Below, in pieces: positions 1 through 64,000 of a stretch of DNA of 64,000 nucleotides. Under the pieces are notes generated by a model, which worked only from the letters and a program-made list of their open reading frames with translations, ran no database searches and was not told the DNA's origin. Where the stretch lies: contig CAZVXT010000001.1 in NCBI GenBank assembly GCA_964631145.1, positions 393,237 through 457,236 on the forward strand. Reading direction: 5' to 3'. This stretch comes from an uncultured Candidatus Saccharibacteria bacterium. GTDB taxonomy: Bacteria; Patescibacteriota; Doudnabacteria; UBA920. Made by a program: the position numbers and the translations under genes. How positions within the stretch are numbered: position 1 is the stretch's first letter; the number at the start of each line of letters is the position of its first letter.

Positions 1-1257
1 ATTTAGTTCGTCACCAAGGCGACTGCGAAGTCCTCCCAAAACTTTGTTTACTACTTCTCTGTCATCAGCGCCAAAGAATATTGCATCACCAATTTTGGCA
101 TTAGTTTTTGAAGTGATAGCTGTAATCTCTGTCTCAGACATAAATTTTAAGATTGGAGATTTTGGACCTTCTTCTGTCATAAGAATGTAGGCTAGCCCGC
201 CAGCTCCTAGTTTTTTTGCAAATTCAGTAAGATCATCGATTTGGCTGCGGGAAAAACTGCTCGCACCTGGAGCACATAATGCTTTGATTACTCCGCCATT
301 TTTTATAGCACTATTAAATACGCTAAATTCTGTGTTAGCAAAGTCTGGAGTTAGGTTGATCATTTCCATACCAAAACGCAAGTCTGGTTTGTCGCTACCA
401 TATTTATCCATAGCATCTGCATACGCAATACGAGGAATTTCCTGGGTAAGTAGTTGCTTATGTGCAAAATCCGTAACCAAAGATTTGATTAATGGTTCGA
501 TTGTCTGGCGAACTTCTTCACCATTTTCTATAAATGACATTTCTACATCAAGCTGGTAAAACTCTCCAGGGTGCCTATCAGCACGAGGGTCTTCGTCTCT
601 AAAGCATGGTGCAATCTGAAAATATCGTGGTAGTCCGCCTACCATTAATAATTGTTTAAATTGTTGAGGTGCTTGTGGGAGCGCATAGAATTGCCCTGGA
701 TGCAGACGGGATGGAACAAGATAATCGCGAGCTCCTTCTGGACTGCTAGATGTAAGTATAGGAGTAGTAACTTCTGTAAATTCTTTTTCATGCATAAACT
801 TTCGGATGGCCATATTAAACATATCGCGTTTTATTAGGCGATTTTGCATTTTGGTTCTGCGCAAATCTAAAAAGCGGTACTTAAGACGAAGTTCTTCGTT
901 TACTTCGGCACTGCCATGGCTAACAGGAAAAGGTAATATATCTGCTTTATTAAGGACCTCAATATTAGAAACCAATATTTCAATTTTTCCTGTACTTATA
1001 TTTGGATTTATCAGGCTTTCATCTCTTGTGGAGACTTTACCGCTAACTTTTATAACAGACTCATCTTTAAGTGATTGTGCAGTCTCAAAAGCCTGATTCT
1101 GTTCAGGTGAAATAGTTAACTGTACCAAATCAGTGTGATCGCGTAGATCAATAAAGATTAATCCTCCATGGTCACGGCTACTGTTAACCCAACCCGCAAG
1201 AGTTACTTCTTGCCCGATTTTGTCGCTGGTTTGAGAAATTAAAGTTCGGTTTTTCAT
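1..1257 (-). CDS. aspS: aspartyl-tRNA synthetase (partial; C-terminus runs off the window, start ATG at 1257)
   Basis: Hand translation of the minus strand gives MKNRTLISQTSDKIGQEVTLAGWVNSSRDHGGLIFIDLRDH..., an N-terminal OB anticodon-binding domain, and the class II motif QIAPCFRDEDPRADRHPGEFYQLDVEM. The + strand ORFs in the track here (284-559, 652-837, 806-1096) are antisense artefacts. Confidence 0.9.
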   Translation of the reverse strand, partial: MKNRTLISQTSDKIGQEVTLAGWVNSSRDHGGLIFIDLRDHTDLVQLTISPEQNQAFETAQSLKDESVIKVSGKVSTRDESLINPNISTGKIEILVSNIEVLNKADILPFPVSHGSAEVNEELRLKYRFLDLRRTKMQNRLIKRDMFNMAIRKFMHEKEFTEVTTPILTSSSPEGARDYLVPSRLHPGQFYALPQAPQQFKQLLMVGGLPRYFQIAPCFRDEDPRADRHPGEFYQLDVEMSFIENGEEVRQTIEPLIKSLVTDFAHKQLLTQEIPRIAYADAMDKYGSDKPDLRFGMEMINLTPDFANTEFSVFNSAIKNGGVIKALCAPGASSFSRSQIDDLTEFAKKLGAGGLAYILMTEEGPKSPILKFMSETEITAITSKTNAKIGDAIFFGADDREVVNKVLGGLRSRLGDELN

Positions 1258-1599
1258 ATCTGTATAATTAATTAGTGTTGAATTTAAAAATAAAAACACC
1301 CTTACAAAACACCAAAATTTATTAGTGTTTTGTAAGGGCGCTCTAAATAGTGTGCGCTGTGCCACCTTACTTCATTAATTTATTGCTAAATTAATCTCTT
1401 ATACCAGTATTTGTGACTGGTAAGGGTGATAACGGACCTGCCGAAGAGTTCTAATAACCTATAAGGCTTTCTTCTCTTTGCTCAGCTGTGTTTGCAGCTT
1501 CTTTGCATTTAATTAATTATACCATGGGTTAATTTATAAATGCAAATAAAAAAGGCTCTTTAAACAGGAGGTGACTTGTTTAAAAAAGAGCCTTAATTG

Positions 1600-1850
1600 A
1601 AAAGACCGCGAAAAAAAATAAAAAACAGTCTTTTCGGGCGATGGGGCAGTCGGTTATGAGCCGTTGCTTATCCATCTACAAGGCAGAAGGGCTCATGTCC
1701 TGGCATTATTACATTCTAAAGCCAGCATATTTAAGAAGTTTGCACATTCTTAAAAGTTTTTAGCTCAATCCGCTTGATCCTTAAATCCTCATTAAAATTG
1801 TGAGAAGTGCAGGAAAAACTGAAGCTTTTCAGCTTTTCCTGCTAGTTTTG
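1600..1850 (+). ncRNA. candidate structured ncRNA (unclassified) in a 720-bp ORF-free gap
   Basis: Several stable hairpins: atgagcc...ggctcat (7 bp), ctggc...gccag, gcaggaaaa...ttttcctgc followed by a T-run. No ORF of 60 aa or more on either strand; the gap is unusually long for this compact genome. Class not recognisable by eye. Confidence 0.2.
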
Positions 1851-1979
1851 GAGAAAACTATGATTAGTAAGTGATAAAATTTTATCAAACAACTGGCTTT
1901 TTGTCAAGCCATATTTTCTAGAAAATTTGGTATAATACTACTATAAAACTAATAAAAATTAATAGAAAAAATCAAAAAA

Positions 1980-2558
1980 ATGCTCAAAAAAATTGTCCTC
2001 GATTTAGAAACTCAAAAATCTTTTGATGAAGTTGGAGGAAGGGGAAAGAATCATTTATTAAAAATTTCAGTCTGCGGTATATATGATTATAGTCAAGATA
2101 AATATTTAATTTATGAAGAGCATGAATTGGCAAAACTGGCACCGATACTGCAAAGCGCTGATCAGATAATTGGTTTTAATATATTGGATTTTGATTTTGA
2201 GGTTTTGCAGCCTTATATGAACTTTAGCTTGGCTGAGATCCCTGCTTACGATTTGTTAAAAGAGATAGAGAAAGTAATTGGACATAGAATTTCTTTGGAA
2301 TCAGTCGCACAAGGAACGTTGGGTAGCGGTAAATCGGGAAATGGTTTAGAAGCAATTTTATATTATAAAAACAATCGCATGGATTTGTTAAAAAAATATT
2401 GTTTAAAAGATGTAGAGGTGACAAGGAAGGTTTATGAGTACGCTTTAAAAAATCAAAAATTATTATACAAAGATTATTTTGCTATGAAAGAATTGCCATT
2501 ACAGTGCCAAGAACCTCAAAGTAGAATGGGTGTACAAATTCAAGAGGTTTTATTTTGA
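1980..2558 (+). CDS. DEDDy-type 3'-5' exonuclease (RNase D / proofreading-like fold)
   Basis: Exo I LDLETQ, Exo II GFNILDFDFEVL and Exo III YCLKD motifs in the correct order. Its 4-nt overlap with lgt implies an operon. Confidence 0.65.
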   Translation: MLKKIVLDLETQKSFDEVGGRGKNHLLKISVCGIYDYSQDKYLIYEEHELAKLAPILQSADQIIGFNILDFDFEVLQPYMNFSLAEIPAYDLLKEIEKVIGHRISLESVAQGTLGSGKSGNGLEAILYYKNNRMDLLKKYCLKDVEVTRKVYEYALKNQKLLYKDYFAMKELPLQCQEPQSRMGVQIQEVLF

Positions 2559-3439
2559 AATATTTTAAAGAAAATTTAGTTTTGATTTTGGCACTGTTGC
2601 TTTACTTGGTAGTATCTGTATTTTTGTTAGGCTTTGTTTTTCCTGGAGCGTTGGTATTACCGCAGAGTTTTAATCTCGGATATCTAACCGTGCATTATTA
2701 TGGAATATGTTTGGCTGTAGGTTTTTTATTAGGATTTGGATTGCTATATTCAAAGAAAGATCTTTATAATTTAAATTCTAAGCAATATGAAGGGTTGATC
2801 TGGTATTTATTAATCAGTGGATTTGTTGGTGCAAGAATTTATCATGTTTTATCTCACGCTGATTATTATTTTTATAATTTAGCAGAAATTTTAAAAGTTT
2901 GGTCAGGTGGACTTAGTATATTTGGAGCATTGCTTGGCGGTTTGATTGGATTATATATATGGAACAAAAATAATTCTAATACACATAGCTTTACACGATT
3001 ATTGGATTTCCTTGTCCCAGGGTTAGCGCTTGCTCAAAGTTTTGGAAGATTGGGTAATGCTTTTAATTATGAATATCATGGGCTTCCTACGAGCGTACCA
3101 TGGGCTATGTTTGTACCAGAAAGCTTCCGATATTCTGACTTTTTTGATTATGCATTTTTTCACCCATTATTTTATTATGAAAGTTTTGTCTGTTTACTAT
3201 TAGCTTTAATTCTGCTAAAATTGCCAAGCTATAAAATATTTGAAAAGTATCAAAAACCTGGCAATTTGTTTGCTATTTACTTGATTTTATACTCTTGCTT
3301 TAGGATTGTCTTCGAATATATGAGGTTGGATAGCACTATAATTTATGGATTTAAATTTAACATAATCACTGCTTTAGTAGCTATAATTATAGGAATCTTG
3401 ATTATTTTTAGAAATTATAAATATGAGTTTTCTCAATAA
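2555..3439 (+). CDS. lgt: prolipoprotein diacylglyceryl transferase
   Basis: Polytopic membrane protein with the Lgt signature GARIYHVL...WSGGLSIFGALLGG...GRLGNAFNYE. Confidence 0.85.
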   Translation: MKYFKENLVLILALLLYLVVSVFLLGFVFPGALVLPQSFNLGYLTVHYYGICLAVGFLLGFGLLYSKKDLYNLNSKQYEGLIWYLLISGFVGARIYHVLSHADYYFYNLAEILKVWSGGLSIFGALLGGLIGLYIWNKNNSNTHSFTRLLDFLVPGLALAQSFGRLGNAFNYEYHGLPTSVPWAMFVPESFRYSDFFDYAFFHPLFYYESFVCLLLALILLKLPSYKIFEKYQKPGNLFAIYLILYSCFRIVFEYMRLDSTIIYGFKFNIITALVAIIIGILIIFRNYKYEFSQ

Positions 3440-4181
3440 TAATTTACAACATAAAATAGTAAGCATTTTCGCGGCTTTGGTTTTTGTTTTAAATGGAATT
3501 TACTTTTCAGGAAGCAATTTGGTTATCATTAATTGGATTGCTTCAGTTTTGTTATTTACCGCCGCGATTACTATTTATAATTATCTATATTTACAAAAAC
3601 AAGATAATTTTTCGTGGTGGCTAGTTTTGCGTTTTAGTTTGTTTATTTTTTTCTGGTTTTTAGTATTTGGATTAATTCCAAGCTTGGCTTTGAAAATCAT
3701 TTATCTAATAGCTAGCGGACTTTTGGTTTATTTCTTTGAAAACTTAATTGCTAATACCGGACAACAGTTTGAATGGAATTTTTTATTAGTATCTTTAATT
3801 ACATTTTTAATGGTTGTGTACGGGCTTGGTTTTTATTTCATGATTCCCGGCATGTTAGATTTTTTGATTATGTTTGTAGGTATATTGTTAATATTTAGAG
3901 TTTTCGTACATTCTGTTCCTAATGATGTAAATACCAAATGGTTTGTTGCAGCAGTAATGTCACTGGCGGCAGTAGAATTGTATTGGGGTTTGCAATTTTT
4001 ACCATTGCATTATTCTGTTTTGGCAATTATTGAATTTAATATACTGTACTTACTGTGGTCATTGTATTATCATTACTTATATAAGACTTTAACTATCAAG
4101 CAAATACAATTAAGCTTTTTAGTTGTAGTTGCAGTGTCTGTATTAGCGCTGCTAACTACTCCTTGGTCAATTATTTTATAA
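3423..4181 (+). CDS. hypothetical polytopic membrane protein
   Basis: Six or more hydrophobic helices and no recognisable motif. Overlaps lgt. Confidence 0.45.
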   Translation: MSFLNNNLQHKIVSIFAALVFVLNGIYFSGSNLVIINWIASVLLFTAAITIYNYLYLQKQDNFSWWLVLRFSLFIFFWFLVFGLIPSLALKIIYLIASGLLVYFFENLIANTGQQFEWNFLLVSLITFLMVVYGLGFYFMIPGMLDFLIMFVGILLIFRVFVHSVPNDVNTKWFVAAVMSLAAVELYWGLQFLPLHYSVLAIIEFNILYLLWSLYYHYLYKTLTIKQIQLSFLVVVAVSVLALLTTPWSIIL

Positions 4182-4184
4182 CTT

Positions 4185-5246
4185 ATGAAGAAACAATTTT
4201 GGATTTTGATTTTCATTGCTTTTTTAGCAAGCATGGTTTTTAATTTGATGTTCGGCGGATTAATTTCTGCCAAGCTATCTACGGTTCCAATTTTTGGGAA
4301 ATTGGGTCTCTTTAAAGCTAATGCTCCTATTGTAATTAATAATCGCGAGGTTGTTAGAGCTCCGGGTAATCAGGATATCGTTGATGCCGGTGATAAGATT
4401 AAGAATAAAATTTCTACTTTAGTAGCTGTAAAAGGTGATAATATAACTAACTTGGGTAATTTAGTTAATTGGACAGAAGATGGATATTTAGTAGGAAGCC
4501 AAAAAATATTTGTAGCTGCTCCAACTGGTGCTTCTTTGGGTGTGATAACAGATACAGGTGATTTTTACCCGGTGGATAAAACTTTTCCGGATGAATATTC
4601 TGGTTTGGTGGTTGTAAAAATTTCAGCTAGGGGATTGATTGTTTCTAATTTGAGTGATTATAAAAATTTGCGAGTAGGACAACAAGTTGTCGCCGTAGAT
4701 AAATTTTCTAACGGCAAAGATTACAGATTATTTTCTGGAAACATAAATAATTTAAACACAGATAGAAGTATGCAGATTTTGGAGTCTGATCGTTTTCAAA
4801 ATGGTTACGGAGTAGGGATGTTAATTCCAACTGCAGGAGCTGTATACTTTGACCTAGATGGAAAATTTTTGGGATTAGATGGTTATAGTGCTATTTTGCC
4901 TGGAGATATGATTAAAACTATTTTTGATCAATTTATTACAAATAATTCTACATTTAAACATTCAGCTTATGGTTTTTCTTATCAATACTTAAGTGATATT
5001 GAAGCTAAAGTTTTGCAAACTTCTAGCGGTTATAGAGTAATGGGTATGGCTAATAATAAGCCAGCTTCAACTGCAGGTTTAAAAGTAGGTGATATAATAA
5101 CCTCTTTTGGACAAAAGGATATAAAAGATGGGCAAAGTATATTTTCTGCTATGCTGCAAAAATATGTTCCTGGTCAGTCTGTGGAAATAAAAATTCTTAG
5201 AGAAGGCATTGAGCAAACTTTGACTATTTCTGCCGCCAACTTATAA
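4185..5246 (+). CDS. HtrA-like PDZ-domain protein; catalytic triad not evident, so probably an inactive S1C homologue
   Basis: N-terminal TM anchor and a C-terminal PDZ (GLKVGDIITSFGQKDIKDGQSIFSAMLQ...EIKILREG). Only one His in the whole protein and no GDSGG-like Ser motif. Confidence 0.5.
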   Translation: MKKQFWILIFIAFLASMVFNLMFGGLISAKLSTVPIFGKLGLFKANAPIVINNREVVRAPGNQDIVDAGDKIKNKISTLVAVKGDNITNLGNLVNWTEDGYLVGSQKIFVAAPTGASLGVITDTGDFYPVDKTFPDEYSGLVVVKISARGLIVSNLSDYKNLRVGQQVVAVDKFSNGKDYRLFSGNINNLNTDRSMQILESDRFQNGYGVGMLIPTAGAVYFDLDGKFLGLDGYSAILPGDMIKTIFDQFITNNSTFKHSAYGFSYQYLSDIEAKVLQTSSGYRVMGMANNKPASTAGLKVGDIITSFGQKDIKDGQSIFSAMLQKYVPGQSVEIKILREGIEQTLTISAANL

Positions 5247-5249
5247 ATT

Positions 5250-5280
5250 TAAAAAGCACTCTTATCGAGTGCTTTTTTAC
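5250..5280. terminator. bidirectional rho-independent terminator
   Basis: aaaaagcactc-ttatc-gagtgctttttt: a hairpin flanked by an A-run and a T-run, lying between convergent genes. Confidence 0.6.
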
Positions 5281-5297
5281 AAAACAAGCTTGATATT

Positions 5298-5927
5298 TTA
5301 TATCTCTCTACGTCCCTCTAAGGCTCTGCTTAGAGTAACATCATCAGCGTATTCTAAGTCGCTACCCATAGGAAGTCCTCTAGCTATTCTTGTAACTTTG
5401 ACAGGGCTATCTTGGAGCATTTTGACAATATGCATTGCTGTTGTTTCTCCTTCTAGTGTAGGGTTGGTGGCAATGATAATTTCTTCGGTCCCTTCTTGTT
5501 CGACTCTTGATTTAAGTGAGTCCAAATTTAACTGAGTTGGACCAATTCCTTCCATTGGGTTGAGAACTCCACCTAATACATGAAAGATACCATTAAATTG
5601 TCCAGAGCGATCTAGGGCGATTGCATCCAAGGGTTCTTCTACTACGCAAATTAGCTTTTGATTTCTTGATAAATTATGGCAAATGCTACATGGATCAGAT
5701 TCTGCCATGTTGTGGCAACGGGTACAAAAAACAATATCTTGCTTAAGATTTTTTAAGCTGTCAGAAAAATTAAGCAATTCAACATTGTCAGATTTTAATA
5801 AATAAAACCCAAGCCTTTGAGCAGACTTTTGTCCAATTCCTGGTAACTTATTAAATTCATTTATTAATCTTTGTAAAGAAGTTGGGAGTTTGAGCATTGA
5901 AATAACTAAATAGTCTTTATTAGCCAA
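5298..5927 (-). CDS. recR: recombination protein RecR
   Basis: HhH motif LPGIGQKSAQRL, a C4 zinc finger CTRCHN...CSICHN and a Toprim domain. Confidence 0.9.
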   Translation of the reverse strand: MANKDYLVISMLKLPTSLQRLINEFNKLPGIGQKSAQRLGFYLLKSDNVELLNFSDSLKNLKQDIVFCTRCHNMAESDPCSICHNLSRNQKLICVVEEPLDAIALDRSGQFNGIFHVLGGVLNPMEGIGPTQLNLDSLKSRVEQEGTEEIIIATNPTLEGETTAMHIVKMLQDSPVKVTRIARGLPMGSDLEYADDVTLSRALEGRREI

Positions 5928-7401
5928 AATTTTCGTCTTGATTTTGAGTTAGGCTTTGCATTACTTTGTCTGGGCTAGTATCGAAGGATCTGTCTAGATT
6001 GCGGAAAGAAGTTTTTTCTCCATCGAAGAATAAATCTACTTGACCTGTTGGTCCATTACGGTGTTTTTTGATGTGCAGTTCGGCAATATTTGGTCTACTA
6101 GACTCTTTGCCTTTATACATATCTTCACGATAAATAAACATTACAACATCGGCATCTTGTTCAATAGATCCAGATTCACGCAAGTCGGCTAATTGAGGTA
6201 CTTTATCTGGGCGATTTTCTACGCCACGAGAAAGCTGGGACAAAGCCAAAACTGGTACGTTAAGTTCGCGAGCTAAAATTTTGAGCGAGCGAGAGATTTC
6301 TGAAACTTCTTGAACACGGTTGTCTGTGTTGCGACCAGCCATTAACTGCAAATAATCAACTACAACCAAACCTAATTTGTGTTCAGCGGCAAGACGACGA
6401 GCTTTGGTTCTAATTTCCATAATATTTCCACCAGCGGCATCGTCAATATAGATTGGTGCTTCTGATAAAGTTCCCATAGCTTCGGACAGTGTTGCAAAGT
6501 CATCGTCGGTAAGCTGTCCAGTACGGATTTTCCAGAAGTCGACATTGCTTTCTGCGGCAAGCAAACGGTCTACAAGCTGGTCTTTACTCATTTCGAGAGA
6601 AAAGATTCCTGTTGGGGTTTTGGTGTGCACGGCTACATATCTCATAATATCTAGTGCTAAAGAAGTTTTTCCCATAGAAGGACGTGCGGCCAAAATAACA
6701 AGGTCGGATTTTTGTAGTCCACCAAGTTTTTTATCTAATTCTACAAACCCTGTTGGAACTCCGCGCAACTTTCCACGCTCACGATGTAGCTCGTCAATAC
6801 GCTCAAACGTTTCGTGTAAGACAGAACTAATTGGCACAAAGTTTTGTTGAAGATGCGATTGAGAAATATTAAAGAGTTTTTGTTCGGCTTTGTCGAGAAT
6901 GTTTTCAATTTCTCCTTCTTCCGAAAAAGCCATGTTTGTAATATCGTTTGCCGATTGTATAAGGCGGCGAAGAGTGCCTTTTTTGCGAACAATACTAGCG
7001 TAATAAGTAACATGAGCAGCACTTGGCACAGAGTTAACCAAGCTAGTTAGGTAACTGGTGCCACCAACGCGATCCATTTGCTTCTTTTCTTCAATATTAT
7101 TAGATACGGTCAATACATCGATAGAAACATTTTGTTCAAATAATTGAATTATTGCCTCATAAATTATTCTGTGTCTAAAGTCGTAAAAATCATCAGCTAC
7201 AATTTGATCACCGACTTTGACAATAGCATCCTTATCTAGCATAAGACAGCCTAGAAGAGCTGTTTCTGCTTCTAGGTTTTGTGGGGGTAGGCGGTCGATT
7301 GTATGGTTTCCTGTCATAAGATATTTACGCTTTAATTTTTGGTTAACTTCTTTGTCACATTTTCCGCTACTCGCTTCAGCGTACCAATAAGTACGCTTCA
7401 C
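5920..7401 (-). CDS. dnaB: replicative DNA helicase DnaB (GTG start at 7401; alternative ATG at about 7320)
   Basis: N-terminal PPQNLEAETALLGCLML and Walker A ARPSMGKTSLALDIM, with the RecA-like core and its H4/DnaB motifs. 8-nt overlap with recR. Confidence 0.9.
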   Translation of the reverse strand: MKRTYWYAEASSGKCDKEVNQKLKRKYLMTGNHTIDRLPPQNLEAETALLGCLMLDKDAIVKVGDQIVADDFYDFRHRIIYEAIIQLFEQNVSIDVLTVSNNIEEKKQMDRVGGTSYLTSLVNSVPSAAHVTYYASIVRKKGTLRRLIQSANDITNMAFSEEGEIENILDKAEQKLFNISQSHLQQNFVPISSVLHETFERIDELHRERGKLRGVPTGFVELDKKLGGLQKSDLVILAARPSMGKTSLALDIMRYVAVHTKTPTGIFSLEMSKDQLVDRLLAAESNVDFWKIRTGQLTDDDFATLSEAMGTLSEAPIYIDDAAGGNIMEIRTKARRLAAEHKLGLVVVDYLQLMAGRNTDNRVQEVSEISRSLKILARELNVPVLALSQLSRGVENRPDKVPQLADLRESGSIEQDADVVMFIYREDMYKGKESSRPNIAELHIKKHRNGPTGQVDLFFDGEKTSFRNLDRSFDTSPDKVMQSLTQNQDENFG

Positions 7402-7511
7402 TCGTTGCTCAAATGTTTTCTCGAATTTAACTCAAAAATTAAAGCATATTTTGAGTTAATTCAGAATCCTTGTTGTCATCTAATTGTAGCAAACTTTACC
7501 TTTTGTCTCAT

Positions 7512-7541
7512 CTTGACAGGATCATAGATTTTCGGCATAAT
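7512..7541 (+). promoter_or_regulatory. sigma70-like promoter (TTGACA-N18-ATAATA) for the small-protein operon
   Basis: ttgaca at 7512-7517 and ataata at 7536-7541, sitting upstream of a strong SD (aaagggggtttt) before 7579. Confidence 0.4.
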
Positions 7542-7578
7542 ATTACCAGTATATTTTAAAGCTACTAAAGGGGGTTTT

Positions 7579-7881
7579 ATGAAGGCTAAAGAATCTAAAA
7601 TCAGGTTTGAATTTGAAGAAAAGATATATAATCCACACCAAGAATATCGCGGACAGATATTTAATCTAAAAATTGGATACGAATTTTTAGAGGAAGTTTG
7701 TAAATTAGTTTATAAGTTAAATAAATGTATTACTACTAGCGATAATGGATTTACTGTGATAAATACACGACCTGAAAAAAATAGTGTTAGTTTATCTGTA
7801 GTTTATAATAATAAACAGCAAATTGAAAAATTCAGAAATGCGTTAGTAGATATAAAAATACGGCTAAGCCAAAATTTATAA
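7579..7881 (+). CDS. hypothetical small protein (100 aa), first gene of a four-gene small-protein operon
   Basis: Strong SD AAAGGGGG 6 nt upstream of the ATG. No recognisable domain. Confidence 0.5.
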   Translation: MKAKESKIRFEFEEKIYNPHQEYRGQIFNLKIGYEFLEEVCKLVYKLNKCITTSDNGFTVINTRPEKNSVSLSVVYNNKQQIEKFRNALVDIKIRLSQNL

Positions 7882-7921
7882 GCTTTTATAGGTAGAATAA
7901 ATTTTTGAAGGAGATTGTTAT

Positions 7922-8065
7922 ATGCCAAAAAATATTGAAGAAGATTTATTAGATACAAATATTAACAGCGAAGAAACAATTCTTAACATAGAAGAAGAAG
8001 TAAGGGAATCAAAACAATTTCGACAAGAGGAGGGTAAACTTTATGACAGCAATAACACCCGGTAA
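7922..8065 (+). CDS. hypothetical acidic micro-protein (47 aa, MPKNIEEDLLDTNINSEETILNIEEEVRESKQFRQEEGKLYDSNNTR)
   Basis: SD GGAG 7 nt upstream of the ATG. Found by hand translation; not in the ORF track because it is under 60 aa. Overlaps the next ORF. Confidence 0.35.
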   Translation: MPKNIEEDLLDTNINSEETILNIEEEVRESKQFRQEEGKLYDSNNTR

Positions 8066-8246
8066 AAGATTTGGAAAAGAAGAACATGAAATGCTTGCAG
8101 AAAAAAATATCTACAATGCACTTGGAGTGTTTATTTCTATTTTTGAAAAGAGTAACGGCGATTATAAACTTGCTAATCAGCATGCTCGTGATGCACACTT
8201 CAAATCTATAGAGAGATTTGAGAAAAGATATTCAAAAAATTATTAG
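8043..8246 (+). CDS. hypothetical small protein (67 aa)
   Basis: SD GGAGGG upstream. Charged and helical in composition. Confidence 0.45.
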   Translation: MTAITPGKRFGKEEHEMLAEKNIYNALGVFISIFEKSNGDYKLANQHARDAHFKSIERFEKRYSKNY

Positions 8247-8260
8247 ATTAGGAGGTTTAT

Positions 8261-8461
8261 ATGGCGGGTTTAACTTATAGTTCACGTGTCATAGATTTGG
8301 CTAAAGCACTACTAGATCATCCCATAAACAAAGAAACTGGTTTGGTAAAGGAAATTGATGTAAATCTTATGCCACTACTCCGGCAGATAGATGAAATAGA
8401 CATTAATTTTACATTGTTACTATTAGGAATTGCTAAAGCTAAAAATAATGATCAAAAATAA
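8261..8461 (+). CDS. hypothetical small protein (66 aa)
   Basis: SD AGGAGG at the correct spacing before the ATG. Followed directly by a terminator. Confidence 0.5.
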   Translation: MAGLTYSSRVIDLAKALLDHPINKETGLVKEIDVNLMPLLRQIDEIDINFTLLLLGIAKAKNNDQK

Positions 8462-8492
8462 AAGAGCGAATTATCGCTCTTATTTTTTTTGT
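8460..8492. terminator. bidirectional rho-independent terminator
   Basis: aaaag-agagcg-aattat-cgctct-tatttttttt, shared by the small-protein operon (+) and cysS (-). Confidence 0.6.
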
Positions 8493-9802
8493 ATTTTTTG
8501 TCCTTCAGGAGTATCTTTAAGTTCAAATCCAAAGGCTTCGATTTGCTGACGGAGCTGGTCTGATTGGGTAAAATCTTTATTGTCTCTTGCAAGTTGTCTT
8601 TGATTTAATAATTCTTGTATGTTTTCAGGAACTTCTGCATTTGGATCGTTTAATGCAATACCTAAAATTTGAGCGTACATGAGTGTATTGTCTTTGTCTT
8701 CGTTCATGATGGCAATAGCTTTTGGAGAATTTAAATTGTCATTTAGATTGGCTAAAAAATGAGGGTTTAATTGATAGTTTTCTAATCTAAGTAATGAATT
8801 GCTTAATTTATGACGAGTAATCTTTGCTGCGGTAATCGCATCCCAAGTAAAGTTGCTTTGGGTAGAATATAAGCTTTGCAAAAATAAATAGCGCAAATCC
8901 ATACCTTCAAAACCTTTATCTTCTAAGTCTTGTAATGTATAAAAATTATTTAAGCTTTTAGACATCTTTTTGCCATCTACTAACAAATGTTCAAAATGCA
9001 CCCAAGTATCTACAAATGGACCTAGAGGCAAACTTTGGGCAATTTCGTTAGTATGGTGGGGGAATATCAAATCAACCCCACCAGTATGGATATCTATCAG
9101 TTGTCCGTCAAAAGCTTTGTAATTAATTGCCGAACACTCGATGTGCCAACCAGGTCTGCCTTTTCCTAAAGTAGCATGGTCCCAAAAAATCTGTGCATCG
9201 GTATCTTCTTGCCAAGCTTTCCAGAGTGCAAAATCGCTTAAGTTATCCTTATCATACTCATCTACTTTAACTCTTGCTCCAATGTTTTTGCCTTCAAGAA
9301 ATTTTTCTCCCACGAGTTGTCCGTAATTGCCAAATTTCTCTTGATACTTTTCTATACTAAAATAAGTGCTGCCGTCTTCAGCTTTGTATGCAAAACCTAA
9401 ATCGATTAATTTAACAATAAATTCTTGTATTTCTGGTATAACATCTGTGACATTAATAAACTCTATGCTATCAATATCTACTCCAACTTTATCTAGGTCT
9501 TCTAGAAAAGTTTTTGTAAACTGCTTTGTATGTTGCTGTAGGTTTTCTACATTTGCAGTTTGTCCAAATTGAGCAACTGTAGATTTGATGGTCTTATCGT
9601 CTATATCAGTGATGTTCATAACCCATCTTACATTTTGCCCACTGGTTTTTAAAGTTCTAACTAGTAGGTCTGCCATAATAAAGCTACGCAAATTTCCAAT
9701 GTGTGCTTTGCCATATACAGTAGGTCCGCAAGAGTAAAAATTTAAAACTTCTTTCGGTGTGATTTCTTTGATTTTTTTGGTTAAACTGTCGTAAATTTGC
9801 AT
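8480..9802 (-). CDS. cysS: cysteinyl-tRNA synthetase
   Basis: Class I HIGH motif (CGPTVYGKAHIGNLRSF) and KMSKS motif (KKMSKSLNN). Confidence 0.9.
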   Translation of the reverse strand: MQIYDSLTKKIKEITPKEVLNFYSCGPTVYGKAHIGNLRSFIMADLLVRTLKTSGQNVRWVMNITDIDDKTIKSTVAQFGQTANVENLQQHTKQFTKTFLEDLDKVGVDIDSIEFINVTDVIPEIQEFIVKLIDLGFAYKAEDGSTYFSIEKYQEKFGNYGQLVGEKFLEGKNIGARVKVDEYDKDNLSDFALWKAWQEDTDAQIFWDHATLGKGRPGWHIECSAINYKAFDGQLIDIHTGGVDLIFPHHTNEIAQSLPLGPFVDTWVHFEHLLVDGKKMSKSLNNFYTLQDLEDKGFEGMDLRYLFLQSLYSTQSNFTWDAITAAKITRHKLSNSLLRLENYQLNPHFLANLNDNLNSPKAIAIMNEDKDNTLMYAQILGIALNDPNAEVPENIQELLNQRQLARDNKDFTQSDQLRQQIEAFGFELKDTPEGQKIQKK

Positions 9803-9867
9803 AAATATAACTGAAAATTTAAAAGTTATTGTAAATTTAGCTTAGCAAAAAATAATAAATATGTCAT

Positions 9868-9900
9868 TTTTAAAGCAAATTAAAAAGCACCTATAGGTGC
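9868..9900 (-). terminator. rho-independent terminator of the antiporter gene
   Basis: On the minus strand, the palindrome agcacc-tat-aggtgct lies right at the stop codon and is followed by a U-rich tract. Confidence 0.45.
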
Positions 9901-11624
9901 TAAATAATTTTGTGCTTATGTCCTAGTTTGTCCAATGCATGTAAATGCTTCTTTTTAATTTTAGCTAAGGAAGTAACAGTATGATCTTGCCCAACTAAAT
10001 CTGCTAAGTGCATACCACCAACGAAGTGCTGCAAGAGAACATAATCTGCTCCTTTAGCGTATAAAGTTCGTGCATCTTCTTCATCTTCTGCTACTAAGAT
10101 TAACTTAATGCGGGTGCGATTTCTTTTTACAAATTCTAAAATTGTCATGTTATCGGCAAAGCTAGGCACGGTAGAAATTATCATGTCAGCTTTATTTAAA
10201 TTAGCAAGTTCTTGAATAAAGGGATCAGTGATATCTCCGCAAACCGCTTCATAACCGTCGTGTTTAAAATGCTCAACCAAATCTGGATTAAAGTCTATTA
10301 GAAGTAATTTGTTCTTGTGTAAATGTATTGCGTCCAAAATATGACTTCCTAAACGATGTATTCCAATTACAACCACATGTCCCGTTAAAGGCTTTTTATC
10401 TAAAAGTTTTTCATTGGTAGTTTTGTGAAAATCAAATACCCAAAGAATTGGATGCAGCCAATTAAATATTTTTTCTGCATAAAGAATCCCGTAAGATGAT
10501 AGGGCAATTGTGGCTATGCCGACTAAAGTTACAATAGTTACATGAATATCCGTAACATATCCGCCAATCAATCCAATGGACATTAGAATAAGGCTAAACT
10601 CGGAGATTTGCGCGACTGTAACACCAGTCATAAAAGATACGCGTGGTTTGTAACCCATCAGTCCTAAAATAATCATCACTATTAGAGGATTGCCAATTAA
10701 CACAAACAATGTTAGCACCACAGCCGGGATTATTGCTTGCCCAATATTATTAAACATCAATTGTGAACCCAAAACTATAAAGAAAATAATAATGAAGAAG
10801 TCTCTAATAGGTTTGATTCTCCCGCTCATCTGATAGTGCACGCCAGTATTGGCAAGTGCAAGCCCTGCTACAAAACCCCCAATTGCTGCATTGAAGCCTA
10901 TTATTGGTAAAGAAAATACCATAGCTAATCCAAGCGACCAAGCAAGTGCAAATAGTAAAACTAATTCATCAGATTTTTGAACAGTTTTTATAATTTTTGG
11001 AAAAACAAATTTGGTAAGCCAAATTACTATCGTACCCAAAATAAAAGCTTTTGCGATTGTAATAACGATTTGTCCTGTAGTAGAAAGATCGCCAAAATGG
11101 CTACTTTGTCCAGTTTGAGTTAATGCAGATAAGAAAATTAAAATAAAAATTGCCGCAACGTCCTGCATTAAAAATATGCCAATTGCAAGCTTGCCGTATA
11201 GGCTGTTTAGATCCTTTTTTTCTGATAATAACTTAACAACAATAATAGTTGAAGAAAAGGTGAGTGCAATAGCAATGTATCCTGCTGCCCATGAGGTGAT
11301 TCCTAACAAATGAATTAAAATAAATCCAAATAAAGAAGTAAAAACAATTTGTCCAAGTCCTGCAAAAATTGCTGCTTTTCCTATTCGTTTAAGTTGTCCT
11401 ATGTCCAAATCCAGTCCCACCATAAATAATAGTAGGGTAATACCAATTTCTGATAAGCCTTTTAAAATTTCTCCATTATGAAAATTTGCAAATCCAAGAG
11501 GTCCAATTATCAATCCCACAATAATGTAAGCAATGATGCTTGGTTGCTTTAAAAAATGCATAAAGTAAGCAATTACTCCTGCACCAATCAAAACTAAAGT
11601 AAGTTCTGTAAATAAACTATCCAT
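9900..11624 (-). CDS. cation:proton antiporter (CPA2/Kef-type) with a C-terminal TrkA-N/RCK domain
   Basis: About 12 TM helices (GLDLDIGQLKRIGKAA...) followed by a Rossmann fold HVVVIGIHRLGSHILD. Confidence 0.8.
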   Translation of the reverse strand: MDSLFTELTLVLIGAGVIAYFMHFLKQPSIIAYIIVGLIIGPLGFANFHNGEILKGLSEIGITLLLFMVGLDLDIGQLKRIGKAAIFAGLGQIVFTSLFGFILIHLLGITSWAAGYIAIALTFSSTIIVVKLLSEKKDLNSLYGKLAIGIFLMQDVAAIFILIFLSALTQTGQSSHFGDLSTTGQIVITIAKAFILGTIVIWLTKFVFPKIIKTVQKSDELVLLFALAWSLGLAMVFSLPIIGFNAAIGGFVAGLALANTGVHYQMSGRIKPIRDFFIIIFFIVLGSQLMFNNIGQAIIPAVVLTLFVLIGNPLIVMIILGLMGYKPRVSFMTGVTVAQISEFSLILMSIGLIGGYVTDIHVTIVTLVGIATIALSSYGILYAEKIFNWLHPILWVFDFHKTTNEKLLDKKPLTGHVVVIGIHRLGSHILDAIHLHKNKLLLIDFNPDLVEHFKHDGYEAVCGDITDPFIQELANLNKADMIISTVPSFADNMTILEFVKRNRTRIKLILVAEDEEDARTLYAKGADYVLLQHFVGGMHLADLVGQDHTVTSLAKIKKKHLHALDKLGHKHKII

Positions 11625-11713
11625 GTAGACTTTTATGTTTGTTTCAATTTCGAAGTTTTAATTATTATAACATAATTTGCCGATTCATTAGTTTGCAGGT
11701 ACAATTATATTGT

Positions 11714-12304
11714 ATGCATTACTCTAAATACGATGCTATTTTTATGATCGGTCCTCAAGGTTCTGGAAAAGGAACTCAGGGTCGAGTTTTGGCCGAACAG
11801 ATCGGCTTTTTCTATTGGGAAATGGGCGCAATTCTTCGTGAAGAAGCAAAAAAAGATACCCCTTTTGGAAAAAAAGTTAAGAGTCTGATTGATGCTGGTC
11901 ATTTGCTTGAAGATGACGAGCTTTACCGTGTTTTAAATACAGAATTACCAGAAGTTATAAAACATAAGCGTGTGTTGTTTGATGGTGTTCCAAGACGTGT
12001 AGGACAAGGCTTGTACTTAATGCATTATTTAGAGCAAAATGGTTTTAAAGAATTTGCAACAATTTCTATAGAAGTCCCAAAGGAAGAATCTATTAAGCGC
12101 TTATTAGAACGAGCACATCATGAGTTTCGTGTTGATGATACTCCAGAAAAAATTGCTTATAGATTAGATTTATATGATAAAGAGACTGTACCGGTATTGA
12201 AATTTTTGCAAGGTATAGGAGATTTTTATGCTATTGATGGTATGGGATCTGTTGAAAATGTAAAAGTTAGAATTGATCAAGCTTTAGAAGTAAACTCTGA
12301 TTAA
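11714..12304 (+). CDS. adk: adenylate kinase (short form, no LID insertion); ATG at 11714 chosen over the track start at 11639
   Basis: P-loop IGPQGSGKGTQ, the NMP-binding motif FDGVPRR, and RVDDTPEKIAYRLDLY. Confidence 0.8.
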   Translation: MHYSKYDAIFMIGPQGSGKGTQGRVLAEQIGFFYWEMGAILREEAKKDTPFGKKVKSLIDAGHLLEDDELYRVLNTELPEVIKHKRVLFDGVPRRVGQGLYLMHYLEQNGFKEFATISIEVPKEESIKRLLERAHHEFRVDDTPEKIAYRLDLYDKETVPVLKFLQGIGDFYAIDGMGSVENVKVRIDQALEVNSD

Positions 12305-12307
12305 TAT

Positions 12308-12979
12308 ATGAAGCTTAAAGTTGGTGCTAAACCTTTCAATCTTATCTTGCTTGGCGATCCTGGTGCAGGTAAAGCTACTCAGACAGCTTATCTAGCTAAG
12401 AAGTATGGTATGTATGATTTTGACATGGGTGAAGAATTGGCAAAGATGAGGTTAATAGATTCTAAATTCGATAGTTTATGTAAAAAGACTATTGATCAAG
12501 GGAAATTAGCTCCAACATCTATAGTGACCAAGCTGTACGCAGCCATTATTCCTAAGATTCCAAAAAATCAGGGGATAGTTTTTGATGGACATCCACGCAT
12601 GGTCCCTGAAGCAAAATTTGTAATTAACTTATTAAAAAAGAGTGGACGTAGTGAGCCTCTTGTGGTATATTTACATATCAATCATAGAGAGATGTATAAG
12701 CGCCTTAAAAATCGCAAAGGCTATAGTAGTTCTAAGAATAAAAAGCGTGCAGATGATAGTCCTAAAGCTATCGTTAATAGATTGAAGTACTATAAAACTG
12801 AAGTTCAAAATACATTAGCTTATTTTGGCAAACATTATAGCACTGCAGGAGTAGATGGTTTGGGTAGTAAGGTTGATGTTAAAAAAAGATTCGAAAAAGT
12901 AATTAAACACTATTTATTTAACTATAAAGATTTTAAAAGTTGTGGGATGGTAATGCATTATAATGACAAGAGCTGTTAA
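12308..12979 (+). CDS. second, more divergent adenylate-kinase-family protein (tandem paralog)
   Basis: P-loop LLGDPGAGKATQ, FDGHPRM, and RADDSPKAIVNRLKYY. A basic C-terminal tail overlaps map by 17 nt. Confidence 0.65.
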   Translation: MKLKVGAKPFNLILLGDPGAGKATQTAYLAKKYGMYDFDMGEELAKMRLIDSKFDSLCKKTIDQGKLAPTSIVTKLYAAIIPKIPKNQGIVFDGHPRMVPEAKFVINLLKKSGRSEPLVVYLHINHREMYKRLKNRKGYSSSKNKKRADDSPKAIVNRLKYYKTEVQNTLAYFGKHYSTAGVDGLGSKVDVKKRFEKVIKHYLFNYKDFKSCGMVMHYNDKSC

Positions 12980-13721
12980 AAAACCAGAAGAAATTAAGAT
13001 TATCGCCGAGGGTGGCAAACTCTTAGGCGATATTTTGCGTCGCACTGCTAAGTTAGCTAAACCTGGAATATCTACTTTAGAGTTAAATGATTTTGCGGAA
13101 AGCCAAATTATTGCTTGTGGCGGGCGTCCAAGTTTTGTTGGTTATGGCGATAGGTATAATCCGTTCCCAGCAGGTCTTTGTACTTCTATTAACGATGTAG
13201 TGGTTCATGGAATTCCTTCTAGTGAAGATATTTTAAAGGAAGGTGATATTATTGGGCTTGATATTGGTATGGAATATAAAGGATTTTATACAGACACTGC
13301 CATTACTGTTCCAGTTGGCAAAATTTCTGACACAGCTCAAAAAATTATTGATGTCACAAAAAAATCTTTAAATGCGGCGATTGCGGCTGCGGTTGCAGGC
13401 GGAAAGATTGGTGACATTGGTTACGCAACTCAAAGCGTTGTAGAAAAGGCTGGTTTTAGTGTTGTTAGAGATTTAGTTGGGCATGGCGTTGGTTATGCTG
13501 TACATGAAGATCCTCAAGTTCCAGGATATGGAGTTAAAGGTAAGGGCTTAACTTTAGAAGAAGGTATGGTGTTAGCTATCGAACCTATGGTTTGTGAAAA
13601 TAAACCTAATGTTTATTTCGACACTGATGGTTGGACTATTCGTTCTAATGATGGTGGATTAACCGCTCACTTTGAGCACACTGTCGTTATAACAAAAAAA
13701 GGTGCAAAAATTTTAACATAA
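12963..13721 (+). CDS. map: methionine aminopeptidase type I
   Basis: Metal ligands in VVVHGIPS, DIIGLDIG, HGVGYAVHEDPQVP and LEEGMVLAIEPM. Confidence 0.9.
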   Translation: MTRAVKKPEEIKIIAEGGKLLGDILRRTAKLAKPGISTLELNDFAESQIIACGGRPSFVGYGDRYNPFPAGLCTSINDVVVHGIPSSEDILKEGDIIGLDIGMEYKGFYTDTAITVPVGKISDTAQKIIDVTKKSLNAAIAAAVAGGKIGDIGYATQSVVEKAGFSVVRDLVGHGVGYAVHEDPQVPGYGVKGKGLTLEEGMVLAIEPMVCENKPNVYFDTDGWTIRSNDGGLTAHFEHTVVITKKGAKILT

Positions 13722-13798
13722 ATAGTATGGCAGAAGAAATTTTGGCATGATATGATGCTAATCAAAAATTAATAGCACCTCAGCTTAGAAGTATTGCC

Positions 13799-14260
13799 TT
13801 GGCAGAGCCATTTCCTGACTACTATCATGCTGTGGCAAATGTTTGGTTGATAAACAAAGAACTAAAGATGCTGGTTTCCAAACGATCCTCTTTGGTTAAA
13901 GCTCATGCTGGTAAATGGCAAACTAGATTTGGTGGGCATGTGGTATCTGGACATGGTTTTATAGAAACAGCTATTAATGAGCTTCAGGAAGAAGCTGGGC
14001 TTATTGTATCCGCAAAACATTTGATTTTGGTTGAAAAAGGTGTTTATGAGGACCATAAACATTTTTACGAAAGTTATATGCTTATTTTTGATCCGGCAAA
14101 ACATAAAGTATTTTTTAATGATGGGGAAGTTGAAGATGTAAAATGGATGAATTTTGCAGAATATAATTTGGATAAAGAACAAAATCCTCAAAATTGGTGT
14201 AATGGTATAGATCTGCCAATTCAGCAAAAAATTGTAGATTATTTTAAAACCACCAAATAG
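13799..14260 (+). CDS. NUDIX hydrolase
   Basis: Nudix box GGHVVSGHGFIETAINELQEEAGL, matching Gx5Ex7REUxEExGU. Confidence 0.75.
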   Translation: MAEPFPDYYHAVANVWLINKELKMLVSKRSSLVKAHAGKWQTRFGGHVVSGHGFIETAINELQEEAGLIVSAKHLILVEKGVYEDHKHFYESYMLIFDPAKHKVFFNDGEVEDVKWMNFAEYNLDKEQNPQNWCNGIDLPIQQKIVDYFKTTK

Positions 14261-14271
14261 CGGTTTTATAT

Positions 14272-14300
14272 TTGACAAAATATAAAAAATGTGATAAAAT
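14272..14300 (+). promoter_or_regulatory. sigma70-like promoter TTGACA-N17-TAAAAT
   Basis: ttgaca at 14272-14277 and taaaat at 14295-14300, 60 nt upstream of an AAGGAGG SD and the ATG at 14364. Confidence 0.5.
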
Positions 14301-14363
14301 TTAGAAAATCTTTTTAAAGATTATTTTACAGTCTGAACAGACTTAAAACTAAGGAGGATAAAA

Positions 14364-15473
14364 ATGAGTAGTCAAGAAATATCAATTGTAGAGCCAGGCT
14401 TTGAGGTTTATGGAAGAATTGACCAAAAAATGCGTAATGATTTCATGTTGGTGTCTCAAAAAAAAATTCCCGGTGATTGGCAAACTTTTACAAATTCAAA
14501 AGGTGAAAAAGTAACTTTGCCAAAAAGAAAACTCCAAGAGTTTTCTGGTGACCAGTGGAGACTTGCTCCAAATGCGGATCAAAAATTGGATTTGGCAAGA
14601 AGAAAAAAAATATATTTATCATACGAACAGTTTGATAAATTACCAAATTCATATTTTTGGTTATATAACGACCAAAAAAATGTCAAAATCAAAACCTGTC
14701 GCAGGATTGGTGGTGAAATTGATATTGAAACTGTTTGGGGTATAGTCACACTCAAAAAAGGCGATTCGGTATGTATTCAGCCAAATGGAGAAATATTTTT
14801 GGTCAAAGGTCCTTTGCATTTTTGTGGTAATTCTGTTGAGCAAAAAATTCGTCGAATTGTTGCACAAAACAGGTTGCCTCAGAGTCTTGTGAAAATGATT
14901 GATCATAACTTTACACCCTCAATTATGCCTTTTAATGGGGGTATAAGATTTGGTAATGATGCCGAATCAATTGTTGTTGAATTAATCATTAGAGGTTACG
15001 GAGGGTTTAGTAGGCAGGCTGTTTCTAAGGTATATGTAACTCCTGCCGTAGACGATGACACATTGAGTGTGTTTGAAGATTATCTGTTTGTGTATAAGTC
15101 TTCATCCAGCCCCGCTCTTGATTATTATATTGAACAAGAGCAACGCCTAAAGGGTGAAGAAACAGCCTGGCTTTTACAGCAAGCTGAAGAACGAGAGAAG
15201 CAAGAAGCTAAAGAAATAGAAAAACAGCGAGACAAATTGTTTTTCCAAATTGAAGATTTTTTGCAAACTGTGCAAATAATTAAAACTGTTGAAGTATATG
15301 GTAAAAAATATACTTATGGCAGAGGTAAGGTCTGCAAAGGCAACGTTTTTGGCAAATCTTGTAATTTGGAAAATCTCTTTGATACATTTCCAGTAGAAGG
15401 TCAACCAAGTATTTTGGAGCAAATTGCTGAAGATAGTGGTTTTGCAAAACCGAAAATTGGCTACAATGTTTAA
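14364..15473 (+). CDS. hypothetical protein (369 aa) with a C-terminal coiled-coil segment
   Basis: Strong promoter and SD. No recognisable catalytic motif. A Glu/Lys-rich heptad stretch (QEQRLKGEETAWLLQQAEEREKQEAKEIEKQRDKL). Confidence 0.5.
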   Translation: MSSQEISIVEPGFEVYGRIDQKMRNDFMLVSQKKIPGDWQTFTNSKGEKVTLPKRKLQEFSGDQWRLAPNADQKLDLARRKKIYLSYEQFDKLPNSYFWLYNDQKNVKIKTCRRIGGEIDIETVWGIVTLKKGDSVCIQPNGEIFLVKGPLHFCGNSVEQKIRRIVAQNRLPQSLVKMIDHNFTPSIMPFNGGIRFGNDAESIVVELIIRGYGGFSRQAVSKVYVTPAVDDDTLSVFEDYLFVYKSSSSPALDYYIEQEQRLKGEETAWLLQQAEEREKQEAKEIEKQRDKLFFQIEDFLQTVQIIKTVEVYGKKYTYGRGKVCKGNVFGKSCNLENLFDTFPVEGQPSILEQIAEDSGFAKPKIGYNV

Positions 15474-15493
15474 TCTTAAATTTTAGATTAAAC

Positions 15494-15528
15494 AAAAGAC
15501 GGAAAATCTAAGTTTCCGTCTTTTTATT
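15494..15528. terminator. bidirectional rho-independent terminator
   Basis: aaaagacggaaa-atctaag-tttccgtcttttt, between convergent genes. Confidence 0.65.
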
Positions 15529-15532
15529 TAAC

Positions 15533-17314
15533 TTATAGAGTTTTATTTTTTATCTCATCAACTAGTTTATTTACAAACTCATGAACTTTAATTACACCTA
15601 AGTCTTGATCGCCGCGCCCTCTTACGGCTACGCTTTGAGCTTCCATTTCTTTATCCCCAACAACTAAAATATAGGGGGTTTTTTGTTTAGAAGCTTCGCG
15701 GATTCGCTTGCCCATGGATTCACTTCTACTATCTATATCTATTCTTGCTTCTGGATTTGCAGCTAGAATTTGCTCTTTAATTTGCTTGGCAAATTGTCCA
15801 TGCTTTTCGTCTGAAATTGGAACAATAACAGCTTGAACAGGGGAGAGCCATGTTGGCATATTGCCTGCAAAATGTTCGATTAAGAAGCCGATAAATCTTT
15901 CGTGCGTTCCTAAGGGTGCGCGGTGAATAATTGCTGGAGTCTTTTTTTGCCCATCTTGATCTGTGTATTCTAAACCAAAGCGTTTGCCCATATACAAGTC
16001 TAATTGATTGGTTGATGCAGTAAAAGATCGTCCAATTGATGAGTAAATTTGAAAATCCATCTTAGGTCCATAAAAAGCAGCACCTTCGTTTACAATCTTA
16101 AATTTGACACCAGATTTTTCCATAGCTTCTATGGTCATACGCTCTGCCTCTTTCCAGTCTTCTTCATCGCCATGATACTTATCCATCTTATTTGGATCGC
16201 GAAGAGCAAGCTCCATTTCATATTCATGAATACCTAATTGTTGATAATAATATTCATGAAGCTTGATTACTTTAACAAACTCTTCTACAGCATCTTCTCT
16301 TCTAACATATGTATGTGCATCATTCATTTGCATCCCTCTAACGCGCATTAATCCAAATAAACTACCACTATCTTCATAACGGTGGCACCAGCCGTATTCT
16401 GCGTATCTTACAGGTAAATCGCGGTAACTTTTTGGGCGAGCGGCAAAAGTCTTATGATGAAAAGGACAGTTCATTGGTTTGATATAGTAATTTTCATCTT
16501 CAATAACTATCGGTGCATACATACTATCTTTGTATAAAGGTAAGTGCCCAGAAGTATAAAACAAATCTTCTTTAGTAATAATTGGAGTTGTTACTCTTTG
16601 GTAGCCCCATTGGCGTTCTGTTTGCTTAGCCCAGTTTTCTAATTCTTCTTTGATAATATTTCCTTTTGGCAGCCATATTGGTAAACCTTTTCCAATAGCT
16701 TCATCAAAATGAAATAAATCTAACTCTTGTCCGATAATTCTATGGTCGCGCTTTTTTGCTTCCTCTAGCATTTCTAAGTGCGTTTGTAACTCTTCCGCAG
16801 TATCAAATGCTAACCCATAAATACGGGTAAGCATTTTGTTTTTTTCATTGCCGCGCCAGTAAGCGCCTGCAAGTTTGTGTAATTTAAAGCTTTGCGGATC
16901 GATGGTACTTAAATCTTCGCTGTGTCCGCCTTTGCAAAGATCCCAATAATCTCCGGATTTATAAAAACTGACTTTACTTCCGTCTTGTCTAAACTCTTCG
17001 ATTAATTCGTGTTTGTAGGGGTTGTTTGGATATTCTGCCTTAGCTTCTTCAGGTGTTAGTTCATGGCGTTCAAAAGTTTTCCAGGTAGGTAAGATTTTGC
17101 GCATAACCTTCTCGATTTTTGGCAAATCTTCCTCAGTTATTGGGTTTTCAAATTCGAAATCAAAATAAAATCCATCATCTATAGCAGGTCCAATTGTTCG
17201 TTTCGTGTTTGGGTATAGATTCATTACTGCGGCTGCTAAAAGGTGGGCAAGCGAGTGTCTTTTGTTTTGTAATTTTTCGTCTAGGATTGACATAAGTGTA
17301 TTTTTCGAGTACAA
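15533..17314 (-). CDS. thrS: threonyl-tRNA synthetase lacking the N-terminal TGS domain (TTG start at 17314; alternative ATG at 17293)
   Basis: Editing-domain HxxxH (RHSLAHLLAAAV), class II core, and the anticodon-binding region HRAPLGTHERFIGFLIEHFAGNMPTWLSPVQAVIVPI. Confidence 0.9.
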   Translation of the reverse strand: MYSKNTLMSILDEKLQNKRHSLAHLLAAAVMNLYPNTKRTIGPAIDDGFYFDFEFENPITEEDLPKIEKVMRKILPTWKTFERHELTPEEAKAEYPNNPYKHELIEEFRQDGSKVSFYKSGDYWDLCKGGHSEDLSTIDPQSFKLHKLAGAYWRGNEKNKMLTRIYGLAFDTAEELQTHLEMLEEAKKRDHRIIGQELDLFHFDEAIGKGLPIWLPKGNIIKEELENWAKQTERQWGYQRVTTPIITKEDLFYTSGHLPLYKDSMYAPIVIEDENYYIKPMNCPFHHKTFAARPKSYRDLPVRYAEYGWCHRYEDSGSLFGLMRVRGMQMNDAHTYVRREDAVEEFVKVIKLHEYYYQQLGIHEYEMELALRDPNKMDKYHGDEEDWKEAERMTIEAMEKSGVKFKIVNEGAAFYGPKMDFQIYSSIGRSFTASTNQLDLYMGKRFGLEYTDQDGQKKTPAIIHRAPLGTHERFIGFLIEHFAGNMPTWLSPVQAVIVPISDEKHGQFAKQIKEQILAANPEARIDIDSRSESMGKRIREASKQKTPYILVVGDKEMEAQSVAVRGRGDQDLGVIKVHEFVNKLVDEIKNKTL

Positions 17315-17353
17315 TTAATACTCGACTTAATGATAAATTTATGGAGGTAAAAT

Positions 17354-17557
17354 ATGAATTCTGCTGCTGCAGAAACTAAGAAAGAAGAATCAATTTTTGA
17401 GGAAGAATCAAATTATAAAGCTGTGACAATACCAGAAACAAAGTTTGCTCCGCCTGGAGCTGTTATGTGTAATTGGTGTTGCGGCGATGGTTGTAAGTCC
17501 TGCAATTATAAAGGGATAAAAACTTTTTCTTATTCCCGTGGATCTTCGATTTTATAA
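17354..17557 (+). CDS. small Cys-rich peptide (67 aa) with an acidic N-terminal half and a C-terminal CNWCCGDGCKSCNYKG cluster
   Basis: SD GGAGG 8 nt upstream of the ATG. Five Cys within 12 residues. Followed by a strong terminator. Confidence 0.5.
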   Translation: MNSAAAETKKEESIFEEESNYKAVTIPETKFAPPGAVMCNWCCGDGCKSCNYKGIKTFSYSRGSSIL

Positions 17558-17569
17558 ACAAAAAACCCA

Positions 17570-17627
17570 GAGATTAATGGTCTATTATTAGACTTCTAAT
17601 CTCTGGGGTCTTTTTTAAAGACGATTC
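17570..17627. terminator. bidirectional rho-independent terminator
   Basis: acaaaaaa-cccagagatta...taatctctggg-gtctttttt: an 11-bp perfect stem flanked by an A-run and a T-run. Confidence 0.7.
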
Positions 17628-18598
17628 CGTCCCAGCTTGCTTGCAACTTATTTGCAAGCCTTTTTATTTGATTGATTAAAAACTCCACGGTTGGTAGCCG
17701 GATCAATATTTTTAACAAAATTAGTATAGCAGTTAATTTTGAAAAAGAAAATAGGGAAAAGAAAAAGGACTAAACAATTGTTTAGTCCGAAAGGAGACAA
17801 GAGAGACAAAATATGGAAAAAGTGAGAACGGGCAAAAATAGAAAATAATGATAACAGATGAAAAGATCTCTCTTGTAAAGTATCCTCCTAAGGATATGAG
17901 GGGTGCGACACAGTAATATTACTAGTCGCTTGAATGTGCTAACTAAAAGTTAGCGTATGAGAATGAAGACAAATGTCTTGTATCTCAATTTCATTATACA
18001 CCTACAATAACACTTGTCAAGTCTTAGCAATTCAATTCAGAAATAAACATTTTTAATTACTTAATTAAGTAAACTTAGAACAACCTAGATGAGTGTTAAT
18101 TTATCCTGAGTTGGTTTGTGATTAAGGTTTGTTATATTATTAAATAAATCTAAATATTTTTTGCAAAATAAAAAGCGAAGCTGGATATGAATTGTATAAA
18201 TTAACATATAAATTAGCTTCGCGAAACATCTTTCCTTTGGGGGCAGATGTGCATTCTTCTCATGTTCCCAATTATGAGAAGACAGGAGGAATAAATATAA
18301 ATTGTATTGGGTGGATGCGACGTAAATTTAACGCACCCGCCATCTTAGATTGTTTTATAAATATAAAGTAACAACCTAAAATATTTCAAGCGAAACTGTT
18401 ATGCGTTGATGGTCTATTTCAAACAATTTAACAGACTGTATTGTCTATGGTTTCGCTTGTCTGCCATTGGCAGAAGCTTTATAATTGCAGCTTGCAAGTA
18501 AACCCTTCCGCTAATAATTAGCATTTACTTGCAAGGTTGGCGACTCTAAGAGTTAATTAACCAACAGGAGCTAGTTTGATTGCACTCTTAAGTTATGA
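17628..18598 (-). ncRNA. candidate large structured ncRNA (about 1 kb, unclassified), inferred from promoter and terminator placement and the absence of ORFs
   Basis: No ORF of 60 aa or more on either strand across about 1.07 kb between convergent genes. Many perfect hairpins: gctaact/agttagc, gcgaagct/agcttcgc, ttctcat/atgagaa, cttgcaagtaaa/tttacttgcaag. The minus-strand promoter sits at 18599-18626 and the bidirectional terminator at 17570-17627. Confidence 0.25.
17648..17676 (+). terminator. second tandem hairpin with a U-tract
   Basis: gcttgcaa-cttat-ttgcaagc followed by ctttttatttg. Confidence 0.4.
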
Positions 18599-18626
18599 AC
18601 ATTATATCTCATTTTAAGGATTTGTC
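18599..18626 (-). promoter_or_regulatory. near-consensus sigma70 promoter on the minus strand (TTGACA-N16-TATAAT) just downstream of the dnaE stop
   Basis: The minus strand reads gcTTGACAaatccttaaaatgagaTATAATg (-35 at 18621-18626 and -10 at 18601-18606 in + coordinates). It points into the ORF-free region. Confidence 0.4.
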
Positions 18627-18630
18627 AAGC

Positions 18631-21600
18631 CTATATTTGTAGCCGATCGTAGATCATGCTTACTTCTGGTATTTGCCTGAGAGCCTTGAGTAATGGCTGA
18701 GATATTCTTACGCTGGACTTGGTTTTTATGGTTTGAACAGTATCTCCATCTCCCACGCTTAAAAACACCGGCGCATTGCCAGGATTGCTTTGCAATAAAT
18801 TTTTAATAGCTTCTAAAGTTGCTGTGTTTTGTAAATTTGGAATATGAATTGTAAGCTCTGTTTGCTTCTCTAATTCTCCTAAAGCCATAAAATATAAATC
18901 ATCAGTAGGTATAGTAGATATTTCGTTGGCAATAAGTTTAGCTTCGCCATCTTTAAATGACATACGTCCAGTAAGCTTAACTACTTCATCGCTATCAAGG
19001 TAGGGAATAGCTGAAGGCATGAGTTTTGGAAAAATAATAGCTTCAACCGTACCTGTTTTGTCTTCTAGGGTTACAAACGCCATTGGGTCACTTTTTTTTG
19101 TCAGCATTCTTTTGACCTTGGCGATTGTGCCTGCAATTTTTACGCTAGTATTGTCTGATAAATTTTTGAGTGAATTTATTGTGTCGAAACCTTCGGTAAC
19201 TTTTTTGTAGTCATCTAAAGGGTGTCCGCTAACAAAAAGTCCTAAATGAGATTTTTCGAAAGAGAGTTCTTCTAAATGATTTAAAGGTTCGTGCTCAATA
19301 AGCTTTAATTTGCCAACTTGCAAGCTTTCTCCAAAAAGAGAAGTTTGTCCAGAGTTGTCTTCTTTAAAATGGGCGCGCAAAAAATCTAAAGCACGTTCTG
19401 TGTTGGCAAGAAGTGTGCCACGATCGCCAAATTTATCCATGGCTCCAGATTTTACCAGAGCTTCCCAAGACTTTTTGTTTAAGTTTCTGGTATAAACTTT
19501 AATTAAGAAATCTTCTAAGTTATCAAATTTAATGTTGGCTTTGTGGCAGTCAATAATTTGTCTTACAACTTCACTGCTTAGGTTTTTGATAGCACGAAGA
19601 CCAAAGCGAATTGTTTTATCATCAATAACAGTAAAACCTCCATAGCTTTCATTAACGTCTGGGGGTAGAACTTTGATTCCTAAGTGATTGCATTCTTCTA
19701 CTGCGTCTCTAATTTTATCCTCATCTCCACTTTCTGCTGTCATTAATGAAGCCATAAATTCTACTGGATAATTAGCTTTCATGTAAGCCGTTTGGTAGCC
19801 GACCATTGCATAGCTAGCCGAATGCGATTTGTTAAATCCATATGCTGCAAACGGTTCGATCCATGACCAAATCTGAGTAGCTTTTTCTAAGCTCCAGTTA
19901 GATGTTTCTACGCACCCTTTAACAAATTTTTCTTTTTGCTTAGCCATTTCTTCTGGAATTTTTTTACCAACAGCTTTACGGAATTTGTCCACTTCTTCCC
20001 AAGTATATCCAGCTAGATCGTGGGCAATGGTTAACAAATCATCTTGATAAACCAAGATGCCGTAAGTTCTTTCGAGGATAGCTTTTAGGGCAGGGTCTAA
20101 GTAAGTGATTAAACTAGGATTGTGTTTACGTGCTATGTATTCTGGAATAAATTGCATTGGACCTGGACGGTATAAAGCAACCATCGCAGAAATATCAAAA
20201 ATAGTGCTTGGTTTTAGTTCTTTAAGATATCTAGTCATCCCTGATGAGCCAAGCTGAAAAACGCCAAAAGTTAAGCCGCGAGAGAGCATGGCAAAAGTTT
20301 TTGGATCTGGATGAGGTAGATTTCCTAAATCAATTTTGATGTTGTGTCTGATGTTTACTAACTCAACTGCTTTTTCCAAAATAGAAAGATTACGGATTCC
20401 TAGTAAATCGAGTTTAACTACACCAATAGCGTCGCCTTGAGCGTTTACATCAAGCGCGTACATATCGTATTGAGTAATTAATTTCTTTCCTTCTGTTTCA
20501 AGTTGAATCGGAGTATAGTCGATTAATTGTGTTGGGGTTATAACAACTCCAGCAGCATGAACAGAAGCATGACGGACACATCCTTCTAGTTTTTTTGCAA
20601 TATCTAGAATTTGTTTTGTTTCGGCATCTGTTTCGTAAATGGTTTTGAATTCAGGATTAAGATCCATGGCTTTTGCTAAAGTCATTTCAAAACCTTGTTT
20701 TCCTATTGGTATCATTTTTGCGATGCGGTCGCATTTTCCATAAGGTATGGCAAGCGCTCTACCTACATCACGAACAACCGCCCGCGCTTTCATAGTTCCA
20801 AATGTCAAAATTTGGGCAACTTTGTCTTTGCCGTATTCTGTAGTCATCCATTCGATAACTTCATCGCGACGGTCGTCAGCAATATCCAAATCGATATCGG
20901 GTGGGGTAGGACGGTGCTTTGTTAAGAAACGTTCAAAAGGTAATTGGTAATAAAGTGGGTCTACATTGGTAATTTTTAATAAATATCCAACTAACGAACC
21001 TGCGGCGCTACCACGAGTATTAGTAATAGCACCGATGCGGTGCGCACCTTCGACGACATTAGCCACCATTAAAAAGTAAGGTGCAAAACCTTTTTGGCAA
21101 ATAATATCCAATTCGTAATCTACTCTGGTGGCAATTTCTTCTGGAACTGGACCATCTTTACCGTATTTCTCTTTCATTAGTTGATGGGTTTTTTCAACTA
21201 AATAACTCTCATCAGTGTAACCTTCAGGAATTTTAACTCTAGGGAAATATCTTTGATTGGTAGGGATTTCTATGTCTACCATGTCTGCAATAATTTGAGT
21301 GCTTTCTATAGCTTCGGGGATGTCTTTAAATTTTTCATACATTTCTTCTGGGCTATTAAAGGACAGGTCGTGTCCTCGCATATCAAGTCTATTGGTGTCG
21401 TTTACAGTTCTTCCTGTGCCAATGCAGACCATAATATCTTGAGCTTCCGCATCATCTTTATGCAAATAATGACAATCTTGCGTAGCAACAACTCTAACAT
21501 TATTTTTCTTACCAAGCGCAATTAGCTTTTCATTAGGTTGTAATTCGTGACCATCATTGCTGTTGCGTTGTAATTCTAAGAAAAAATGCTCTTTATCAAA

Positions 21601-22089
21601 AATATCTAAATACTCTTCCAAAGCAGTTTGCGCGGCTTGTTCTGATACTTTAAAAGCGCGAGGGATTTGTCCACGAGGACAGCCTGATAAAGCAATGATC
21701 CCAGTGCTATGTTTTTTAAGAAGTTTTAGGTCGATTCTTGGTTTATAGTAGTAACCTTCAAGGTGCGCTTCAGAAGTAAGTTTAACTAAATTAAGATAAC
21801 CTTCGTAATTTTGAGCTAGCAATGTTAAATGATGATAGTCCGCATCTATTTTTCCTTCTTTTACTTCCATGCCGCGCGGTGCAATATATGCCTCAATACC
21901 AATAATTGGTTTTATGTCATTATTTTTGCATTGGTTGTAAAAATCTATGGCACCATACATAACGCCATGGTCTGTAATTGCAACCGAGGACATTCCGTAT
22001 TCTTTGGCGAGGTTTACCAAAGCTGGGATCTGAGAAAGTCCATCTAATAGGGAATAGTGAGAATGGCAATGTAGGTGGGTAAAGTTCAT
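18631..22089 (-). CDS. dnaE: DNA polymerase III alpha subunit
   Basis: 1152 aa. PHP domain MNFTHLHCHSHYSLLDG, polymerase core, and OB domain. Confidence 0.95.
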   Translation of the reverse strand: MNFTHLHCHSHYSLLDGLSQIPALVNLAKEYGMSSVAITDHGVMYGAIDFYNQCKNNDIKPIIGIEAYIAPRGMEVKEGKIDADYHHLTLLAQNYEGYLNLVKLTSEAHLEGYYYKPRIDLKLLKKHSTGIIALSGCPRGQIPRAFKVSEQAAQTALEEYLDIFDKEHFFLELQRNSNDGHELQPNEKLIALGKKNNVRVVATQDCHYLHKDDAEAQDIMVCIGTGRTVNDTNRLDMRGHDLSFNSPEEMYEKFKDIPEAIESTQIIADMVDIEIPTNQRYFPRVKIPEGYTDESYLVEKTHQLMKEKYGKDGPVPEEIATRVDYELDIICQKGFAPYFLMVANVVEGAHRIGAITNTRGSAAGSLVGYLLKITNVDPLYYQLPFERFLTKHRPTPPDIDLDIADDRRDEVIEWMTTEYGKDKVAQILTFGTMKARAVVRDVGRALAIPYGKCDRIAKMIPIGKQGFEMTLAKAMDLNPEFKTIYETDAETKQILDIAKKLEGCVRHASVHAAGVVITPTQLIDYTPIQLETEGKKLITQYDMYALDVNAQGDAIGVVKLDLLGIRNLSILEKAVELVNIRHNIKIDLGNLPHPDPKTFAMLSRGLTFGVFQLGSSGMTRYLKELKPSTIFDISAMVALYRPGPMQFIPEYIARKHNPSLITYLDPALKAILERTYGILVYQDDLLTIAHDLAGYTWEEVDKFRKAVGKKIPEEMAKQKEKFVKGCVETSNWSLEKATQIWSWIEPFAAYGFNKSHSASYAMVGYQTAYMKANYPVEFMASLMTAESGDEDKIRDAVEECNHLGIKVLPPDVNESYGGFTVIDDKTIRFGLRAIKNLSSEVVRQIIDCHKANIKFDNLEDFLIKVYTRNLNKKSWEALVKSGAMDKFGDRGTLLANTERALDFLRAHFKEDNSGQTSLFGESLQVGKLKLIEHEPLNHLEELSFEKSHLGLFVSGHPLDDYKKVTEGFDTINSLKNLSDNTSVKIAGTIAKVKRMLTKKSDPMAFVTLEDKTGTVEAIIFPKLMPSAIPYLDSDEVVKLTGRMSFKDGEAKLIANEISTIPTDDLYFMALGELEKQTELTIHIPNLQNTATLEAIKNLLQSNPGNAPVFLSVGDGDTVQTIKTKSSVRISQPLLKALRQIPEVSMIYDRLQI

Positions 22090-22106
22090 AAGAAATTTGC
22101 AAAAAT

Positions 22107-23009
22107 TTGCTATACTTAAATTATAATAACACGTGTATGGCGACTCTAAAAGAAAGCTTGGAAATTCAATATTCTGGTCTAGCAGTTTTTGCTAGCGAAA
22201 CAGTTTTGGGGTTTAAAAACTGGTTACAAACAATGCCTGTATGGCAAAGGTTTATTTTTTTATTTTTGGTAATTGCTATTATCCCGGCATATTTAGGATC
22301 AAGAATTGGACTTTCTCAGTACATGTCTTTGCAATATGCCAGAAATAGTTTAGTTGTTCATCCAGCCTATACTGTTACTATGCCAATTAAGGTAGAAAAA
22401 ACTGAAGTTTTAAAAAATCCGAACGGCAATTATTCTGCTTATGCAATTATTAGCAATCCAAATTTAGATTTGGCAATTGATAATTTGCGTTACATTTTTG
22501 ATTTTTATAATTCTTCTAATCAAAAAATAAATTCTTCGAGCGGGACCACTTATTTACTACCAGATGAAAAGAAATGGTTAGTTATATCTAGAATAGAATC
22601 TACAGAAGACCTTGTTAAAGCAGAAGTCAATTTTGATTCTCAAAATTGGCAAAAGCGTATTAGTTTGCCAGATATTAAGTTGCGTTTACCAGAGCCAACT
22701 ATTACAGAACAGACCAATCCTCTTGCTGTGGTTACCGAAGGCGCTGCAATTAATCAAACAGAATTTGCGTTAAAGCAAATTAGAATTGTAATAGTCTTAT
22801 ATGGAGATAATAATAAAGTTTTGGCTGTAGCAAGTAGAGATGAAAATAACTTACAGCCGTTTCAACGCAGAGCTTATAAGTTATCGTGGCCAAATTTATA
22901 TCAAAATCAAATTAAAAGAGTCGAGCTTCAGGGTTACACCAATACTTTAGATTCTAGAAATATTTCTGAACCAGATACTTCTAATAGTCAAAGCCAGGTA
23001 CTAAGATAA
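22107..23009 (+). CDS. hypothetical membrane-anchored protein (the ATG at 22139 is an alternative start)
   Basis: A single TM helix (FIFLFLVIAIIPAYL) with a large extracytoplasmic domain. Immediately upstream of the SEDS gene. Confidence 0.45.
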   Translation: MLYLNYNNTCMATLKESLEIQYSGLAVFASETVLGFKNWLQTMPVWQRFIFLFLVIAIIPAYLGSRIGLSQYMSLQYARNSLVVHPAYTVTMPIKVEKTEVLKNPNGNYSAYAIISNPNLDLAIDNLRYIFDFYNSSNQKINSSSGTTYLLPDEKKWLVISRIESTEDLVKAEVNFDSQNWQKRISLPDIKLRLPEPTITEQTNPLAVVTEGAAINQTEFALKQIRIVIVLYGDNNKVLAVASRDENNLQPFQRRAYKLSWPNLYQNQIKRVELQGYTNTLDSRNISEPDTSNSQSQVLR

Positions 23010-24110
23010 ATGAATTGGATTTTATCAAAATTTAAAAGTTTTGACATTCCGCTGCTTGTAATCAGCGGTTTGCTTTTGTTGGTGGGATTAACTATCCAGT
23101 ATGCGATTTCTTTTGGCGAAGGAAGTTTGGCGGTATTTTATCGTCAACTTATTGCATCAGGATTAGCTGTAGTTTTGTTTTTAATTTTTGCTAACAATAA
23201 TTATGTAGCGTTATCCAAAGCTAATCGTATTGCATACATCTTGCTTATCGTTGCGTTGCTGTATTTAGTGATTTTTGGAGATCCAATTAGAGGTAGCGCA
23301 AGATGGATTGACTTTGGGTTCTATCAATTGCAGCCGGCAGAATTTGCAAAAGTTATTGTGGCAATTGGATTATCTAGGTGGTTGTACTTAAGAAGAGGAC
23401 AAGTTAATTCTTTATGGAGTTTTGCTGGCATGTTTGCTTATGCTTTGCTCCCTGCGCTATTAATCATGCTCGAGCCGGACTTAGGTTCTTCTATGGTTGT
23501 TATGTCTATTTGGTTTGGGCTGTTGTTGATAAGCCCTATCAGAAAAACATTTATAGTTGGGTTGTTGATTGCCGGTTTAATATTTGCAGGATTTTCTTGG
23601 GAGTTTGTATTAAAGGATTATCAAAAGCAGCGTGTAGAAGTATTTTTAAATCCAGATAAAGACCCTAGAGGAAAAGGTTATAATGTTAGACAAGCAATTA
23701 TTGCAGTGGGGAGTGGACAGATTTTGGGAAGAGGTTTGGGACAAGGTGTTCAAAGTCAGTTAAAGTTTTTGCCAGAAAAACATACAGACTTCGTGTTTGC
23801 TTCAAGTAGTGAGGAAATAGGGTTTGTTGGTTCCGCAGCAATCTTGTTTATGTTCTACATTATGTTTTGGCGGATTATAAAAATAATGTCTAAAGCAAGA
23901 AATGACTTGGCTATGTACTTGGCCGGGGCAATATTGTTCTTTTTTGCTTCGCAGTTTGTGATTAATGTAGGTATGAATATTGGACTTTTGCCTGTTACTG
24001 GTATTCCTTTACCATTCATTACTTATGGTGGAAGTTCGTTAATTTCTGTGGCAATTGCTTTAGGTATAGTGCAAAATATAGCTAAACAGTCTAAAGTTTT
24101 GCGTTTTTAA
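23010..24110 (+). CDS. SEDS-family peptidoglycan glycosyltransferase (FtsW/RodA)
   Basis: 10-TM protein with the conserved periplasmic loop NPDKDPRGKGYNVRQAIIAVGSGQILGRGLGQG. Confidence 0.85.
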   Translation: MNWILSKFKSFDIPLLVISGLLLLVGLTIQYAISFGEGSLAVFYRQLIASGLAVVLFLIFANNNYVALSKANRIAYILLIVALLYLVIFGDPIRGSARWIDFGFYQLQPAEFAKVIVAIGLSRWLYLRRGQVNSLWSFAGMFAYALLPALLIMLEPDLGSSMVVMSIWFGLLLISPIRKTFIVGLLIAGLIFAGFSWEFVLKDYQKQRVEVFLNPDKDPRGKGYNVRQAIIAVGSGQILGRGLGQGVQSQLKFLPEKHTDFVFASSSEEIGFVGSAAILFMFYIMFWRIIKIMSKARNDLAMYLAGAILFFFASQFVINVGMNIGLLPVTGIPLPFITYGGSSLISVAIALGIVQNIAKQSKVLRF

Positions 24111-24151
24111 TAACTTTGCTATAATGAGTAGGATAAAGAAACTTAATTAAT

Positions 24152-24520
24152 ATGGGTATTAAAAAAACTGATCTTAAAAAAATATTAAACTGGCTAGGCT
24201 TTGTATTGAAGTGTCCAGTTTGCAGTGCTAAATATCAATCTCCAAATATCAAAATTTTGGATAGTTTTCAGGAAGATCAAATGCAGAATGCTCACTTGCT
24301 AATTCATTCTGATTGCCACAAATGCAAAAGCTCTGTAATGTTTAATATTGATATTAATGGCTCTGATATTTTTACGATCATTGCAAAGACAGATTTGAAC
24401 AAACGAGATAGTAAAAAGTTTAGCGCGCTTCCTGCAATTAATACAAATGACTTAATTAAGATTCACGAACAGATTACAGGATTTGACGGAGATTTTATTT
24501 CAGCTTTCGGGAAAAAATAA
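24152..24520 (+). CDS. hypothetical zinc-ribbon-like protein (CPVC...CHKC)
   Basis: Four Cys arranged as C-x2-C ... C-x2-C. No other motif. Confidence 0.45.
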   Translation: MGIKKTDLKKILNWLGFVLKCPVCSAKYQSPNIKILDSFQEDQMQNAHLLIHSDCHKCKSSVMFNIDINGSDIFTIIAKTDLNKRDSKKFSALPAINTNDLIKIHEQITGFDGDFISAFGKK

Positions 24521-24536
24521 TACTATATAAAAATTT

Positions 24537-24564
24537 GAACCGGCTTAGCGCCGGTTTTTTTTAT
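24537..24564 (+). terminator. rho-independent terminator
   Basis: aaccggc-ttag-cgccggtt followed by tttttt. Confidence 0.65.
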
Positions 24565-24621
24565 TGTTGCTAAAAATATAAATTATTGCTATGATTGATT
24601 ATTAAATTAAGGAGGAAATTT

Positions 24622-25626
24622 ATGACAGCAGAATTAACAATTACTACGGAAAAGCAATATTTGAATTTGATACAATCTATTGGTTACCGAAAAGCATCAG
24701 TTTTATATTCTAAAGTTGTGCCATTTTCAAGTCCGTATTGGAATAAGAATACTATAGAAAATTGGCGAGATATTTATTGGGGATTAGATGACTCTCAAGC
24801 AGAACAAAAACTTTATATTATTAATAAAATAAAAGCTAAAATTTCTAATTTTCAAGACTGCCAAGATTTGGCAATCTTATATGAAAAAGGATCTAAAGAT
24901 TGTGAGTTGCTTGCAGATACTGCAAAAAAATATGCTAGCAGCGCTAGCGATTGGATTCAAATTAGAAATTGGGTAAAATCAAATTCTAAACTTGCAATTT
25001 TGGCTGAGCAAAAAATTAAAGAACTTCCTAAAAATTATTCTTGTTGGCGTTCTTTAATGTATTCAGCTTATGGAAATGAATTTACTATCTATGATGTTGA
25101 TTTTTGTTTAGAGCAAATGATAGACGCTGTAGATGCTAAAAATGTAGGCGAAGAATATGTAAATGCTTTAACATATGCATCCATTAAGCAAAAACAACGA
25201 TTAATACAAAAAGCTATAGATAAATTTAAATTCCAGAATAAAAGTTCGGCACAGTGGCTAAGTTTTTTTGAAGATCGTTTTGGTAGAAGTGATCTAAAAA
25301 TAGTTGCTTTATTTCAAGCATATGAAACCGCTCAATCAAAACAGGAATATATCAATGTTCTAGAAGCAGTGCAATGGTGGGATGAATTAGACGAGATAAA
25401 AAATAATTGTTATCAAAAAATTAAAGAATTTGGTTTAGATTTTAAAGAACAAGAATCCATATTGAAAAAAATTTCTGATACATGTATTTTATATAAAACT
25501 GCGTTAAATGACTTGATGTCTAAAGCTCAAACTTTATCAGATTGGGATACAATTTATCACTTTTATTCCAAAACAGCAGAAGATAGAGAAGCGGCTTTGC
25601 AAAAAATTATCCAATTAACTAACTAA
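24622..25626 (+). CDS. hypothetical all-alpha protein (335 aa); start placed after the AAGGAGG SD rather than at the track start of 24595
   Basis: SD AAGGAGG 7 nt upstream of the ATG at 24622. No recognisable motif. Confidence 0.5.
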   Translation: MTAELTITTEKQYLNLIQSIGYRKASVLYSKVVPFSSPYWNKNTIENWRDIYWGLDDSQAEQKLYIINKIKAKISNFQDCQDLAILYEKGSKDCELLADTAKKYASSASDWIQIRNWVKSNSKLAILAEQKIKELPKNYSCWRSLMYSAYGNEFTIYDVDFCLEQMIDAVDAKNVGEEYVNALTYASIKQKQRLIQKAIDKFKFQNKSSAQWLSFFEDRFGRSDLKIVALFQAYETAQSKQEYINVLEAVQWWDELDEIKNNCYQKIKEFGLDFKEQESILKKISDTCILYKTALNDLMSKAQTLSDWDTIYHFYSKTAEDREAALQKIIQLTN

Positions 25627-25638
25627 GTTAATTTACTT

Positions 25639-25670
25639 GCGCTAAACATTTGTTTAGCGTTTTTTATTTT
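25639..25670 (+). terminator. rho-independent terminator
   Basis: cgctaaaca-ttt-gtttagcg followed by ttttttatttt. Confidence 0.65.
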
Positions 25671-25735
25671 AGCAAGTAGTTGGACAAAAATCTCGATACT
25701 TGTTATTATGGATTGATATTTTTATGGAGGATAAT

Positions 25736-26155
25736 ATGCAAAAATTTGATAGTATCGTTTATTTGGAGGATTGGGAAAGATCCTTGGTATTGTGTGCCAA
25801 AGAAGCATCAAAGCACGCTTATGCTCCTTATTCTAATTATTTTGTTGGAGCGGCGCTAATTGATGAATCTGGCTCTATATCTATTGGGTGTAATGTAGAA
25901 AATCAAGCCTATACAGGTTCTCATGCAGAAACAGGTGCTATTGCTCAGATGATAGTTGGAGGAAAAAGAAGCATTAGAGCATTAGCGTGTTATACCAAAA
26001 ATGGAGGTTCTCCTTGCGGTGATTGCAGACAACGAATATGGGAATTTTGCGGCGGCAATTTAGAGGTTGCAATTTATTCTATTAACGAAGCAGAGCAAGT
26101 GGAAAAATATACAATAGGCGAGTTATTACCACATGCTTTTGATTTAAATAAGTAA
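25736..26155 (+). CDS. cdd: cytidine deaminase (homotetrameric type)
   Basis: YAPYSNYFVGAAL, Zn ligands SHAETGAI and PCGDCRQ. SD GGAGGA upstream of the ATG at 25736. Confidence 0.8.
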   Translation: MQKFDSIVYLEDWERSLVLCAKEASKHAYAPYSNYFVGAALIDESGSISIGCNVENQAYTGSHAETGAIAQMIVGGKRSIRALACYTKNGGSPCGDCRQRIWEFCGGNLEVAIYSINEAEQVEKYTIGELLPHAFDLNK

Positions 26156-26169
26156 CTTTGGAGGAATTT

Positions 26170-26392
26170 ATGAACGTAGATAATACAAATGATTATCAAT
26201 TTTTAAGATATAAAGCAAAAAATCGGAGATCAGTTTATGGTTATGATTACCGGCGGGGTTGCAAGTCATCAAGTAACTTTTGTCGAATGGGATGAAAGGG
26301 AATTGGCTCCAATTTTCGCTCTTAACGACAAATCGGAAAGAAAACTTAAACCTGGCGATTATATTGTTATGCAACAATTATAATCTATGGTA
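26170..26392 (+). CDS. one or two overlapping small ORFs of uncertain reality (41 aa basic peptide at 26170-26295; 51 aa at 26237-26392)
   Basis: GGAGG SD before 26170 and GGAG before 26237. The two are in different frames and the track also reports a 69-aa antisense ORF, so I cannot decide which, if any, is translated. Confidence 0.2.
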
Positions 26393-26399
26393 ATTAATA

Positions 26400-26436
26400 C
26401 AAAAACACTGAGTATCACACTCAGTGTGTTTTTTAT
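26400..26436. terminator. bidirectional rho-independent terminator
   Basis: aaaaacactgagt-atcac-actcagtgtgtttttt, between the small ORF and rmlA. Confidence 0.65.
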
Positions 26437-27185
26437 TTTCTATCTCTAGGATCCCTTACTCCAAGTTCGCGACCATTTTTAGCTAGCTCTAATACAAAGT
26501 GGCTAGTTTCTACATACGACTCAAATGTGCCAGCGTCAAACCATGCGCCCTCTAAAATTTTGGTTTGTAATTGCCCGCGTTCTAGATACCAATTATGGAT
26601 TTCTGTTATTTCAATTTCGCCACGCTCGCTAGGTTTTGCGGATTTTGCAGCTTCGATACAATTTTTATCAAAAATATAAATACCCGGTATCGCATAATCA
26701 GAAATCCATTCTTTTGGCTTTTCTTCTATTTTTGTCACCTTCATGTCTTGATCAAAAGCAACCACTCCGTAACGATGAGGATCGTTTACTTTTTTTGCAA
26801 AAATTAATCCGCCGTTTTTAAAGTTTGTAATTGCATCGCTGATTTCATCTTCAAAAACATTATCACCAAGAATCATGGTTACGTCGTCATTATCAATAAA
26901 ATCTTCTCCAATAATAAAAGCTTGAGCCAATCCTTCTGGCTTATCCTGAATCTCGTAAGTAAATTTTACGCCAAACTCTTTGCCGCTACCGAGGAGTTTC
27001 ATGTAGTCTCCGCAATGATCAGGTGCAACAATTATTAAGATATCTTTAATACCCGCATTGATTAGTTTTTCTAGCGGATAATAAATCATTGGCTTGTTGT
27101 ATATTGGCAAGAGTTGTTTTGAAGTAACTCTTGTTAATGGACGCAGGCGAGTGCCACTGCCGCCGGATAAGATAATGCCTTTCAT
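26433..27185 (-). CDS. rmlA: glucose-1-phosphate thymidylyltransferase
   Basis: GGSGTRLRPLT nucleotide-binding motif and the overall RmlA architecture. Confidence 0.85.
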   Translation of the reverse strand: MKGIILSGGSGTRLRPLTRVTSKQLLPIYNKPMIYYPLEKLINAGIKDILIIVAPDHCGDYMKLLGSGKEFGVKFTYEIQDKPEGLAQAFIIGEDFIDNDDVTMILGDNVFEDEISDAITNFKNGGLIFAKKVNDPHRYGVVAFDQDMKVTKIEEKPKEWISDYAIPGIYIFDKNCIEAAKSAKPSERGEIEITEIHNWYLERGQLQTKILEGAWFDAGTFESYVETSHFVLELAKNGRELGVRDPRDRK

Positions 27186-27227
27186 AAAATTATTTTACTT
27201 TCATTTTGAAGCAAGAAGATTTATAAG

Positions 27228-28136
27228 TTATTTTACTAAATTTAATTTATACTCAGTCTCTTTGATGGTGTTTTTTAAAACATCATTATGTTCTGCCAAG
27301 TTTTCTTTAAAAACTGGCAATATTTCTCGTAGTCTCTCTTCAGCTGGTTTTAATGTTATTCCCAAAGACTCAAGTTTGGTGATATCTAAAACAGAATCAA
27401 TTCGTTTAGCGAACGTCATCGCATTTAATTCATCTTTTGAAATTAAATTTACTTCTAAATCTGGCTTTACTAATTCTTTTAGTAACAACGCTACTTTATA
27501 CGGAGACATTACACCTGGATTAGCAACATTGTAAATACCTGTTGCGTTTTTTTCTATTAACTGGTTTGTTACGTCTAATAAATCTTCTACTACTGTTAAA
27601 GAATTTGGCGTATCAATAAATTTATTATAAGTGAGCATTTTGGTAAAAGCATTTCTAGGTGAGGCAATACTGCTTACAGGTTGACGGGGGCGAACAATCA
27701 AAACTTTTAAATTATCACGATCATGGCGAAGCATTAGCATTTCATCGGCCCAATATTTTGTCCATGAGTAAAAAGATGTGGGAGTTGGTGGGTCGTTCTC
27801 TTTATGGGCTTCTGCTGGGGTGCTACTTGCTTGAATACATCCCGTCGACAAGTGAACTAAATATTTATTTAAGACTTGGCATGCTTGCCCAACAATATCT
27901 GCGCCTAACGTATTGTTGTCAAAGCATTCTAGTTGATTCATTTCACACCAATCTAAGTTTGTTTTTGCAGCTGTGTTTATGACTATGTCCGCATTAAATT
28001 CTGTGATTGCATTTTTAACTTGATCCAATTTGCGAATATCTGTGCCTTCAGCAATTTTTGTCTCGATATTTTTACTAGTAAAATATTCTAGATATGCAGT
28101 GCCAATTTGTCCTTTTCCTAAAATTAAAATTTTCAT
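27228..28136 (-). CDS. rmlD: dTDP-4-dehydrorhamnose reductase
   Basis: N-terminal Rossmann fold ILILGKGQIGTAY and an RmlD-like substrate-binding domain. 4-nt overlap with rmlB. Confidence 0.75.
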   Translation of the reverse strand: MKILILGKGQIGTAYLEYFTSKNIETKIAEGTDIRKLDQVKNAITEFNADIVINTAAKTNLDWCEMNQLECFDNNTLGADIVGQACQVLNKYLVHLSTGCIQASSTPAEAHKENDPPTPTSFYSWTKYWADEMLMLRHDRDNLKVLIVRPRQPVSSIASPRNAFTKMLTYNKFIDTPNSLTVVEDLLDVTNQLIEKNATGIYNVANPGVMSPYKVALLLKELVKPDLEVNLISKDELNAMTFAKRIDSVLDITKLESLGITLKPAEERLREILPVFKENLAEHNDVLKNTIKETEYKLNLVK

Positions 28137-29152
28137 ACGTTTTTATTTAATAGTTGTTCGCCTTTACTTTGGTAAAATGATTCGCTTTCTTCTGCAAGCG
28201 GCTTCCACCATTCTTGATTGTTTTTATACCAATCTACGGTTTGTACAAGCCACTGGTCAAAGCTATGTTCTGGTGACCAACCTAATTGTTGATTAATTTT
28301 GCTCCAATCCACAGCATATTTAACATCATGACCTGCGCGGTCAGTTACCATTTCTATCCGCTCTTTAGGAAGTTGCAATATTTCTAATATTTTTTCGGCA
28401 ACTTCTTTGTTAGAAATCTCCTGGGTCATGCCTCCAATGCAATAAGTCTGACCAATTTGCCCTTTTTCTAAGATTGCTTCGATGGCTCTACAGTGGTCTT
28501 CTACATGTAGCCAATCTCTTACTTGATTGCCAGGTGTGTAAAGTCTAATGTTTTGTCCATTTATTAATCTGATAATGCAACGTGGTATAAATTTCTCTGG
28601 ATAATGATAAGGTCCAAAATTATTACTACAGTTACTAATTGTCACTGGTAGATTGTAAGTATCAAAATATGATCTTACCAAATGATCGCTTGCCGCTTTG
28701 CTTGCGGAGTAGGGACTGCTTGGTTTGTAAGGAGTTTGTTCGTTAAATTTCCAATGCTCATCAAGATTGATTGATCCAAAAACTTCATCAGTAGAAATAT
28801 GATGAAATCTTTTTATGTTTAATTTTCTTGCTGTTTCTAAAAGTACATGGGTTCCCAGTACGTTACTTTTGGTAAAAATGTATGGATCGTGAATACTTCT
28901 ATCGACATGGCTTTCTGCTGCAAAATGTACAACAGTATCACATCCGTTCATGGATTCTTCGACGGTTTTGGGATCTGCAACATCGCCTTCAATAAATTCA
29001 ATTTTATCTAAACAATCCTTTAGACTGGCTTTATTGCCAGCATATGTAAGCTTATCAAGTACAACAATTTGGTCTTGAGGGTGATTTTTAAGCCAAAATC
29101 TAACAAAATTAGAGCCAATAAAGCCGGCTCCGCCAGTAATAAGTAATCTCAT
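28133..29152 (-). CDS. rmlB: dTDP-glucose 4,6-dehydratase
   Basis: GGAGFIGSNFV, the YxxxK catalytic motif (YSASKAASD), and the extended SDR fold. Confidence 0.9.
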   Translation of the reverse strand: MRLLITGGAGFIGSNFVRFWLKNHPQDQIVVLDKLTYAGNKASLKDCLDKIEFIEGDVADPKTVEESMNGCDTVVHFAAESHVDRSIHDPYIFTKSNVLGTHVLLETARKLNIKRFHHISTDEVFGSINLDEHWKFNEQTPYKPSSPYSASKAASDHLVRSYFDTYNLPVTISNCSNNFGPYHYPEKFIPRCIIRLINGQNIRLYTPGNQVRDWLHVEDHCRAIEAILEKGQIGQTYCIGGMTQEISNKEVAEKILEILQLPKERIEMVTDRAGHDVKYAVDWSKINQQLGWSPEHSFDQWLVQTVDWYKNNQEWWKPLAEESESFYQSKGEQLLNKNV

Positions 29153-29209
29153 ATAGTTATTATATCTAAAATATCGATAAACTTAAATTTTGCTATAATT
29201 AGCTTATAT

Positions 29210-30232
29210 ATGAACAATGACCTTCAAAATTTACCTAAAGTATTGCTAATACAAGTGGTTTTAAATTCTATGAAATTTATTCCTCAAGTATTTAAAGCAG
29301 CTTTAGAGCAAGATTATCCAAACTTTGAATTTGTTGCAGTAATAGCTGGTAGTAATGATGGTAGTAAAGAGTATATACAAAAAAACTTTCCTCAAGTGAA
29401 AGTAGTTGACCTTGGTTATAATATTGGTTTTGCAAAAGGGCATAATATTATTTTTGAACAAAATAACTTTGATTATTATCAGCTAGTAAATCCAGATTTA
29501 ATAATGCCCAAAAATTTTGTATCAACGATGGTTAATGCGGCGCTTCAAGATCAGTCTATTGCGGCTGTGAGCGGTAAAACTTTGCTATATGATTTTGTAA
29601 ATAATCAACCAACCAACAAAATAGATTCTACAGGGGTAACTTATTTCAAAAGTGGCGCAGCAAGAGATAGAGGACAGCATCAAGAAGATAGGGGGCAATT
29701 TGATGCTCAAACAAATATTATTGCAGTATCTGGCGCTGCGACTTTGTATAGCAATAAAGCTTTGCAATCTATTTGTTATACAAATAAAGATGATCGTAAA
29801 GAATATTTTGACGAAGATTTATGGCTATATTTTGAAGATGTGGATCTTAGCCTTCGTCTGATTAATGCAGGATATAAAATTATTTATGAGCCAAAGGCTG
29901 TTGCCTATCATGGGCGAGCGGCTGGGTCCAGTAAAGGTGGTTATGTTAGGCTTTGGTCTTATATAAGGCACCACCGTAATATTAGTCAGCAGATCAGAGA
30001 ATTAAATTACAAAAATCACATTTTTCTATTTATCAAAAACAGTCCAAAGTGGTATTGGCAATTTTTTGTACGAGAATTTTTTTATCAAATTTATGTTTTA
30101 TTTTTAGAAACATCCACTTTAAAAGTTTTGCCAAAATTGTTTAAACAATTACCAGGTATATTAAAGAAGCGAAAATTTATTCAACAAAACCGTAAAATTT
30201 CTACCCAAGACTTTGAAAAGCTAATGTCATAA
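29210..30232 (+). CDS. glycosyltransferase family 2
   Basis: GT-A fold with a DxD-like region and GT2-typical N-terminal strands. Confidence 0.7.
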   Translation: MNNDLQNLPKVLLIQVVLNSMKFIPQVFKAALEQDYPNFEFVAVIAGSNDGSKEYIQKNFPQVKVVDLGYNIGFAKGHNIIFEQNNFDYYQLVNPDLIMPKNFVSTMVNAALQDQSIAAVSGKTLLYDFVNNQPTNKIDSTGVTYFKSGAARDRGQHQEDRGQFDAQTNIIAVSGAATLYSNKALQSICYTNKDDRKEYFDEDLWLYFEDVDLSLRLINAGYKIIYEPKAVAYHGRAAGSSKGGYVRLWSYIRHHRNISQQIRELNYKNHIFLFIKNSPKWYWQFFVREFFYQIYVLFLETSTLKVLPKLFKQLPGILKKRKFIQQNRKISTQDFEKLMS

Positions 30233-30283
30233 ATAAAAACGCAGATTAAAATAATCTGCGTAAGCTTGCACTAACATTGTAAG

Positions 30284-30844
30284 CTATTCAGCTTTAATAA
30301 TTTCATTATATTTAGCTTGGTATTTTTTTAAGCTCTCAGCTAATTGGATAATTTCTGTGTAAGTAAGATCGTTTATTTTTTCATTATCCATATAGATAAA
30401 AATTTTATTATCCGATAATTCGGTAAAAAGACGAGCGATTTTTTCATTTTCAAAAAGATAGTGAAATGCTTCGCTAAGAGAGTTCATTTTTTCCTTAGAT
30501 GTGAAATCTTGTAGAACTTCTGCTTTTATGGGACAAATATCAAGAAAATTTTGAATAATGATTTTGAAATCTGCTTCTAATTCAAGCATTTCTTTATGTT
30601 TATTATCTAAATCTCTCCAATACATTATTACAAAGTCTTTAACCTGCATAGAACAAGATTTATCGATCTTGTCAAAATTAAATTTAAGTTCCTGCTTTAT
30701 ATGATGCAGTTCGATTAGGCTTTTGAATATGACAATTTGTTCTTTTTCAATTTGCGTTTTCCAAACTTTTCCTACTAGTTTGTTTATTTCTTGTATAATA
30801 TATTCTTGTATAACTTCTAACTCAGCTTTTTGTGGCTTTGGCAT
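30284..30844 (-). CDS. hypothetical protein (start moved to the ATG at 30844, which has a GGAGG SD)
   Basis: The minus strand reads tatatGGAGGacaacaATGccaaag. No recognisable motif. Confidence 0.45.
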   Translation of the reverse strand: MPKPQKAELEVIQEYIIQEINKLVGKVWKTQIEKEQIVIFKSLIELHHIKQELKFNFDKIDKSCSMQVKDFVIMYWRDLDNKHKEMLELEADFKIIIQNFLDICPIKAEVLQDFTSKEKMNSLSEAFHYLFENEKIARLFTELSDNKIFIYMDNEKINDLTYTEIIQLAESLKKYQAKYNEIIKAE

Positions 30845-30992
30845 TGTTGTCCTCCATATAAATTGAATTGCTAACACAGAATTATAGAATAAATATGTCT
30901 AGTTGTCAATTAATCAAACTTTATATCTATGTATAAAGAGTTGATTTATATTTAAAATTAGCTTATAATATTACGAAATATAAGGAGGCTTT

Positions 30993-31502
30993 ATGAAGGA
31001 AGGTGGTTATGGCAGAAATAAAAATAATCTCCGATTTTTGGGAAAACCAAATCGTAATAATAATTCTGCAAAGAAAATAGAATCTTTTATTAAGAGAAAA
31101 AACTTGCCGGGTGCTCAACTTAATTCTACGGATAAGAAAGGGATAAAAAATGAACAAAGATTTTTTAGAGCATTTCAAAACCCAAATTTTAAATTTCCAG
31201 ATTACTTTATTTCTATTGAAGAGGCTAGTATAGATGATGATATAAATGGAGTAGACTTTTTTATTTTAATGAAAGAACAAGTCTATATGCCTGTGAATAT
31301 CAAAAGTTCTTTAAAAGGTTGTTTTGAATTTGAAGCGGAAAAGTCTAGTTATAAAAATTATTATTACCGCAGAATAATTATGCCTTTTGCGGTTTTGAAA
31401 AAATATAATCAAATAACAATGCTGAAAAAATTCTTTAAACTAGTTGATAGATGGAGAGAAGAATTTTTGCAACAGCTTGCAGTTAAGCCGGCCAATGATT
31501 AG
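30993..31502 (+). CDS. hypothetical basic protein (169 aa)
   Basis: SD AAGGAGG upstream of the ATG. No recognisable domain. Confidence 0.45.
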   Translation: MKEGGYGRNKNNLRFLGKPNRNNNSAKKIESFIKRKNLPGAQLNSTDKKGIKNEQRFFRAFQNPNFKFPDYFISIEEASIDDDINGVDFFILMKEQVYMPVNIKSSLKGCFEFEAEKSSYKNYYYRRIIMPFAVLKKYNQITMLKKFFKLVDRWREEFLQQLAVKPAND

Positions 31503-31559
31503 TAAAGCGTTAAATTAACGCTTTTTTATTTTATCTAAATAGTTGGGTATAATGTTTTT

Positions 31560-32459
31560 ATGAAGTTATCGATTATTATAGTTCCGTATAAATGCAAAGA
31601 TAAGCTGGAAGTTACCTTAGATGCTGTTTTTGCAAGCAGTCTTTCTTTTGATTATGAAGTATTTGTTGTAGATAATAATTCTGAAGATGGAACCGATGAA
31701 CTAATTAAAACTAAGTATTTGTCTAATTCTAATGTTGCTGACAAGTTAAAGTATTTACCTCAAAATACAAATTGGGGTTTTCCGATTGCAAATAATATTG
31801 CCATGAGGCAAGCCACCGGTGATTATATATTATTACTTAATCCTGATACAAAAGTAGAGCCTAATAATTTTGAGGTAATGTTAAGCTTTATGGAATCACG
31901 TCCAGATGTTGGTATATCCACTTGTAAATTGGTTAGACCAGATGGGGAAATTGATCCTGCTAGTCGTCGTAGCGAACCAAACCCTAAAGTTTCATTTTAC
32001 AGACTAAGCGGACTTCAATATTTATTCCCAAAATGGTTTGGAGCTTACAATGTTTTAAATTCAGATTTAGGTGCAGAGTCCGAGTTGGATGCATGTAGTG
32101 GCGCTTACATGTTTATGAGCAGAAAGTGTTACGAGCTTACACAGGGTTTTGACGAAAGATTTTATATGTACGGGGAGGATTTAGATTTGTGTAAAAGAGT
32201 TAGGGAATCTGGTTTAAAAGTTTGGTATTATCCCAAAACTTCTTGCGTACATTACAAAGGACAATCATCAAAGCGGGCACCGCAGAAAGCGTTATATGCT
32301 TTTCACGATGCTATGTGGATTTATTATGATAAGCATTATAGAAAAAGTTATAATGTTTTTATGGATGCGTTTGTTTACGCGGGAGTATGGGGAAGATATT
32401 ATTGGAAGAGCTTTCGAAATTTACTTAGACCAGCAAATAAAAAATTTGTTAGCAAATAA
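31560..32459 (+). CDS. glycosyltransferase family 2
   Basis: IIIVPYKCKD, VVDNNSEDGT and the DxD-like LLLNPDT, typical of GT2. Confidence 0.75.
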   Translation: MKLSIIIVPYKCKDKLEVTLDAVFASSLSFDYEVFVVDNNSEDGTDELIKTKYLSNSNVADKLKYLPQNTNWGFPIANNIAMRQATGDYILLLNPDTKVEPNNFEVMLSFMESRPDVGISTCKLVRPDGEIDPASRRSEPNPKVSFYRLSGLQYLFPKWFGAYNVLNSDLGAESELDACSGAYMFMSRKCYELTQGFDERFYMYGEDLDLCKRVRESGLKVWYYPKTSCVHYKGQSSKRAPQKALYAFHDAMWIYYDKHYRKSYNVFMDAFVYAGVWGRYYWKSFRNLLRPANKKFVSK

Positions 32460-32558
32460 AAAACAACTCAAATATTTGGGTTGTTTTTTATTGACGAGAA
32501 TAAAATTTTATACTAAACTACTTTGTGAGTTTTTAAAACTCATATTTTAGGAGGAACT

Positions 32559-33071
32559 ATGAAAAATTTATTAATTAAATGCGTAATTTTGTTTGTAGCT
32601 TTAGTTGGTTTTGCAAATGGTCAAACAACAAAAGTTAATGCCGATCAACCTAGAATTGCTATAGTTGTAGAAGAAGTGTTTTCTGAAGACTCTGGTTTCC
32701 GAGTTTTTCAAATCAAGACTACAGAAACGCTTCAGACCGAAGAAGTAGAACAGTATGAAGTTAAAGGTGTAAAAAAAGTTAATATTGAAGGCAATTCAAA
32801 ACTAATTAATGCTTTATATAACAAGCAGGGACTCTTTGCAACAAAAGTAGAGGTGATAAGTAATAACATTTTTTTATCATTTCATATGGATATTTTGCAA
32901 AAGTATAAATTGTCTGATTGCCGACTAATCTCTATCTTTAAAAAAGTTTTTGAGGTCATCGAAAATCATACAGAAAGAAAAGTTGTAAATGGCGGGTATT
33001 ACACCCTTCAAAAAGGCGATCTCAAAATTTTGTTGCCGTGTGCAGTAGTTAATTATCAAAGCAGGTTTTAG
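32559..33071 (+). CDS. hypothetical secreted protein (signal peptide)
   Basis: N-terminal MKNLLIKCVILFVALVGFANG, followed by a mature domain with no recognisable motif. Confidence 0.5.
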   Translation: MKNLLIKCVILFVALVGFANGQTTKVNADQPRIAIVVEEVFSEDSGFRVFQIKTTETLQTEEVEQYEVKGVKKVNIEGNSKLINALYNKQGLFATKVEVISNNIFLSFHMDILQKYKLSDCRLISIFKKVFEVIENHTERKVVNGGYYTLQKGDLKILLPCAVVNYQSRF

Positions 33072-33088
33072 TAAACCTGCTTTTTACT
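33058..33088 (+). terminator. rho-independent terminator
   Basis: gcaggttt-tagt-aaacctgc followed by ttttt. Confidence 0.55.
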
Positions 33089-33132
33089 TTATAATTTTTC
33101 TTAAACCATATTTTGACAAAAACATCAAATAT

Positions 33133-34602
33133 ATGTATAATAAAACCATGAATAATGATAATACAAAATTTCCAACTGCCAGCGATGGTATTAGATCATT
33201 TCTAAAAATGGACCCACAGGAAACTGTGGATAATAATGCTTTGGCACAGGATCCAGCAGATATGGCACAAAAAATAGAAAGCGTGCAAAGCGGTATTATC
33301 GGTGCATCTGAACCCGCTGTAAAACCTCCTATAGATCTTCCCATTGCGACTCCAGAAAATACCACCACTAATCCAGACAAACCTAATGCCACTTTAGAAA
33401 GTGATCAGCCTCAGGTTTTGAATGGGCATAGCATGCAAGGCGTGGAAGATATGGCAAAAGAAGTAAATGCTGCTGGTAATTTTGGTAGTGGTCTTTTTAG
33501 TCTGTTTAAAAAAGTTTTGCCATTATTGGCAATTTTTGTAATAGGCTTAGGACTATATTATTTTTATTTTAGTGATTTTAGCTTTTCTAGTTTATTAAAC
33601 TCCAATACTTTAAAAATTGAATCTGTAACTCAATTACAAACTGACAAAAATTTGGAGACATTAAAAAATGATTTAAAAAGTGATTACGACACATGGATTA
33701 AACAGTTTTTTGTAGATGTAAACGATTCTGCAATTATTGATATGGATGCTGATGTTTCTGGTAATGGTTTAACTAACATAGAAAAATATTTATTGAATCT
33801 TAATCCAACTGTGTATAGTACTCGTGGTAATCTGAGCGATGGGCAATGTGTTATTGAAGGCACCAATCCCTGGACTGGCAAAGCTTTTACGGACAAACAA
33901 AAAGCCTTAATTGAAAAATATATCAATAAAGAAAATATTAGCAATCGTATTACTGCTGCTGCTTTAACTAGAGGTGTAACCAAATACGCTCAATATGTGA
34001 ACAGTGATTCTCCGTACTATATTGATCCTCAAACCATTAGAGAGTTACAAGCTACAAATCCAGTTATCACCACTCCTGGCAATAGCATTAATAATGGTTC
34101 TCAACCCGTTTCTACAGCTCCAAGTAATATTAAAATAGGGGACGAGATTGATCAGTCTGTTCCTGGGTTAGTAGAAATTCCTGCGCAAAAAGTTTCTGTG
34201 CCATTAATATGGACACAGGACACTAAAAATTTTGATTCAGATTTAAAGAAGGGTGTTGTTCATTATCCTGGGACGGCTATGCCCGGTGAGGTTGGTACTG
34301 CTTATATTTCTGGACACTCTAGCGGATATCTTTGGGATAAGAGCTCGTACAAACAAGTTTTTGCAGTTCTGGGAAATGTTAAAGACGGTACATCGTTTAG
34401 CATCACAGCTACTCAAAAAAATGGAAAGAAAATACGCTATAACTATGTTGTGCAAAGAAGAGGCGAGTATGCAGCAGATGATCAGGCTCAGTTTGCCAGC
34501 ACAGCAGAATCAGTAGTTGCATTATCAACATGTTGGCCGCTTAACACAACTGCCCGAAGATTGGTTATATTTGGCGTATTAACTCAAACAGAAAATTTGT
34601 AA
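33133..34602 (+). CDS. sortase-family transpeptidase with a long (about 330 aa) N-terminal extension and a TM anchor
   Basis: The C-terminal domain carries the catalytic His (AYISGHSSG), the Cys in LSTCWP, and the Arg in RRLVIFG. The TM helix is LPLLAIFVIGLGLYYFYF. Confidence 0.75.
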   Translation: MYNKTMNNDNTKFPTASDGIRSFLKMDPQETVDNNALAQDPADMAQKIESVQSGIIGASEPAVKPPIDLPIATPENTTTNPDKPNATLESDQPQVLNGHSMQGVEDMAKEVNAAGNFGSGLFSLFKKVLPLLAIFVIGLGLYYFYFSDFSFSSLLNSNTLKIESVTQLQTDKNLETLKNDLKSDYDTWIKQFFVDVNDSAIIDMDADVSGNGLTNIEKYLLNLNPTVYSTRGNLSDGQCVIEGTNPWTGKAFTDKQKALIEKYINKENISNRITAAALTRGVTKYAQYVNSDSPYYIDPQTIRELQATNPVITTPGNSINNGSQPVSTAPSNIKIGDEIDQSVPGLVEIPAQKVSVPLIWTQDTKNFDSDLKKGVVHYPGTAMPGEVGTAYISGHSSGYLWDKSSYKQVFAVLGNVKDGTSFSITATQKNGKKIRYNYVVQRRGEYAADDQAQFASTAESVVALSTCWPLNTTARRLVIFGVLTQTENL

Positions 34603-34775
34603 ATTATTTAAATTATCTTTTAATTGAACTGCTCAGTAATAACTTATTAACACTCATCTTATGTGCTACACTTTCTTAATTTTTGCTAATCGCAAAAATG
34701 GAAAGCTGTGCACAGAGGATTCATTTATAATAAATTATTACTGAGTTATAAATAAACAATAACCTGTAATTCTTC

Positions 34776-34806
34776 AAAAAAGCACAATTTTTAGTGCTTT
34801 TTTATT
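34776..34806 (+). terminator. rho-independent terminator after the sortase gene
   Basis: aaagcac-aattttta-gtgcttt followed by tttatt. Confidence 0.55.
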
Positions 34807-34821
34807 ATTTCTCAATGACTA

Positions 34822-34850
34822 TTGACAAAAGTACAAAATTATGTTAATAT
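34822..34850 (+). promoter_or_regulatory. sigma70-like promoter TTGACA-N17-TAATAT followed by a leader of about 250 nt
   Basis: ttgaca at 34822-34827 and taatat at 34845-34850. The leader contains the long-range pairing caccgc...gcggtg and a ggcaaac element. Confidence 0.45.
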
Positions 34851-35101
34851 ATTATTTAATCATTAAATAAGGATAAGTCCTTGCATATAAGTTAAAAACC
34901 AGTTAATATGCTCAGTTATTGATAAATATTAGGTTTTAGATAGGTTTTTGCTCACTACCGCTGTTATATTACTTTAGGCAGTTTTGGTAAGTGGGCAGTA
35001 ATTTGTCTAACACCGCTTGTAGGTTTAAGGCAAACGCCGCACCATAATATGGGCGGTGAAAGACAAAAAATCAAAAAATAAAAAATTCTAAGGAGTGGAA
35101 A

Positions 35102-36460
35102 ATGAAAAATTTAATTAGTTTAATTATCGTTGTTTTAGTTTTATTTGGTGCGGCAGGGGTTACGAAGGGTCAAAATCAAATTGTTAATTTTGAAGTTTGG
35201 GCAGGAGATTTACAATTTGCAATTACTAAGTGCGGGGCACTGCCTAAAGCACAAATTAATATTGCAGAAGATTTGTATAATCCTCCTTTAGACTCCGAAC
35301 CTAAAGCCTTTACCAAAAAAAAGATGCAGTTTCGTGCACTTACTTGTATGTGGACCGGTCCAACAACAAAGTGGGCTTGGAAATATACCATAGAAGGTTC
35401 TTTATATGGTTTTGATAAAGCTGGAAATTTAATATCCTACGAAGGGACCCCTGACGGAAAGTTTAATGCTTGCCATAACAGAGTTCTGGTAGTAATTTAT
35501 CAAAAAGCTCAAATTGGAGAACCTGAAGAAGACAAAACACCAATGTGTCCAAATCAGCCATATACTGGAGTCGCTATTGCTAATGTTAAAAATTTTGGCT
35601 TGATGATTAATGATCAAGGTCAATGTGTTACGCAACCTCCACCTCCTGCAAATTACTGTAAAACTGTAAACGGTGCTGCTAATATTAATCAATTAACAAT
35701 TGACCAGGTTAACGCAATGCCAGGTTGGGAAGTTGTTGGTGATAAAGAGTGTCGAACTAAGCAAGAGCCAGTTTGTGATAGCATTGATGGGCAAGCTAAT
35801 TCTACAGGCATAACTGTAAAAATGGCGAAAGCCATGGGTTATCAAGTCGAAGGTGGTAAATGTTTTAAACCGGAACCAATATGCCAGACAGTCAAGCAAA
35901 ATGGACAAGTAGTCAATACTTATTTGACTATTAAAGAAGCTATTGCCCAAGGTTACAAAATTGATAAACATCAAGGATGTGAACTTAAAGGTAGTGGTGG
36001 TTTCTGGTCTGGATTTGCTAGAGTCGCATGTGGTGCCGGAACTGGTTTTGCACTTGATGCTATTAGAACTGGTAACATATTCAGTATGCGTTCATTAGGA
36101 GCTGCTGGTATGGGAGCCGCAGGTGGTTTTGCTACATTTGGTATTCCGTGGGCTAAAGATTCTAGTCATTGGTTTACTGGCTGTGCTGGTGGTTTAACAG
36201 TATTATTATTACCTCCTGGAAAGGATGGTAAATGTGCTGCTGATCAAACTCCGGTATATGGTAGTGACGGTAAGACTTTGATTGCATGCGGAACCAAAAC
36301 TTTGCTCCCAGGTGATACCACTGGCGGAGTTAATAAGCCTCGGGTCCTACTAGGCTTTGCCGGTGAATCTACAGTAGGCGGTAGCCAAACTAATAACAAT
36401 AAGCCCGATGAACCTGCTCCTAAAAAGAGCAAGGTCTCGGTGGATGGAAATCCTTATTGA
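35102..36460 (+). CDS. secreted Cys-rich protein (452 aa)
   Basis: Signal peptide plus more than 20 Cys. A Gly-rich segment (GAAGMGAAGGFATFG) and a basic C-terminus. Confidence 0.55.
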   Translation: MKNLISLIIVVLVLFGAAGVTKGQNQIVNFEVWAGDLQFAITKCGALPKAQINIAEDLYNPPLDSEPKAFTKKKMQFRALTCMWTGPTTKWAWKYTIEGSLYGFDKAGNLISYEGTPDGKFNACHNRVLVVIYQKAQIGEPEEDKTPMCPNQPYTGVAIANVKNFGLMINDQGQCVTQPPPPANYCKTVNGAANINQLTIDQVNAMPGWEVVGDKECRTKQEPVCDSIDGQANSTGITVKMAKAMGYQVEGGKCFKPEPICQTVKQNGQVVNTYLTIKEAIAQGYKIDKHQGCELKGSGGFWSGFARVACGAGTGFALDAIRTGNIFSMRSLGAAGMGAAGGFATFGIPWAKDSSHWFTGCAGGLTVLLLPPGKDGKCAADQTPVYGSDGKTLIACGTKTLLPGDTTGGVNKPRVLLGFAGESTVGGSQTNNNKPDEPAPKKSKVSVDGNPY

Positions 36461-36479
36461 TAATTAATTATCTAAATAA

Positions 36480-36518
36480 GGTCGGTAGAAGTTTAAAAGC
36501 TTCTACCGTTTTTTTATT
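36480..36518 (+). terminator. rho-independent terminator
   Basis: cggtagaag-tttaaaa-gcttctaccg followed by ttttttt. Confidence 0.7.
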
Positions 36519-36683
36519 TATAAATATAGCACTGATATTTTTTTAAAGACAATAGCTTAAAAGAATGATTCATTACAGATTTTTTAAATGTTTTTGTCAA
36601 TTTGCAAACTTGTAGATTTTGTTATAATGACAAGACTAGCATTGTTGCTAAATTTACAAAATTACAAATTTAAGGGGGATTTT

Positions 36684-37355
36684 ATGAAAAAAATCTTAGG
36701 TATCGTTTTTTGTTTGGCGATTTTTACTGGGTTTACATTTGCTCAAAGTTCCGGTTCTTGGAAAGTTACCAAATGTTGGAACCCGCAAAAGCAAAAATAT
36801 TATGACTGCTATGAACCTGTTAATAGTTCGGCAAATCCGGGGCAGCAAAATACCGCTCAAGTCAAAAATAATTCCAATTCTGGCAGCGGTAACCAAGTGA
36901 TTGTTAATGGTAATAATAATATTGTTAACATCGGCGGATCTCAGCCAGGCTATCGACCTGGTTCTCAGGCACCATCTAATCAACAACAAGAGCCGCAAAG
37001 ACAACGTCGGCAAAATAATATTGTTTATAACAACGCGGATCCTTATAATGGGGAAGTTGTTTACGGAAGAAATTACAACAACTCTTATGATAATGGGTAT
37101 GAATGCAATAATCGTTGCCAGGAACAAACCAGGCTTAGTAATTTGCCCATTCAGCATACTCAGACTGTGCGAACGGTGCAGCAACGAATAATTCTAAACA
37201 GCAATGACCCTTATACGTGGAGTCGAGGTAGAAATATTCCAAGTGCGAGTTATGAAATTCGTATCAATCAGCAAACCGTTAAGGTGCAAAGCAATACTAA
37301 TAATCCGCCGTTTATTAGGGTTGATGACAGCGGTGGTTGGTATTATTACCAATAG
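36684..37355 (+). CDS. secreted N/Q-rich low-complexity protein (start at the ATG after the AAGGGGG SD)
   Basis: Signal peptide MKKILGIVFCLAIFTGFTFA. Long Asn/Gln/Gly tracts. Confidence 0.55.
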   Translation: MKKILGIVFCLAIFTGFTFAQSSGSWKVTKCWNPQKQKYYDCYEPVNSSANPGQQNTAQVKNNSNSGSGNQVIVNGNNNIVNIGGSQPGYRPGSQAPSNQQQEPQRQRRQNNIVYNNADPYNGEVVYGRNYNNSYDNGYECNNRCQEQTRLSNLPIQHTQTVRTVQQRIILNSNDPYTWSRGRNIPSASYEIRINQQTVKVQSNTNNPPFIRVDDSGGWYYYQ

Positions 37356-37375
37356 TTGTATCTAGATTTATTATT

Positions 37376-37413
37376 TAAGCGTAAAAGATATTATTTCTTT
37401 TGCGCTTTTTTTA
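37376..37413 (+). terminator. rho-independent terminator
   Basis: aagcgtaaaag...cttttgcgctt followed by ttttttt. Confidence 0.55.
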
Positions 37414-37599
37414 TCCTATCAACAATTCATATTATAAATGGGCAAACTATATACAACACACCAATTTATCAAATAAAATATTATATGACATTTGTGTTCC
37501 GGATAATTCGGCTTTCATAATATCGAGGATTTTTTATAACCCTCGATTATTTCTGGTATAATGATTAAAAGGTTTATCTTAAATTACTAATATTTTACG

Positions 37600-38322
37600 A
37601 TGAAAAAACTGTCCGTAATTATCCCTGCTTATAACGAAGAAAAGCGTATTGCAGAGACATTAACCAATATTGATCAATATTTAGAAAAGCAAGCCTATGA
37701 CTACCAAATTGTAGTTGTGGTTAATAATAGTCATGATAAAACTTATGATGTAGTTAAGGAGTTGGAAGGCACTACTATCCAAAAAGCAACTGCTATGAAT
37801 CTTGTAGAGGGCGGGAAAGGTAATGCTGTAAAAAGAGGTATATTAGAAGCGGCAGATGGAGATGTTGTAATGTTTATGGATGCTGATAATGCTACTCCAA
37901 TATCAGAAATTGAAAAGTTTTTACCATATTTTGACCAAGGCTATGATGTAGTAATTGGATCTCGTTACACTAATCCGGAATTGGTTAAAGTACACCAGCC
38001 AATGTATCGAATTGTATTATCAAGATTAAGTAATTTATTGATACAATTTTTAGCAGTTCCTGGAATCAAAGATACTCAGCTTGGATTTAAAGCATTTACC
38101 AAAGAAGCAGCTCAAAAGATATTCCCTATGGTTACAGTTCTTCGTTGGGGATTTGATATGGAAGTTTTAACTATTGCTCTAGCTAGAGGTTATAAGGTAA
38201 AAGAAGTAGGTGTGTCTTGGACAGAACATGGCGGCGGGCATGTTCCATTAAAAGCTTACATAGAATCATTAATTGATTTATTAAAAATCAAATTTAGATC
38301 TATAACAGGTAAATATAAATAA
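37600..38322 (+). CDS. GT2 polyprenol-phosphate glycosyltransferase (DPM1/GtrB-like)
   Basis: LSVIIPAYNEEKRI and VVMFMDADNAT (DAD motif), the typical DPM-synthase-like core. Confidence 0.8.
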   Translation: MKKLSVIIPAYNEEKRIAETLTNIDQYLEKQAYDYQIVVVVNNSHDKTYDVVKELEGTTIQKATAMNLVEGGKGNAVKRGILEAADGDVVMFMDADNATPISEIEKFLPYFDQGYDVVIGSRYTNPELVKVHQPMYRIVLSRLSNLLIQFLAVPGIKDTQLGFKAFTKEAAQKIFPMVTVLRWGFDMEVLTIALARGYKVKEVGVSWTEHGGGHVPLKAYIESLIDLLKIKFRSITGKYK

Positions 38323-38329
38323 ATTTTTA

Positions 38330-40177
38330 ATGATCTTATTTAAGAGAAAAATCGTATCAATCATGCTCGTCACAGTGATGCTGACGGTTTTTTTCTCTAT
38401 ACAGAATGTAAATTTTGCTAAAGCATCAGAAACAAATGAATATATTGTACGTTTAAATATAGGGGAGAGTGCTGATGTTTTATCTAGTTTTCAGGCAGAG
38501 CAATTATTTAAATTTAATCAAAAATCTAAATTATTTGCTGGCGTTTATAAAATCACAACCACACTAGATATTAGTAGCGTCAGGACTATGTTGGCAGGCA
38601 AATATCAAAGCATTCAGCCAAACATCGATTATCAAACATCTGCAATTACAGTTACACAGCTTCCTAATGATCCGGGTTTTACAACTTCATCTACTAACAC
38701 CAATAAACAATGGGGCTTGGTAGCTTCTAATTTTGTTGACGCATGGACAACTTCCACAGGTGATTCTAAAGTTATTGTTGCAGTAATTGATTCGGGGATT
38801 GATTCTACTCATGAAGATTTGATACGTTCTCGTTTTATCGCTGGGTATGATTTTATTAACAATAAAGTTATTGCCCAAAAAGATAATTCTGATGATAATG
38901 GACATGGTACTCTAGTTGCTGGTATTATCGCTGCGACTACTAATAATAGTATTGGTATTGCTGGTGCGGCTCCACAAACATCATTGATGTCTATTAAAGC
39001 TTTAGATAAATCAGGGGTTGGGACTTCTGCAGACATTGCAGAAGCAATAGTGTGGGCAGCAGATAAAGGCGCTAATATTATCAATTTGTCACTTGGTGGC
39101 GTAGGTTTTGCTCATGATAACGTGCTTTCTCAGGCTATTAGTTATGCTTTTGATAAAGATGTTGTGATTGTTGCAGCTGCGGGCAATGATGTGGCTACTA
39201 CTGGAGGTAATTTAGATTTACAACCAGTGTTTCCTATATGTAACGACAATGGTCAAAATATGATCATTGGAGTTACCGCTTTAGATGAAAATAATGTTAA
39301 GCCAAACTTTGCTAATTTTGGTAAAGCTTGTGTCGATGTTGCAGCGCCTGGTAAAAGGATTATGTCTACCATTAACCATGATCCAATAACAGATGTTTAT
39401 GACCCAGATCAGTATGCATATGCTTCTGGAACTTCGCTTGCAGCACCTTTTGTTAGTGCTCAGGCGGCATTGCTAAAAGCCGCGTTTCCACAAGCTAATA
39501 ATAGACAGATTCGAAATCGTATTTTAGCAACAGCAAAGCAGATTGATACTTTGTCTAATAATTGTAGTGGAGGTAGTTGTAGCGGTTATTTGGGTTCAGG
39601 GCTTATAGATGTAGCAAAAAGCTTGAAGGACGTAATTCCTTCCATTGGTGATGGGGACGTTGTAAAAATTTATGGCACCGATACTTGGTACTTAATAAAT
39701 GGTGGAAAGAAACAGTTAATTTCTCCTTTTGTTAGACAACAGCTATACAGCAATGTTCAACCAAAAGTAGTCTTGCTCGATGACTTAACTAAATTTTCTG
39801 AAGGATCTTTTGCTTTACCGAAAAATGGAACTCTTGTAAAAAGCGATAAGGATGCAACGGTATATTATATCGACCAAGGTTTTAAGTTGCCGGTATCTTA
39901 CCAGGTGTTTTTGCTTCGCGGATTTAAATTTACAGATGTAATAACATTGTCGTCAACAGAAGTAAATTCTTGGGTAACTTCTAGTTTTTTAACACCGCCA
40001 GAAGGAAGCTTAATTAGAACACCCAATAATCCGACAGTATATTGGGTGGTTAATCAAAGCTTGCATGCCATTAACTATCAATTTTATATAGCTCGAGGGT
40101 TGCAAATTTTTCCTGTAATTTATACATCCCCAACAGATTTATCTCGCTTTAACAAAGGGGAAAGTTATATTTTGTAA
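38330..40177 (+). CDS. subtilisin-like serine protease (peptidase S8) with three C-terminal repeats of about 60 aa
   Basis: Catalytic Asp (VAVIDSGID), His (HGTLVAGIIAA) and Ser (GTSLAAPFVSAQAALL). A signal/TM segment at the N-terminus. C-terminal repeats of the form xGTLVKSDKDATVYYIDQGFKLPVSYQVFLLRGFK. Confidence 0.85.
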   Translation: MILFKRKIVSIMLVTVMLTVFFSIQNVNFAKASETNEYIVRLNIGESADVLSSFQAEQLFKFNQKSKLFAGVYKITTTLDISSVRTMLAGKYQSIQPNIDYQTSAITVTQLPNDPGFTTSSTNTNKQWGLVASNFVDAWTTSTGDSKVIVAVIDSGIDSTHEDLIRSRFIAGYDFINNKVIAQKDNSDDNGHGTLVAGIIAATTNNSIGIAGAAPQTSLMSIKALDKSGVGTSADIAEAIVWAADKGANIINLSLGGVGFAHDNVLSQAISYAFDKDVVIVAAAGNDVATTGGNLDLQPVFPICNDNGQNMIIGVTALDENNVKPNFANFGKACVDVAAPGKRIMSTINHDPITDVYDPDQYAYASGTSLAAPFVSAQAALLKAAFPQANNRQIRNRILATAKQIDTLSNNCSGGSCSGYLGSGLIDVAKSLKDVIPSIGDGDVVKIYGTDTWYLINGGKKQLISPFVRQQLYSNVQPKVVLLDDLTKFSEGSFALPKNGTLVKSDKDATVYYIDQGFKLPVSYQVFLLRGFKFTDVITLSSTEVNSWVTSSFLTPPEGSLIRTPNNPTVYWVVNQSLHAINYQFYIARGLQIFPVIYTSPTDLSRFNKGESYIL

Positions 40178-40218
40178 TAATTTAGTAACCCGATTCTTCT
40201 TAACTAATAATTAAGTAT

Positions 40219-42069
40219 TTGCTTATGCGTAAATTTTCTTTATTTTTTATTTTAATATTACTGTTTAGTTTGGCTGGTATTTTTGCACAAACTACACACG
40301 CACAATTGGATGTTGTACCGGGATTTGACCCAAACAAATTAATTGAAGACAAGGTTTTTGTGGATTCTAAAACATTTGGTGGAGCTCCAGGAATTCAGAA
40401 ATTTTTAGAAAGCAAAAATAGTATTTTGGCTAATACTAGTCCTGATTTCTTGATCAAGCTTAAAGAGCCTAGTAATAACATGCTTAAGCAAGGATTGAAT
40501 GATGGTCAGCCAAATTTGGGGCGCAATAGAACCGCTGCAGAATTGATTTGGGATGCTGCTCAAACAGCAGGTATTAACCCTCAGGTGATTATTGTGATGT
40601 TGGAAAAAGAGCAATCTTTAATTACTGGTAGGCAAACAGCAACACCTGATCAAATACAGAGAGCTTTAGATTTTTCTTTAGGTTTTGGTTGTCCAGATAG
40701 TTCTCCTTGCTCCGATCTTTACCGAGGCTTCTATTATCAACTATTTGGTAATTTTGACGGAGAAAATAACAAGTTTGCTGGAGCAGTTGGATCTTTAATG
40801 AAGTCTTATAATACTGCCGGAGGACGAGGTCCATTTTATAATGGACAAATATCTAAAGTAGGAGATACTATAGTATTAGGAAATACTTTAGGAGGGTTTA
40901 ACGGTGTTCAGCCTCAACAAACTATAACAATAGCAAATTTGGCAACCGCGGCTCTTTATCGTTATACTCCACATGTATTTAATGGAAATTATAATTTTTG
41001 GCGTTTGATGAACTCGTGGTTTAAGTACCCAAACGGTACTCTTATTAGAGCTTCAGGGTCTAGCCAAGTTTGGATGGTGGATGCTGGCGGTAAATTGATG
41101 CTTAATGATTTTGTAATTAGGGTTAGAAATTTAAACGTAGGTGCTGCGGTGGATTTAACTGCTACAGAGTTTGATAATTACCCCGATATGGGGGCGTTGG
41201 GTTTGGCAGATAATACATTGGCGGTTTCAAACGGCAAATATTATCTATTTAAAAACAATAAAAAATTACCTGTTTCTGAATATGTCTTAAAGCAACGTGG
41301 TTTTAATCCACAGACTGCTGTAAATTCTAATGATGTAGAGTTAGGTGCTTATGTAACAGGAGATCAACTTACTCCTGCAGACGGCAGTGTTTTGCGCGGA
41401 CAAACAGATTTAACAGTTTACTTTGTTGAAAATAATGTACTGCGAACTGTTTCTGCATTAGTATTCAATCAACGAGCATTTGCAAAGAAGTTACAGATTA
41501 TTCCTGATGCAGAAATTGCTAGTTATACAAAAGCTGGTTATGTATTGCCAAATCAAGGAACTTTGGTTAAGTCTAATAAAGACCAAACAGTTTATATAGT
41601 TGATAATTCTAGTAAGCGTCCTATGACTGGAACTGTTTTTCAGACTTATGGATTTAAATATTCTCAGATCAATTTAATTAGCGATCAAGAACTTGATGCA
41701 ATCCCAATGGGTGCATTAGCTGCACCAAAAGAAGATACTTATTATCAAACTGCAGGAACTAAATCTTTTTTCTTGTATAAAAATGGTAGTAAACATTATA
41801 TAGCTCCATTTGTAGCAAAGCAAAAGAAAATGACTCCAGATCACACTGTGCCAGAAGCTGATAGTGATGCATGGCAAGCTGGAGATCCAATTTTGCCAAG
41901 AGATGGCACCTTATTTAAAGGCAGTTCTAGTCCGGCTGTTTGTTTGATAGAGAAAGGTAAGCTGCTGGCTTTGTCAGGAAGTGATTTTACAGCTCGTAAA
42001 CTAAGCTTTAAAAATATTTCTATAGTTCCTCAGGCAGAACTTGATAAATTATTATCTTACATAAAATAA
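40219..42069 (+). CDS. secreted protein with about six copies of the same ~60-aa repeat, downstream of an unknown N-terminal domain
   Basis: Signal peptide. Repeats such as PNQGTLVKSNKDQTVYIVDNSSKRPMTGTVFQTYGFKYSQI are homologous to the C-terminal repeats of the adjacent S8 protease. Confidence 0.55.
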   Translation: MLMRKFSLFFILILLFSLAGIFAQTTHAQLDVVPGFDPNKLIEDKVFVDSKTFGGAPGIQKFLESKNSILANTSPDFLIKLKEPSNNMLKQGLNDGQPNLGRNRTAAELIWDAAQTAGINPQVIIVMLEKEQSLITGRQTATPDQIQRALDFSLGFGCPDSSPCSDLYRGFYYQLFGNFDGENNKFAGAVGSLMKSYNTAGGRGPFYNGQISKVGDTIVLGNTLGGFNGVQPQQTITIANLATAALYRYTPHVFNGNYNFWRLMNSWFKYPNGTLIRASGSSQVWMVDAGGKLMLNDFVIRVRNLNVGAAVDLTATEFDNYPDMGALGLADNTLAVSNGKYYLFKNNKKLPVSEYVLKQRGFNPQTAVNSNDVELGAYVTGDQLTPADGSVLRGQTDLTVYFVENNVLRTVSALVFNQRAFAKKLQIIPDAEIASYTKAGYVLPNQGTLVKSNKDQTVYIVDNSSKRPMTGTVFQTYGFKYSQINLISDQELDAIPMGALAAPKEDTYYQTAGTKSFFLYKNGSKHYIAPFVAKQKKMTPDHTVPEADSDAWQAGDPILPRDGTLFKGSSSPAVCLIEKGKLLALSGSDFTARKLSFKNISIVPQAELDKLLSYIK

Positions 42070-42232
42070 TAAACACTTAACTACTTTAGTAGTTGCATAA
42101 AAAATCAGTATCGTACTCTTTGTAAACTTAAACTCATTAATTTAGAGTTTAAAGAATAGTTTAAAAGAACATGGTACTGATTTTAAATTTTACTGTTATT
42201 TTATTTAGCTTGATAAATGAAAATGCTGTGTG

Positions 42233-43588
42233 TTATTTAATTAGATTTGTAGACTGGCTTGCTGTCTGAACCAGAGATACTGGAAGTAAGGCTCTAATCT
42301 TTTTTACATATGCCATGGTTTCGCCGCGGAGGTTGGCATTTTTGTAAGTTTCAATTTGTGACTGCAATTGGTTAACAGAAGCGTTTACAATATCTAGTTG
42401 TATTTGTAAATTAGCTTTATCTGCAGCTGCGGCTTTTTTTAGACTAGCTTTTATAGCTACAATATTTTTATTTAGTTCATTAATTTGATTTTGGATATCT
42501 GTGATGCGAAACGAATTATCTTCTGACCAGTTAACGCCAAAATTATTAATTGCTCTAATAACTCGACTGGTACCACCATTATATGCGGCTACGCCGTACT
42601 CAAAAGATAGGTTTGGATCTATGTTTGTTCCAACTTGATTTTTAATTACTGCGATATAGTCATCTAATAGTAAGTAGGTCGCGATGACCGCATTTTTATG
42701 GTCTGCCATCCCTTGAACAAAATCGCTTATCAACCCTACATCTTTATGTCTTGTTACTAAAGTGGCATAAGTCGATGGTATAAATTGAGATAATCCGCTA
42801 GCCGCCGCAGCGCTTATGCTATATTTGTATGTATCTGCTTTGTTTCCTGCAAACAGAACATTAACTTTATCCTTTGCAGACGATGCATTGTTGTTTAGAA
42901 CCTCAGCACTTTCTGTATGCTCAGAATATAGTAAAGCTTTTACTACATCAGAAGAAATAGCCCCGGAAACTGGAACTCCTGGTTGGCTTGCTGATGGGAT
43001 GTTTTGCAAAACATTTTTTGCATCGTTGATCACAGAATCAAGATACTGCTCTCCATATTTTGTAGTTTCTAGAGTATTTAGTTTGGATGAATAGGGGACG
43101 TATATAGCTTCTTTCATTTGGCTAGTTATTGCATCTTTGCTTCCTGATTCTGGACCGGTAATTAGGTATTTTAATGCTACTACAAATCCTCCTGCAGGCT
43201 TGTTTACTTCAAATAAAGAATTAACTCCGTTAAACCTTACTAATTTGATGTCAAAAGATTTATCTGGAAATGTAAATTTTTTATCTACCTGGATAGCTTT
43301 GGTTATTACAGTGTTTTGAGTTTGTGGATTATATATTGCAACCGCTAGCTCTTTAGAGTTAAGTTTGTATCCTGTTAGGGTTTTGGTCGTTTTTTTGGAC
43401 TTTCCTTTCCCTGTAGTTTTATTGGTGTATTGCGGTGATAAGTCGTAATTAAGCTTTATGCTATTTAGCAAGATTTTACCCTGGTCAATAGTATCTATTA
43501 TGCTCAGCTGTGGTGCGCTTTGTGCACTTGCTCTTGAAACATTAATTAAAAATAATATAAAAACAATAAAAATAGTATATTTACGCAT
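42233..43588 (-). CDS. secreted lytic-transglycosylase (SLT)-like domain protein with a C-terminal coiled coil
   Basis: Signal peptide. An SLT-like core AAAASGLSQFIPSTYATL...AYNGG. The position of the canonical catalytic Glu reads Ser, so activity is uncertain. Confidence 0.5.
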   Translation of the reverse strand: MRKYTIFIVFILFLINVSRASAQSAPQLSIIDTIDQGKILLNSIKLNYDLSPQYTNKTTGKGKSKKTTKTLTGYKLNSKELAVAIYNPQTQNTVITKAIQVDKKFTFPDKSFDIKLVRFNGVNSLFEVNKPAGGFVVALKYLITGPESGSKDAITSQMKEAIYVPYSSKLNTLETTKYGEQYLDSVINDAKNVLQNIPSASQPGVPVSGAISSDVVKALLYSEHTESAEVLNNNASSAKDKVNVLFAGNKADTYKYSISAAAASGLSQFIPSTYATLVTRHKDVGLISDFVQGMADHKNAVIATYLLLDDYIAVIKNQVGTNIDPNLSFEYGVAAYNGGTSRVIRAINNFGVNWSEDNSFRITDIQNQINELNKNIVAIKASLKKAAAADKANLQIQLDIVNASVNQLQSQIETYKNANLRGETMAYVKKIRALLPVSLVQTASQSTNLIK

Positions 43589-43624
43589 ATATTAATTATA
43601 CCATTATTCAGTTATACTTATATT

Positions 43625-45070
43625 ATGTCCACTCCATCAAAAAACATATTTTGGCTTTCAGCTTCAAGAGTTGTTTCTTTAGTATTATTATTTATTGCTT
43701 ATACTCAACTTTTTCGTTATTTAGGAACTTACCAGTTTGGACAGTTTCAGTTTGTCCTATCTTACGTAACTTTGTTTGGCGTTGTGATTGATTTTGGCAT
43801 TCAGCAGTATGTGATAAAGAAAATTAGTGAAGATAGGTCTCAAGCAAAAACATATTTCCATCACTTTTTTGCAGTAGAAGTATTTTTATCTATATTTATA
43901 TATTTGTCGATGGTTTTGGTTGCTTATTTTGCTAATTACGACACTTTGGTAATAAAGGCAATAGCTCTGGCTGGATTTGGCGCGGCCATAAATGGATTAA
44001 CTTATCCATTTTTGGCTGTTATTACAGCTTTTTATGATTTGAAGAAAGCCGCTTTATTAAATTTAATTTCATCTGTCATTAATGTGGCAATGATATTTGT
44101 AACTATTTATACAGGACATGGGATTTTGTTATTGGTGTCCCAGCAGTTTATGTATGCATGTGTGGCATTAATTTTATATTATCAATTCGTTCAAAAATTT
44201 ATAGGACACCCACAGTTATTTAAGGGAATGAGATCAATAGATTTATCTTGGGTAAAAACTATGTTTATCTCTGCTTTCCCTTTTGCGGTATTGGTAGGAT
44301 TTAGCACAGTTTATAACCGCATTGATATGGTGTTGATAGGAAAGATTTTGGGTTATGCTCAAACTGGAATTTATTCGGCAGCGTATAAATTGTTTGATTT
44401 AACATCTTTTTTTCCAGCCGTAGTATCTCATTCTTTATACCCATTATTTGCTAGTTTGATGATTGAGAATAAAATTGTAGAAGTGCGGGCAATTTTAGAA
44501 AAGTATTTGCGTTTTATGATAGCGATAGCGTTGCCTATGGCTACGGGAGGTATGGTTTTGGCTACACCTATTATCAAGTTAGTGGCAGGGCAGGATTTTA
44601 TTGCCGCTGCGCCAGTTTTACAGATATTGATTTGGGCTCCCGCAGTGTTATTTATTTATATTATATTCAACGCCTTAGTAATTTCTCAATTAACTAAATA
44701 TGCCATGGTTATTACTGGAGTCAATGTTTTGGTTAATCTATTGGGAAATCTTATTTTACTTCCAAGAGTGGGGATTGCGGGAGCAGCGATCATGACAGTG
44801 GTATCAGAATTTTTACAAGGGTTGTTTTATTTTTACTTTGTAAGAACTCGAATAACTAATTTTTCATTTTTCAAATATACATGGCAACCTTTTTTGGCAT
44901 CGGCTGTTATGGGTGCTGTGCTATTGATGATAAATCTTCCTTTAATGGTTGAGATTGTTTTGGGAGGATTGGTGTATGCTTTGGCTTTATTAATTTTAGG
45001 TTTTTATAAATCAGAAGATATTGCATTTATAAAGCAAATGTTAGGACGTAATGCGCAAACGACAATCTAA
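43625..45070 (+). CDS. polysaccharide biosynthesis flippase (Wzx/MOP superfamily)
   Basis: About 14 TM helices arranged as two 7-TM halves, typical of the oligosaccharide-flippase family. Confidence 0.7.
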   Translation: MSTPSKNIFWLSASRVVSLVLLFIAYTQLFRYLGTYQFGQFQFVLSYVTLFGVVIDFGIQQYVIKKISEDRSQAKTYFHHFFAVEVFLSIFIYLSMVLVAYFANYDTLVIKAIALAGFGAAINGLTYPFLAVITAFYDLKKAALLNLISSVINVAMIFVTIYTGHGILLLVSQQFMYACVALILYYQFVQKFIGHPQLFKGMRSIDLSWVKTMFISAFPFAVLVGFSTVYNRIDMVLIGKILGYAQTGIYSAAYKLFDLTSFFPAVVSHSLYPLFASLMIENKIVEVRAILEKYLRFMIAIALPMATGGMVLATPIIKLVAGQDFIAAAPVLQILIWAPAVLFIYIIFNALVISQLTKYAMVITGVNVLVNLLGNLILLPRVGIAGAAIMTVVSEFLQGLFYFYFVRTRITNFSFFKYTWQPFLASAVMGAVLLMINLPLMVEIVLGGLVYALALLILGFYKSEDIAFIKQMLGRNAQTTI

Positions 45071-45494
45071 ACAAAAAACTGTGATGGTTTTTGGAACCTT
45101 TGATTTAATACACCCTGGCCACGAAAACTTGTTTTTACAAGCTAAACAATTATTTGATGAGGTTATTCTTGTGGTATCTGTAGCCAGAGATAAAAACGTA
45201 TTAAAAATTAAAGGAAGGCTTCCAGATAACTCAGAAAAAGTTAGACAAAATCAATTAAAAAATTTAGATATCATAGATAAAGTGATTTTGGGTGCTCTTA
45301 GAGATTATATAAAGCCAATAGTTAAAATTGCTCCAGATGTTATTGCCTTAGGTTATGATCAAATTGCTTATACAGAAAATTTAGAAAAAGATCTGAAATT
45401 ACATGGCTTAAAAACACGCATTATTCGTTTAAAATCTTATAAACCGAGTAAATACAAAACATCTTTATTAAAACAAAAGAAGCTTTCAAAATAG
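45051..45494 (+). CDS. cytidylyltransferase-family nucleotidyltransferase (HxGH; TagD/RfaE-domain-II-like)
   Basis: GTFDLIHPGH nucleotide-binding motif. The alternative start ATG at 45084 would remove the overlap with the upstream gene. Confidence 0.65.
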   Translation: MRKRQSKQKTVMVFGTFDLIHPGHENLFLQAKQLFDEVILVVSVARDKNVLKIKGRLPDNSEKVRQNQLKNLDIIDKVILGALRDYIKPIVKIAPDVIALGYDQIAYTENLEKDLKLHGLKTRIIRLKSYKPSKYKTSLLKQKKLSK

Positions 45495-45569
45495 AGTTAA
45501 ATTTTTTGTTACCTTTTTAGTTTTTTACCGTAGTATAAACAGATATACTAGGTGGTAAAATAATAATAT

Positions 45570-46106
45570 ATGTCAGACGAACAAATTGTTGCAAAAATTC
45601 AATCAGGATCTGTCGAATCTTATGCGTTACTTTATGATAGATACTTTGATAAGATTTATAAGTTTATATACTTCCGTACTCATCATATGCAAAATGCCGA
45701 GGATTTAGTCGGGCAAACTTTTTTAAAAGGTTATGAAAAACTTTTATCTTTTGACTCAAGTAAAGGTAGCTTCTCGAGCTGGATTTACAAAATCGCTTAC
45801 AATAATTTAGTCGATTTTTGGAGGCTTTCAAAAAATAAAACCGAAGTAGACTTATTGTGGGCAGAGCATGTTTCAGACTCTACAGATATTGAAGAAGGCG
45901 TGGATCTATTAATATTAAGCGAAAATGTGAAAAAAATTATAGAAAATTTGCCGGATATAGAAAAGAGATTATTAACAATGAGGGTATGGGATGAGTTACC
46001 TTATAGCGAAATTTCCGTAATACTAAATAAGAGCGAGGCGGCATTAAAAATGCAATTTTCACGCATCATTGCAAAGCTTCGCTCCAGTATAATCATTAAA
46101 ACCTAA
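45570..46106 (+). CDS. RNA polymerase ECF-type sigma factor
   Basis: Region 2 (YDRYFDKIYKFIYFRT...DLVGQTF...WIYKIAYN) and region 4 (LPDIEKRLLTMRVWDELPYSEIS). Confidence 0.85.
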   Translation: MSDEQIVAKIQSGSVESYALLYDRYFDKIYKFIYFRTHHMQNAEDLVGQTFLKGYEKLLSFDSSKGSFSSWIYKIAYNNLVDFWRLSKNKTEVDLLWAEHVSDSTDIEEGVDLLILSENVKKIIENLPDIEKRLLTMRVWDELPYSEISVILNKSEAALKMQFSRIIAKLRSSIIIKT

Positions 46107-46114
46107 TCAATTAT

Positions 46115-47689
46115 ATGAAAAATCCTAATAAAATTTTGCCTACCGATGATCAGGTTGAGCAAATGATTGTTAAGAAACTACAAAACACTGCTCCTAAAGT
46201 AGAATTGCGCAAAGGGTTTAAGGAGCAGCTTAGAGCTAAACTATTAGACCTGTCACCTTTAACAAAAAAACATCCTTTTAATTTTATTAATTATTTTACT
46301 TCAATGAATAAATTTGTTTTGGTACCACTTCTAGTGGTTATAGTGTTGGCAGCTGCAGGCTCTGGATACTGGTTTGCTGTGCGCAATCCTGTTACTCCGG
46401 TGCAGCTGATGAGTAATCTAACTAAGGCTGACTATGCAGTAGCTAGCGTTGGTGATAACTCTTTTGGTTCTCTTAAACAACTTGCGTCTACCAACGTTAG
46501 CGATGCTAATAAAGATGCAGTTGGACAAAAAGAATCTATAAATTATCAGGTAGCTGCTAATACTACTGGTATGGGTGGGGCAGCGGGGATTGCTGCTGAT
46601 ATCGCACCGCCTGGAACAGGTATATATATCCCAGAGTATTATTCATTTGAATATGTTGGTGAGGATATTACAGATTTATTAGCAAAAGATCAACCGGTTT
46701 ATAAAAGAACAAAACAGGATTTATCTAGTAATTATTTAGATCAAATTCTTAGAAATTTTTCTTTTGGGTTAATAGATTTATCTAAGTTAGATGGAGCAAA
46801 ATTGCAAAATTATTCTTTGATCCAGGATCAAGAATATGGATTTTCTTCTTATGTCGATTTGGTAGAACAAACAGTCAGTATAAATCAAAATTGGGAAAAA
46901 TGGCCAAATCCCTATGCTTGTAACGCTGTGCCACCAATTGCTAGCGGTGAGTTTGTTTCTACTACCCCAGCTTGTAATCCTCCAGCACCTTTGGAGTTAA
47001 AAGATATGCCCGAAGATCAAGTTGTTGTGGATGCAGCAAAGGAGTTTTTAAATCGATTTGATGTATCTTTATCTGGGTATGGCGAACCAGTGGTGGATAA
47101 TAATTGGAGGGTTCAGTACGATAATCTAAAATCTAATAAAACTTCTTATGCATACATACCAGAAGTTTTGGACATAGTTTTTCCTTATAACATTGAAGGC
47201 AAGTCTGTCTATGAAGAATATGGCAATATGGCAGGGCTTCATGTAAATTATAGTATTCGAGATAACAAAGTTACTGGTTTTTATGATTTGCGCTCTAGAC
47301 AATATCAACAATCTAAGTATGCTGGTGTAACCGATGCAAATAAAGTGCAACAAATTGCTGAACGCGGTGGGTTTAGAAATTATAATGACTATAATCTTGG
47401 TGATGGTGCCAAAAAAACTATCTTAAAATTACAAACTCCAACAGTACAAATTATGCGTTTTTGGAAGTACGAAAACAATACTAATACAGAATTATTTGTC
47501 CCTGCCTTAGTTTATCCTATAGAAAATAGAGGAAATTACTGGCGTAGTAATGTAATTGTTCCTTTGGTAAACGATGTGTTAGATGGCGAAAACTATCAAG
47601 GAGGTCCTGTACCGTTAAGTGCTGGCGCTGCAAGTGAATCTCCAAAAGTTGTATTGCCTGGATCTTCAGATACCGTAGAGCCAAATTAA
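46115..47689 (+). CDS. putative anti-sigma-factor-like membrane protein (single TM, large extracytoplasmic domain)
   Basis: Immediately downstream of the ECF sigma gene. A cytoplasmic N-terminus of about 65 aa, then the TM VLVPLLVVIVLAAAGSGYWFAV. The call rests only on synteny and topology. Confidence 0.35.
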   Translation: MKNPNKILPTDDQVEQMIVKKLQNTAPKVELRKGFKEQLRAKLLDLSPLTKKHPFNFINYFTSMNKFVLVPLLVVIVLAAAGSGYWFAVRNPVTPVQLMSNLTKADYAVASVGDNSFGSLKQLASTNVSDANKDAVGQKESINYQVAANTTGMGGAAGIAADIAPPGTGIYIPEYYSFEYVGEDITDLLAKDQPVYKRTKQDLSSNYLDQILRNFSFGLIDLSKLDGAKLQNYSLIQDQEYGFSSYVDLVEQTVSINQNWEKWPNPYACNAVPPIASGEFVSTTPACNPPAPLELKDMPEDQVVVDAAKEFLNRFDVSLSGYGEPVVDNNWRVQYDNLKSNKTSYAYIPEVLDIVFPYNIEGKSVYEEYGNMAGLHVNYSIRDNKVTGFYDLRSRQYQQSKYAGVTDANKVQQIAERGGFRNYNDYNLGDGAKKTILKLQTPTVQIMRFWKYENNTNTELFVPALVYPIENRGNYWRSNVIVPLVNDVLDGENYQGGPVPLSAGAASESPKVVLPGSSDTVEPN

Positions 47690-47704
47690 TTTATATAATA
47701 AGAA

Positions 47705-47741
47705 GCTAATTTTAGCTTCTTATTATATTTGCAAAATATTT
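47705..47741 (+). terminator. possible rho-independent terminator
   Basis: ataagaagcta-attt-tagcttcttat followed by a T-rich tract. Confidence 0.4.
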
Positions 47742-47788
47742 TTGCCTGACTGTTATAATATAAACACATTTATTTAATTAATTTATAC

Positions 47789-48769
47789 ATGAAAAAATAT
47801 TTAATCATCTTTATTTCTGTAATTGCTATACTGGCTTTGTCTTTAATAGGAGTTTGGTATTTAAAAAGCAACGCGGATTCTAAAGTCAAAAATTCTGCTA
47901 ATCAAAATGGTGGGGAAGTCAACACAGGGCAGCAAACATTAGATGCTCAATATTTAAACATTAAAGAATTAGGTATTAAAATTCCCAAGCCTTTAGAGTT
48001 AGAAGATTTGAGTTATAAGTACGAGCCTGCTAATAAAAACAATAATAACATGGAGTATGTGTATTTTGACTCTCAAAAATTGCATGCACAGATGGCAAAA
48101 ATGAAAGGTTATTCTGCTCCTGATTGCGGTCAGTCTTATACCAATTTATTAGGTTGGATACAAAGATTTAAAACATTTCCTTCATACCCAGAAATGCAAG
48201 AGGGTCCATATGTAACTCCAAGTGAAGATAGTATATATTTTAATGGTTCTTATTTTGAATTTTATTCTCCTCAAGACGGATGTTCTGAATCAGAAGAAAT
48301 TAATAAAGCCGCTTATAATGCTTTTTTAAAGGTTCAAGAAAGCTTTAAAAAATCAGTTGCTGCAGATACAAATGTGCTATTAAGCAAATCTCCGATTGGA
48401 ATAATAGAAGGATCTTTAAGTTATCCATCAGAAGGTATTCCTGATGATATAAAAACTTGTGCTCAAAATATCGATACAAAAAAATACTATTGTATGCCTG
48501 GCAGTTTTATAGATAAGAAGTATAAGTATGAAAACGGCTATCTTATTTATGTACCTGCTGGAAAATACAATGTCTTTTCTTCTGTAAGTAGCAACCCCAC
48601 TAGCAATAACACTTTTAGGGCTTATTATAATAATTATGTAAAGTGTGGATTAAAAGCTGGGTGTAAAGATCATAAATTAATTACAGTAGTTGTGGAAACA
48701 GGCAAGACTGTGTCTGGCATTGATCCATCGGATTGGGATGACCGATCACAATCCAAGGAGTTAAGATAA
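47789..48769 (+). CDS. hypothetical secreted protein (signal peptide, 10 Cys)
   Basis: N-terminal TM/signal segment [21 protein letters not shown]. No recognisable motif. Confidence 0.5.
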
Positions 48770-48770
48770 T

Positions 48771-49310
48771 ATGGAAAATAATCAAATTGCAGTATTTGGA
48801 GGAGGTTGTTTTTGGTGTACTGAGGCGGTTTACCAAAAACTTAAAGGTGTAGATAAAGTTGTATCTGGGTATTCTGGAGGTGATATGGATAATCCCAGCT
48901 ATGAAAAAGTTAGTGGTGGTTCAAGTGGTCATGCAGAAGTAATCCAAATTACTTATGACCCTCAAGTTGTTTCTTATAGGCAGTTATTAGAAGTGTTTTT
49001 CGCTGTGCATGATCCTACAACTTTGAATCAGCAAGGTGCAGATCTGGGCACTCAGTATAGATCCGTTATTTTTTATTTTAATGAAGAGCAGAAAAATGAA
49101 GCAGAGGGCATTATTCAAGAATTAACTAAAGACGGTGCTTATCAAAATCCAATTGTCACCGAAATTAAACCTCTCATACATTTTTATCCAGCAGAAGATT
49201 ATCATCAAAATTACTACAATCAAAATCAGAATCAGCCATATTGCCAAGTCGTCATAAACCCAAAGTTAGATAAATTTAAAAAAACCTTTGCTTCATTACT
49301 TAAAGAGTAA
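48771..49310 (+). CDS. msrA: peptide methionine sulfoxide reductase A
   Basis: Active-site motif [11 protein letters not shown]. Confidence 0.9.
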
Positions 49311-49342
49311 AATGCTATAATATGATTAATTAATCATAAAAT

Positions 49343-49690
49343 ATGAAAGCAATTATTCATTGGTTTGTAGCCGCATTGGCAATTATTATTGCTGCATACC
49401 TAATACCTGCCGTAACAGTCAGTGGTTTAATTACAGCTTTGGTTTCGGCTGTGGTATTGGGTGGTTTGAATTTAGTAATTAAACCCTTCTTGGTATTATT
49501 AACGTTGCCCGTTAATGTTATAACTTTAGGCTTGTTCACAATTGTTATTAATGCTTTTTTGGTGTGGTTAGCAAATTTAGTTGTGCCCGGATTTCATGTT
49601 GCTAACTTTGGATGGGCTATAGTATTTGCAGTAGTATTATCTATTGTTAATTTAGTATTTAAATCTATGCAATCCGTAGACAATCGTTAA
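49343..49690 (+). CDS. DUF360/phage-holin-4-like small membrane protein
   Basis: Four TM helices. The composition and length match the YvlD/mycobacterial 4-TMS holin family. Confidence 0.5.
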   Translation: MKAIIHWFVAALAIIIAAYLIPAVTVSGLITALVSAVVLGGLNLVIKPFLVLLTLPVNVITLGLFTIVINAFLVWLANLVVPGFHVANFGWAIVFAVVLSIVNLVFKSMQSVDNR

Positions 49691-49693
49691 GTA

Positions 49694-49724
49694 TAAAATC
49701 CTCTAGCATAACAGAGGATTTTTA
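49694..49724 (+). terminator. rho-independent terminator
   Basis: aaatcctct-agcataac-agaggattt followed by tt. Confidence 0.5.
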
Positions 49725-49799
49725 ACAGATTTTAATTTATTATTTAACATAATATATAGATTGAATATGATATCATAACTAAGTATTAATATAAAAAAT

Positions 49800-50189
49800 A
49801 TGGCTATAAATAAAACTGAAGAAGAATGGCAATCAGAGTTAACTCCCGAACAATATAAAATACTTAGACAAAAATCAACAGAGGCTCCATTTACTGGTAA
49901 ATATCTAGATAATCATGATGAGGGTATGTATACATGCGCTGGTTGTGGACAAACTTTGTTTTCATCTGATGCTAAATTTGATTCTGGGACTGGTTGGCCA
50001 AGTTTTTCGGACCCAGCTAATTTAGAGCACATTAAATTAATTTCAGATGATAGTCATGGTATGCATAGAACAGAAGTTGTTTGTGCAAATTGTGGCGGGC
50101 ACTTGGGGCATGTGTTTGATGATGGTCCTAGTGATAAAGGCGGAAAAAGATATTGCATTAACTCTTGCAGTTTAGAGTTTAAAAAATAA
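49800..50189 (+). CDS. msrB: peptide methionine sulfoxide reductase B (zinc-containing)
   Basis: Two CxxC pairs (CAGCGQ and [12 protein letters not shown]) and the catalytic C in RYCINS. Confidence 0.9.
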
Positions 50190-50231
50190 AATTTCTAATA
50201 TATAAATCTAATCTAAAGCTAAAACTTTACA

Positions 50232-50582
50232 ATGAATAACTTACAAGACGTTTTTAACAGAATTAAAGAGACTAAAACTAAGCAAAAAGAGATACGAAAA
50301 ATGTATAAAGATTCTTTAGCTCAAAACCAAGCTTATACTCAAATAGTGGAACAGCTTGAAGAGTTAAAGCGCAAGAAAAAAGAAATTGAAAATGAAATTC
50401 AGGGAGAAATGATGGGTGATATGCAAAAGTTAGATGCTTATAAAATGCATGTAAAGACAGATAATGAGATGCTTGCAGATATTGCAATTAATCAATTAAT
50501 GTCTGGCGAAAGAGTAGAGTTAATTGATAATAATGATCAAAAATATGAGCCTGTGTTTAGTGTTAGATTTAAAAAAGCTTAA
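50232..50582 (+). CDS. hypothetical coiled-coil protein
   Basis: Charged heptad-rich sequence. No catalytic motif. Confidence 0.45.
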   Translation: MNNLQDVFNRIKETKTKQKEIRKMYKDSLAQNQAYTQIVEQLEELKRKKKEIENEIQGEMMGDMQKLDAYKMHVKTDNEMLADIAINQLMSGERVELIDNNDQKYEPVFSVRFKKA

Positions 50583-50613
50583 AATAAAAACCCTCGCTAG
50601 GAGGGTTTTTATT
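50583..50613. terminator. bidirectional rho-independent terminator
   Basis: aaaaaccctcgctaggagggttttt. Confidence 0.7.
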
Positions 50614-51152
50614 TAGTTGGAAACATTAAATTTGTAATATAGGGTTTTGCCATCTTGTGCCACAGGTTTGTCTAGGTTGTTAGTAGGATCAAACTTTTTG
50701 TTATTATTGCTATCCAAATAAAGACTTGCAAAGTAAGTTCTTCCTGCTTGAAGTTTTACTGGAAATTCTAAATCTTGTCCACTACCAGAATTAAGCCAAG
50801 AGCTTTGCGCAATAATGCTGCCTGGTTTTCCATCAGCTGTGCTACTAGAAATAACTATAAACCCTGGCTTTTCTAAATAAAAATTATCTATATTTACAGA
50901 ATTACCGCTAATCTGTGTACTGATAGCTAAGGCGCTGTTATTAAGTAGTTCATTGGTTGCTGTACCTGGTTTTGAGTTATCGATATTGGCTGAGTTCGTA
51001 TCTTGAGTGTTATTACTTGTATTTTGAGTTGTGCTCATATTGGATGTAGAGGTTGGGCTTTTTTCAGAGTAATAAATCCATGCAAGTACTCCCAAAATAA
51101 TTATCGTTGCTAAGATCAAAAATGGTCTTAACTTTAAAAAGTTTTTATTCAT
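50613..51152 (-). CDS. hypothetical membrane-anchored secreted protein (Ser/Thr/Asn-rich linker)
   Basis: N-terminal TM, a low-complexity linker, and a beta-rich C-terminal domain. Confidence 0.5.
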   Translation of the reverse strand: MNKNFLKLRPFLILATIIILGVLAWIYYSEKSPTSTSNMSTTQNTSNNTQDTNSANIDNSKPGTATNELLNNSALAISTQISGNSVNIDNFYLEKPGFIVISSSTADGKPGSIIAQSSWLNSGSGQDLEFPVKLQAGRTYFASLYLDSNNNKKFDPTNNLDKPVAQDGKTLYYKFNVSN

Positions 51153-51256
51153 ATATTTTGAAATTATATAACTATTATAGCACGGCTTGTCAAAATATGT
51201 TTTTTATTTTACAATGGACACATGAAAATGTTATTTAGCTTTTAGGAGGTATATTA

Positions 51257-51622
51257 ATGAGAGAAAGCGAATATGAATTTTGGGCTCATCCCGAAAGAGC
51301 AGCTTTTGAACCCGATGTGCAAAAGTTAACCAAAGACGTTTATGAAGAGTTGTTAAAAAATAAAGACAACCTGCCAGGAGATAATCGTCAATTAGGAAAA
51401 CTAACTATTATAAAAAATGTAGATGGATCCGGTTATAATTTTGCTAGATGGGAAAATGGTTTTGGAGACGCACTAACAGCAGCTCCATTAGATGCAAGCG
51501 AGCAAATTTTAATCAAAGCGTTTGCTGATCCAGACTTTTTATTTTTACATCCAAAGACAAATGAACCCGTATTTAGAGACGATGACTCTAATCCTTATAA
51601 AGGCATGTGGTTAAAAAAATAA
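51257..51622 (+). CDS. hypothetical protein (121 aa)
   Basis: SD AGGAGG upstream of the ATG. No recognisable motif. Confidence 0.45.
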   Translation: MRESEYEFWAHPERAAFEPDVQKLTKDVYEELLKNKDNLPGDNRQLGKLTIIKNVDGSGYNFARWENGFGDALTAAPLDASEQILIKAFADPDFLFLHPKTNEPVFRDDDSNPYKGMWLKK

Positions 51623-51625
51623 ATT

Positions 51626-51655
51626 AAGCGGCATATTATATGCCGTTTTTATTTT
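51626..51655 (+). terminator. rho-independent terminator
   Basis: aagcggcata-ttat-atgccgtt followed by tttattttg. Confidence 0.65.
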
Positions 51656-51724
51656 GTAATAATACTTGAAAATGAAATTAATTTAACGGATATTCTGTAT
51701 TAAAATTGTGGTAAAATAAGATAT

Positions 51725-52819
51725 ATGAAAATTGCTATAGAAGCAGAGAGGGCAAACAATCCAGTAAAAACAGGTGTAGAGCATTATGCAAAGCAGTTAA
51801 TTTTGCATATGGCTAGGTTAGATAATATCAATGATTTTGTCTTATATTTAAGAACTGAGCCGGAAAGATGGATTAAGGATTTGCCTAATAACTTTATAAC
51901 TAAAATTATATCTTTTCCATTGTTCTGGACTCAGGTTCGTTTGAGTTTGGCAATGCTTTTTGATCGACCAGACTGCCTGTTTGTACCTGCTTCCGCCATG
52001 CCTATAATTAGTCCAAAAGCATCAGTAGTTACTATCCATGATTGTGCGTGGGTTTATTATCCAGAGGCATTTACAAAAAATATGAGGCGTTATTTACATT
52101 ATTCGACCAAGTTTGCAGTTTGGAAAGCTAAAAGGGTTATCGCGGTTTCTGAGTCCACTAAAAATGATCTAGTCAAATATTATAGAGTTAATCCTAATAA
52201 AGTTGATGTGATTTTACATGGCTATGAAGAAGTCCAAAAAGACTTTTCAAAATTAAGCACTGAAGTTTCGGCTAAATTACCGGAAAAGTATATTTTATTT
52301 TTATCTACATTGCAGCCGCGCAAAAATCTACCAGCTTTAATAAATGCATTTGCAGAATTAAAAAAAACTCACCCAGAGCTACCGCACAAGCTAGTGGTGG
52401 TAGGAAAGCCTGGATGGCAATATGAGGAAAGTCTTGAAGCTATTAAGCAACATCAAGATGTAGTTGTGTATTTAAACCATGTTAGCGATGATGATCGTTG
52501 GCCAATATACAATAGGGCAAGTTTATTTATTCATCCTAGTTTATATGAAGGTTTTGGTATGTGGATGCTCGAAGCTTTTGAATGTGGTGTTCCTGTTGCA
52601 GTAAGTAATGTTTCTAGTTTGCCTGAAGTTGGTGGAGATGCTGCAATATATTTTGATCCAAAAAATTCAGATTCCATCAAACAGGCAATCTTAAAAGTTT
52701 TAACAGATGACGTATTTGCAGAGCAGCTAAGGCAAAAAGGATATCAAAGATTAAAGGATTTCTCATGGGAGAAGTGCGCTCAGCAAACAATAGAATCTTT
52801 GAAAAATTCGTTAAGATAG
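51725..52819 (+). CDS. glycosyltransferase family 1 (GT4)
   Basis: C-terminal GT-B motif EGFGMWMLEAFECGVPVAVSNVSSLPEVGGDAA. Confidence 0.8.
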   Translation: MKIAIEAERANNPVKTGVEHYAKQLILHMARLDNINDFVLYLRTEPERWIKDLPNNFITKIISFPLFWTQVRLSLAMLFDRPDCLFVPASAMPIISPKASVVTIHDCAWVYYPEAFTKNMRRYLHYSTKFAVWKAKRVIAVSESTKNDLVKYYRVNPNKVDVILHGYEEVQKDFSKLSTEVSAKLPEKYILFLSTLQPRKNLPALINAFAELKKTHPELPHKLVVVGKPGWQYEESLEAIKQHQDVVVYLNHVSDDDRWPIYNRASLFIHPSLYEGFGMWMLEAFECGVPVAVSNVSSLPEVGGDAAIYFDPKNSDSIKQAILKVLTDDVFAEQLRQKGYQRLKDFSWEKCAQQTIESLKNSLR

Positions 52820-52832
52820 GGAAGCGTGTAAA

Positions 52833-54452
52833 TTGCTAACTAAAAAATTAATGTTTGATAATAAAATTGTTAGAAATTTTATAGGAGGATTTTTATTATT
52901 GCAATTTCTTGTGGTTGGTTTAATTGCAGTTGGTGTTGCTAGTACAAGTTGGTTATGGCTGTTACTTTCAATTTTTGTTGCTGCTTTTATATATTTGCAA
53001 ATTGAGGATTCGATAAAATTATTTATTTTATCAATACCGTTTTTTATTATGTCTCCATTTGTTGGGCAGGTGCAAGTGCCAATTTGGAGACCGTTACTGA
53101 TTTTTTTATTTACTGTAATGATTGTAAAAATTGTATGGGGTTACGGAGTTAAAGGTGGTATTCTAGGTGCAATTAAAAATGCTTATAATTATTTACTAAC
53201 TTATGAGAAGTTATTAGTAGTATTTTTCTTTTTAGCAATATGCTCTGTGTTATGGTCAAGGTTTGGTAGTCACGCAATATCGCAAATAATCTTTTTGATA
53301 AACGCCGGGATCCTTTATTTGATTGTGAGAATTAGTGTTAATGAAAATAATTTTAAACATTATTTAAAAGCTTTTAAGGTATCTTTATTGATTATAATTG
53401 CTCTAGGATTTTTGCAGTATACACTTAGTTTATTTGCAAGTCCTTATTACTTTTGGCAATATTGGGCAACTTTAGTATCTTCTACATATTATGGTCAATA
53501 TTTAGGCAATGTGTTAACTTATTCTAATTCGTGGTTTTCTGCTGATGGAGCAGGTAATTCGCTTCGAATGTTTGGAATATTGCAAGACACACATGCTTTT
53601 GCAGTGATGGGTATTTTCGCTATTTCTCTTTGGATTAGTGTTGCGACTAAGCTTCCTCCACAAGAAAATATAAAAAGTTTTTTTAAACAACAGTCATGGA
53701 AGTGGTGGATTGGTTTGGTGTTGTTATGCTTTGCAATTATTGCTTCGGGGACGAGAGGTGTTTGGGTAGCTATGTTTGTACCAACCTTAGTAGCGCTGTA
53801 TTTAATTTTTACAAATCGTCAGAAAATTATTGGTTATGCTCAAATTATAGTTACGGCTTTGATTATTTTGCTCTTTATAATTTCACCTTATATTACGATG
53901 GGGCTTAATTATTTAAGAACCATTAATTCTGATGATAATTTTTTGAGTCGGGCGAGCAGTATATATGATCTAGATGAGTCATCTAATGCCGGGAGAATTG
54001 AAATGTGGAAAAATAGTGTTAGTTATGGACTTCGTCATCCATTAGGTGCTGGATACGGAAATTTTATTACTAGCATTTCGGATAACGTAAGTGATTATAA
54101 TCAAGTTGCTGAAGTAAATAATAAAAAATATAACTTACCTCAAAAATATATCACAGCACATAGTTTATATTTGCAAATCCTGGTTGAACTGGGTTGGGCA
54201 GGTATAATCTTATTTGGCTTGATTGGTTTAAATTTTTTCTGGAATGTTTGGTTGGCTTTGAGTGATGCAAATAAAATTTCTTCATTAAATAAATGGATAT
54301 TGGCAAATTTATCTTTTGCGGTGTTGTGGGTTTTGGCATATGGATTTTTTGATGTGACAATTTTAAATGAGCGTGTTTTATTATATTTATTTGCAATCTT
54401 GGCTATCATGCCATATTTGCTGACAAATAATGTTATACTAAAAAAGAATTAA
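52833..54452 (+). CDS. O-antigen ligase / polymerase-like membrane protein (Wzy_C-like); TTG start at 52833, first in-frame ATG at 52851
   Basis: 12 or more TM helices with a large periplasmic loop containing SGTRGVWVAMFV. Confidence 0.55.
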   Translation: MLTKKLMFDNKIVRNFIGGFLLLQFLVVGLIAVGVASTSWLWLLLSIFVAAFIYLQIEDSIKLFILSIPFFIMSPFVGQVQVPIWRPLLIFLFTVMIVKIVWGYGVKGGILGAIKNAYNYLLTYEKLLVVFFFLAICSVLWSRFGSHAISQIIFLINAGILYLIVRISVNENNFKHYLKAFKVSLLIIIALGFLQYTLSLFASPYYFWQYWATLVSSTYYGQYLGNVLTYSNSWFSADGAGNSLRMFGILQDTHAFAVMGIFAISLWISVATKLPPQENIKSFFKQQSWKWWIGLVLLCFAIIASGTRGVWVAMFVPTLVALYLIFTNRQKIIGYAQIIVTALIILLFIISPYITMGLNYLRTINSDDNFLSRASSIYDLDESSNAGRIEMWKNSVSYGLRHPLGAGYGNFITSISDNVSDYNQVAEVNNKKYNLPQKYITAHSLYLQILVELGWAGIILFGLIGLNFFWNVWLALSDANKISSLNKWILANLSFAVLWVLAYGFFDVTILNERVLLYLFAILAIMPYLLTNNVILKKN

Positions 54453-54463
54453 TCTAAATATTT

Positions 54464-55714
54464 GTGGAAAATCAAGAACAAAATTTAAATACTAATAACT
54501 CTTTGTCTAACCAACAACGTAAGTATATTTATATAGCCTTAACTATTTTATTGGCAATTGGTATCTTTCGCATTGGTTATTCGTTTGGGCAACGCGGTTA
54601 TGTATTTTCTGCTTCAGATTTTAAAGTAACTTCACAAACAAATAGCAGTCCGGCAAATTACAGTTTGCTTTGGCAAGCTTTGGATATTGTGAAGAGTAAA
54701 TATATCGATCGCAATAATATCGATCAGCAAAAAGTATTATATGGTGCAATTAGAGGTGCTGTATCGGCTGCTGGCGATGAATATACAGAGTTTTTTGACC
54801 CAAAAACATTGTCAGAATTTAGAACTGAGTTACAAGGATCTTTTAGTGGTATTGGTGCCGAAATTGGTAAGCGTAATGGTAATATTGTAATAATCGCGCC
54901 AATAGACGACACTCCAGCAAGCAAAGCTGGATTGCAAGCTCAAGATGTAATTGTATCTATTGACGGCACTTCGACCGCAGAAATGTCTACAGATGAAGCA
55001 GTTGGAAAAATCCGTGGTCAATCCGGAACTTCTGTAAAATTAACTATATATCGTGAAGGGAAAACTGGAACTTTTGATGTGACTATAGTTAGACAAAAAA
55101 TTGAAATAAAAAGCGTTAAGTTAAATTACAAAGAGCAATCTGGAAAAAAAGTTGCTGTAATTACGATATCTCGATTTGGCGATGATACTGAAGAATTATT
55201 TGAGAATGCGGTTAAAGATATTCAGGCGCAAAAACCATCAGCTATTATATTAGATTTAAGAAATGATCCAGGAGGTTATCTAAATGTTGCAGTTGATATT
55301 GCTTCTGATTGGCTAGAAAAAGATCAGCTTGTAGTAAAAGAAGAGCGTAGTGATAAAGATGTAAATAATTTCACATCCACGGGAATTAATCGCCTTGGTG
55401 GGTATAAAACCTTTGTATTGCTAAATAAAGGCAGTGCCTCTGCTTCAGAAATTTTGGCAGGCGCTCTAAGAGATCATCAAAAGGCAGTTATTATTGGAGA
55501 AAAAAGTTTTGGAAAGGGTAGTGTCCAAGAATTGGTTCCACTTGGTAAAGATATGGCTGTAAAAGTTACGGTTGCAAAATGGATAACACCGTCAGGACAG
55601 CATTTAAATAAAGATGGTATAGATCCGAATATCAAAGTAGAGCTTAAAGAGGATGATGTAAATAATAAGAGAGATCCACAAATGGATCGAGCTTTGCAAG
55701 AAAGTGTTAAATAA
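54464..55714 (+). CDS. ctpA: carboxyl-terminal processing protease (peptidase S41), GTG start
   Basis: PDZ domain (GLQAQDVIVSIDG), catalytic Ser in GSASASEILAGAL, and Lys in GEKSFGKGSVQ. Confidence 0.85.
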   Translation: MENQEQNLNTNNSLSNQQRKYIYIALTILLAIGIFRIGYSFGQRGYVFSASDFKVTSQTNSSPANYSLLWQALDIVKSKYIDRNNIDQQKVLYGAIRGAVSAAGDEYTEFFDPKTLSEFRTELQGSFSGIGAEIGKRNGNIVIIAPIDDTPASKAGLQAQDVIVSIDGTSTAEMSTDEAVGKIRGQSGTSVKLTIYREGKTGTFDVTIVRQKIEIKSVKLNYKEQSGKKVAVITISRFGDDTEELFENAVKDIQAQKPSAIILDLRNDPGGYLNVAVDIASDWLEKDQLVVKEERSDKDVNNFTSTGINRLGGYKTFVLLNKGSASASEILAGALRDHQKAVIIGEKSFGKGSVQELVPLGKDMAVKVTVAKWITPSGQHLNKDGIDPNIKVELKEDDVNNKRDPQMDRALQESVK

Positions 55715-55778
55715 AATAAAACTCAAGAGAATAATCTCTTGAGTTTTTTAAATATAATTTTACTTTAGAAAAATTATA

Positions 55779-56549
55779 TTAATTAGATATTAATACTCCT
55801 TCTAGATTCATCCAAGCTGGGTGGTTATTCGCAGTATTTGGTATTATTGGCGTCCATCCTTGTTGTCCTGAAAAATAACCCGTTCTTATACCTTGGTGCC
55901 TTGTTAAAACGGGGATACAAGTATTTCCTCCCATCCAACTTTCTTCTTGAAGTAAAATAGTATAGTTTTCTAAGGTGGAAATGTCCCACAAAAACCATTC
56001 TTCGTATGCCGAATTTTTTTGATTTATAACATTTGATAAAAAATCTAATGTTCCCCAGTAAGATATGCTTTTTACTGTGAGATTCATAGCGGTAGACTTT
56101 TTAGAGATATGTGTTGCGGTTTGTAAAATATCAGTTGGACAAAATCGAGTCCTGTTTTTCGGATCACCAATATTGGTAACAAATACCTCCTCACAGAATT
56201 CTCTGATGGCGGTTAATTTAGGATTCTTACCTTCTGCCAATCCTTGTCCCAAACCTACTGGAATTGGTTTATCCCATTCATATCTTTCATCGTAAGCACA
56301 TACAAAACCAAAAGCAGTTTTAATAGCAATTCCGGCACCAAGTCTGTAAACCCCAATTTTATAAGCATTTTCTGCAAAGTTATCAGTGATCTTTGATAAT
56401 AAAAAATCATTAATTAAGAATATATTTCCACCTTTTTTAAAATATAATGGTATTCCATTTACTTTATCATCACAATAATTATTATCGTTTTGTAAAAATG
56501 TTTTGACTTCTAAGTTAAGGTCTTTATAAAGAATATTTCCTTTTATCAT
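55779..56549 (-). CDS. hypothetical protein with a divergent Nudix-like box (GLGQGLAEG...IREFCEEVFV)
   Basis: A REUxEE-like segment with non-canonical spacing. The C-terminal 120 aa are unassigned. Confidence 0.4.
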   Translation of the reverse strand: MIKGNILYKDLNLEVKTFLQNDNNYCDDKVNGIPLYFKKGGNIFLINDFLLSKITDNFAENAYKIGVYRLGAGIAIKTAFGFVCAYDERYEWDKPIPVGLGQGLAEGKNPKLTAIREFCEEVFVTNIGDPKNRTRFCPTDILQTATHISKKSTAMNLTVKSISYWGTLDFLSNVINQKNSAYEEWFLWDISTLENYTILLQEESWMGGNTCIPVLTRHQGIRTGYFSGQQGWTPIIPNTANNHPAWMNLEGVLISN

Positions 56550-56724
56550 ATTTCCTCCTGTATAATTTAATCACATAAAATGATCATTCATATTAACGTA
56601 TATTAATTATAGGAGCAATAGCTGTAAAAGAATGCACTTGATATTATGATGTTAATATGATATAATTTATAATCTTAATTTAACTTAAGATTATAAGTAA
56701 AAATTTGAATAAAACGGAGGCATT

Positions 56725-57348
56725 ATGATTGACATACCAGAAGGTTTTGTATTTAAAAATCGTATTTCAGCAAATAAAGAAAATTGCACTTTTCCCTTGT
56801 ATGACGAAGTGGTAAATAAAATTAAAAACCCTTTTATCATGACTGCTGGTGGTGTCAACAAAGAAAAGAAATCAGAGACAATAGCAAAGATGCAAAAAAT
56901 TTCTGATGTGATTAAAAATAAAAACTACATTGATTACTGGGGGGTTGGTGGACATATCTCAATTGAGTTAGGTCTAAACGTTAGCTATCAGCAAATAGAA
57001 TTAATACCAGAATTGCCTATAAGAGAAGTTAAGCTTGTATCAATAACTCCTTATGATTTGGGGTTTAGAGATTTTGTTACAAGACAAAATATTGTAGATG
57101 CGGGAAAGGGGATTGGTTTAAAAGAGTGCGAGTTTGATATTCCTTTTAGTTATATTTTGGAGATTCGAGAATTAAATGACAATGAGTATTATCAAATTGC
57201 ATCCCCTTCTTTAAATGGAGTTTGTTTTACTTTAACAAATAAGAAGCAAACCGAGGATCCATTAATACCAGGATGTATTAATGGTGATATTAAGCCAGAT
57301 ACTTCAAGGTATAATATTTGGGATGAATGGTTATTTGTCATTCCGTAA
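56725..57348 (+). CDS. hypothetical protein (207 aa), divergently transcribed from the Nudix-like gene
   Basis: SD GGAGG upstream of the ATG. No recognisable motif. Followed by a strong terminator. Confidence 0.45.
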   Translation: MIDIPEGFVFKNRISANKENCTFPLYDEVVNKIKNPFIMTAGGVNKEKKSETIAKMQKISDVIKNKNYIDYWGVGGHISIELGLNVSYQQIELIPELPIREVKLVSITPYDLGFRDFVTRQNIVDAGKGIGLKECEFDIPFSYILEIRELNDNEYYQIASPSLNGVCFTLTNKKQTEDPLIPGCINGDIKPDTSRYNIWDEWLFVIP

Positions 57349-57351
57349 TCA

Positions 57352-57381
57352 TTGGGCTTGGATTAACCAAGCCTTTTTTTA
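57352..57381 (+). terminator. rho-independent terminator
   Basis: gggcttgg-attaa-ccaagcc followed by ttttttt. Confidence 0.7.
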
Positions 57382-57411
57382 TTGAGATTTTTTAGATATA
57401 CTATAAATATT

Positions 57412-59193
57412 ATGAAGTATATTACAGCATCTGAGCTCCGTACAAAATGGCTCGAATTTTTTAAATCTAAAAACCACACAATAATTCCATCTAGTTCATT
57501 GGTTCCTGAAAACGATCCAACTGTACTTTTTACTATGGCTGGAATGTTCCCACTTGTTCCTTATTTAATGGGTCAAGAGCATCCAGGTGGTAATAGAATC
57601 GCAAATGTACAAAAATGTATACGCACAATAGACATTGATGATGTGGGTGATAATACTCACTTAACTTTCTTTGAAATGATGGGTAATTGGAGCTTCGGTG
57701 ATTATTTTAAAAAAGAAGCTATTGAATGGAGTTTTGAATTTTTAACATCTCCACAGTGGCTTGGTGTACCTTTGCAGCGTTTAGCCTTTTCTGTTTTTGC
57801 AGGAGATGAAGACGCGCCCTTTGATGAAGAAAGTTATGAACATTGGAAGCGCCTTGGTGTGCCAGAGTCTCGCATCGCAAAGTTGCCTAAAGAGGATAAT
57901 TGGTGGATTGCCGGAGAAACTGGACCATGTGGTCCAGATACAGAAATGTTTTTCTGGATCGATAGCAGTACTCCTGCGCCAGAAAGTTTTCAAGACACCA
58001 AAGATGATAAGCGCTGGGTAGAAATTTGGAATGATGTCTTTATGCAGTTTGAAAAGAAGTCTGATGGATCTCTTGTACCATTAGAAAAGCAAAACGTTGA
58101 TACTGGAATGGGATTGGATCGCGTAGTTGCTGTGTTAAATGGTCATAAGTCTGTTTATGATACAGAGTTTTTTACATCCATGTTTGAAGTTATTGGTAAA
58201 AGTCAGGAAGTTTTGTCTGGTGATGAAATTCGTAAAGCTCGTATTATTGTTGACCATATTCGCGCTAGTGTGTTTATTGCAGGTGATGGAGTTGAGCCGT
58301 CTAATAAAGAACGTGGATATATTTTACGCCGTTTAATTCGCCGTAGCAGTGTTTATGCTAAGCAGTTAAATTTGCACCCTACTTGGATGAAGGCTCTAAT
58401 CGGTAAAGTCATGGAAGAATATAATAGTAGTTACCCAGAGTTAGTCACAAATTCTGAAAAAATATTTTCAGCTTTAGAAGGAGAATTGGCAAAATTTGAA
58501 AAGACTTTAGAAAAAGGACTTAAAGAGTTTGAAAAGCTTTTTCAAAAGCAAAACAAAGTAACAGGAACTGATGCATTTAATTTGTATCAGACTTTTGGTT
58601 TTCCTCTAGAACTTACTGTAGAACTTGCTCAAAGTTTTGGACAAGATGTTGATAAAGAAGAGTTTGCTACAGAATTTAAGAAGCACCAGGATTTAAGCAG
58701 AACAGCCAGTAGCGGAACTTTTAAAGGAGGTTTAGCAGATCATTCCGAAATTGTAGTTAGGTATCATACTGCAACTCATTTGCTTCACAAGGCTTTGCGC
58801 GATGTATTAGGTACTGACGTTTGGCAAAAAGGAAGTAATATAAATGCAGAACGTACTCGTTTTGATTTTACATATCCTCAAAAAATGACTGATGATCAAA
58901 AAAAGCAAGTAGAAGATTTGGTTAATAAATGGATTGAGCTAGATGCTGATATGAAGCAAGAAATGATGCCTCTTGATAAAGCGCGCGAACTTGGTGCTAT
59001 TGGTTTGTTCGGTGAAAAATATGCTGATACTGTTTCTATTTACACTGCAACAGATAAAGATGGAAATGTTATTTCTAGAGAATTTTGCGGTGGTCCACAC
59101 GTTACTCATACTGGAGCTGTTGGTAAATTTAAAATTATAAAAGAAGAAGCTGTTTCTAGCGGCGTCCGCCGCATAAAAGCTGTTATTGAATAA
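57412..59193 (+). CDS. alaS: alanyl-tRNA synthetase, truncated form (catalytic and editing domains, no C-Ala domain)
   Basis: N-terminal class II core (FTMAGMFPLVPY...GNWSFGDYFK) and editing-site HxxxH/CxxxH (HTATHLLHKAL...CGGPHVTHTG). Ends about 270 aa short of canonical AlaRS. Confidence 0.9.
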   Translation: MKYITASELRTKWLEFFKSKNHTIIPSSSLVPENDPTVLFTMAGMFPLVPYLMGQEHPGGNRIANVQKCIRTIDIDDVGDNTHLTFFEMMGNWSFGDYFKKEAIEWSFEFLTSPQWLGVPLQRLAFSVFAGDEDAPFDEESYEHWKRLGVPESRIAKLPKEDNWWIAGETGPCGPDTEMFFWIDSSTPAPESFQDTKDDKRWVEIWNDVFMQFEKKSDGSLVPLEKQNVDTGMGLDRVVAVLNGHKSVYDTEFFTSMFEVIGKSQEVLSGDEIRKARIIVDHIRASVFIAGDGVEPSNKERGYILRRLIRRSSVYAKQLNLHPTWMKALIGKVMEEYNSSYPELVTNSEKIFSALEGELAKFEKTLEKGLKEFEKLFQKQNKVTGTDAFNLYQTFGFPLELTVELAQSFGQDVDKEEFATEFKKHQDLSRTASSGTFKGGLADHSEIVVRYHTATHLLHKALRDVLGTDVWQKGSNINAERTRFDFTYPQKMTDDQKKQVEDLVNKWIELDADMKQEMMPLDKARELGAIGLFGEKYADTVSIYTATDKDGNVISREFCGGPHVTHTGAVGKFKIIKEEAVSSGVRRIKAVIE

Positions 59194-59203
59194 AATATAA
59201 AAT

Positions 59204-59572
59204 ATGATATCCAAAATTGACCATATTGTAATATCAGTAAAAAATTTAAATAAAAGTATAAAATTTTATGAAAGTTTTTTGGGTAAAGCAAAGGTTGGTA
59301 AAGAAGATGCTTTTTGGAATTTTTCTGGTACTAAATTTTTTCTTACATACCCATATAAGAAGTCGGTACAAAAATTTGATAAAAGTAATTTAGGACTAAA
59401 TCATATTGCTTTTACTGTTCAATCTATAGCAGCTTTAAAGCGTTTAAAATCTAAATTAGATAAGGCAAAAATCCAAAATAGTGGAATTATAATAGATAAA
59501 TATTCTAATAAAGAATTTATATGGTTTGATGATCCCGATAAAATTCGTTTAGAATTTTATTTAAGAAATTAA
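59204..59572 (+). CDS. VOC-family (glyoxalase/bleomycin-resistance fold) protein
   Basis: Paired beta-alpha-beta-beta-beta modules IDHIVISVKNLNKSIKFY and LNHIAFTV. Confidence 0.65.
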   Translation: MISKIDHIVISVKNLNKSIKFYESFLGKAKVGKEDAFWNFSGTKFFLTYPYKKSVQKFDKSNLGLNHIAFTVQSIAALKRLKSKLDKAKIQNSGIIIDKYSNKEFIWFDDPDKIRLEFYLRN

Positions 59573-59590
59573 AAATCCAAAAAAACAAAA

Positions 59591-60760
59591 ATGCAAATAA
59601 AGTTTTATAATAGTCCAGAGCCTGAGGCGTTTAACTCGGAGTTGATAAGCGATGTTCCTAAGTTTGTTTCTTACAAGCCTGATTTTGTATTGCTTCAAAA
59701 ATACGCAGATAAATATAAAAACTATAAAAATTTTATAGTGATAGGTCACGGCGGTAGCGTTACTTCTTTTATGGCTATTTATCAAGCTTTGCAAAACAAA
59801 TTTACTAAACCTGTATATTTTTTAAGTACCATTGATCCGGTCAGAATAGAGGCAATAAAATCCATGACTAGTCCAGATCAAACTTTGGTCATTGCAATTA
59901 GTAAATCCGGAGAAACTGTTACTCAAATAGAAGCGCTATCTCAATTTTTAGATTATCCATTATTGGCAATTACTGGGGCAGTTGGCCCACTTGCTACTAT
60001 TGCAGAAAGATTAAATGCTGATATGATTATCCATCCTAACATTGGCGGGAGATTTACAGGTTTAACAGAAGTAGCGCTATTACCAAGTTTATTGTGCGGC
60101 TTTGATATTCAAAAAATTTATGAAGGTGGCAGCGAATTATATCAAAGTTTTGTAAATGAAAATGGCAGTTATAAATTATCAAGCGTTTTGTATAAGTTAG
60201 AAGAACAGGGGATAGTTGATGTTTTTTTGCCACTTTATTCTTCTAGTTTAACTGGCTTTGAGAATTTAATTGTTCAGTTGTGTCATGAAAGTTTTGGCAA
60301 GAATGGTCATGGGCAAACTTATTTTGCATTTGAAGCACCAGAAAGCCAGCATCATACAAACCAAAGGTTATTTGGTGGAAGAAAAAATCTTGCATTATGC
60401 GTTTTAAGTGTTAAAGAATTGGCTACTGATTTATCGGTAAGCTTTCCTGATTCGTTATTAGATATAAATCTAAAAGATAAAACTCTTGGAGAAGTGTTGC
60501 AAAATTCATTTCTAAATCAGGCAATGCATTTCGAGCGAGACGGTGTTATAGAAACTGCAAAAAGAGATAATCTTCCAGTTATAGATTTTCAAGTAGAAAA
60601 TTTAAACCCTAAATCCATTGGGCAGTTAATTGCGTTTTGGCAAATGTTTGCAGTTTATAGTTCTGTGCTGAGAGATGTTAATCCATATGATCAGCCGGAA
60701 GTGGAAGATAGTAAAAATTTAAGTTTTGCCAAAAGATTGGCTTCAAAAAATATTATTTAA
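59591..60760 (+). CDS. pgi: glucose-6-phosphate isomerase (short bacterial/archaeal-type PGI)
   Basis: SIS domain with ISKSGETVTQ and the PGI signature IGGRFTGLTEVALLP. Confidence 0.75.
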   Translation: MQIKFYNSPEPEAFNSELISDVPKFVSYKPDFVLLQKYADKYKNYKNFIVIGHGGSVTSFMAIYQALQNKFTKPVYFLSTIDPVRIEAIKSMTSPDQTLVIAISKSGETVTQIEALSQFLDYPLLAITGAVGPLATIAERLNADMIIHPNIGGRFTGLTEVALLPSLLCGFDIQKIYEGGSELYQSFVNENGSYKLSSVLYKLEEQGIVDVFLPLYSSSLTGFENLIVQLCHESFGKNGHGQTYFAFEAPESQHHTNQRLFGGRKNLALCVLSVKELATDLSVSFPDSLLDINLKDKTLGEVLQNSFLNQAMHFERDGVIETAKRDNLPVIDFQVENLNPKSIGQLIAFWQMFAVYSSVLRDVNPYDQPEVEDSKNLSFAKRLASKNII

Positions 60761-60833
60761 ACGGATTTTAAGTAACTTTGTCTACTTGCTTAAGACTTAA
60801 AAAACCCCTACAATAAGGGTACTTTTAAGCTAT

Positions 60834-62597
60834 ATGAATAAGACTTTATATCTAAATTTAGAGGACGATGTAAAAACAGTTGCTGCCAAAGTAAAGGCAC
60901 AGAAGGCAACAGATATTACTTTGGTGGTGCCAAAACAGAGTTATTTGTTTTCAGATAGTATTAATTTGCGTTTACTAAAGAAGCAGTTAGACTTATATAA
61001 AAAAAATATTGAGATTTTAACACTTGATCAAAAAGGTCAATTGTATGCTAAAGAAGCGGGTTTTGCGTTAAAGTTTTTACAGCATAGAAAGATGTCTATG
61101 GGCGTTAGTGATATCGCTGGAACTTCCAATATTCGTAAAGATTCGCCTGTTAATCCTGCTAAAGCAACCATTTCTAAGAAAATTTTAAAATCATCAAAAC
61201 TAGAAATATTAAAGAAACCACAACCTGTACCAAAAAAACAAATTTTAAATTCTAAAAAAGATGAACAGATATCTAGAACTCCTCAAATAGAAGTATCTAG
61301 GGTTTACAAGACTAAGAAAAATATTTCTGTACCGGTTGCAGGTCTACCTCAGTCAGGCTTAGTTGATTCTTCAAATTATAAGTCAAAGAATGCATCTTCT
61401 TTTGCTGATAATGTATTTATGACACCTAAAGATAATAGAGCACCCAAAGCAAAACGATCTTATGCTAAAGTGATTATTTCTTTATTAATTTTATCTTTCA
61501 TATCTGGAGCGGTTTTAAATTGGCTTGTTCTTCCTGGTGCTCAAATTGCCATATCTTCTCAAAGTTCTTTATTGTCACGCGATGTTGAAATTATTATTGA
61601 TAGTAATGCTAATAGCGTTGATAGTGCTAGGCTAACTTTGCCAGGTACAAAAATAGATCAAGTTAGTCCTCAAAACGCTGATCTTGAAGTTAATGGGAAA
61701 AAAGAAGTCGGAAGTAAAGCAGAGGGTAGAGTGGTGATTTATAATCTTACTGGTAGTAGCTTAAATTTGAAATCAGATACTACAACTTTATCCGTAGCGG
61801 AGAAAACATATACTTTTAAGTCTGATCAGCGCGGTGTTAAACCTGTTGCAAATGCTAATAATGATAATGGTGCAACTGTCGCCGATATTGTAGCAATAGG
61901 TAGCGGGGAAGGGTTTAATTTACCAGCTGGGACTAGAATAGAAATTACTAACAAATCTTTTGGTTCACAACCACAAAAATTATATGCCAAAGCCGTTACT
62001 CAGGTGGTTGGAGGTTCTTCAAGATTTATTTCTGTTATTAGCGGCGATGATATAGCGAAAATTAAAGAGAACATGGCAAAACAGGTAGTGGTTAGTGTTA
62101 ACCATAAATTATCTTCTCAAAAGCAATCATTAATTGATGGGTCTTATCAATTTGATGTAGTAGATTTTGCTACTAATCAAGCTGAAGGGTCTGAAGCTAT
62201 CAAATTTTCTGCAAGTGGCAATGTTCGAGTACAGGGCATAGCCTTTGATGAAGGTCTGCTAAAAGAAATGGTTAGATCTAGGCTTACTCAAACTTTGGGC
62301 CGAGATAAAGAATTACAAGATCTTGCTAAAGATAAAGCAACTTACAAAATCAAAAATATGGATTTGTCTACAGGTGTTGTGCAGCTATCGGTTCATTATG
62401 AGTCCAGGAGTTTGCCAATATTCGATACATCAGATATGTTTTTAAATATTTCTGGTAAAAGCAAGCAAGAAGCGATTGATATTTTGAGCGAAAATAAAGA
62501 TGTAAAAAAAGTGGATATTATTTTGACTCCTTCATGGCAATCAGATATTCCTAGGTTGCAGGATAAAACTAAGATAACCATCAATTACGAAGATTAA
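60834..62597 (+). CDS. hypothetical membrane-anchored protein (587 aa, single TM near residue 215)
   Basis: Cytoplasmic N-terminal domain, the TM VIISLLILSFISGAVLNWLVL, and a large beta-rich extracellular portion. Confidence 0.5.
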   Translation: MNKTLYLNLEDDVKTVAAKVKAQKATDITLVVPKQSYLFSDSINLRLLKKQLDLYKKNIEILTLDQKGQLYAKEAGFALKFLQHRKMSMGVSDIAGTSNIRKDSPVNPAKATISKKILKSSKLEILKKPQPVPKKQILNSKKDEQISRTPQIEVSRVYKTKKNISVPVAGLPQSGLVDSSNYKSKNASSFADNVFMTPKDNRAPKAKRSYAKVIISLLILSFISGAVLNWLVLPGAQIAISSQSSLLSRDVEIIIDSNANSVDSARLTLPGTKIDQVSPQNADLEVNGKKEVGSKAEGRVVIYNLTGSSLNLKSDTTTLSVAEKTYTFKSDQRGVKPVANANNDNGATVADIVAIGSGEGFNLPAGTRIEITNKSFGSQPQKLYAKAVTQVVGGSSRFISVISGDDIAKIKENMAKQVVVSVNHKLSSQKQSLIDGSYQFDVVDFATNQAEGSEAIKFSASGNVRVQGIAFDEGLLKEMVRSRLTQTLGRDKELQDLAKDKATYKIKNMDLSTGVVQLSVHYESRSLPIFDTSDMFLNISGKSKQEAIDILSENKDVKKVDIILTPSWQSDIPRLQDKTKITINYED

Positions 62598-62630
62598 AAA
62601 AAGTCTAGATTAATTTCTAGACTTTATTGT
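62596..62630. terminator. bidirectional rho-independent terminator
   Basis: aaaaaaagtctaga-ttaatt-tctagactttattg. Confidence 0.6.
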
Positions 62631-62631
62631 T

Positions 62632-63192
62632 TCAAGCAAATTTTTGCTCTAAAGTTTTGTAAGTAATTGGCTTTAAAATATTGGTTTCAATATTTACAAT
62701 CCAAGCACAACTGAGAGCTTTACTGTAAAACAATGGATCTTTTTGTGCTCGTATATATTTAGAGCTTGTATTTATATCCCAAAAGAAGTTTGTCGGTAAA
62801 AAGTGTAAATCTAAATTTTTCCAGTTTTTTGTTTCAAAACCAAAATCTTTTAAATATTCTATAGCCAAATAGGATTTTAATTTGGAACTAATCCCATAAT
62901 AACCTTCAATTTCTAAGCTACCCAATTTAATTGCAGTAATTAACGCATCATGGGTTAGAATAAAGCAATCAATATCATTAGGATAAGAATCTCCTCGTCC
63001 TAATGATCCAAATAATATAATCTCATAAGTTTTTGGTATATTTGATTTTAAATGAGCTAAAGTCCAATCTTTTAACTTATTTTGAATAATTATTTGCTCC
63101 CATTGTTGATTAAAGTCCCTTGCAAACTCATATAGTTCCTCTAAAGCGAATTTTCTTTCCATAATTTCCTCCAAAACATAAATTTTATACAT
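62632..63192 (-). CDS. minimal nucleotidyltransferase (Pol-beta superfamily) domain protein; alternative start at MERKF (63162)
   Basis: NTase motif ILFGSLGRGDSYPNDIDCFIL (hG[GS]x9-13 DhD). The C-terminal 100 aa are unassigned. Confidence 0.6.
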   Translation of the reverse strand: MYKIYVLEEIMERKFALEELYEFARDFNQQWEQIIIQNKLKDWTLAHLKSNIPKTYEIILFGSLGRGDSYPNDIDCFILTHDALITAIKLGSLEIEGYYGISSKLKSYLAIEYLKDFGFETKNWKNLDLHFLPTNFFWDINTSSKYIRAQKDPLFYSKALSCAWIVNIETNILKPITYKTLEQKFA

Positions 63193-63305
63193 TATGCCAG
63201 ATATTATGTTTTATGTCAATACAATTATTTGACAAAATTATCAAGCATTGTTAAAATAACTTTGAATAAAATCATTTATTTTCTAATTAGTTAGTTAGCA
63301 AGAAT

Positions 63306-63533
63306 TTGGGAAGTTCTGAACAAAATCAAACTATCGAACTCGAAGGTGTAGTAATCGAAAGCTTACCTAACACTGTTTTTCGTGTAGAATTGCAAGCTGG
63401 ACAAACCGTTTTAGGTCATTTGTCTGGTAAAATGCGGTTAAACCGAATTAGAGTTTTACCTGGTGACAAAGTTTTACTTGAAGTCACGCCCTATGATCTG
63501 TCTAAAGGACGAATCATACGCAGGTTAAAATAA
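63306..63533 (+). CDS. infA: translation initiation factor IF-1 (TTG start)
   Basis: S1-like OB fold: [60 protein letters not shown]. Confidence 0.9.
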
Positions 63534-63622
63534 CAAGAGTTTGAATTCAGCCGGCAGATTGCTAAGGCTGTGGAAACTTAAAGTTTTCCTAAATTGTTGC
63601 TTGGCGCAACAAGGATATAATT

Positions 63623-63736
63623 ATGAAAGTTAGAGCAAGTGTAAAACCTATTTGCAAGAAGTGTAAAATCGTCAAGAGATTTGGTCGGGTCTTTGTGATT
63701 TGTGAAGTTCCAAAACATAAGCAACGTCAGGGTTAA
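63623..63736 (+). CDS. rpmJ: 50S ribosomal protein L36
   Basis: Hand translation gives [37 protein letters not shown], which carries the zinc-ribbon C-x2-C...C-x4-H pattern. Under 60 aa, so not in the ORF track. Confidence 0.9.
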
Positions 63737-63790
63737 TTGACGGTGTTTTTTGTTGTTTATTAATTAAGTTTTAAAAGAATTTAAAGAATT

Positions 63791-64000
63791 ATGGCTAGAG
63801 TTGCAGGGGTGAATATCCCGAATGAAAAAAGAATTGAAGCTTCTCTTCGTTACATTTATGGAGTTGGATTGACCTTATCAAAAAAAGTTCTAGAAGCTAC
63901 TAAAGTTAATCCAGATACAAGAACAAAAGATTTAACTGAAGATGAACTTAATAAGATTCGCGAATATATCGACAAGAATCTAAAAACTGAAGGTAATCTT
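63791..64000 (+). CDS. rpsM: 30S ribosomal protein S13 (partial; continues past the window end)
   Basis: [60 protein letters not shown]. Confidence 0.9.

Follow-up and report, generated by a model that had tools for sequence, protein, structure and literature searches.

A putative Cys-rich small gene antisense to a T-box-type thrS leader in a Patescibacteria genome

The 67-codon frame described here is best explained as a genuine, lineage-restricted small gene which is divergent from thrS and lies antisense within the thrS 5' leader, an explanation that we favour with slightly better than even confidence. The leader carries an element of T-box type, and this context is a more solid result than the small peptide itself. 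The peptide would be at best a young, lineage-specific micro-protein with no known relative, and as such it bears on the origin of small genes in the tiny genomes of Patescibacteria. All positions refer to the window, which is the whole stretch of DNA that was analysed (64,000 nucleotides).

The thrS leader

The succession of dnaE and thrS on one strand is a conserved arrangement in this group. When the dnaE-thrS gap was aligned with that of the nearest gapped relatives, a block of strong conservation became apparent on the thrS strand, which includes a terminator hairpin. The block is located just upstream of thrS in seven genomes (the window, L003, L004, L010, L011, L018 and L081), of which only the window has the Cys-rich ORF. 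The parts of the leader are, in order, a specifier hairpin, a linker, Stem III, the T-box sequence with the antiterminator, and the terminator. The features on the thrS side are the following:

17723..17728, minus strand: -10 box of the leader promoter, TATACT (TATAAT in L011 and L081)
17554..17712, minus strand: T-box-type thrS leader, based on the pair counts of alignment A3, a score of 140.7 bits with covariance model R1 and an MFE z-score of -5.9
17686..17702, minus strand: Stem I, a short hairpin with the 7-nt apical loop CUACCAA; three of the four pairs are changed on both sides
17639..17659, minus strand: Stem III hairpin, GCUUGCAA-AUAAG-UUGCAAGC, flanked by the purines AAAAG and AAG
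17603..17635, minus strand: T-box sequence and antiterminator with helix A1 (CUGGG/CCCAG), a bulge and helix A2 (GUC/GAC)
17556..17612, no strand assigned: hairpin of the terminator, GACCCCAGAGAUUA...UAAUCUCUGGG, which has a U-tract on either strand and whose helix covaries extensively in the aligned leaders
17294..17555, minus strand: spacer of the thrS 5' UTR, 262 nt from the T-box terminator to the thrS ATG, to which the small ORF is antisense
15533..17293, minus strand: thrS (threonyl-tRNA synthetase), which begins with the ATG at 17293, whereas the mechanical ORF list has it start 7 codons too early

ACC is a codon for threonine, and a specifier codon is usually followed by a purine. In the window the codon ACC occupies positions 17695-17693 (minus strand) in the apical loop of Stem I and is followed by A, and the sequence ACCAAC is invariant in the seven leaders. 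The linker between the specifier hairpin and Stem III is an A-rich single strand of about 27 nt which ends in AAAAG. Behind Stem III the minus strand reads two to three purines, CUGGG-ACGGAAUC-GUC, a loop, GAC-CCCAG, a long hairpin and a U-tract. The bulge of the antiterminator comprises 8 nt in the window (A-CGGA-AUC). The strand CCCAG/GAC is common to the antiterminator and the terminator, and the two structures are therefore mutually exclusive.

The pairing of these helices is well reflected in alignment A3 of the seven orthologous leaders, in which 94% of the cells of P1 and the antiterminator helices A1/A2 are paired, compared to only 24-54% in slid controls of the same alignment. Compensatory changes were found for three of the four P1 pairs. 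Changes from UA to CG, at the pairs 101/144 and 114/139, affect one A1 pair (in L003) and one A2 pair (in L010 and L018).

A divergent member of the T-box lineage

The seven leaders served to build covariance model R1, which gives weaker matches immediately before thrS in L043, L041, L039, L035, L031 and L042. The canonical UGGGUGGAACCGCG is present in these distant leaders, in L031 and L042 in the form CUCGGUGGAACCGCG, and the canonical bulge UGGAACC is found in all six of them. The specifier ACC is located in the apical loop in five of the six, and the loop of L042 ends with ACCAAA. The bulge of L010 (A-UGGA-ACC) is intermediate between the window form and the canonical form.

The T-box family of Rfam (RF00230) gives no match in the window, even at E<=10. 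At the orthologous site it is the best family in L042, L041, L039 and L031, with 27.5-39.8 bits and E-values of 2.6e-5 to 0.04 in a search of 66 kb, and it is likewise the top match in L043, with 22.2 bits; all of these scores of relatives (22-40 bits) are below the gathering score of 93 bits. The relatives thus combine the canonical UGGGUGGAACCGCG with sub-threshold Rfam hits at the same site, and the leader is therefore a divergent T-box that is missed by Rfam. Judged by orthology and architecture, the window element is of the T-box lineage.

ACC-A is present upstream of thrS in 7/7 leaders of the window type, and the purine string AAAAG-Stem III-purines in 11/11 leaders. A hairpin at the position of Stem III was likewise obtained for all 11 leaders folded, and its sequence is different in each of them. 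The Stem III purine unit together with the A1-bulge-A2 antiterminator is described as the 'discriminator' core of all T-boxes, in whose bulge UGGN is invariably located at the 5' edge (PMC7583486). A 7-nt bulge with UGGN at this edge is not found in the window leader. In the leaders Stem I is a hairpin of 3-5 bp which has neither the length of a long Stem I nor a Specifier internal loop, an AG bulge or a distal loop. Tandem G.A pairs are possible at the base of Stem I, but a C-stem that would complete a K-turn could not be found. A specifier in the apical loop is a mark of T-boxes with a short Stem I, most of which act on translation and are supported by Stem II (PMC7583486). The window leader consequently departs from the formal definition of a T-box in three respects, which are the long Stem I, the canonical bulge and the Rfam threshold.

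The tRNA-Thr(GGU) genes of three related Paceibacteria (L019, L030 and L040) have U73 as discriminator; the tRNA-Thr of the window's own genome is encoded outside the window. In the tRNA of these related genomes U73 is complementary to the A of the bulge NGGA, and the anticodon GGU fits ACC.

A tandem, decayed second T-box in the spacer was considered for ACACCAAU, which is antisense to the Cys codons, and was rejected, as covariance model R1 recognises a single leader in the whole window. A metagenome scan with the pattern CTGGGAYGGAAN{10,40}CCCCRG returned 120 stretches with no real leader among them, the pattern being too unspecific. In a full-text literature search no paper was found, within the searchable texts, that joins T-boxes with Patescibacteria or the candidate phyla radiation.

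According to the sequence-only reading the small ORF is flanked by thrS and by an ORF-free region of 1 kb. The neighbour is indeed thrS, but the start of the supposedly ORF-free region is the T-box-type riboswitch of thrS. Two further units on the thrS strand, at about 18596-18165 and about 17988-17762, have promoters with 12/12 consensus positions as well as terminators, and both are strongly structured (z = -6.05 and -7.1). Rfam, searched at the gathering thresholds and at E<=10, offers no meaningful family for the leader or for the rest of the ORF-free region.

The Cys-rich small ORF

The features of the small ORF and its upstream region are the following:

17354..17557, plus strand: ORF of 67 aa with ATG start, sequence MNSAAAETKKEESIFEEESNYKAVTIPETKFAPPGAVMCNWCCGDGCKSCNYKGIKTFSYSRGSSIL, an ORFan
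17345..17349, plus strand: Shine-Dalgarno sequence (SD) GGAGG, 6 nt upstream of the ATG
17287..17315, plus strand: promoter-like sequence TTGACA-17-TACAAT with 11/12 sigma-70-like matches
17305..17325: inverted repeat TCGAGTA-N7-TACTCGA with 7 perfectly matched bp, situated between the SD of the small ORF and the thrS ATG

The ORF had been reported with exactly this sequence, start and length, and the strong SD that was claimed for it is present as well. The term "stand-alone", by which it had been described, rests on a wrong premise, because the ORF is antisense inside the thrS 5' leader. The same holds for "its own terminator": the hairpin and T-run at 17566-17612, from which the end of the ORF is 9 nt away, are the conserved thrS-leader terminator of the opposite strand and are also encoded by relatives without this ORF. 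Annotators should bear in mind that a terminator or an 'ORF-free' stretch beside a small ORF may belong to the opposite strand. The 7-bp inverted repeat is missing in the L011 clade, where the alignment has a gap of about 23 nt.

The two-part architecture proposed for the peptide was found as described. The N-terminal half is acidic (7 E and 3 K), and the C-terminal part contains the cluster C39, C42, C43, C47 and C50, that is five Cys within 12 residues, followed by a tail of 17 residues. Read from the sequence, the cluster contains paired CxxC motifs, namely one exact CxxCxGxG (CNWCCGDG) and then CKSC. Predicted tryptic peptides of the ORF include AVTIPETK and FAPPGAVMCNWCCGDGCK.

The most serious alternative is that the ORF is a non-functional frame, arisen by chance or decaying, in the fast-evolving spacer of the thrS leader. 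The Cys cluster would then originate from G/T-rich DNA, and SD and promoter would be fortuitous or relics of a small gene like that of L011. We regard this as unlikely, albeit far from negligible. In Markov simulations of the 1.3-kb intergenic region an ATG ORF of at least 67 codons arises by chance in 20% of the simulated regions, which is in accordance with this alternative; however, such an ORF with a correctly placed 5-mer SD is seen in only 0.3% of them. The promoter with its 11/12 matches speaks for a genuine gene; its -35 hexamer, though, overlaps the first codons of thrS on the opposite strand and is just the reverse of the codons Met-Ser-Ile, which fits a fortuitous match.

Codon usage argues against a chance frame. 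The score of the small ORF (0.127 bits/codon) corresponds to the 22nd percentile among windows of real genes and exceeds that of 97.5% of the spurious ORFs overlapping genes, and its GC3 is 0.24 compared to 0.25 for the genes. The combination of SD and ATG is also highly predictive of genes in the window. GGAGG or AGGAG followed by 4-10 nt and ATG occurs 24 times in the 64 kb; the intergenic sites are almost always the start of a real-looking ORF, and the intragenic ones give stubs of 1-12 codons. Five Cys in 12 residues would be an event of about 1e-3 for random codons of the same composition, according to our own estimate, which was made post hoc. The surroundings of the SD and the codon usage both point to a real, lineage-specific gene, which we consider fairly probable, and expression of the ORF may be assumed with moderate confidence.

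No database has a thrS with more than 78% identity to that of the window, and the copies of the locus in two other assemblies are 100% identical, so that these sequences give no measure of selection on the small ORF. The locus is contained in the sequencing runs SRR12712853 and SRR12712864.

The spacer slot in related genomes

The spacer between terminator and thrS measures about 0-60 nt in the distant relatives with the canonical motif (L039, L041 and L043) and 100-300 nt in the sub-lineage of the window, where it evolves fast. No other part of the locus is conserved so little, a circumstance which would be expected if the frame had arisen by chance. The same can be said of the closest thrS relatives L003 and L004 (78% identity), in which the leader is present and the slot contains no small ORF.

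Evidence to the contrary comes from the sister clade UBA926 (L011 and L203-L207), in which the same slot holds a divergent ORF of 71 aa (P0124, P0125) with AAGGAGG and ATG. L011 and L206 differ in 34% of the nucleotides, yet the ORF has equal length without indels, and the proteins are 54% identical. For this pair pS is 0.65 and pN is 0.25 (dN/dS 0.20), whereas the two other frames of the slot show no such pattern (pS about 0.27, pN about 0.35). Judged by these substitutions the 71-aa ORF is under purifying selection, and thus a selected small gene has been kept in just this slot. The ORF was not found outside its own clade.

The 71-aa ORF and the window ORF share the slot, the orientation, SD and ATG, and the frame relative to the terminator. 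Unlike the window peptide, the 71-aa protein is hydrophobic with two TM-like segments, has a single Cys and reads into the terminator. A weak similarity is confined to IFEEESNYKAV of the window peptide and IFGKEFNFKAV of L011, with the common motif IF....N[FY]KA[VA]. The shuffle test gives p = 0.005 for it, and hhalign gives P = 0.015 at a marginal probability of 3%; the overall similarity of the window peptide to the ORF of the L011 clade is not significant. Local match and identical frame relative to the terminator suggest, but do not prove, a common descent of the two ORFs. We also looked at a possible origin of the Cys cluster from a frameshifted TM helix of an L011-type gene. This found no support, since tblastn of the family in all frames recovered only the IF..N.KA motif and the frame of the window ORF agrees with that of L011 at the motif and at the terminator anchor.

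In L081 the slot is occupied by a third ORF, which is 62 aa long, is preceded by an SD and has no relation to the other two. Among 72 thrS loci surveyed, seven have divergent small ORFs which are preceded by an SD and mutually unrelated. These include one ribosomal protein L32 and one CxxC...CPxC protein (L062), and none of the seven resembles the window peptide.

Homology, fold and metal binding

No homologue of the 67-aa peptide was found among about 15 billion proteins in total. A word-indexed search of 5.8 billion protein clusters returned the peptide itself only, and an exhaustive phmmer/HMMER scan of 1.84 billion representatives added just two matches, long Cys-free repeat proteins which are spurious. 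Pfam and NCBIfam at E<=10 yielded noise only, with no match to PF00684 or another zinc-finger HMM of Pfam. Searches of PHROGs, PADLOC and the PDB sequences gave nothing, and the same is true for viral contigs and phage genomes (tblastn). AlphaFold2 on the single sequence predicts neither secondary structure nor a confident fold (pLDDT 47). The status as an ORFan and the poor model both fit a chance frame.

If the peptide is expressed, we see the chances that the pairs Cys39/42 and Cys47/50 (CNWCCGDGCKSC) form a metal site as about evenly balanced. Zinc binding is plausible from the primary sequence, but Zn sites rarely have a spacing as close as CxxC-x4-CxxC, which counts against a metal-binding role.

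A possible interplay of the two transcripts

Assuming a genuine gene antisense to a functional T-box-type leader, the following course of events can be proposed. Uncharged tRNA-Thr(GGU) would pair with the ACC codon and the NGGA bulge and thereby stabilise the antiterminator, which would let RNA polymerase cross the 262-nt spacer and transcribe thrS. The terminator hairpin, with its U-tracts on both sides, would also end the converging transcript of the small gene. The product would be a soluble micro-protein, in which C39xxC42 and C47xxC50 are the probable ligands of a single Zn(II) or other metal ion. Over its full length the small gene is antisense to the 5' UTR that the riboswitch controls, and therefore its expression and the read-through into thrS may interfere. 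That convergent transcription couples the small gene inversely to thrS read-through is speculative and has a low probability in our view.

A more elaborate version, which we regard as rather improbable, is a riboswitch-coupled antisense pair. Read-through in the presence of uncharged tRNA-Thr would silence the mini-gene, termination in the charged state would permit its expression, and the slot would serve as a cradle for small proteins. Its contents would be mutually unrelated, namely Cys-rich in the window, with two TM segments in the UBA926 clade and acidic in L081.

It is also conceivable that the transcript of the plus strand acts mainly as an antisense RNA to the thrS 5' UTR, by interference or duplex formation, and that coding is secondary. 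The ORF is fully complementary to the spacer and converges on the same hairpin. Moreover, an A-rich A2 loop, which provides a U-tract on the opposite strand, is found in leaders that face a divergent ORF and not in the others, an anecdotal comparison of three versus three genomes. However, a strong SD and gene-like codons would be needless for a pure antisense RNA, and the ORF of the sister clade is selected at the protein level, so that we assign little probability to this explanation.

Comparison with known systems

The peptide could also be read as an orphan RiPP precursor (ranthipeptide/SCIFF type) whose acidic leader and Cys-rich core would depend on a maturase encoded elsewhere. This is suggested by composition only and is scarcely credible, because the peptide belongs to no family, matches no precursor model and has no maturase in the 64-kb window. 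With SCIFF/ranthipeptide precursors (NCBIfam TIGR03973) it shares the small size, the leader-like N-terminus and the C-terminal Cys cluster. In contrast to them it is recognised by none of the precursor models of NCBIfam and Pfam, including SCIFF, and has no nearby radical-SAM maturase and a long C-terminal tail of 17 residues beyond the Cys residues. The homologue searches returned only self-matches, and hence no precursor family that is conserved across genomes. The absence of an adjacent radical-SAM protein or other maturase, which the sequence-only reading had already remarked, could be corroborated: CxxxCxxC does not occur in any of the 49 ORFs of at least 150 aa in the window, and the neighbourhood is a housekeeping one. 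The ten nearest genes encode a Na/H exchanger, two adenylate kinases, a NUDIX protein, cysS, an FtsW/RodA protein, a dCMP deaminase and three unknowns; further flanking genes are those for methionine aminopeptidase, thrS and dnaE. The host, a bacterium of Patescibacteria/Paceibacteria type with a genome of about 0.65 Mb (contig of 653,896 bp), speaks against an RiPP pathway as well.

DnaJ-type CxxCxGxG knuckles and Cys4 micro-proteins resemble the peptide in having CxxCxGxG and CxxC motifs, by which four Cys would be at hand for one metal ion. DnaJ carries four CxxCxGxG motifs, whereas the peptide has only one. It further differs from DnaJ and Cys4 zinc fingers in that just four residues separate its CxxC pairs and in having no Pfam match, PDB relative or confident model.

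For the leader, the transcriptional T-boxes of the glyQS type (RF00230, without Stem II) are one point of reference. Common to both are a specifier that matches the amino acid and is followed by a purine, the order RRRxG-Stem III-AA, the helices A1 and A2, a 5' bulge with an NGGA complementary to the tRNA 3'-UCCA, a competing terminator and the site upstream of thrS. Unlike in RF00230, Stem I of the window has only 3-5 bp with the codon in its apical loop, shows no K-turn and has no distal T-loop platform, and its CGGA is one nt away from A1 with C in place of U.

The 'ultrashort Stem I' T-boxes of actinobacterial ileS genes (Sherwood et al. 2015, cited after PMC7583486) are similar in their apical-loop specifier and in the absence of a platform that binds the tRNA elbow. 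These are translational, sequester the SD and possess a Stem II S-turn and a IIA/B pseudoknot (PMC7583486), whereas the window leader has an intrinsic terminator platform and only the A-rich linker of about 27 nt. The thrS leader hence mixes features which are usually separate, that is a terminator platform, an apical-loop specifier and the lack of both a Stem I platform and Stem II, and in addition its tetranucleotide for binding the acceptor end is displaced from A1 and has C for U. If functional, it would be among the smallest transcriptional T-box designs, and the range of T-box regulation would then include the candidate phyla radiation.

T-box and spacer of thrS

17623-17630, minus strand, bulge of the T-box leader, A-CGGA-AUC in place of UGGNACC
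17305-17325, perfect 7-bp inverted repeat TCGAGTA-N7-TACTCGA

In the T-box of the window the tetranucleotide which binds the acceptor end is shifted by 1 nt off helix A1, and its first base, which faces A76 of the tRNA, is a C. This form of the bulge is strictly conserved across six lineages, and the thrS locus L010 of a relative shows an intermediate between the two forms (A-UGGA-ACC).

The inverted repeat is located 12-32 nt 5' of the thrS ATG, where it overlaps the -10 box of the 67-aa small ORF and falls inside an insertion of about 23 nt relative to the L011 clade. No recognisable SD was found for thrS in the window. The spacers of its two closest relatives, L003 and L004, have the block GCAGAAGCCUrACUAyrUAGGCUGGUUUUACCAUArGGUGAAUCAGCC in common, which is placed between T-box terminator and thrS (L003 5890-5950; L004 ~5905-5965) and may be a second regulatory structure.

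Promoter-terminator units between dnaE and thrS

18628-18601, minus strand, RNA-A promoter
18160-18596, minus strand, RNA-A unit
18223-18175, minus strand, RNA-A hairpin and U-tract
18020-17993, minus strand, RNA-B promoter
17762-17988, minus strand, RNA-B unit
17788-17767, minus strand, RNA-B terminator

Both promoters match the consensus at 12/12 positions (TTGACA-16-TATAAT for RNA-B), that of RNA-A directly 3' of the dnaE stop. RNA-A is strongly structured across about 430 nt (z = -6.05), weakly conserved in L081 and L011, and without match to Rfam, tRNA or tmRNA. RNA-B folds into consecutive hairpins over about 225 nt (MFE z = -7.1), likewise without Rfam match. The CCUUAGGAGG core of its hairpin UAUCCU-UAGG-AGGAUA is kept in L011, L206, L208 and L081; no start codon follows the GGAGG of this hairpin.

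Other genes of the window

11639-12304, plus strand, adenylate kinase (Pfam ADK, E = 1.5e-28)
12308-12979, plus strand, adenylate kinase (Pfam ADK, E = 1.7e-25)

Two tandem adenylate kinase paralogues are unusual for a genome of about 0.65 Mb. At 7922-8460 (plus strand) lie three consecutive small ORFs, of 47, 67 and 66 aa, all of which have GGAGG/AGGAG and ATG; they could represent additional small genes of the genome.

Divergent small ORFs at other thrS loci

L011 5743-5958 and L203-L207 1252-1467, minus strand, 71-aa small-protein ORF of the UBA926 clade

The thrS locus of L062 has a divergent 64-aa ORF preceded by an SD (~1350-1545, minus strand); its CRRC...CPRC pattern is zinc-ribbon-like, and its sequence is unrelated to the 67-aa peptide of the window. 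The 71-aa ORF runs antisense in the T-box-thrS spacer, encodes a two-TM-like product and is under purifying selection (dN/dS 0.20). Its final codons, NPRKH, are encoded within the T-box terminator itself, and the arrangement resembles a type I toxin/antisense layout.

Follow-up and report, generated by a model that had tools for sequence, protein, structure and literature searches.

The gap at positions 17558-18630 is the largest between ORFs of at least 100 aa in the window (the whole stretch of 64,000 nucleotides that was analysed). The original prediction had read it as a single non-coding transcription unit of about 1 kb, or alternatively as the eroded remnant of a protein gene. From its promoters, terminators, folding and comparison with related genomes, the gap 3' of dnaE probably contains three consecutive minus-strand units: Unit A, Unit B and a T-box leader of thrS. 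The T-box leader is a variant of a known riboswitch, and Units A and B are candidate clade-specific sRNAs.

Coding capacity, promoters and folding of the gap

The gap had been described as ORF-free, and this held: no ORF of at least 60 aa (ATG, GTG or TTG start) lies within 17558-18630, the longest being 59 aa on the plus strand (18192..18371). Four perfect consensus promoters were found in the 64 kb, against 0.15 expected, and two of the four are in this region. Sixty-three 300-nt windows, sampled from roughly the first 44 kb, gave a mean folding z of -0.8 (sd 1.9), and the strongest excess was located at 17701-18000 (z = -7.3). For the segment 17790-18595, the folding z was -9.1 when the minus strand was taken and -6.9 for the plus strand. 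Non-coding transcription from the minus strand, as had been proposed, agrees with the predicted promoters and terminators on that strand and with the strong folding, but the single unit of about 1 kb was not upheld, since it is broken into three by internal signals, namely two terminators and two promoters. Most of the stems that had been listed were found, including the 12-bp stem 18491-18502/18524-18535; 28-nt arms were found at 17557-17584/17589-17616 and the GGACTAAACAA/TTGTTTAGTCC stem at 17767-17788.

The probable T-box leader of thrS

In relatives, the conserved part of the region is limited to 17557-17833, adjoining thrS. The following features were assigned to the leader and its putative target:

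17714..17556, minus strand: thrS T-box leader
17723..17731, minus strand: extended -10 promoter TGCTATACT of the leader, as read from the sequence
17677..17714, minus strand: ultrashort Stem I, with the C-stem UAAAAAU/GUUUUUA, the 3-nt bulge AUU, tandem G.A pairs (K-turn) and a CGG/CCG stem
17697..17691, minus strand: apical 7-nt loop CUACCAA, with the specifier ACC (17695..17693) followed by A
17639..17665, minus strand: purine string AAAAAG, Stem III (GCUUGCAA AUAA GUUGCAAGC, 17659..17639), then AAG
17603..17635, minus strand: antiterminator, composed of A1, bulge and A2
17635..17631 with 17607..17603, minus strand: A1, CUGGG paired with CCCAG
17630..17623, minus strand: 8-nt T-box bulge ACGGAAUC
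within the antiterminator, minus strand: A2, GUC(UUU) paired with (AAA)GAC
17556..17610, minus strand: T-box terminator, with 5' arm 17609..17597, 3' arm 17576..17566 and U-run 17565..17556
15533..17293, minus strand: thrS, presumed target of the T-box (ATG 17293..17291; Pfam tRNA-synt_2b, HGTP_anticodon and tRNA_SAD)

From these parts, we infer that the region 17714..17556 is a thrS T-box riboswitch, for which tRNA-dependent switching is predicted. Both antiterminator helices, A1 and A2, have their 3' strands within the 5' arm of the terminator, so that the two predicted structures exclude each other, and the folding energies are -22.9 kcal/mol for the terminator versus -8.7 kcal/mol for the antiterminator. 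Binding of uncharged tRNA would stabilise the antiterminator (CUGGG/CCCAG and GUC/GAC) over the stronger terminator, and RNA polymerase would then continue toward thrS; with charged tRNA, the terminator would be free to form. The T-box terminator and the thrS ATG of the window are some 260 nt apart, with a convergent 67-aa gene between them, and control of thrS would here require read-through across this antisense gene.

The bidirectional terminator that had been placed at 17570-17627 is present, and the same hairpin ends the convergent 67-aa ORF on the plus strand, but its role is now assigned as that of the thrS T-box terminator, which is conserved in relatives. A second hairpin with a U-tract (17648-17676) had also been noted; it corresponds to T-box Stem III, likewise conserved in relatives, and its plus-strand U-tract merely mirrors the purine string AAAAAGG that the T-box carries on the other strand.

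Conservation and covariation of the T-box leader

The host is a Patescibacteria/Doudnabacteria-like bacterium, and in its relatives thrS comes after dnaE and is read in the same direction. The T-box next to thrS is conserved in 15 related Patescibacteria loci. It lies on the thrS sense strand and is found directly upstream of thrS in L002, L034, L165-L171 and others, while in the window and in L163 the convergent 67-aa gene is located between the two. A TATAAT-like -10 element, mostly with an upstream TG, occurs at the equivalent place in relatives. A covariance model of the leader (R1) matched all 14 close-relative loci searched, with E-values from 1e-7 to 1e-31, and in distant CPR genomes it gave weaker matches, which lie immediately 5' of thrS and have the canonical GGGUGGAACCGCG.

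In the alignment of 15 sequences, 95% of cells were paired and compensatory changes were found in 10 of 18 pairs; none of 500 shuffles was as good, and slid controls reached at most 54% paired. Compensatory changes occurred in five of the six C-stem pairs, in one pair of A1 (100% paired) and in two pairs of A2 (95% paired), and the pair counts of the terminator, taken on a model-derived alignment, are affected by register shifts. Covariation among relatives had been suggested as a check for the whole region: the T-box showed compensatory changes, whereas Units A and B were unalignable.

The K-turn at the base of Stem I (C-stem, 3-nt bulge and tandem GA/GA) is invariant across the sequences, with covariation in the C-stem. 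The specifier loop has the consensus C[U/C]ACCA[A/C], in which ACC is a Thr codon (thrS leaders alone were compared), and the tRNA-Thr(GGU) of relatives has the anticodon loop AUGGUAA and the discriminator U73, matching UACCA and a bulge position N = A. Thus, the anticodon of uncharged tRNA-Thr(GGU) can, as far as complementarity goes, pair with ACC in the apical loop of the K-turn-based ultrashort Stem I. Downstream, the 15 sequences share the pattern AAAAAG-G[Stem III]-(A)A(C/G), and the Stem III hairpin is always formed although its sequence varies.

The canonical T-box bulge comprises 7 nt and starts with UGGN, complementary to the tRNA 3' NCCA. The consensus in the present leaders is A[C/U]GGAA[U/C/A]C, where GG fits C74-C75 and N = A fits U73, so by base complementarity the tRNA end U73-C74-C75(-A76) can pair with [C/U]GGA of the bulge. 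The bulge opens with C in 13 of the 15 sequences and with U, the canonical base, in the other 2; a C there would leave A76 either without a partner or in an A.C wobble.

Comparison with known T-boxes

The purine string, Stem III and AA of the window agree with the 5'-RRRxG-Stem III-AA-3' arrangement published for the T-box discriminator domain (PMC7583486), and the basal pair of A2 is G-C here versus the G.U wobble of canonical T-boxes (PMC7583486). The long Stem I with its distal platform (AG bulge, distal loop, IDTM) is absent, Stem I being about 38 nt long and ending at the 7-nt specifier loop, and neither Stem II nor the IIA-B pseudoknot is present in the approximately 11-17 nt between Stem I and the purine string.

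The short and ultrashort-Stem-I T-boxes of Actinobacterial ileS, as far as they are presented in the account of Sherwood et al. 2015 given in PMC7583486, are close in form: they likewise carry the specifier in an apical loop above a K-turn, have no tRNA-elbow platform (IDTM), and contain a discriminator domain made up of the Stem III purine string, A1, bulge and A2. Unlike the ileS type, the window leader precedes thrS in Patescibacteria and its bulge is usually CGGA, not UGGA. Moreover, T-boxes known to have a short Stem I mostly control translation and depend on a Stem II/IIA-B domain, whereas the window leader has a linker of about 11 nt instead and ends in an intrinsic terminator, and is therefore predicted to act on transcription. 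The glyQS-type T-box is similar in its lack of Stem II, its flexible linker after the K-turn and its transcription terminator/antiterminator switch, but it has a long Stem I with a side-bulge specifier and a distal double T-loop platform, compared with the roughly 38 nt and apical specifier here. Stem II is optional, being present in most T-boxes and in all known short-Stem-I members; according to reviews, transcriptional T-boxes need a long Stem I, and a short Stem I needs Stem II.

Even with the cutoff relaxed to E <= 10, the T-box family model RF00230 matched neither the window nor the L034 leader. L052, a distant CPR thrS leader found via R1, matched RF00230 with E = 3e-5 (30 bits, gathering threshold 93), and the alignment covers the antiterminator and the T-box sequence. 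T-box catalogues rest mainly on RF00230 and an Actinobacteria-restricted model (TBDB, PMC7778990), so that leaders like that of the window would escape them, and none of the papers searched connected T-boxes with CPR or Patescibacteria.

Units A and B

The remaining part of the gap, between dnaE and the T-box leader, contains the following features:

18601..18628, minus strand: promoter P_A, with TTGACA at 18628..18623, a 16-nt spacer and TATAAT at 18606..18601
18164..18594, minus strand: predicted Unit A RNA of about 430 nt, a chain of hairpins, with its start deduced from the promoter and its end from the terminator
18477..18535, minus strand: 12-bp hairpin (18535..18491), then single-stranded CUGCAAUUAUAAAG (18490..18477) with the core GCAAUUAUA
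18164..18222, minus strand only: Unit A intrinsic terminator, GCGAAGCU...AGCUUCGC then UUUUUAUUUUG
17993..18020, minus strand: promoter P_B, the second perfect TTGACA-N16-TATAAT
17757..17986, minus strand: predicted Unit B RNA of about 230 nt
within Unit B: UUAGGAGGAUAC hairpin
17876..17867 with 17806..17797, minus strand: 10-bp long-range helix of Unit B, ACAAGAGAGA/UCUCUCUUGU
within Unit B: pyrimidine-rich loop
17788..17757, minus strand: Unit B terminator, GGACUAAACAAUUGUUUAGUCC followed by a U-run

The TTGACA-N16-TATAAT promoter that had been reported on the minus strand after dnaE was found at 18628..18601; it begins 3 nt beyond the stop codon of dnaE (18633..18631). Unit A folded with z = -6.1 (60 dinucleotide shuffles), and the folding energy of its terminator was -13.1 kcal/mol. 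Unit B, with a folding z of -8.5, is predicted to run, like Unit A, from a strong promoter to an intrinsic terminator without coding capacity. Neither unit gave an Rfam match or a protein remnant. The Unit A terminator (18222..18164), P_B and the terminator at 17788..17757 are all absent from the original prediction.

Unit A may be an independently promoted sRNA that doubles as the 3' UTR and terminator of dnaE, and the hairpin-flanked GCAAUUAUA is likely to be its functional element, either as a seed or for protein binding. Independently promoted 3'-UTR sRNAs of enterobacteria (DapZ, MicL) have a promoter at or after the end of the CDS and a terminator common with the upstream mRNA. By analogy, Unit A would resemble them in the place of its promoter, the common terminator and a short conserved single-stranded element beside hairpins, but RNAs of the Unit A type are 200-450 nt long, poorly conserved and from another phylum.

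The dnaE-thrS spacer in relatives and alternative explanations

For Units A and B, no alignable homolog was obtained and conservation is confined to position and short motifs. Neither nhmmer nor blastn, run with 17740-18640 on 171 loci and on the window, returned any homolog or repeat, and the pairwise alignment with the L002 spacer (score 42, shuffle maximum 44) was not significant. When a closer strain was sought, a Logan contig was 100% identical, a JGI metagenome scan gave nothing nearer than about 55% over the full-length protein, and the next-best dnaE among proteins was 72%.

One alternative is that everything upstream of the T-box is a fast-drifting spacer without RNA-level function. 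Its hairpins would do no more than terminate transcription or insulate dnaE from the thrS leader, and its promoters would be incidental or drive pervasive transcription. The lack of sequence conservation beyond short motifs speaks for this, as do the beads-on-a-string hairpins of the predicted RNAs and the length of the spacer, which among relatives varies between 26 and 911 nt, with five of them having no spacer at all. Against it, two 12-of-12 consensus promoters occur within 1 kb where 0.15 are expected per 64 kb, and the folding excess is limited to the predicted units. In addition, of the 10 relatives that have a spacer, most keep a sigma70-like promoter at a fixed place just past the dnaE stop (in L165 and L169, just a -10-like box was seen). 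A hairpin followed by GCAAU[A/U/C]AU[A/C] is present about 110-190 nt past the promoter in 8 of these 10 spacers, twice in three of them, against a chance rate for GCAAUNAUA of about 0.03 per spacer by our own rough estimate, the shared motifs having been defined post hoc from the same data. The drifting-spacer explanation is thus rated as unlikely.

What the spacers of relatives keep is the promoter after dnaE, the hairpin with GCAAUNAUA and the terminator, and nothing else. From position and motifs, Unit A is read as this genome's version of a fast-evolving RNA locus that keeps its position 3' of dnaE in the closest clade. Three other candidate signals were rejected or set aside: CUGUCUUCUC and GAGGGUUAAU as homology evidence, which recur in subsets with inconsistent order; a 14-nt inverted repeat (17500-17513/18477-18490) as a pairing between the sRNA and the thrS leader, which is not kept in relatives; and an antisense promoter with GCAAUNAUA as its -10 box (TATNAT), which has no conserved -35 or TG extension and is kept as a minor possibility.

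The second alternative is one large structured ncRNA of about 0.83-1.04 kb, which would start at promoter 18601..18628 and end with either the 17788..17757 or the 17616..17556 terminator. The strong promoter right after dnaE and the overall folding of 17790-18595 (z = -9.1) would suit such an RNA. Moreover, relatives with a single unit pair the 5' hairpin and GCAAUNAUA, corresponding to Unit A, with a 3' GUUCUC before the terminator, a similarity which falls in Unit B and not in Unit A, so that the window may hold one expanded RNA. However, the internal terminator (18222..18164) and the second perfect promoter (18020..17993) interrupt it, the 177 nt between the Unit A terminator and the Unit B start site show no folding excess (z = +1.2), and the final approximately 170 nt form an independent T-box with its own promoter. 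The predicted RNAs of relatives are just 200-450 nt long, local hairpin chains without a common global fold, and L171 likewise carries two units.

Nor did the database searches point to a large RNA. Rfam gave no relevant family at the gathering threshold over the whole 64-kb window, nothing relevant and no large-RNA family at E <= 10 on 17300-18900, and no relevant match on the spacers of relatives in E-value mode. The best local match, RF04312 (trpB motif; plus strand, 35 bits, gathering threshold 59), is the reverse complement of T-box Stem III and terminator and is regarded as spurious, being driven by hairpins and a U-tract. ARAGORN detected no tRNA or tmRNA in the window, in agreement with the earlier statement that RNase P, tmRNA, SRP and 6S could not be matched, as zero Rfam families reached threshold. 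OLE, GOLLD, ROOL, HEARO and raiA share with this region a long ORF-free gap and strong predicted structure, but the region differs from them in having no Rfam match, internal terminators and promoters, and no conserved multi-helix core across relatives. The suggested OLE/GOLLD/ROOL-like ornate RNA is accordingly not supported, given the internal signals that divide the region and the lack of match to Rfam large-RNA families, and a single large RNA of any kind appears distinctly improbable.

A decayed protein gene, for example one for a maturase or for a protein partnering the Cys-rich peptide, suggested by the gene-sized region beside a small Cys-rich ORF and by stop-to-stop frames of up to 80 aa, is very hard to maintain, as a search of 5.8 billion sequences with all 28 stop-to-stop segments of at least 18 aa in six frames yielded no protein at E <= 0.1, a small-ORF scan found no convincing pair of ribosome-binding site and start codon, and the spacers at the equivalent place in relatives are non-coding.

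Implications

The three-unit reading leads to a further, joint proposal, namely that the leader of these Patescibacteria represents a minimal kind of transcriptional T-box that is so far undescribed and that the post-dnaE RNA is a new clade-specific structured sRNA family whose sole fixed element is the hairpin-flanked GCAAUNAUA; this is put forward tentatively, at somewhat below an even chance. If the leader is confirmed, a transcriptional T-box without a long Stem I and without Stem II would test the view taken in the reviews, and it would make fewer tRNA contacts than any characterised T-box. As a working T-box, it would also be a very small tRNA-sensing module for engineering. Units A and B flag a strongly promoted, unannotated RNA locus in a lineage with poorly known ncRNAs, and the leader would mean that feedback from tRNA charging on thrS is retained in tiny CPR genomes.

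Genomic context of the gap between dnaE and thrS

The window derives from a Patescibacteria (CPR) bacterium, and its DnaE was 63-72% identical to proteins of Doudnabacteria-like and 'Saccharibacteria'-labelled MAGs. Identical copies of the region were present in an NCBI record and in a Logan assembly (longest contig 653,896 bp), so the region is not an assembly oddity. In minus-strand order, dnaE precedes a 1.07-kb gap, after which come an oppositely oriented 67-aa Cys-rich ORF and thrS.

18631..22089, minus strand: dnaE
17354-17557, plus strand: 67-aa Cys-rich ORF
ATG at 17293..17291, end at 15533, minus strand: thrS

No tRNA, tmRNA or gathering-level Rfam match was found in the whole 64-kb window.

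A minimal T-box leader upstream of thrS

In an nhmmer comparison of the gap with 80 dnaE loci of GTDB genomes, similarity was restricted to ~17557-17833, a segment that sits between dnaE and thrS in relatives and abuts the start of thrS in two of these loci (L002 and L034). One architecture, on the thrS sense strand, was common to all of the first seven sequences.

-10 box: TATAAT-like, with an upstream TG in most
Stem I: canonical K-turn base (C-stem, 3-nt bulge, tandem G.A) and 7-nt loop C[U/C]ACCAA
Linker: A-rich, terminating in AAAAAG
Hairpin after the linker (Stem III): free sequence
Following segment: (A)ACUGGGA[C/U]GGAANCGUC, then an A/U-rich loop
Terminator: 5' arm AGACCCCAG, long, with a U-run

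By analogy with distant CPR leaders, the window antiterminator was assigned as follows.

Helix A1: CUGGG/CCCAG
T-box bulge: ACGGAAUC
Helix A2: GUC(UUU)/(AAA)GAC

Both helices contribute their 3' strands to the 5' arm of the terminator, and the terminator (-22.9 kcal/mol) is stronger than the antiterminator (-8.7 kcal/mol), which is the usual T-box asymmetry. In the T-box discriminator domain, Stem III is flanked by a purine string (PMC7583486); the hairpin preceding the antiterminator, with flanks AAAAAG...AAG, is Stem III with its purine string. The bidirectional terminator of the original prediction is present and also ends the convergent 67-aa gene, its identity being the thrS T-box terminator, and the predicted second hairpin with a U-tract is present as Stem III, where the purine string accounts for the U-tract on the complementary plus strand.

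The covariance model R1, built from the first seven sequences, found the element in all eight further relatives obtained via their DnaE proteins (E 1e-7 to 1e-22). In the 15-sequence alignment, Stem I and the antiterminator were 95% paired, against at most 54% in slid controls, and compensatory changes occurred in 10 of 18 pairs, matched by 0 of 500 shuffles. Weaker R1 matches lay directly upstream of thrS in distant CPR genomes (L052, 6749-6905; L013, 7290-7478; L060, 14962-15086; L105, 8851-9025; L075, 6130-6300; L057, 6239-6424). The canonical T-box sequence GGGUGGAACCGCG was observed in most distant leaders (L052, L013, L075), the same three bearing the hairpin loop GGCUACCAACC, and the L052 leader was aligned by the Rfam T-box family RF00230 (E = 3e-5). 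The tRNA-Thr(GGU) genes of relatives L001, L004 and L034 have the anticodon loop AUGGUAA, discriminator U73 and an encoded CCA; the anticodon loop complements the loop UACCA, and U73 complements the A of [C/U]GGA. The window element is very probably a T-box-type tRNA-Thr sensor.

The distant leaders combine the canonical T-box sequence with varied 5' domains, namely an apical ACC hairpin embedded in a larger junction (L052, L013, L075) or a K-turn hairpin without ACC (L105, L057, L060), and all six are far under the Rfam threshold. Stem III tolerates large insertions, of ~200 nt in L163 (~7545-7790) and ~130 nt in L170 (~6950-7085), and an extra hairpin in L006 (3500-3560). Upstream of cysS (8480..9802, minus strand) there is just ~98 nt, too short to hold a T-box of the thrS type.

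Candidate small RNAs in the remainder of the gap

As originally predicted, the gap has no ORF of at least 60 aa (longest, 59 aa), contains most of the perfect stems, carries a consensus promoter at 18628..18601 (minus strand, 12/12 match) and is strongly structured (17790-18595, z = -9.1 on the minus and -6.9 on the plus strand). For 63 windows of 300 nt sampled from about the first 44 kb, z averaged -0.8 (sd 1.9), and the most extreme fold was within the gap (z = -7.3). A second perfect promoter (18020..17993) and two minus-strand terminators (18222..18164 and 17788..17757) were additionally found. These promoters and terminators divide the ~870 nt outside the T-box leader (17757-18630) into two predicted units, separated by 177 nt that are not over-folded (z = +1.2).

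~18594..18164, minus strand: Unit A, z = -6.1
~17986..17757, minus strand: Unit B, z = -8.5

The proposed single large ornate RNA was not confirmed; the favoured reading is a T-box leader plus Units A and B. The other suggestion, an eroded protein gene, fails on a six-frame search of 17757-18630 against 5.8 billion proteins, which returned no remnant. The same interval gave no match to any Rfam family and no convincing small ORF; it is not repeated elsewhere in the window, and none of 171 loci held an alignable homolog.

Four perfect consensus promoters were observed in 64 kb against 0.15 expected. The two outside the gap are both in front of genes: 30881-30909 (minus strand) directly precedes ORF 30284..30877, and 33113-33141 (plus strand) includes position 33133, where the sortase-domain ORF 33133..34602 is listed as beginning. 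Both are TTGACA-N17-TATAAT, and the window has no further perfect match. Their position at gene starts supports such matches being real promoters in this genome.

Other over-folded 300-nt windows (minus-strand folds) were 34501-34800 (z = -5.7), 1601-1900 (-5.2), 7201-7500 (-4.5) and 37301-37600 (-3.9). They coincide with or adjoin other large inter-ORF gaps, one being 500 nt (34602-35102) downstream of the sortase-domain gene, and none of the four had an Rfam gathering-threshold match.

Across the 64 kb, exact copies of a perfect 14-nt inverted repeat, CTGCAATTATAAAG, occur only at 17500-17513 (plus strand), inside the 67-aa ORF and antisense to the thrS 5' UTR, and at 18477-18490 (minus strand), the conserved motif of Unit A. 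A duplex of Unit A with the thrS leader through it is conceivable; the repeat is not conserved among relatives.

The spacer between dnaE and the T-box is 911 nt in the window, 234-715 nt in the closest-DnaE relatives (~68-72% identity) except L001 and L005, and just 26-85 nt in five relatives (L001, L003, L004, L006, L034; DnaE 63-71% identical). Most of ten spacers open with a sigma70-type promoter only a few bases away from the dnaE stop, for example TAG-RC-TTGACA in the window, L168 and L170, with only a -10-like box seen in L165 and L169; each ends in an intrinsic terminator. In 8 of 10, ~110-190 nt past the promoter, a free-sequence hairpin is followed within 0-7 nt by GCAAU[A/U/C]AU[A/C], doubled in three spacers. 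The L171 spacer likewise comprises two promoter-terminator units. Predicted folds in relatives were local hairpin chains with no common global architecture. From these sequence features, the motif being recognized post hoc, we infer a positionally conserved, fast-evolving predicted sRNA locus that would also provide the 3' end of dnaE. One or two candidate sRNAs in 17757-18630 are the softer result of the analysis.

Genes adjoining the T-box

The convergent 67-aa gene has its own promoter (TTGACA-17-TACAAT, overlapping the thrS start codon) and Shine-Dalgarno sequence (GGAGG), and a same-size homolog occupies the same place in L163 (7823-8026; CxxC...CxxCGGTGIK). With the pattern CxxCCGDGCxxC...GIK (ORF region 17287-17557, plus strand), the ORF probably encodes a genuine small zinc-ribbon protein, its transcription running antisense to the thrS leader.

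The window ThrRS (15533-17293, minus strand) shares 67% identity with the L075 enzyme, in a genome where DnaE identity is only 47%; against the ThrRS proteins of the closest-DnaE genomes its identity is only 43-53%. Unlike ThrRS, the T-box resembles that of the DnaE relatives, which suggests that a native leader may have been retained upstream of a replacement thrS.

Comparison with known T-boxes

The window T-box shares an ultrashort Stem I and apical-loop specifier with short-Stem-I T-boxes. Transcriptional T-boxes generally need a long Stem I, and a short Stem I acts together with Stem II (review, PMC7583486). The window T-box differs from known ones in having an intrinsic terminator as expression platform with no Stem II domain, C as the first bulge base (13 of 15 sequences), a G-C rather than G.U basal A2 pair, and no RF00230 match at E <= 10 for the window or L034 leader. 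TBDB was built from RF00230 and an Actinobacteria-only model (PMC7778990), and the papers searched held nothing on T-boxes in CPR or Patescibacteria; an earlier description may exist. Because of these structural differences, the RF00230 miss, the scope of TBDB and the literature result, the solid result of the analysis, a thrS T-box of minimal design from a CPR bacterium, is rated a new form of a known riboswitch.
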